A stretch of DNA of 14,548 nt from the NCBI GenBank assembly GCA_038257035.1, contig JBBSJT010000058.1, forward strand, positions 1-14,548. The letters are read 5' to 3'. A program made the position numbers and the translations under genes. This document shows, piece after piece, positions 1 through 14,548 of the stretch. Positions within the stretch are counted from its first letter, which is position 1, and every line of letters begins with the position of its first letter. The DNA comes from Chlamydiia bacterium (GTDB lineage Bacteria; Chlamydiota; Chlamydiia; Chlamydiales; Parachlamydiaceae). The notes under the pieces are model-generated. The model had not been told where the DNA came from. It did no database searches and saw nothing but the letters and a program-made list of their open reading frames with translations.

Positions 1-345
1 AATTTTTGCTTTTAGCTTTTCTGCATTTTGCTGATTTACCTCTTCGTATATTTTTAATAGTTTTTCATCTGGAATACCGACATTTGAATCTTGTATGCTA
101 TTATGAAATTGTTTTGTGCAATCAAAAAAAGATGGATTGCCCTCCATTACCTCCCAATCAGTCTTTATTCCACCTAATTCCTCGCTTAATGTTGCCATCA
201 TTCTTAATATTTCGGCAACTCCACCACCTTCCTTTGAAGAATTAATATGCAGAATTGAAATGTTTAGATTTTTTGATATTTTTTGAAGTTTTTCAATAAT
301 TTCATCGCCTACAACTTCACGATACCTTTCTAATAATGTTTTCAT
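1..345 (-). CDS. treT: TreT-like glycosyltransferring trehalose synthase (GT4), N-terminal 115 aa, runs off the window start
   Basis: Manual minus-strand translation from ATG at 345 (purine-rich GAGAGAAAGGG upstream) is open to base 1: MKTLLERYREVVGDEIIEKLQKISKNLNISILHINSSKEGGGVAEILRMMATLSEELGGIKTDWEVMEGNPSFFDCTKQFHNSIQ... The HINS-x3-GGGVAEIL and FF-x2-TK-x-FHN-x2-Q motifs are typical of the TreT N-terminal domain. Divergent from treZ. Confidence 0.8.
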   Translation of the reverse strand, partial: MKTLLERYREVVGDEIIEKLQKISKNLNISILHINSSKEGGGVAEILRMMATLSEELGGIKTDWEVMEGNPSFFDCTKQFHNSIQDSNVGIPDEKLLKIYEEVNQQNAEKLKAKI

Positions 346-515
346 CCCTTTCTCTCTTTAATATTTGAGAATATATTTATTTTTTGCTATTTAAATGTGA
401 TACCCTTGATGTACTAATTTCTTTCTTGTAACTTAAAAGTTTTTCTTGTGATTTTGTCTTTTAATCAAAACTTAAAATCTTAAATATTCTAAAAGCTTTA
501 ACTTTCAAGGACTTC

Positions 516-2426
516 ATGAAAATTACGCGTAAATATCCAATAGGTGCTGAGGTTATAGAAGGAAAGGGTGTACATTTCAGAGTTTGGGCCCCAAATCATA
601 AAAAAGTCAATATTGTTTTTGAAAAAAATGATCAATTGGTCGATAAACAAATTCTTGAAAAGGAAGACTCCGGTTATTTTTCACTTTTTGTTCCTCAAGT
701 GGAACCCGGCACTTTATACCGCTATCAATTAGATAATTCCTTAAACAATTATTCTGATCCTGCATCTAGATTTCAACCCTATGGAGTTGAAGGGCCATCT
801 TGTGTTGTTAACCCCTATTATGCATGGTCTGCACAAGAAAAAAAATGGCCTGGAACTTCATTGATTAATCAAATTATGTATGAAATGCATATCGGAACTT
901 TTACACAAGACGGCACTTATAACGCAGCAAAAAAGGAATTACCGGAATTGGCAAAAATAGGAATTACTTTAATAGAATTAATGCCTATTCATCAATTCCC
1001 GGGAAGCTTTGGTTGGGGTTATGATGGAATTAATTTATTTGCTCCTTATAACAAATATGGAACACCCGAAGAGCTTAAATCTTTTATCGATGAATGTCAT
1101 AAGCTTGGCATGGGCATTATTTTAGATGTGGTTTATAATCATTTTGGACCGGAAGGTAATTTCATAGATCAATTCAGCAAAGATTATTTTAACCAGAAAA
1201 AAAAAACGGACTGGGGCGCTGCAATCAATTTTGATCACCCATCTGTCTCTGAATTTTTTATTACGAATGCCAAATACTGGGTTGAAGAATTTCATTTTGA
1301 TGGCTTAAGAATCGATGCAACACCCGCATTTTTTTGTGAAACAGAAGAACATATCTTAGCGGCTCTTTCAAAAGCTGTAAAAAATTCCAATCCTAAAAAA
1401 AATAAAATTGTCATTGGTGAAGATGAAACACAAAACAATAAGCTTTTAAAACCTTTAGAAGAAAGTGGCTATGGTTTTGATGCTGTTTGGAACGATGATT
1501 TCCATCATACTGCCCTTGTGCGCTTAAAAGGTAAAAAGGAAGCTTATTACAAAGATTATTTAGGCTCCCCTCAGGAATTTATTTCTTCTTTTAAGTATGG
1601 ATTTCTCTATCAAGGCCAATATTATTATTGGCAAAAAAAGATAAGAGGCTCTTCCACTTTGGATTTTACTCCTTCATGCTTTATAATTTTTACAGAAAAT
1701 CATGATCAGATTGCAAATACAGGAACAGGTAAAAGAATCTATCAAATCACGGATCCTGGAATTTATAGAGCCATGACGGCACTCATGTTTTTTTCACCCA
1801 ATACTCCCCTGATTTTTCAAGGTCAGGAATTTGGTTCTTCCGCACCTTTTTATTATTTTGCAGATCATGCTGAATCCATTAATAAAATGGTTCACAAAGG
1901 TAGAAAAGAATTTTTAACACAGTTTGCAAGTTTAAAAGATAAGCTAGCTGCTAAAAAAATTGCTGATCCTTCTAATCCGGTTACATTTACAGATTGCAAG
2001 CTTAATTTTACTGAAAGGATAAAAAATAAAGCTCATTACAAATTTTATCAAGATTTAATTTCCCTTAGGAAAAATGATGAAATTTTTCAAAATATGCAAA
2101 CAATAAGAATGGATGGAGCAGTTTTAGGAGCTGATTCATTTTTAATCCGTTATTTCGGTGATAATCATAATGATAGATTAATTCTCATAAATTTTGGGAT
2201 AGATCAGCAATTGATACCTGCACCGGAGCCTTTATTAGTAGCAGGTGATGATTTTAAATGGATAATTTTGCTATCGACTCATTCAGTTGAATATGGGGGT
2301 GAAGGCATTGTACCTCTTGCAACATCTACATGGGAAATTCCCGGTCATACAGCTTTAATACTTGCGACTAAAAAATTAACAGCCAAAGAAATCATGGTTA
2401 AAAATGAATTGAAGGCTAAGAAATGA
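516..2426 (+). CDS. treZ: Malto-oligosyltrehalose trehalohydrolase (GH13, N-terminal CBM48-like domain)
   Basis: 636 aa; motifs FRVWAP, DPASRFQPYGV, YEMHIGTFT, WGYDG, DVVYNHFGPEGN, GLRIDA, WNDDFHH, ENHDQIAN, FQGQE; same operon as treY. Confidence 0.92.
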   Translation: MKITRKYPIGAEVIEGKGVHFRVWAPNHKKVNIVFEKNDQLVDKQILEKEDSGYFSLFVPQVEPGTLYRYQLDNSLNNYSDPASRFQPYGVEGPSCVVNPYYAWSAQEKKWPGTSLINQIMYEMHIGTFTQDGTYNAAKKELPELAKIGITLIELMPIHQFPGSFGWGYDGINLFAPYNKYGTPEELKSFIDECHKLGMGIILDVVYNHFGPEGNFIDQFSKDYFNQKKKTDWGAAINFDHPSVSEFFITNAKYWVEEFHFDGLRIDATPAFFCETEEHILAALSKAVKNSNPKKNKIVIGEDETQNNKLLKPLEESGYGFDAVWNDDFHHTALVRLKGKKEAYYKDYLGSPQEFISSFKYGFLYQGQYYYWQKKIRGSSTLDFTPSCFIIFTENHDQIANTGTGKRIYQITDPGIYRAMTALMFFSPNTPLIFQGQEFGSSAPFYYFADHAESINKMVHKGRKEFLTQFASLKDKLAAKKIADPSNPVTFTDCKLNFTERIKNKAHYKFYQDLISLRKNDEIFQNMQTIRMDGAVLGADSFLIRYFGDNHNDRLILINFGIDQQLIPAPEPLLVAGDDFKWIILLSTHSVEYGGEGIVPLATSTWEIPGHTALILATKKLTAKEIMVKNELKAKK

Positions 2427-4402
2427 AAAAAAATGATGATTTATGCAATGTCCCAAATGATGATGCCTATTTACTCTATCATGAATGGCTTTTTACTAAC
2501 GGTCTTGGGGGGTATTCTTGTGGCACTTTAAGTGGGACACCGACACGGAAGTACCACTCTTATCTAACAAGTGCCTTAAAAAATCCTTTTGGTAGGACCG
2601 TCATGTTAAATTACATTGCCGATTCCATCATCATTGCAGAACAAGAATTTCCAATATCACAATTATCTTTTAAAAATAAGCCGCTAGATACTTTAGCTTT
2701 AAAATGCGAATTTAGACTTGAAGAAAATATGCCTATATGGAGATATCAATTTGAAAATACCATTCTAGAAAAACGCATATGGATGGCTCATAGTCAAAAT
2801 ACGACATACATCGAATACGAATTAATTGAGTCAACAGAGATTGTTTCGCTTAAAATGCGCCCTTTCCTTCAATACAGAACTACTGAAAATGATGTTTATA
2901 CAGAGTTAGAAAATAACTATGAAATTCATACAGATATGCAAGGAATCGAAATTTTAAAGCTGCCTTTTCCTGGTTTAAAACTTATAAATACTCATTCAGT
3001 TTTTACAATAGATTTGCAAATAGTTGAAAATATTTATTATGAAATAGAGGAAAAACGCGGTTATGAATCTGTAGGTTCCTTGACGAGCCCGGGATTTTTT
3101 TTAGCACCTTTAAATATCCGTGAAAATATGACTTTTATTGCCTCTACAGAAGATTGGACTACAGCAAAAGCAATGTCAGCAAAAGAGGCGAAAACTGCTG
3201 AAAAACAAAGAATTAAATCTATTTTAAAAGAAGCTGAACCCCTTTCATTTTCAAAAACAGCCGCAAGACTCATTATTGCAGCAGACCAATTCATTATTAC
3301 ACCAAAAAGTAGAGAATTGGATATTGTCAAACTAACAGCGATGGGAGAAAACGTTTGTTCTGTCATTGCAGGCTATCCTTGGTTTACAGATTGGGGCAGA
3401 GACACTATGATTTCATTGGAAGGTCTGACACTCACGACAGGCAGACCCCATATTGCAAAGTCTATACTTCGTACATTTGCTTTATATATTCATAAAGGTC
3501 TTATCCCTAATATGTTCCCTGATGGTGAAAATTTAGGCCTTTATCATACTGCGGATGCCACATTATGGTTTTTTCATGCTGTTGATCGTTATATCACCCT
3601 AACAGGAGACAGAGATTTCCTAGATTTTATGTTGCCAAAATTTAAAGTTATTATTGAAAGCCATATTAAAGGCACTTTATTTGGTATAAAAGCTGATGTT
3701 GATGGTTTATTGATTCAGGGTGAAGATCATTATCAACTCACATGGATGGATGCAAAGGTCGATGACTGGGTTGTCACTCCTAGAAGAGGAAAAGCCGTTG
3801 AAATCAACGCTCTTTGGTACAACGCCTTACGACTTTTGGATGAATGGTCAGGAACAGAAAGTGATCTTGCAAAACAGTGCTATAAGTCTTTCAATGAAGT
3901 TTTTTGGAATGAAAAAGAAGGGTATTTGTATGATGTTATCTCTGATGGTATTAAAGACTCCTCTTTAAGACCGAATCAAATTTTTGCCATTTCTTTAAAA
4001 TATCCAGTTCTAGACCCTGCCCATTGGAAAAGTGTCATTGATATTGTAAAAAAAGAACTTGTCAAGCCAAAAGGCCTCAGGACTCTTTCAGCAAATCATA
4101 TCGATTATAAAGCTCTATATGAAGGTAATCTATTGAATCGCGACTCAGCTTATCATCAAGGGACAATATGGCCATGGCTAATAGGTTCTTTTATTGATGC
4201 TTGGCTAAAAGTATATCCGGATATTGAAGAAGCTAAAAAAATATTAATGCCGCTTGATAGTCATATTTATGAAGATTGCATTGGAACAATAAGTGAAATA
4301 TTTGATGCAGAAGATCCATTCCATGCTAAAGGCTGTTTTGCACAAGCCTGGAGTGTTGCAGAGTATTTACGTATTTATGCTAAATTAAACTTTAAAATGT
4401 GA
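2423..4402 (+). CDS. Amylo-alpha-1,6-glucosidase / glycogen debranching enzyme (GDE_N + GDE_C type)
   Basis: 659 aa; EWLFTNGLGGY, IAGYPWFTDWGRDTMISLEGL, LTWMDAK, TPRRGKAVEINALWYNAL, RPNQ, YHQGTIWPWL, GCFAQAWSVAE; ATGA overlap with the treZ stop suggests translational coupling. Confidence 0.92.
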   Translation: MKKNDDLCNVPNDDAYLLYHEWLFTNGLGGYSCGTLSGTPTRKYHSYLTSALKNPFGRTVMLNYIADSIIIAEQEFPISQLSFKNKPLDTLALKCEFRLEENMPIWRYQFENTILEKRIWMAHSQNTTYIEYELIESTEIVSLKMRPFLQYRTTENDVYTELENNYEIHTDMQGIEILKLPFPGLKLINTHSVFTIDLQIVENIYYEIEEKRGYESVGSLTSPGFFLAPLNIRENMTFIASTEDWTTAKAMSAKEAKTAEKQRIKSILKEAEPLSFSKTAARLIIAADQFIITPKSRELDIVKLTAMGENVCSVIAGYPWFTDWGRDTMISLEGLTLTTGRPHIAKSILRTFALYIHKGLIPNMFPDGENLGLYHTADATLWFFHAVDRYITLTGDRDFLDFMLPKFKVIIESHIKGTLFGIKADVDGLLIQGEDHYQLTWMDAKVDDWVVTPRRGKAVEINALWYNALRLLDEWSGTESDLAKQCYKSFNEVFWNEKEGYLYDVISDGIKDSSLRPNQIFAISLKYPVLDPAHWKSVIDIVKKELVKPKGLRTLSANHIDYKALYEGNLLNRDSAYHQGTIWPWLIGSFIDAWLKVYPDIEEAKKILMPLDSHIYEDCIGTISEIFDAEDPFHAKGCFAQAWSVAEYLRIYAKLNFKM

Positions 4403-4409
4403 GAATATT

Positions 4410-7136
4410 TTGAATCATGAACTTGTAGCGACTTACAGAATTCAATTGAATAAAGAATTTAATTTTAAGGATGCCGAAGAAATTATTCCTTATTTAAAAA
4501 AATTAGGGGTTAGCCATCTTTATTCATCCCCTATTCTTACAGCAAAAGAAAAAAGTACACATGGGTATGATGTCGTGGATCATGGTAAATTAAATCCGGA
4601 ACTTGGAAGTTATGAAGAGTTTGAAACATTCATAAAAAAATTACATGAATCAAACTTGTCGCTTCTTTTAGATATTGTTCCAAATCACATCTACATTGGG
4701 AATCTTGAGAATAAGTGGTGGCGAGATGTACTTAAAAATGGAAAAAAATCCTCATATGCAGCCTTTTTTGATATCGATTGGCACCCATTAAAAGATGCAT
4801 TCCATGAAAAAATTTATTTGCCACTACTAGATGAACCTTTTGGTAATTTTCTTGAAAATCAAAAAATTAAGCTTGTGTTTCAGGATGGTGAATTTTTTAT
4901 TCAGCTTTATACTTTTTTAATTCCTACGGATCCAAAAACAGCACATTTAGTGCTAGACCCACTTTTAGAGGAATTTAATAAGGTGTTCGAGCCTTCAAAC
5001 CCCTATTTACAAGAGTTCAAATCCATATTGCATGCTGAGCAATTCATTGAAAAATCAGATCACTTGTTTAAAAGATGCCCTAAGATGCTTGACATTCTTA
5101 CAAGCCACTTGAACACATTAAATGGCATTAAAGGAAATCCTGCGAGCTTTAATGATTTAGAAAAATTTTTGAAATCGCAGCATTATCGTTTATTTTACTG
5201 GAAAGTAGCAAATGATGAAATTAATTATCGAAGATTTTTTGATATTGTTGAATATGCTGCCATACGTATGGAAAAAGAAAAAGTGTTTGAAGAAACTCAC
5301 CATTTAATTTTAGATTTTATTAAGAAAGGTTTTATACAAGGTCTTCGTGTGGATCATATAGATGGACTCTATGAGCCGGAAAAATATCTTCATAAGTTAA
5401 AAGAAACAAATATTTCTTATTTAATTGTCGAAAAAATTTTATTAGGCAACGAGGTGTTAAGAAAATCGTGGCCTGTTAACGGCACGGTGGGTTATGATTT
5501 TTTAAATAGTTTAAATCAGCTTTTTATTTACAGCGATAATAAATCATCTTTTTTAAACTTATATAAAGAATTTACAGAAATTAACACCTTGCCAAGCCGC
5601 GTCAAGCATGATGCCAAACGCTTTATAATTCTTACTTCGTTAGCAAGTGAACTCAATTTATTAACACGAAAGTTAAATCATATCACAAATAATCATCGCC
5701 ATTCTTGCGATTTTTCCTATGAAAATTTAAAAAAAGCTTTAGGCGAAATCCTTGTTTATTTTCCCGTTTACCGCAGTTACATAAATGCTTCAAAGGGTGA
5801 AATAACTAAAGAAGACTCTCGATACATTGTAGCAGCAATTGCAAATGCGAAACGTTTCGATAAAAGCATTGACCCAGCAATTTATACCTTCATACAAAAC
5901 CTTTTTCTTTTAGAACGGATAAGCAATGATAAAGATTACTTAGAAAAATGTAATGACTTTGTTATGCACTTTCAACAGATCACAAGTCCGGTCATGGCAA
6001 AGGGTGTAGAAGATACCGCATTTTATCGGTATTTTCCATTGGCATCTGTTAATGAAGTAGGGAGTGAGATGGACTCTTTTGGAATGTCGTCTGAAACCTT
6101 TCATAAAAAAAACTTAGATAAGTTCGAATTTTATCCAAGTTCTCTTTTAGCATCTACCACACATGATACAAAACGAAGCGAAGACGTCCGAGCAAGAATG
6201 AATGCATTATCTGAAATACCTGATCAATGGAAACAGGGTTTATGGGATTGGAATCGGGTTAATGAACCTCTCAAGATTCAAACTGAAAATTATTTAATTC
6301 CAGATAAAAATGAAGAATATTTTATTTACGAAACACTTATTGGTACTTGGCCATTTGAGGGAATAGATGAAACTTATATTGGGCGTATACAGAATTATAT
6401 TGCTAAATCTATTAAAGAATCAAAAATTCATGAAAGCTGGATAAATCCGGATGAAGAGTATAGCAATAACATTCAATTATTTATTAAAAATATTTTAAAC
6501 AATAAAGATTTTTTAAATAAATTCACCCCTTTAAAGGATTTTATTCAAAATATGGGGATGTTAAACTCTCTTTCTCAAGTTTTGATTAAGCTAACATCGC
6601 CAGGCATTCCTGATATTTACCAGGGTAATGAAATTTGGGATTTTAGCTTAGTTGATCCTGATAACAGACGTCCAGTTGATTTTATTAAAAGAAATAAAAT
6701 GATAGATCGTTTAGAAAATGAAAATTTGCAAGCATTTTTAGATAATCCAGAAGATGGCATGATTAAGTTGTTTATTACAAAAAAAACTTTAGAATTCAGA
6801 AATAAAGAAAAAGAGCTATTTTCATTGGGTAATTACATTCCTTTAAATGTACAAGGGAAAACCCCTGAACATTGTATTGCCTTTGCACGCCTATTTGAAA
6901 ATAGAATCTGTTTGATTTTTGCAGCTAAATTCTTTTCATTTTTCATGGAATCTTTTAATAAATATAAAGATGAAAATTTTTGGAATTCACATTTTTTAAC
7001 AATTCCAATGGAAATGGTTGGATTGCCTTTTAAGAATATTTTTACCAATGAAATTCATGTATTTTCTGAACAGAAAATCCCACTTCAAGATTTGTTTAAA
7101 GTCATGCCTTTTGCTTTGCTCACCTCCACCACTTAA
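4410..7136 (+). CDS. treY: Malto-oligosyltrehalose synthase (GH13)
   Basis: 908 aa, TTG start 7 bp after the upstream stop; ATYRIQL, STHGYDVVD, LDIVPNH, INYRRFFD, GLRVDHIDGL, VEKIL, MAKGVEDTAFYRY, THDTKRSEDVRAR, PGIPDIYQG, SLVDPDNRRPVD. Confidence 0.95.
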   Translation: MNHELVATYRIQLNKEFNFKDAEEIIPYLKKLGVSHLYSSPILTAKEKSTHGYDVVDHGKLNPELGSYEEFETFIKKLHESNLSLLLDIVPNHIYIGNLENKWWRDVLKNGKKSSYAAFFDIDWHPLKDAFHEKIYLPLLDEPFGNFLENQKIKLVFQDGEFFIQLYTFLIPTDPKTAHLVLDPLLEEFNKVFEPSNPYLQEFKSILHAEQFIEKSDHLFKRCPKMLDILTSHLNTLNGIKGNPASFNDLEKFLKSQHYRLFYWKVANDEINYRRFFDIVEYAAIRMEKEKVFEETHHLILDFIKKGFIQGLRVDHIDGLYEPEKYLHKLKETNISYLIVEKILLGNEVLRKSWPVNGTVGYDFLNSLNQLFIYSDNKSSFLNLYKEFTEINTLPSRVKHDAKRFIILTSLASELNLLTRKLNHITNNHRHSCDFSYENLKKALGEILVYFPVYRSYINASKGEITKEDSRYIVAAIANAKRFDKSIDPAIYTFIQNLFLLERISNDKDYLEKCNDFVMHFQQITSPVMAKGVEDTAFYRYFPLASVNEVGSEMDSFGMSSETFHKKNLDKFEFYPSSLLASTTHDTKRSEDVRARMNALSEIPDQWKQGLWDWNRVNEPLKIQTENYLIPDKNEEYFIYETLIGTWPFEGIDETYIGRIQNYIAKSIKESKIHESWINPDEEYSNNIQLFIKNILNNKDFLNKFTPLKDFIQNMGMLNSLSQVLIKLTSPGIPDIYQGNEIWDFSLVDPDNRRPVDFIKRNKMIDRLENENLQAFLDNPEDGMIKLFITKKTLEFRNKEKELFSLGNYIPLNVQGKTPEHCIAFARLFENRICLIFAAKFFSFFMESFNKYKDENFWNSHFLTIPMEMVGLPFKNIFTNEIHVFSEQKIPLQDLFKVMPFALLTSTT

Positions 7137-7323
7137 AAGAAAGTTAATCCAATTTGGAGTACATTATGGATAAATTGAAAAACAGCTAAGACAAATCCTT
7201 AAATGCAAATATATACTGATGCTACTTGGAAGTGAAAATTTGCAATGTTCATAAAACTACTTATTATAACATCTTCGATTTTTTACAGGATATGCAGGAT
7301 CGCTACGCGACAAAGTCGCTTTA

Positions 7324-7598
7324 GCGCATATGCATTAAACTAAGAAGAGTAATTATAAAGCAGGCCTACAGCCTGCGACCACAACACCTTGAACCTCTAG
7401 GCATTGCCCTAGGCTGTCAAAAACCAGGGCTTTGCCCTGAAAAATCGTCTTTTAAGGCTGAAGGCCTGAGTTATAAAAGCCTAGGGCACCGCCCTAGGTA
7501 TGGTGAGGAATAACCACGCAGGCTGTAGGCCTGCATTATAATCAATCTTAAGATCTTTTATTTAAGCAATTTGAAGCCTTAGCTTAATGCGTATGCGC
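7324..7598. mobile_element. Second MITE-like insertion with 21-bp terminal inverted repeats and flanking direct repeat
   Basis: 7324-7344 gcgcatatgcattaaactaag versus 7578-7598 cttagcttaatgcgtatgcgc (19/21 inverted match). Flanked by TTTA on both sides (7320-7323, 7599-7602); the direct repeat extends to cgctttagcg (7317-7326, 7596-7605), so the exact boundary is ambiguous. Confidence 0.7.
7352..7542. repeat. REP/BIME-like cluster of short GC-rich hairpins, two units in inverted orientation
   Basis: Outer arms 7352-7377 and 7517-7542 match 25/26 inverted (gcaggcctacagcctgc core). Internal hairpins ctaggcattgccctag, cagggctttgccctg, aggctgaaggcct and cctagggcaccgccctagg. Same modules as 13279-13474. 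Confidence 0.88.
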
Positions 7599-7687
7599 TT
7601 TAGCGATCCTGCATATCCTGTAAAAAATCAAAAAATGATATAGATTGTAATGATCTAAATTTTCAAATTGAAGTAGAACCAGTATAT

Positions 7688-9709
7688 TTAAAAGGCTTTT
7701 AAAAGGATACTGCTGTAAGGGGCTATTTTAAAGAGATTATTCTCTACTTTTACTTCTTTCCCATCTTCAAAGAAATCTTCCGGTGATTTATTACCGGTTA
7801 CAATCACTTGATGCCAATTTTTATTATCCTGGCAAGGTGGAAGAACTACATCCCGATCTTCATTTGAGGCATTAAAAGCAATATAAAAAACAGGCTCATT
7901 TTTTTGTTTTTCAGAATTCAGTGTAAAGGCAACAAAATGATCTTTTTCCTCCCATTTAGGTTGATTTGGCACTAATCCATGCCATGAAATATGATTTTCT
8001 TTTAAATGTTTTTCAGGTTTTAAAAGAGGATTTTTGGCTTTAAAATGAATTAGAAAACGATAAAAATTAAAAAAGTCTTGGTTTTCTTGGATTTTATCCC
8101 ATAAAAACCAATTTATTTCATTATCTTGGGTCCACGAATTATTATTACCTTTTTTGGTGTGTCCATATTCATCCCCCATAAACAGCATGGGGATCCCTGG
8201 AGTAACCATCAGGGCTAATAGAAAATTGCGCATTTGTTTTTTTCTTAGATTTAGTATGTTTTTATCTTCTGTTTCCCCTTCAACACCACAATTCCAACTT
8301 TCGTTATTATCTAGGCCATCTTTGTTGTTTTCACCATTATTTAAATTATGTTTTTCATTATAACTGACTAAATCAGCTAAGTTAAAACCATCATGTGTTA
8401 CAATGTAATTAACGCTTGATGTTGGGATATTGGGATATATATTAAAATTGCCTGAAATCGCTTCTGAAAAGCTTTTTTTAGATCCTTTTGTGCCTTTTAT
8501 AAAATTCCTAATAGCTGATTGGTATTTTCCATTCCATTCAGACCAATGAGGATTTAAAGCGGCAAAATATCCCACTTGATAAAGCCCGACGGCATCCCAT
8601 GGTTCTGCAATGAGCTTAACATGAGATAAAATAGGATCTTCGGATATAAATTCTAATAAAGGAGGTCTTTCGATGGGTCCACCATCAAGTCCTCTTGAAA
8701 AAATGGATGCCAAGTCAAAACGAAAGCCATCAATGTGGCATTCTAAAACATAGTAACGCATGGCACTCATTAATAATTCCAACGAAACAGGATGATTGCA
8801 TTTAAAAGTATTTCCGCAACCAGAATAATTTTGGTAGGTATTATTTGGGCCTAAATGATAATAAGCAAGGGGGTTAAATGCTTTATAAGATTGTACTGGT
8901 CCTTTTTCATTCCCTTCAGAAGTGTGGTTCAAGACCATGTCAAGAATGATTTCGATGCCATTTTTGTGCAATTCTTTCACTAAATTTTTAAATTCAGTTA
9001 ATGCTTGATCACCTTCAGATTTACTTGAATAACGATTCATTAAACTAAAAAAATTAACTGTAGAATAACCAAAATAGTTATGATTTTTTTTTCCGGTTTC
9101 AGGATTAAATTGGGTCACATCTTCTTCACAAAATTCTTGTATCGGCATAAGTTCTATCGCGTTAATTCCAAGATCTTTCAAATAGGGAATTTTTTCGATG
9201 ATGCCTTGAAAGGTTCCTTTAGCACTTACATTACTAGAAAAATGCTTAGTGAACCCTCTGACATGCATTTCATAAATAATTAAATCATTTTTAGCAAGAT
9301 TGAGGGGTTTATCTCCTTGCCAATCAAATTGATGTGCTACCACTTTTCCAATAGGATTATATTTAAAATCTTGCCTAGATTCATTTTGCCATAAGGGCTC
9401 ACTTATAATTAATTTTGCATAGGGATCTAAAACAGATGCAAAACTTCCATCTTTGTTGACCACTTTGTAGTTATATCCAAAATTTAAAGGTAGATCTTTA
9501 ACAAAGATATGCCAAACATCCCCGGTTTTATTCACATCCGGATTGAAAGTAAGAGTTGAAAAAGGTAATTCTTTGTTTGCTTCTTGAGCTTTTTCATGGA
9601 ATAAAAGGAGGGTAAGTTCTTGAATGTCTTTTCCATATACGGCAAAATTAACGCCACTTTCTTTTACAGTTGCACCAAAAGGAAAACAATCACCTGCTTC
9701 AACTTCCAT
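7688..9709 (-). CDS. glgX: Glycogen debranching enzyme / isoamylase (GH13)
   Basis: PFGA...GVNFAVY, IIYEMHVRGFT, NYFGYST, DMVLNHT, NYSGCGNT, DGFRFDLAS, IAEPWD, THDGF, SWNCGVEG, GIPMLFMGDE. Start moved from 9775 to the ATG at 9709 (MEVEAGDCFPFGA), which has GGTG upstream and fits the usual GlgX N-terminus. Confidence 0.93.
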   Translation of the reverse strand: MEVEAGDCFPFGATVKESGVNFAVYGKDIQELTLLLFHEKAQEANKELPFSTLTFNPDVNKTGDVWHIFVKDLPLNFGYNYKVVNKDGSFASVLDPYAKLIISEPLWQNESRQDFKYNPIGKVVAHQFDWQGDKPLNLAKNDLIIYEMHVRGFTKHFSSNVSAKGTFQGIIEKIPYLKDLGINAIELMPIQEFCEEDVTQFNPETGKKNHNYFGYSTVNFFSLMNRYSSKSEGDQALTEFKNLVKELHKNGIEIILDMVLNHTSEGNEKGPVQSYKAFNPLAYYHLGPNNTYQNYSGCGNTFKCNHPVSLELLMSAMRYYVLECHIDGFRFDLASIFSRGLDGGPIERPPLLEFISEDPILSHVKLIAEPWDAVGLYQVGYFAALNPHWSEWNGKYQSAIRNFIKGTKGSKKSFSEAISGNFNIYPNIPTSSVNYIVTHDGFNLADLVSYNEKHNLNNGENNKDGLDNNESWNCGVEGETEDKNILNLRKKQMRNFLLALMVTPGIPMLFMGDEYGHTKKGNNNSWTQDNEINWFLWDKIQENQDFFNFYRFLIHFKAKNPLLKPEKHLKENHISWHGLVPNQPKWEEKDHFVAFTLNSEKQKNEPVFYIAFNASNEDRDVVLPPCQDNKNWHQVIVTGNKSPEDFFEDGKEVKVENNLFKIAPYSSILLKAF

Positions 9710-9745
9710 TTTTACACCAAAAAAATTTAAGTATTTAAAAAAATT

Positions 9746-9775
9746 TTTATAACAGTACTTTTCATAACGATGCAA
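9746..9775 (-). promoter_or_regulatory. Candidate sigma70-type promoter for glgX
   Basis: Minus strand TTGCAT-N18-TATAAA with TGn before the -10; 36 bp upstream of the ATG at 9709. The AT-rich background lowers specificity. Confidence 0.35.
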
Positions 9776-9878
9776 GGGATTTTGTTTAATAGGCCTATTG
9801 CAAAAAAAATCAGAAAATTTTCACTTTAGGTAACAAAAGTATTTTTGACTTAAAGCTTGTACCTTCAAAAATTCAAAC

Positions 9879-9907
9879 TTGAGTTTATCGATAAATTCAG
9901 CTATGAT
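9879..9907 (+). promoter_or_regulatory. Candidate sigma70-type promoter for ugd-ispA
   Basis: TTGAGT (9879-9884), 17-bp spacer, TATGAT (9902-9907), 30 bp upstream of the ugd ATG. Confidence 0.55.
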
Positions 9908-9937
9908 TCGTCTTTAACTTTTAATGAGAGTTTTTAG

Positions 9938-11296
9938 ATGAATATTTTAGTTATCGGTACAGGATATGTGGGTTTGGTCACGGGCACCTGCATGGCAGAA
10001 ATGGGCCATCATGTGATTTGTCTTGATATTAACGAATCTAAAATCGAGAAACTGAATCAAGGCATCATTCCTATTTATGAGCCTGGCCTTGAAGAGATTG
10101 TCAAACGTAATATCAAAGCTGAAAGACTTAAATTCACAACCGAGTATGAAGAATCGCTCCAATCTTGTCTTGTTTGCTTTATTTGCGTCGATACACCAAT
10201 TTCTGAAGATGGTCACGCCAATTTGCAATATGTAAAAAATGTTGCAACTACCATTGCAAAGCACATGCCTGGATATAGAATCATCGTCAACAAATCGACA
10301 GTTCCTGTTGGAACAGCAAATCTTGTGGCTAATATCATCAAAGAAACTCTTGAAAAAAGAAATGTGGATATTGATTTTGACGTTGTCTCAAACCCTGAAT
10401 TTTTAAAAGAAGGCAATGCCGTTAACGATTTTATGAAACCTGATAGGGTTATCATTGGCATTGACAATGAACGAGCCATTGCCCCTATGCAAGAAATTTA
10501 TGCTCCATTTATGTTGAGCCACGAAAGACTCATGATCATGGACATAGCCTCTGCAGAATTGACAAAATATGCTGCCAATGCCATGCTTGCCTCAAGAATT
10601 TCTTTTATGAATGAATTGTCGGAAGTTTGTGAGAAAAGCGGCGCTGACATCAATAAAATTCGAAAAGGCATCGGATCTGACAAACGCATCGGTTATCATT
10701 TCTTGTATGCAGGTCCAGGATATGGCGGATCATGCCTTCCAAAGGATGTTAGAGCCTTGCGCATGTATGCAGAGTCTATTGGGTGTGAAATGCCTATCAT
10801 CAATGCTATTGAAGTTGTGAATGCTCGCCAAAAAATGTTACTCGGGAACAAAATTCTAAATTATTTTGGTGATTTATCAGATAAAACAATTGCCATTTTA
10901 GGACTTGCCTTTAAGCCTGATACAGACGATATGAGAGAATCGCCTGCACTTGTTCTGATCGAACAATTAATCAGCACAGGCGCCAAAATAAAAGTGTACG
11001 ACCCGATTGCAATGGATAATGCAAAAAAAATCATTCCTTACTCCCCTCACCTACACTTTGTCCAAAATGAATTGGAAGCTGCAAAAAATGCTGATGCCAT
11101 TGTTTTAGTTACAGAATGGAAACAATTTCGATTCTTAGATTTTCCGGCTCTGAAAAAAGTGATGAAAGGCAATGCATTTTTTGACGGTCGCAATCAATAT
11201 CACCCTGAAGACATTACTAAAAAAGGTTGGGATTACATTAGCATTGGTCAAAATCCGGCCTATGCTGTAGATGTTACTATAGATGCGAGTGTTTAA
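9938..11296 (+). CDS. ugd: UDP-glucose 6-dehydrogenase
   Basis: 452 aa; Rossmann [32 protein letters not shown], catalytic [25 protein letters not shown]. Confidence 0.93.
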
Positions 11297-11303
11297 ATAA
11301 TCT

Positions 11304-12179
11304 ATGGACTGTCAAGATCATTTCAAAAAAATAGCAACATTTATTGAAAAAACTTGTAGTGAGTTAATTCCTCTAACCGATAAACCTTACAATGAAATTT
11401 TCATAGCGGCGAGATACTCACTTTTAGCTGGCGGAAAACGGCTTCGACCTCTTCTTGCTATTCTTACAGCTGAAATGTTAGGTATTCCTTCTGAACAATC
11501 CGTTGCTTCCGGTTGCGCTCTTGAAATGATTCATACTTATTCTCTTATTCATGATGATTTGCCCTGCATGGACGATGATGATTTCCGAAGAGGTAAACCC
11601 TCGCTTCATAAGGCCTTTCCTGAAGGAATTGCTGTTTTAGCTGGCGATTATCTTTTGACCTATGCTTTTGAAGTTTTAGTGAATGCTAAACATCTAAATG
11701 CTGATCAAAAACTGCAGCTTATTTCTGTTCTTGCAAAAAGCAGCGGTGGTGATGGAATGATTGCAGGTCAGGTAATGGATATTATGGCCACAAAAGTGGA
11801 TTTAACGAGACTACAGCAAACGCACCTTAATAAAACAGGCATGCTCATCGCTGCCTCCATGGAGTTTGGTGCGATCATAGGAAAAGCTACAACTGAACAG
11901 AAGAATCTTTTAAGACAATTTGGTCTTGATATAGGCCTTGCTTTTCAGATCATTGATGATATTTTAGACGTGACTCAAAGTAAGGAAAAGCATGGCCGTG
12001 AAGTCGCTTCTGATTTAATCAACGGCAAAACAACTTATGTTTCCTTGATGGGTCTTGAAGAGTCTAAGAAGCTCGCTAAATCGTTAACTAACAAAGCTTT
12101 AGAATCACTTAAAACCCTCCCCTTCAACACAAAAATGCTTGAAATTTTGACAAACTCCCTCGTCAACCGCCAGATTTAA
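11304..12179 (+). CDS. ispA: Farnesyl/geranylgeranyl diphosphate synthase
   Basis: 291 aa; GGKRLRP, first Asp-rich motif LIHDDLPCMDDDDFRRGKP, GQVMD, second motif FQIIDDILD; 7 bp downstream of ugd. Confidence 0.92.
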   Translation: MDCQDHFKKIATFIEKTCSELIPLTDKPYNEIFIAARYSLLAGGKRLRPLLAILTAEMLGIPSEQSVASGCALEMIHTYSLIHDDLPCMDDDDFRRGKPSLHKAFPEGIAVLAGDYLLTYAFEVLVNAKHLNADQKLQLISVLAKSSGGDGMIAGQVMDIMATKVDLTRLQQTHLNKTGMLIAASMEFGAIIGKATTEQKNLLRQFGLDIGLAFQIIDDILDVTQSKEKHGREVASDLINGKTTYVSLMGLEESKKLAKSLTNKALESLKTLPFNTKMLEILTNSLVNRQI

Positions 12180-12241
12180 TTCTATTGAAGATAAATTAAA
12201 ATTATTTTAATGTGAAATTTAGTTTAATTAACGGAGGCGGT

Positions 12242-12454
12242 ATGAAAATTTTAACTGTATTATTTACATTATTTGTTTCAATTGCAATTGCAGAAGAAGC
12301 CGGTTGCGCAAAATGTAAATTGGCTCGTGATTATCACGATAAAAACCCTTCAAAATATGAATACTATGATGATTATTTAAAAGATAAAGAAAAAGGTATT
12401 GCCGAAGATATTCGTTATACAGGCGAAGAAAATGAGAACGACACAAAAAAATAA
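12242..12454 (+). CDS. Small exported protein (70 aa) with signal peptide and CxxC motif, function unknown
   Basis: GGAGG at 12233-12237 before ATG 12242. MKILTVLFTLFVSIAIA|EE is a basic/hydrophobic/AxA signal peptide, followed by CAKC and a Tyr/Asp-rich segment (KYEYYDDYL). Confidence 0.7.
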   Translation: MKILTVLFTLFVSIAIAEEAGCAKCKLARDYHDKNPSKYEYYDDYLKDKEKGIAEDIRYTGEENENDTKK

Positions 12455-12477
12455 AGTTGTACATCTCTCAATTTTTA

Positions 12478-12559
12478 GGGTCAGGCTTTACAATATTACA
12501 GTTTTCGTTAATTTTTATATCTTTATGAAAAAAAACTGTCATATTGTAAAGCCTGACCC
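12478..12559. repeat. REPIN-like 28-bp inverted repeat between convergent genes; may act as a bidirectional terminator
   Basis: 12478-12505 gggtcaggctttacaatattacagtttt versus 12532-12559 aaaactgtcatattgtaaagcctgaccc: 27/28 inverted match with a 26-nt AT-rich loop. Confidence 0.85.
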
Positions 12560-12579
12560 CACAATATTTTCTAAGAATC

Positions 12580-13248
12580 TTAGTTATGGCAGTTGTGTTC
12601 GCATCTGATGTTAGCTTTTAAAATGCCATATAAAACCATGCTTAACATGGCGGCTAAAAAGCACCAAACAGAAGTAAACGTCGTTTCATAAAAATAATAA
12701 GCAATCATTGCCGATACAAGCGTTGTCATACCAAAAACCCACATGTAGCGAAGGCTTGAGAAAAAAATAGGGATCAGCAGCAAGCCAAGGTAAACTGCCC
12801 TCATGATAGAGATGGCAGGTTCCGTGAAAAAGTCAATACTATAGCCAATGCTATTTTCTCGGTTTTGAATAGATACATTGTAATGTGGAACCGACACAAG
12901 AAGATATAAAAGCCAAAGAACCCCTCCGACAGTCAACAAAAGCAACACTCTTTTTCTCCACTTTACATCTTCTGCAAACCACAAAGTAAGTGGAATCATA
13001 ATTGGCCAGATTAGAAAAGCAAACATTAAAAAAATAAATGCTGCAACTGAGGCAAACCCTTCAATGGGCAATCCTTGATTAAATTTGGTCCAGATTATTC
13101 CTTCAGAAAATTGTTGGATCGCGAAAAAAAAGGGAATGAGGGCAAACAAAAAATAAGATTTTTTTTGTTTAACAAGTTGAAGCGTAGCTACTCCTTGTAT
13201 GATAAGAACCCCTGATGCCGTAAAACTTGCAGTCGCTGAAAAACACAT
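12580..13248 (-). CDS. Multi-pass membrane protein, DUF6629-like
   Basis: 222 aa with about 7 hydrophobic segments; N-terminal MCFSATASF, IPFFFAIQQFSEG and SVWCF motifs recalled as typical of DUF6629. Confidence 0.75.
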   Translation of the reverse strand: MCFSATASFTASGVLIIQGVATLQLVKQKKSYFLFALIPFFFAIQQFSEGIIWTKFNQGLPIEGFASVAAFIFLMFAFLIWPIMIPLTLWFAEDVKWRKRVLLLLTVGGVLWLLYLLVSVPHYNVSIQNRENSIGYSIDFFTEPAISIMRAVYLGLLLIPIFFSSLRYMWVFGMTTLVSAMIAYYFYETTFTSVWCFLAAMLSMVLYGILKANIRCEHNCHN

Positions 13249-13278
13249 AATATGCCCTTATAAATTCAGTCTGAATTA

Positions 13279-13474
13279 TCAGGGCAAAGCCCTGGTTTAT
13301 AAAAGCCTAGGGCAACGCCCTAGGTACGATATTGCTAAATATGCAGGCTGTAGGCCTGCGTTATTCCCATAAATTGCTTTATATAGTTATAACGCAGGCC
13401 TACAGCCTGCCATTTTTTTTATAATATACCTAGGGCGCTGCCCTAGGCTTTTATAAACCAGGGCGTTGCCCTGA
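13279..13474. repeat. REP/BIME-like composite inverted doublet (196 bp)
   Basis: Arms 13279-13326 and 13427-13474 match 46/48 inverted; 16-nt unrelated spacers; 13343-13364 and 13389-13410 match 22/22 inverted; 24-nt central loop. Confidence 0.92.
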
Positions 13475-13526
13475 AAACCAGTAATCAACTCAATCATGGT
13501 ATATAGTTTATAAAAAAAAATGTCTA

Positions 13527-14189
13527 TTAATTTAAGATTTGGAGGTAAACATCGGCCTCTCCCCAAGTGAATACAGCTGGAAATTGTTTGACCAGGGTAA
13601 AAATAGGGTCGTCACAATAATCGTTAAGGGCATAACTTACAGTTACAATTTTTGTGCCGGCAGGACATTTTTGAAACTTCTCGATTAATTTTTCGATGAA
13701 TTCGGTATCATAACATGTGCCATACAAATAAAAAAAAGTTACCCCTTCAAAACTTGTTTCCAACATATCAGCATCTCTAAATTCCAAACCTTGAACATTA
13801 AATAAATTTTTTATTTTATTAGCGCGCTCGATGAAGAGAGGAACATACTCAATACCGACAACTTGGCAACCAACAAAAGCATTGAGCCAAAAACAACACC
13901 TGCCACGTCCACAGCCCAATTCAAAGACTGTATCTTGTTTTTTTATAGTGCAATCTATGGCTATTTGATCCATGGTTGTCAGGGGTGTTTCACCATAAAG
14001 ATAAACTTCTTTTTCCCCTCGTTCTAATAGGAAATTTTTAGCTATCCTAAATGGATTTTGAAATAGATAAAGTAGCAATAGCGAAAAATCTACTTTTGCA
14101 AACGAAATTTTTTTGTAATATTTGAAAACGACACGTACATATTCGACAAAATTTCTCTTTTGAACTTTAAAGTAGAGTATCGGTTCCAT
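13527..14189 (-). CDS. Class I SAM-dependent methyltransferase, DOT1-like
   Basis: YGET-x21-ELGCGRG motif I, VVGIE post-I, GTKIVT. Likely start is the ATG at 14189 (AAGGCG upstream); the ORF-track start at 14207 overlaps a MITE end. Confidence 0.8.
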   Translation of the reverse strand: MEPILYFKVQKRNFVEYVRVVFKYYKKISFAKVDFSLLLLYLFQNPFRIAKNFLLERGEKEVYLYGETPLTTMDQIAIDCTIKKQDTVFELGCGRGRCCFWLNAFVGCQVVGIEYVPLFIERANKIKNLFNVQGLEFRDADMLETSFEGVTFFYLYGTCYDTEFIEKLIEKFQKCPAGTKIVTVSYALNDYCDDPIFTLVKQFPAVFTWGEADVYLQILN

Positions 14190-14206
14190 AATCGCCTTAT
14201 AAAGCA

Positions 14207-14409
14207 TATACCGATTCTACTTCAACCTGAAATTTTACGCTGATCCCTCAGAAGACATTGCAATAAGATTTTTTTACCAGTGAGGCAGTGAGAGCAACAT
14301 GAGGACAGTGAGGGGCTCTGAGTTCTAAACCTCTCACTGTCCTCATTTTGCTCTCACTGCCTCACTGGTAAAAAATTCAAAAGTTTTCTCTTCCTGCAGC
14401 ACCAGTCTT
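14207..14409. mobile_element. Second copy of the ERIC-like MITE in opposite orientation, one end degenerate, carrying a different hairpin
   Basis: Reverse complement of 14206-14237 matches 7656-7687 at 27/32. 14381-14409 matches the reverse complement of 7212-7241 at 22/30 with one gap. Fills most of the mgtE-methyltransferase gap. Confidence 0.65.
14270..14375. repeat. Long hairpin with 46-bp arms and internal CAGTGAG repeats
   Basis: 14270-14315 versus 14330-14375: 44/46 inverted match with a 14-nt loop; three CAGTGAG copies per arm; downstream of the mgtE stop. Confidence 0.92.
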
Positions 14410-14413
14410 TAGT

Positions 14414-14548
14414 TTATAAAGTAAATAAAAGCGTAACGATCCAAGCAACAAAGAAAAACATCAATGTGGACAATAAATCATTAAAAGCCGTCACAATAGG
14501 ACCTGATGCAACAGCTGGATCGATACGAAGCCTTACAAAGAAGAATGG
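14414..14548 (-). CDS. mgtE: Magnesium transporter MgtE, C-terminal 44 aa (partial, begins beyond the window end)
   Basis: Manual minus-strand translation: PFFFVRLRIDPAVASGPIVTAFNDLLSTLMFFFVAWIVTLLFTL*. DPA-x-ASGP-x2-T-x3-D is the MgtE TM5 signature with the Mg-binding Asp. Confidence 0.88.
   Translation of the reverse strand, partial: PFFFVRLRIDPAVASGPIVTAFNDLLSTLMFFFVAWIVTLLFTL

Follow-up and report, generated by a model that had tools for sequence, protein, structure and literature searches.

The window analysed here, a DNA stretch of 14,548 nt, carries a treY-like gene of the alpha-amylase family (positions 4410–7136, forward strand; an ORF of 908 aa from the ORF list; Pfam Alpha-amylase, E = 3e-21) and, convergent with it, a glgX-type isoamylase gene (7688–9775, reverse strand; an ORF of 695 aa), which bears out the identities proposed for the two genes in an initial annotation. 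A nest of inverted repeats at 7212–7686 begins 75 nt past the end of the treY-like gene. Four concentric layers had been described there, and they are real: all arms named were recovered by a repeat search of 7100–7800 and by sequence comparison. The repeat search gave layer-1 arms at 7211–7241 and 7657–7687 (31 nt, 81% complementary), layer-2 arms at 7274–7305 and 7601–7632 (32 nt, 97%, a pair within which fall the 29 perfect bases originally claimed), a further pair of arms at 7345–7377 and 7517–7549 (33 nt, 91%), and an inner pair at 7400–7443 and 7450–7493 (44 nt, 73%); the layer-3 ends, 7324–7344 and 7578–7598, are 21 nt long and complementary at 19 of 21 positions. The direct repeat said to flank layer 3 is also present (CGCTTTAGCG, at 7317 and 7596). 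Folded as single-stranded DNA, positions 7205–7692 behave as one hairpin of −124.3 kcal/mol; 100 dinucleotide shuffles gave −49.4 ± 4.3 kcal/mol (z = −17.3), none of them as good, and three inverted repeats of ≥20 nt and ≥80% identity were observed by BLAST where every one of the 100 shuffles had none. The nest is therefore not a chance product.

The layers, here called L1 (outermost) to L4 (innermost), belong to different repeat families. Ends of L1, L2, L3 and L4 were found 65, 129, 36 and 66 times in the host genome; for 72 other genomes of the family the figures were 1 (marginal), 26, 18 and 10, and searches with reversed patterns gave 0 everywhere for all four. Each family is thus multi-copy, with its own distribution among the related genomes, and, as the initial annotation had proposed, the layers occur apart; layers 2 and 3 have the further copies counted above, and the 475 bp were not seen as one fixed recurring unit, the best other matches spanning parts only. 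The repeats have a practical effect in that they break the assembly, many of whose 210 contigs (designated C plus a number) end inside them, and all copy counts are lower bounds. The host, whose TLC nucleotide transporters number three and which also gives a weak OmcB-like match, bears the marks of an intracellular, chlamydia-like bacterium. An empty orthologous treY–glgX gap was sought, and a TreY search of the contigs of relatives gave no related locus; the best TreY match among 30 relatives was only 50% identical and two same-genus genomes were without treY. GlgX and a DUF6629 protein are 50–54% identical to those of two same-genus genomes, so that intergenic DNA cannot be aligned with them. 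One soil-metagenome run contains 64% of the words of 6400–8500, and none of the public contigs spans the nest. A metagenome joint 7321>7603 (24-nt side, one C between) was considered as an empty allele and rejected; its sequence is exactly that of a paralog on C8.

L1 is a TA-flanked shell with 27-nt ends, nearly confined to the host genome. Its left terminal inverted repeat (7212–7238, forward; pattern match with 0 mismatches) directly follows a TA at 7210–7211, and its right one (7660–7686, reverse; 2 mismatches) stops 1 nt short of the glgX stop codon. A duplicated TA target would be expected of an IS630/Tc1-mariner-type MITE; all seven complete copies read TA-TACTG...CAGTA-TA, the TA being inseparable from the palindromic TATA of the ends. 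Inside the ends lie linkers of several types: the left linker of the nest (7239–7275, forward) is of type Y and the right one (7630–7659, forward) of type X, with a 58-nt match of 95% in C194. The inner side of Y, in 10 genomic copies, is occupied by an L2 core in eight, by a different core, S, in one and by a contig edge in one; X has 15 L2 cores and one S core, and Z three and one. The separate recurrence of layer 1 that had been claimed exists within the window at 14206–14409, where an L1 end (14206–14237) encloses an S-type hairpin built of CAGTGAGR words (14267–14378) and the right end is degenerate. No gene-sized interior was found between L1 ends, the one pair among 61 ends that is wider than 613 bp being 11 kb apart, and no autonomous L1, and with it no L1 transposase, appeared among the end pairs of the genome. 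L1 without a core is represented by two degenerate copies only; for the subtype of the window, a T-run/A-run hairpin with no core, the candidates were too short or did not convince (C50:2639, of 17 bp; C30:5415, which is a 49-bp minimal L2).

The L2 hairpin consists of a left arm (7276–7305, forward; an inverted repeat, 32 nt, 97%), in which a T-run precedes an arm of CAGGAT words, and a right arm (7601–7629, reverse; identified as inverted repeat and by arm-motif search). A small hairpin, GCGAC-AAA-GTCGC (7307–7319, forward), belongs to L2 as a module and, in the minimal L2, lies close to the apex; it is also found in the uninterrupted copies on C116, C22, C3, C39, C33 and C8. The arms are made of short words recurring about every 8 nt, an 18-nt arm motif occurs 129 times in the genome, and L2 contains no gene. 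Thirty-eight complete hairpins were found. In four other genera (genomes G005, G060, G035 and G048), arms of L2 type flank PDDEXK_3/GxxExxY genes; at 4 of 8 loci examined such arms, 48–184 nt long and 87–94% complementary, surround the gene, and the proteins they enclose score 134.7–134.8 bits on TIGR04256. The residues D, E-x-K and G-E-Y are invariant across seven GxxExxY sequences, and across phyla flanking inverted repeats of ≥20 nt were present at 41 of 69 GxxExxY loci compared with 3 of 69 when flanks were mismatched. The fragmented host assembly yielded two GxxExxY genes, one within G-type arms (C7) and one beside a K-type hairpin (C17), and none with arms of L2 type. Judged by its arms, L2 is a gene-less member of a class whose full-length copies carry the gene of a predicted GxxExxY PD-(D/E)XK nuclease, and movement driven by this nuclease is a candidate mechanism for its spread. 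The function of the GxxExxY family is listed as unknown in the relevant part of PMC3424549, and a literature search found no paper on hairpin-armed GxxExxY cassettes, the family being merely named in the portions of text that it returned.

L3 starts with a 21-nt terminal inverted repeat (7324–7344, forward; 2 mismatches to the family pattern) and ends with another (7578–7598, reverse; 0 mismatches), preceded by a right linker in its long form (7542–7577, forward; 58-nt matches in C43, C141, C4 and C46); the whole is bounded by two copies of TTTA (7320–7323 and 7599–7602, forward). Six complete copies, all non-coding, measure 268–302 bp; the 4-bp duplication is perfect in four of them (GAAT, GAAT, TACC, TTTA), retains three of four bases in one and is absent from one. 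A likely full-length relative is found in genome G075, in which a 1,869-bp element with L3-type ends and a CTTT duplication encodes a 466-aa transposase; this protein reaches 205.6 bits with the NCBIfam model transpos_IS4_1, whose cut-off is 115, and 90.6 bits with Pfam DDE_Tnp_1. A search of the host assembly with this protein found no full IS4-type transposase; three contig ends carry an L3-type insertion-sequence end together with the final 34 codons of a gene homologous to it. On the strength of these matches L3 is classed as a MITE, 275 bp long, that derives its ends from an insertion sequence of the IS4 family. Duplications made by the IS4 family usually measure 8–13 bp. The 4 bp seen at L3 and at the G075 element are short for that family, and the parent may come from a subgroup not distinguished in the NCBIfam model.

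L4 (7353–7541, about 189 bp, with TTATAA ends) is a cluster of REP-like hairpins in the order H, degenerate P, Q, H′, P, H; H contains GTAG. A separate recurrence of layer 4 had been noted as well and is confirmed: a second element of this family, with no L3 ends, occupies 13276–13477 of the window. Its modules run Q-P-H/H-P-Q, opposite to the H-P-Q/x-P-H of the nest, and this is the order found around an intact 150-aa Y1 gene at C105:2280–2621, where the layout is Q-P-H, gene, H-P-Q-Q. The translation of this single-copy gene, which is at most 47% identical to six other Y1 loci, shows an HVH motif and the tyrosine of YINNQ (SYINNQKEHH). The protein passes the NCBIfam model transpos_IS200 (62.6 bits, cut-off 55) and fails REP_Tyr_transpos (23.8 bits, cut-off 80); no relatives in the PDB were found by sequence. 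From motifs and models it is predicted to be an IS200/RAYT-like transposase. The host genome contains at least seven Y1 loci, each with its own hairpins. An Rfam match to Acido-Lenti-1 at 7454–7498, at 37.6 just above the gathering score of 37, was considered as an RNA gene and rejected; the model matches 77 places in the genome, among them both flanks of two Y1 transposase genes.

That layers insert into one another, as had been suggested, is true of at least one boundary, that between L3+L4 and L2. Excision of L3+L4 together with one TTTA leaves 74 bp, and this remainder agrees with an uninterrupted L2 paralog of 75 bp (C8:2895–2969) at 71 of the 76 columns of their alignment, so that here the duplication, an uninterrupted paralog and a target rule agree; the idea of four independent steps at this locus was not borne out. 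Empty versions had been proposed as a check for each layer: the C8 paralog provides one for layer 2, none was found in the host genome for layer 3 without L4, and those of layer 1 are the two degenerate copies mentioned above. The target rule is seen in the ends of L3: before 31 of 37 stands CGC followed by four further bases, and these 4-mers are of 17 kinds. Sites of the form CGC-N4-GCG number 406 in the genome, where base composition predicts 81; outside long frames there are 338, 310 of these within repeated sequence, and the nesting of L3 therefore follows from its choice of target. The targets include the non-REP hairpins of L2 and also REPs of two other Y1 systems. Thus what had been read as a preference of L3 for palindromes is a rule of sequence, satisfied almost only inside GC-rich repeats.

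Nesting exceeds chance for L3, whose outside flanks are repeated in 24 of 34 cases, a set of random intergenic 40-mers being repeated in 76 of 400 (p = 9e-10), and for L2, with 56 of 142 flanks repeated (p = 2e-6). L1 shows no such preference, 11 of its 56 outside flanks being repeated, which equals background. As to solo and nested copies, among 33 complete L2 hairpins with flanks readable on both sides 15 have no L1 end, 20 of 26 internal clusters of ≥3 L4-type hairpins lack L3 ends, and in the host genome no L3 was found without L4. Among 20 L3 ends of ≥81% identity, 17 have an H hairpin within 50 nt, and the remaining three have degenerated, carry an internal deletion or break off where a contig stops. 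The junction of the L1 linker with L2 recurs at 93–100% identity on C171, C24, C116 and C22. L2 encloses L3, and L3 in turn L4, at three internal loci and ten contig ends, and one other nest of four layers is present at C4:14355–14967. Elements of these families occupy 42 of 211 gaps between convergent genes; for tandem genes the figure is 49 of 831, and for divergent genes 10 of 230. Element marks inside predicted genes number 0 of 396.

Taken together, the treY–glgX nest is best explained as a stack of selfish repeats from four families that are unrelated, each family tied to a different kind of enzyme, and that were probably brought together here by two insertions; we give this reading a probability of about 0.72. 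Two insertions, rather than three or four, are probable because L1+L2 and L3+L4 both recur as composites, and it is from such paralogs that we infer the number and order of events at the locus. In the earlier step an L1+L2 composite would have entered the space separating the convergent genes, at a TA just past the glgX stop codon. In the later one, the step read from the sequence itself, L3+L4 entered a CGC-TTTA-GCG site beside the L2 apex, duplicating TTTA. L4, the REP-like hairpin cluster of an IS200/RAYT-like Y1 transposase, is in this reading cargo of L3, the transposase of which inserts at CGC-N4-GCG; since this motif is scarce outside GC-rich hairpin repeats in a genome of 36% G+C, nesting is the rule for L3. 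The stack would persist because gaps between convergent genes tolerate insertions. The composites themselves would have arisen by entry of L2 into an L1 and of L4 into an L3, at boundaries that no duplication marks. The analysis found no pointer to a function of the nest for the host.

One alternative, the initial interpretation in its full form, is that the elements came to this locus independently and one after another, in three or four insertions, each choosing a palindrome already present. Every layer has copies outside the others, L3 does target hairpin repeats, and the same L1 linker, be it Y, X or Z, holds either an L2 or an S core at one position, which fits an independent entry of cores into shells. 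Such a course of events is nevertheless improbable: the L1 linker–L2 junction is found elsewhere nearly unchanged and L3 in the host genome always comes with L4, so that ready-made composites are the more economical source. The reverse scenario, in which the whole nest was built elsewhere and moved in once, as a 475-bp unit, by its L1 ends, draws on the fact that these ends bound all layers and are flanked by TA like those of the six other complete L1 copies, and on the existence of the nest on C4. No second copy of the treY–glgX nest was found, however, and the one on C4 differs throughout, with a W/X pair of L1 linkers, another L2 variant, a deleted left end of L3 and a duplicated L4; moreover, the closest copies of L3+L4 are only 90–92% identical and lie in L2 hairpins of different build. 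A single move is for these reasons unlikely.

Least credible of all is that the nest is not mobile DNA but one fold-back sequence or a functional structure such as a bidirectional terminator or a structured RNA. The very stable single-hairpin fold, the placement between convergent genes and the Acido-Lenti-1 match at gathering score would suit it. Yet the layers are found elsewhere singly and combined in other ways, and complementarity varies from 73% to 97% between arm pairs; the many matches of the Rfam model, flanks of Y1 genes included, mean that it detects a DNA repeat. An intrinsic terminator, the reading of L2 that was considered and rejected, would have the opposite order of runs, the L2 stem having its T-run before and its A-run after on both strands.

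A genome with the marks of chlamydia-like, intracellular life is an unexpected host for repeats in such number, about 30% of random intergenic 40-mers in it being repeated. A target motif almost confined to other repeats gives nesting a mechanistic ground that may hold in other AT-rich genomes as well, and REP clusters and GxxExxY-type hairpins ride as cargo inside the MITE shells of another system, which could explain the spread of repeats whose own enzyme is absent or broken. As a tentative thought, one that we hold to be possible without favoring it, the nest may be the trace of a small selfish-DNA ecosystem that lives largely on itself. One site would then be shared by four classes of element with four types of enzyme (a putative TA-inserting transposase, the GxxExxY PD-(D/E)XK nuclease and two further transposases, a DDE enzyme of IS4 type and a Y1 enzyme of IS200/RAYT type), and the GC-rich hairpins of some classes may supply nearly all CGC-N4-GCG landing sites of another. 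Shells may carry the hairpins of other systems, in that a DDE transposase can spread a REP cluster and the putative L1 transposase a GxxExxY-type hairpin, and L2 may represent a nuclease-driven class of mobile element that the literature search did not find in print.

Among known systems, L4 comes closest to the REP/REPIN elements with RAYT (Y1, HUH) transposases, as far as the relevant parts of PMC3116915, PMC2817692 and PMC3333891 describe them. Common to both are short GC-rich hairpins, inverted clusters that fold on themselves, dozens of gene-less copies, and inverted hairpins on both sides of a Y1 gene that is present once and encodes HUH and Tyr motifs. Unlike them, L4 has three different hairpins per side and not one REP, NCBIfam places its protein with IS200 rather than with RAYT, the host is chlamydia-like with its several Y1 loci, and many copies are cargo inside a DDE-type MITE. 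L2 shares with the gene-bearing GxxExxY hairpin cassettes arms built of words and the 18-nt arm motif; it differs in that no gene-bearing copy with L2 arms was found in its host and in that L2 is found mostly inside L1-type shells.

Insertion sequences that target REPs are known, IS1397 being one of them. For L3 the nearest counterparts are ISPpu9, ISPpu10, ISPsy8, ISPa11, ISRm19 and ISRm22, the target sites of which are REP sequences according to the pertinent sections of Tobes and Pareja (2006, PMC1525189); there as here, insertion is specific for short GC-rich palindromic repeats, and such specificity turns the repeats into hot spots of further insertion. L3 departs from these systems in that mostly a 275-bp MITE and not a full element is inserted, that it belongs to IS4 by NCBIfam, and that its target is CGC-N4-GCG with a 4-bp duplication, the non-REP hairpin of L2 being hit as well.

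In Nostoc punctiforme very small dispersed repeats reportedly occur for the most part within other repeats, MITEs and arrays of tandem heptamers, as Elhai and co-workers are said to have described in 2008; organisms and sequences differ from those of the nest. The four-level hierarchy had initially been thought undescribed; nests of one level are in print (section 7 of PMC3733652; PMC1525189, in the sections cited). REP dimers inside longer palindromes have been presented there for Anabaena variabilis, Thermomicrobium roseum and Halothiobacillus neapolitanus (Di Nocera et al. 2013, PMC3733652), and like the treY–glgX nest these are palindromic repeats found regularly within palindromic repeats. 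While that section covers one level and leaves the mechanism open, the present nest has four, of which one boundary is explained by a duplication together with a target rule.

The gap between a treY-like gene (4410-7136, plus strand) and a convergent glgX-type gene (7688-9775, minus strand), both called by ORF and domain search, holds a nest of 475 bp (7212-7686). The repeat search recovered inverted pairs of 31 nt (7211-7241 / 7657-7687, 81% complementary), 32 nt (7274-7305 / 7601-7632, 97%), 33 nt (7345-7377 / 7517-7549, 91%) and 44 nt (7400-7443 / 7450-7493, 73%), plus a direct repeat with copies at 7317 and 7596. The stretch 7205-7692 is predicted to fold into a single long DNA hairpin of -124.3 kcal/mol versus -49.4 +/- 4.3 for 100 shuffles (z = -17.3), and 7100-7800 contains three inverted repeats of at least 20 nt versus none in any shuffle; the concentric layers that the initial annotation had placed between treY and glgX are thus borne out. 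From outside to inside they are a TA-flanked shell (L1), a hairpin built of CAGGAT-type words (L2), a MITE (L3) and a REP-like hairpin cluster (L4). The assembly is fragmented (2.37 Mb, 36% G+C, 210 contigs, the window being contig C58); three TLC nucleotide transporters (0/14 control genomes with one) and a sub-threshold OmcB-type match agree with an amoeba-type chlamydia.

The layer ends were searched in this genome and in 72 others of the same family, with reversed-pattern controls giving 0 throughout. The 27-nt L1 end (up to 3 mismatches) has 65 copies here and a single marginal hit in 1/72 other genomes; the 18-nt L2 arm motif (up to 1 mismatch) has 129 copies and occurs in 26/72, the 20-nt L3 end (up to 2) 36 copies and 18/72, and the 24-nt L4 end (up to 2) 66 copies and 10/72; all four occur together only in the genome studied. 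The L2 motif, absent from both same-genus genomes (G001, G002), reaches 76-171 copies in G005, G048 and G060, of three other genera, a patchy spread compatible with bursts, loss or transfer. Each layer, then, is multi-copy with a distribution of its own, as expected if the layers are separate repeat families. The annotation had regarded recurrence of the 475 bp only as a fixed unit, or a lack of further L2 and L3 copies, as contrary to its reading; the genome has no second copy of the whole, the best other matches being partial (C46, 91% over 7317-7596; C141, 7361-7627; and C4), and L2 motifs and L3 ends are numerous. A second four-layer nest (C4:14355-14967) is made of different variants, and the nest is therefore not one copied unit.

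When L3+L4 and one TTTA are removed from the window, 74 bp remain, which match an uninterrupted 75-bp L2 hairpin (C8:2895-2969) in 71 of 76 columns; this comparison shows that L3+L4 inserted into L2. Six complete L3 copies (268-302 bp) were found, with perfect 4-bp duplications in four (GAAT in two copies, TACC in one and, in the window, TTTA), 3/4 duplicated bases in one and no duplication in the other. In every clear case the duplication makes up the loop of a short CGC...GCG palindrome; CGC plus four bases precede 31 of 37 L3 ends, and the 17 different 4-mers found there argue for many separate events. A likely parent is present in G075: a 1,869-bp element with L3-type ends that is flanked by a CTTT duplication and encodes a transposase of 466 aa, with a Pfam DDE_Tnp_1 match and a score of 205.6 bits on NCBIfam transpos_IS4_1 (cut-off 115); a broken copy of this type lies in G001. 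The body of such a gene was not found in the studied assembly with the G075 protein as query; three contigs break off at one shared insertion-sequence terminus (C63:14033-14155, C4:53086-53208, C170:2759-2835), where an L3-parent-type end adjoins the final 34 codons of a homologous gene (28 residues aligned at 43% identity, pairwise E = 2e-7). Taken together, these features mark L3 as a MITE, probably of an IS4-family element.

Why L3 nests is a matter of target supply. Base composition predicts 81 CGC-N4-GCG sites, but the genome has 406. Of the 338 located outside long open frames, 310 are within repeated sequence (at least three other copies), so that repeats supply nearly all L3 targets. 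Whether nesting exceeds chance, a check that the annotation had asked for, was examined with 40-nt outside flanks against random intergenic 40-mers (76/400 repeated): it does so for L3 (24/34, p = 9e-10) and L2 (56/142, p = 2e-6), but not for L1, whose flanks equal background (11/56). Flanks of S-type hairpins, another arm-word type, are under background (5/89).

L4 units measure ~173-190 bp, consist of hairpin types H, P and Q, and end in TTATAA. On C105 an intact 150-aa Y1 gene, with HVH and the YINNQ tyrosine in translation, lies between Q-P-H and H-P-Q-Q in inverted orientation; its product passes the NCBI IS200 model (62.6 bits, cut-off 55) and fails the NCBI RAYT model (23.8 bits, cut-off 80). 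This arrangement links L4, as a cluster of REP-like hairpins, to a Y1 transposase. The six other IS200/RAYT-like Y1 loci (C29, C119, C7, C25, C48, C68) each have their own different flanking hairpins and at most 47% identity; three are interrupted (C119, C7, C25), in C48 the HUH motif has Q for its second His, and several of the hairpin families are GTAG-tagged. The Rfam Acido-Lenti-1 RNA model matches the window at 7454-7498 (minus strand) and the genome 77 times, 23 above gathering score, with hits on either side of the Y1 genes of C105 and C7; in this genome the "RNA motif" consists of two paired DNA hairpins of REP-like type.

Among 26 internal clusters of at least three L4 hairpins, L3 ends are found on neither side in 20, on both in five and on one in one; decayed L3-like ends were seen in 3/8 full-size solo L4 copies read. 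Conversely, 17 of 20 L3 ends with at least 81% identity have an H hairpin within 50 nt; the remaining three are degenerate, carry an internal deletion or run off a contig. In this genome L3 is therefore always L3+L4. L4 thus occurs apart from L3, but L3 not apart from L4. Of the empty versions that the annotation foresaw, that of L2 exists and that of L1 is represented by two degenerate core-less copies of ~100 bp (C14, C120); none was found for L3 in this genome.

L1 is a shell with varied cargo. Six further complete copies (196-290 bp), all TA-TATACTG...CAGTATA-TA, enclose a K-type hairpin (three), an R-type hairpin, REPs of the C48 Y1 system or L2 (one each), and 48/61 L1 ends lead to one of these cores within 90 nt; no transposase partner was found among L1 end pairs in the genome. 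The window's left L1 linker plus L2 recurs in C171, C24, C116 and C22 at 93-100% identity, and these linkers are occasionally joined to an S core in place of L2. Among the 33 L2 hairpins whose two flanks could be read, six have L1 ends on both sides, 12 on one and 15 on neither. The nest's L1 is the sole complete copy with right flank TT, not TA, and stops 1 nt short of the glgX TAA stop codon (7686-7690). Elsewhere in the window, an L1 end at 14206 (14205-14237) overlaps the start codon predicted for a methyltransferase ORF (13527-14207; ATG at 14207-14205, minus strand), a codon that may have been provided or displaced by the element; a palindromic element (12473-12564; 40-nt arms, 85%; GGGTCAGGCTTTACA...) belongs to a further family, which is also seen beside L1 ends on C196 and C103.

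Complete L2 hairpins number 38, mostly of 128-177 bp with their own core; the CAGGAT-type words of their arms are spaced ~8 nt, some arms having tandem 16-nt units. One hairpin (C1:19247-19408) has a single unit on its left side and four in tandem on its right, so tandem duplication is another way in which L2 arms grow. Five word types (B, which is L2, S, G, R and K) are frequent genome-wide after a T-run, in ~300 arms. In G005 a gene with Pfam PDDEXK_3 (131.9 bits) and TIGR04256 GxxExxY matches lies between two L2 motifs spaced 570 bp apart; inverted repeats of 24-184 nt flank 7/8 GxxExxY loci in five genomes, four of the seven with L2-type arms (G005, G060, G035, G048). In the fragmented assembly studied no GxxExxY gene with L2 arms was found, both genes carrying other types: one (C7:1142-1471) is enclosed by a hairpin (~925-1590) with arms of the octamer word ACCGCGAAG, and the other, in C17:14832-15340, abuts a K-type hairpin with RCGCAAAG-word arms. 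The layout is general: across many phyla, inverted repeats with 20 or more matched bases flank 41/69 loci versus 3/69 with mismatched flanks. In five of these genomes the arm-word pattern occurs 16-36 times versus 0-1 in the control, its pairs lying at both gene-sized and miniature spacings. L2 is thus best described as a gene-less hairpin, probably of the GxxExxY class.

The annotation envisaged four layers inserted successively into one another. Four independent events at this locus are not needed: both L1+L2 and L3+L4 are recurrent composites, so that two insertions would be enough. An L1+L2 composite would have entered a TA next to the stop codon of glgX, and an L3+L4 composite then the L2 apex. 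Searches among relatives yielded no orthologous empty site, and no read was found to span the nest. L2 enclosing L3 enclosing L4 occurs at three internal loci and ten contig ends, and the copy patterns suggest that L1, L2 and L4 are, or were, mobile. Elements occupy 42/211 convergent, 49/831 tandem and 10/230 divergent gaps, and 0/396 marks lie inside genes predicted by crude ORF-based calls, a placement that agrees with insertions being tolerated at gene ends. At contig edges, 39 clusters have a lone L2 arm (47 L2-only clusters in a second count); as many contigs end inside repeats, the repeat content is under-assembled.

The ingredients of the nest are individually known or noted before. REP and RAYT systems (PMC3116915), insertion sequences targeting REPs (PMC1525189) and REP dimers inside palindromes (PMC3733652) have all been described; GxxExxY function is given as unknown in PMC3424549, and a literature search by family and domain name found no paper on hairpin-flanked GxxExxY cassettes. 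New are the four-class stack of elements, an explicit target rule (CGC-N4-GCG) that explains it, and MITE shells which carry the hairpins of another system as cargo.

Follow-up and report, generated by a model that had tools for sequence, protein, structure and literature searches.

The gap between two convergent genes of a chlamydial genome raises the question of how several kinds of repeats come to lie one inside the other, and which enzyme put them there. It is part of the window, i.e. the whole stretch of 14,548 nucleotides that was analyzed (contig C58), from a genome of 2.37 Mb with 36% GC in 210 contigs (G000). The gap comprises 550 bp and separates treY for malto-oligosyltrehalose synthase (4410–7136, forward strand; TIGR02401, 904 bits, cut-off 499), which converges on the nest, from the gene of a glgX-like debranching enzyme (7688–9775, reverse strand; TIGR02100, 557 bits, below the cut-off of 641). 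Positions 516–9775 hold a cluster of treZ, a debranching-enzyme gene and treY, convergent with the glgX-like gene. Four layers are found at this site: a TA-flanked shell encloses a hairpin of a GxxExxY-linked family, the hairpin encloses a MITE and the MITE encloses two arms of a Y1-transposase element. The 269-bp element in the third layer is very probably an IS231-type MITE of the IS4 family, with CAT...ATG ends and a 10-bp duplication, that was moved by a DDE transposase acting in trans. No effect of the insertion on the host is demonstrated.

The locus and the order of its layers

The insertion sits in a hairpin repeat (family A) of which 160 arms are present in the genome. One arm with a small side stem occupies positions 7277–7316 and the rest of the hairpin arm 7606–7629 (both forward strand). 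As the initial annotation had recognized, CGCTTTAGCG occurs at 7317–7326 and again at 7596–7605, 279 bp apart, and deletion of one copy together with the intervening DNA yields a hairpin of 74 nt with 29-bp arms (−37.3 kcal/mol as DNA). The filled region (7270–7640) folds with z = −14.1 against 100 shuffles. Because of the 10-bp duplication the hairpin came first and the MITE second, and the proposal that a mobile element went into a pre-existing hairpin repeat with duplication of its target site is supported; we infer the order of the remaining layers. The target corresponds to positions 41–50 of the 74-mer, across the small side stem and the right arm and off the hairpin apex.

A search for the uninterrupted hairpin, as had been suggested, revealed one close copy at C8:2899–2969 (96% over 72 nt) and one degenerate copy on C10 (89%), so this 74-bp short form is rare. 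At C8:2838–3040 the shell and the short hairpin occur together without the MITE in 203 bp, compared with 475 − 279 = 196 bp in the window. In its usual form the host repeat has a greater length (one spacing, about 133 bp overall, is common to 15 of 32 arm pairs). Since the long form is the usual one and the short form rare, an internal deletion of the hairpin could have happened before or after the insertion. The target lay inside a hairpin, whose exact state before insertion may or may not have been the 74-bp short form.

Family-A arms bracket a GxxExxY/PDDEXK_3 gene (PF13366) in genome G005. The two GxxExxY (PF13366) genes of G000 were rejected as partners of family A, each being flanked by another hairpin family. 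On contig C96 of G014 family-A arms surround a 140-aa ORF without Pfam match. Family A lacks the pattern of GTAG-type REPs and REPINs, in which a short palindrome tagged GTAG or GGAG adjoins a RAYT gene, and by inspection none of its arms lies beside any Y1 locus of G000; it is REP-like, not REP.

The outer shell (7214–7684), which the initial annotation had overlooked, has imperfect TIRs and TA at positions 7212–7213 and 7685–7686; the stop codon of the glgX-like gene lies 1 bp outside this TA. TIRs combined with a TA duplication are found in IS630/Tc1-mariner MITEs, and by its end structure alone the shell appears to be IS630/Tc1-like. Its end motif has 91 matches in G000 (a few of them spurious) with several different hairpin cargos, and some copies form head-to-head junctions with a single common TA. 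PF13358 gave no match in G000. Multiple copies of the end motif occur in two of 301 genomes, and inspection of 12 loci there revealed no shell transposase. Another shell end, followed by a different hairpin of 112 bp (arms 14267–14315 and 14330–14378), occurs at 14207–14378 of the window; the motif search did not find the second end of this shell. Positions 12473–12564 form an inverted repeat with 40-bp arms between convergent ORFs.

A true empty allele of the locus was found neither in relatives nor in runs X1–X3. In the 11 relatives examined, treY was not found within about 1.5 kb of glgX. Run X1 contained a joint 7321→7603 with one other base and only 24 bases on its short side, which was rejected as an empty allele as it spells a C8-type hairpin with a 3-base spacer; runs X2 and X3 contained mere scraps of the locus region. 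In a fragmented MAG the whole nest could also be an assembly chimera of repeats: many of the 210 contigs are broken at these repeats and no single X1 contig runs across the nest. This seems extremely unlikely, for the duplication matches on both sides, its removal restores a known host form (the shell and hairpin on C8), and an X1 contig covers 7480–7608 including the right junction with zero differences, X1 being perhaps the source sample.

Ends and target-site duplication of the MITE

The MITE (family B; 7327–7595, 269 bp) is 80–90% identical to four other complete copies and non-coding, the longest open frame in the region having 62 codons. Its TIRs comprise 17 bp. The short end (7327–7343, forward strand) has two mismatches to the other TIR, and the long end (7579–7595, reverse strand) matches the consensus. 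Next to the latter about 35 bp (7543–7578, reverse strand) resemble, by inspection, the subterminal left end of an autonomous IS as seen at an IS end in G002. Since one end keeps this stretch, the element is best read as the shell of an IS with its gene replaced.

Further copies, for which a genome search had been proposed, were found with the 17-mer (at most two mismatches, at least 25 nt of flank): G000 contains 44 MITE or IS ends, with seven assembled left–right pairs that span 262–469 bp. An exact 10-bp direct repeat is present at four of these pairs (C2, C23, C28, C58), and among lengths from 4 to 15 bp no other occurs; the pairs at C43, C46 and C52 are without matching duplication. At C43 both ends are of the long type, and this pair appears to be a product of recombination or misassembly. 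The near-identical copies at C2 and C23 (98.5%) occupy separate loci and have separate duplications. The condition that would have refuted the initial reading, namely that uninterrupted hairpins and further elements with flanking duplications are both lacking, therefore does not apply. If the duplication is read as 10 bp, the outer three target positions pair in 39, 39 and 40 of the 44 ends; the corresponding counts are 6/2/3 for 9 bp, 19/8/2 for 11 bp and 3/8/33 for 12 bp.

The initial annotation had placed the ends at GCGCATAYGCATTAA (GCGCAT...ATGCGC), had left open whether 4, 6, 8 or 10 bp are duplicated, and had taken a likeness of target and element end as a hint of sequence-directed targeting. 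G stands at position −1 in 33 of the 44 ends, and most have GCG, as GCGCAT ends with a 4-bp duplication would have it. Nevertheless five ends of a longer IS at contig breaks of G000 (C55, C98, C4, C63, C170) show the same TIR after GGT-N4-ACC, and in relatives it follows GCA, GCC, TCG, GCT, CTT and others. Because ACC or other triplets precede the same TIR, the element starts at CAT, the flanking GCG is part of the palindromic target CGC-N4-GCG (here CGC-TTTA-GCG), and the duplication is exactly 10 bp. Whole 10-mers are duplicated in relatives, and several copies whose 10-bp duplication does not end in GCG refute the GCGCAT reading, which is hardly conceivable any more. Targeting is indeed non-random, but the route via likeness of target and element end finds no support.

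Beside family-A arms the MITE is seen in both orientations. In one copy (C4:14457–14880) the cargo is doubled in tandem and a TIR is truncated, and another (C52:15111–15579) has a further hairpin family nested inside. At L014 (G014), L018 (G010) and L021 (G007) the flanks are mirror images, the whole locus being one palindrome, by recombination, arm copying or misassembly. In the sister genome G002 (L229–L246, L030) several ends are shifted from the 10-bp register by one or two bases and fall within a dyad of 12 bp; these single ends without paired copy suggest duplications of 11–12 bp.

The duplications also bear on the idea that the nest was made by the repeat system itself, either by a Y1/HUH transposase or by fold-back or template-switch copying of arms, with the TIRs as passive remnants. 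The cargo does consist of Y1-element arms, TIR-free head-out doublets of the same unit occur in G175 and G063, and both the mirror-image flanks at L014, L018 and L021 and the paired long ends of C43 would fit. Against this, a perfect 10-bp direct repeat abuts both TIRs, a footprint as in full-length DDE elements, and IS200/IS605-type Y1 enzymes are not known to make target duplications. The matched duplications at C2, C23, C28 and C58, with C2 and C23 near-identical at different loci, largely refute such an origin, which we regard as very improbable.

The probable parent insertion sequence and its transposase

The five IS ends in G000 carry the first codons (MMENKMQDLK) and the last codons of a related transposase, and two left and two right ends have one common 10-mer. 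In the G000 assembly an intact transposase of this IS gave no match, just a 30-aa C-terminal piece; the single PF01609 match (C175) was rejected as partner, being an unrelated IS1634 transposase. A transposase gene bounded by the same ends had been named as the thing to look for, and it is present in relatives: identical TIRs bound transposase-bearing elements of 1491 bp in G001, 1520 bp in G078 and 1863 bp in G079. The element in G001, a genome of the same genus, has its IS4 gene split into frames of 316 and 130 aa and a repeat matching in 9 of 10 positions. G079 contains 11 full-length copies, seven with an exact 10-bp duplication and four without a matching one. Its transposase is a single ORF of 466 aa (L052:1513–2913; NF033592, 207 bits, cut-off 115), 66–67% identical to the protein of G001, with D131, D202 and E338 at spacers of 70 and 135 that fit the IS4 pattern D(60–110)D(100–150)E, and with the YREK signature Y(2)R(3)E(6)K at residues 331–345. 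The MITE is thus short, non-coding and multi-copy, has TIRs in common with an autonomous IS and a duplication as long as that of the cognate IS.

The TIR fits the IS231 signature CAT-------AA--TAA at all eight fixed positions, and an IS4 end of Bacillus mycoides also has CAT and AAGCTAAG. Among plasmid-borne proteins the closest are IS4 transposases of Bacillus with about 30% identity (707 of 891 records are from this genus); a PDB search gave only weak matches to Tn5 transposase (E about 0.09). Both the repeat of 10 bp and the element lengths of 1491–1863 bp fall within the ranges of the IS231 subgroup (10–12 bp and 1450–5400 bp). Judged by ends, repeat length and nearest matches rather than by a tree, the IS would belong to this subgroup.

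In the G079 IS (L052:2900–3268) about 340 bp of hairpin-rich DNA, absent from the G078 element, separate the stop codon from the right TIR and have the TIR's inner 9 bp on either side. The IS may here have fused with a neighbouring MITE, or this may be a stage of cargo capture. Other IS231-type families, which have related TIRs, 30–40% protein identity and the same or similar target repeats, are found at L064–L070 (G079) and L047–L050. A Petroclostridium record (L094:505–2017) contains a full element of 1497 bp that has this TIR too and is flanked by a perfect duplication of 10 bp; its boundary lies right beside, and outside, the first codon of what by eye resembles a cas1 gene.

The cargo

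Between the TIRs of the MITE lie two inverted copies of a repeat unit U (7351–7443, forward strand, and 7450–7542, reverse strand). U comprises 93 bp with three small hairpins and forms the arms of an element with a subclass-1.2 Y1 transposase gene; within the second copy positions 7454–7498 match Rfam Acido-Lenti-1 (37.6 bits, cut-off 37). In G000 inverted copies of U flank a Y1 gene at C105:2265–2717, whose product has the Y-x3-Q-x2-HH signature given for subclass 1.2 in PMC6006769. Gene-sized head-in pairs of U are also present in five other genomes, as expected for arms of subclass-1.2 TnpA-Y1 elements or TIRtrons.

U doublets in other chlamydial genomes are mostly head-in, as around the Y1 gene. 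G000 has 63 U heads, which form 19 head-out pairs and a single short head-in pair. The latter is located in the window itself (13273–13477), free-standing and without IS231-type TIRs, and looks like a Y1 element minus its gene. A TIR occurs at one of two fixed distances from 31 U heads, compared with none in shuffles (at most three mismatches). As TIR-free head-out doublets are also present in G175 and G063, the doublet had probably formed already when the MITE took it up. Elsewhere in G000 nine PF01797 matches are spread over seven loci, at least five of them flanked by a hairpin family of their own, and at C1:9661 a U doublet lies beside the end of a second-type IS231-type family.

Proposed mechanism and target choice

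In the mechanism that we propose an IS231-type IS would have lost its gene and kept both 17-bp TIRs with about 35 bp of its left end, and the inverted pair of Y1-element arms would have come to occupy the place of the transposase gene. A DDE transposase, presumably supplied in trans by an IS231-type element, would bind the two TIRs and, in a cut-and-paste reaction, join them to target DNA cut with a 10-bp stagger about the centre of a GC-rich symmetric site N-G-Y-N4-R-C-N, here CGC-TTTA-GCG; repair of the gaps would leave the 10-bp duplication. This target would be recognized as double-stranded sequence rather than as an extruded hairpin. Dyad CGC-GCG is used by 29 of 39 non-IS ends, against GGT-ACC at all five IS ends, and because of this difference the MITE may have been moved by a different or older transposase.

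The consensus N-G-Y-N4-R-C-N fits 37 of the 44 ends in G000. Of these 35 are perfect 3-bp dyads, compared with 28% of 3203 motif-fitting non-coding background sites (p = 1e-17, a value that treats ends as independent where two may be one insertion). Within family A, CGC-N4-GCG is occupied at 11 of 43 sites and CGC-N3-GCG at 0 of 137 (p = 5e-8, with ends again counted as independent where two may be one insertion, and a 10-bp cut assumed); as a check, all 17 ends beside family-A arms follow the dyad with 4-base spacer. By flank motif the ends divide into 17 in family A, 14 in the GTAG-type family D (including the five IS ends), six in family E and seven unassigned ones; by inspection, the Y1 genes at C119 and C29 lie between arms that resemble those of D and E. 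Since 301 of 406 CGC-N4-GCG sites sit in the repeated 3% of G000, dyad preference together with selection against insertion into genes can account for most of what looks like hairpin targeting. The repeated insertions into hairpin repeats come about because GC-rich dyads in a genome of 36% GC are mostly found inside them. Among the GTDB matches listed, 33 of 128 flanks are full 3-bp dyads at 10 bp, compared with at most seven of 128 at other lengths from 7 to 13 bp and a shuffled mean of 2.0.

The transposase probably reads sequence. It is also possible, if unlikely, that the same enzyme on the same element picks its target by shape, i.e. recognizes a small extruded stem that carries a loop of 4 nt, irrespective of its sequence. 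One TIR is found at both CGC-GCG and GGT-ACC dyads in G000, the 33 full-dyad flanks (of 128 among the GTDB matches listed; shuffled mean 2.0, maximum 7) contain sixteen different triplet pairs, and the odd-spacer site L136 gives an 11-bp repeat. The strong enrichment of perfect dyads over motif-only sites in G000 would be predicted by shape recognition as well. However, triplet diversity across genomes is expected anyway, since genomes differ in their transposases, and the stems are merely 3–6 bp long (4–6 bp at four clean sites). The target in the window straddles side stem and main arm, away from the apex, and six of seven G079 targets consist of a 2-bp inner stem followed by an outer mismatch and lie in tandem hexamer repeats, not in hairpin loops. 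Moreover, the AT-richer dyads AGC-GCT, AGT-ACT, TGC-GCA and TGT-ACA (384 non-coding sites) are hardly used in G000, and palindromic sequence targets are usual for DDE elements, as described for IS231A (PMC2577343) and IS186 (PMC5009759).

Distribution and significance

The exact TIR pattern is present in 12 of the 41 genomes sampled (including G000) and in 10 of 24 within the family. A GTDB scan gave at least 119 loci, and among the matches listed the TIR occurs in Chloroflexota, Gammaproteobacteria, Bacillota and others; public records with this element family are, among the matches listed, labelled Parachlamydiaceae or Chlamydiae. By their cargo, 35 short TIR-bounded elements group into 20 clusters. 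Five of these (13 elements), all of them chlamydial, contain inverted doublets with a length of at least about 200 nt, and most non-chlamydial clusters are without them. Because these five chlamydial clusters hold inverted doublets, capture of hairpin doublets by this shell seems to be recurrent in the group.

In a wider reading DDE shells in these chlamydiae would recurrently capture hairpin arms of unrelated Y1 and GxxExxY systems and so become the chief means by which these arms spread, with a transposase that reads stems with a 4-nt loop and not sequence. We consider it rather doubtful. If it were true, the IS231-type shell would have shifted U in G000 from the head-in doublets usual elsewhere to head-out ones (19 vs 1), a shape-reading transposase would track whichever repeat families a genome has, and the result would be a self-feeding hierarchy of repeats in which the copy number of a "REP" is not set by its partner HUH enzyme.

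Apart from this wider reading, the nest is a clean four-layer case of known behaviour rather than a new mechanism, and each ingredient is known in kind: targeting of palindromic repeats by the IS4 family, gene-less IS231 derivatives and TIRtron arms. It adds a well-documented pair of IS231-type IS and MITE far outside Bacillus, with a 10-bp symmetric target; the relative G079 has an intact, multi-copy transposase that could be assayed. Roughly half the copies of a single Y1-associated repeat in G000 are carried inside a DDE MITE, which calls for caution in attributing REP-like repeats to their RAYT-like partner. Targets of different sequence and common symmetry lend themselves to testing whether IS4-family transposases read sequence or shape.

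Comparison with known systems

No account of this element or of GxxExxY-linked palindromes was found in the literature searched; ISfinder, supplements and subscription papers may name the IS. The nearest known system is the IS231 subgroup of the IS4 family, for which Table 1 of De Palmenaer, Siguier & Mahillon (2008, PMC2266710) gives CAT-7-AA-2-TAA ends and repeats of 10–12 bp. Common to the subgroup as described there and the elements presented here are the end signature, the duplication of 10–12 bp, the DDE spacing and YREK of the cognate transposase and a symmetric GC-rich target. In contrast, IS231 is according to that source nearly restricted to the Bacillus cereus group. The TIR presented here is also found in Chlamydiota, Chloroflexota and further phyla, and the cognate transposase is only about 30% identical to those of Bacillus. 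For IS231A an 11-bp duplication with a GGG-N5-CCC target is listed (PMC2577343, Table 1), so its spacer has 5 bases instead of the 4 (10 bp) found here.

Gene-less derivatives are known as MIC231, which according to a review (PMC6199540) have IS231-type inverted repeats without transposase, keep the region beside the left repeat, as does our element, and are mobilized in trans, as the 269-bp MITE would be. MIC231s are described there as about 0.7–3 kb long with protein-coding genes, whereas the present element has 269 bp and two non-coding arms of a Y1 element and so falls outside that definition.

Insertion into palindromes has parallels as well. ISRm22 is also an IS4-family element that enters the palindromic axis of REP-type repeats (Tobes & Pareja 2006, PMC1525189), and some of its copies, like some of those here, have non-matching flanks, which that paper puts down to recombination. 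It differs in being autonomous, in its subgroup (IS4Sa) and, as reported there, in its 6-bp repeats and its use of one REP family; the TIR family described here uses at least three unrelated repeat families in G000. IS186 of Escherichia coli likewise inserts with high specificity into a GC-rich palindrome, which has few copies in the genome and is over-represented in non-coding DNA, but its motif is GGGG-N6/7-CCCC and it is autonomous (PMC5009759).

As to the cargo, TIRtrons or TIRYT (Di Nocera 2013, PMC3733652) are described with a long hairpin-rich inverted repeat around a Y1 gene, as U is, and the signature given for TnpA-Y1 subclass 1.2 (Quentin 2018, PMC6006769) is common to the Y1 gene flanked by U. 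Unlike TIRtrons as these papers describe them, the arm pair here is carried head-out inside a MITE that was in all likelihood mobilized by a DDE transposase.
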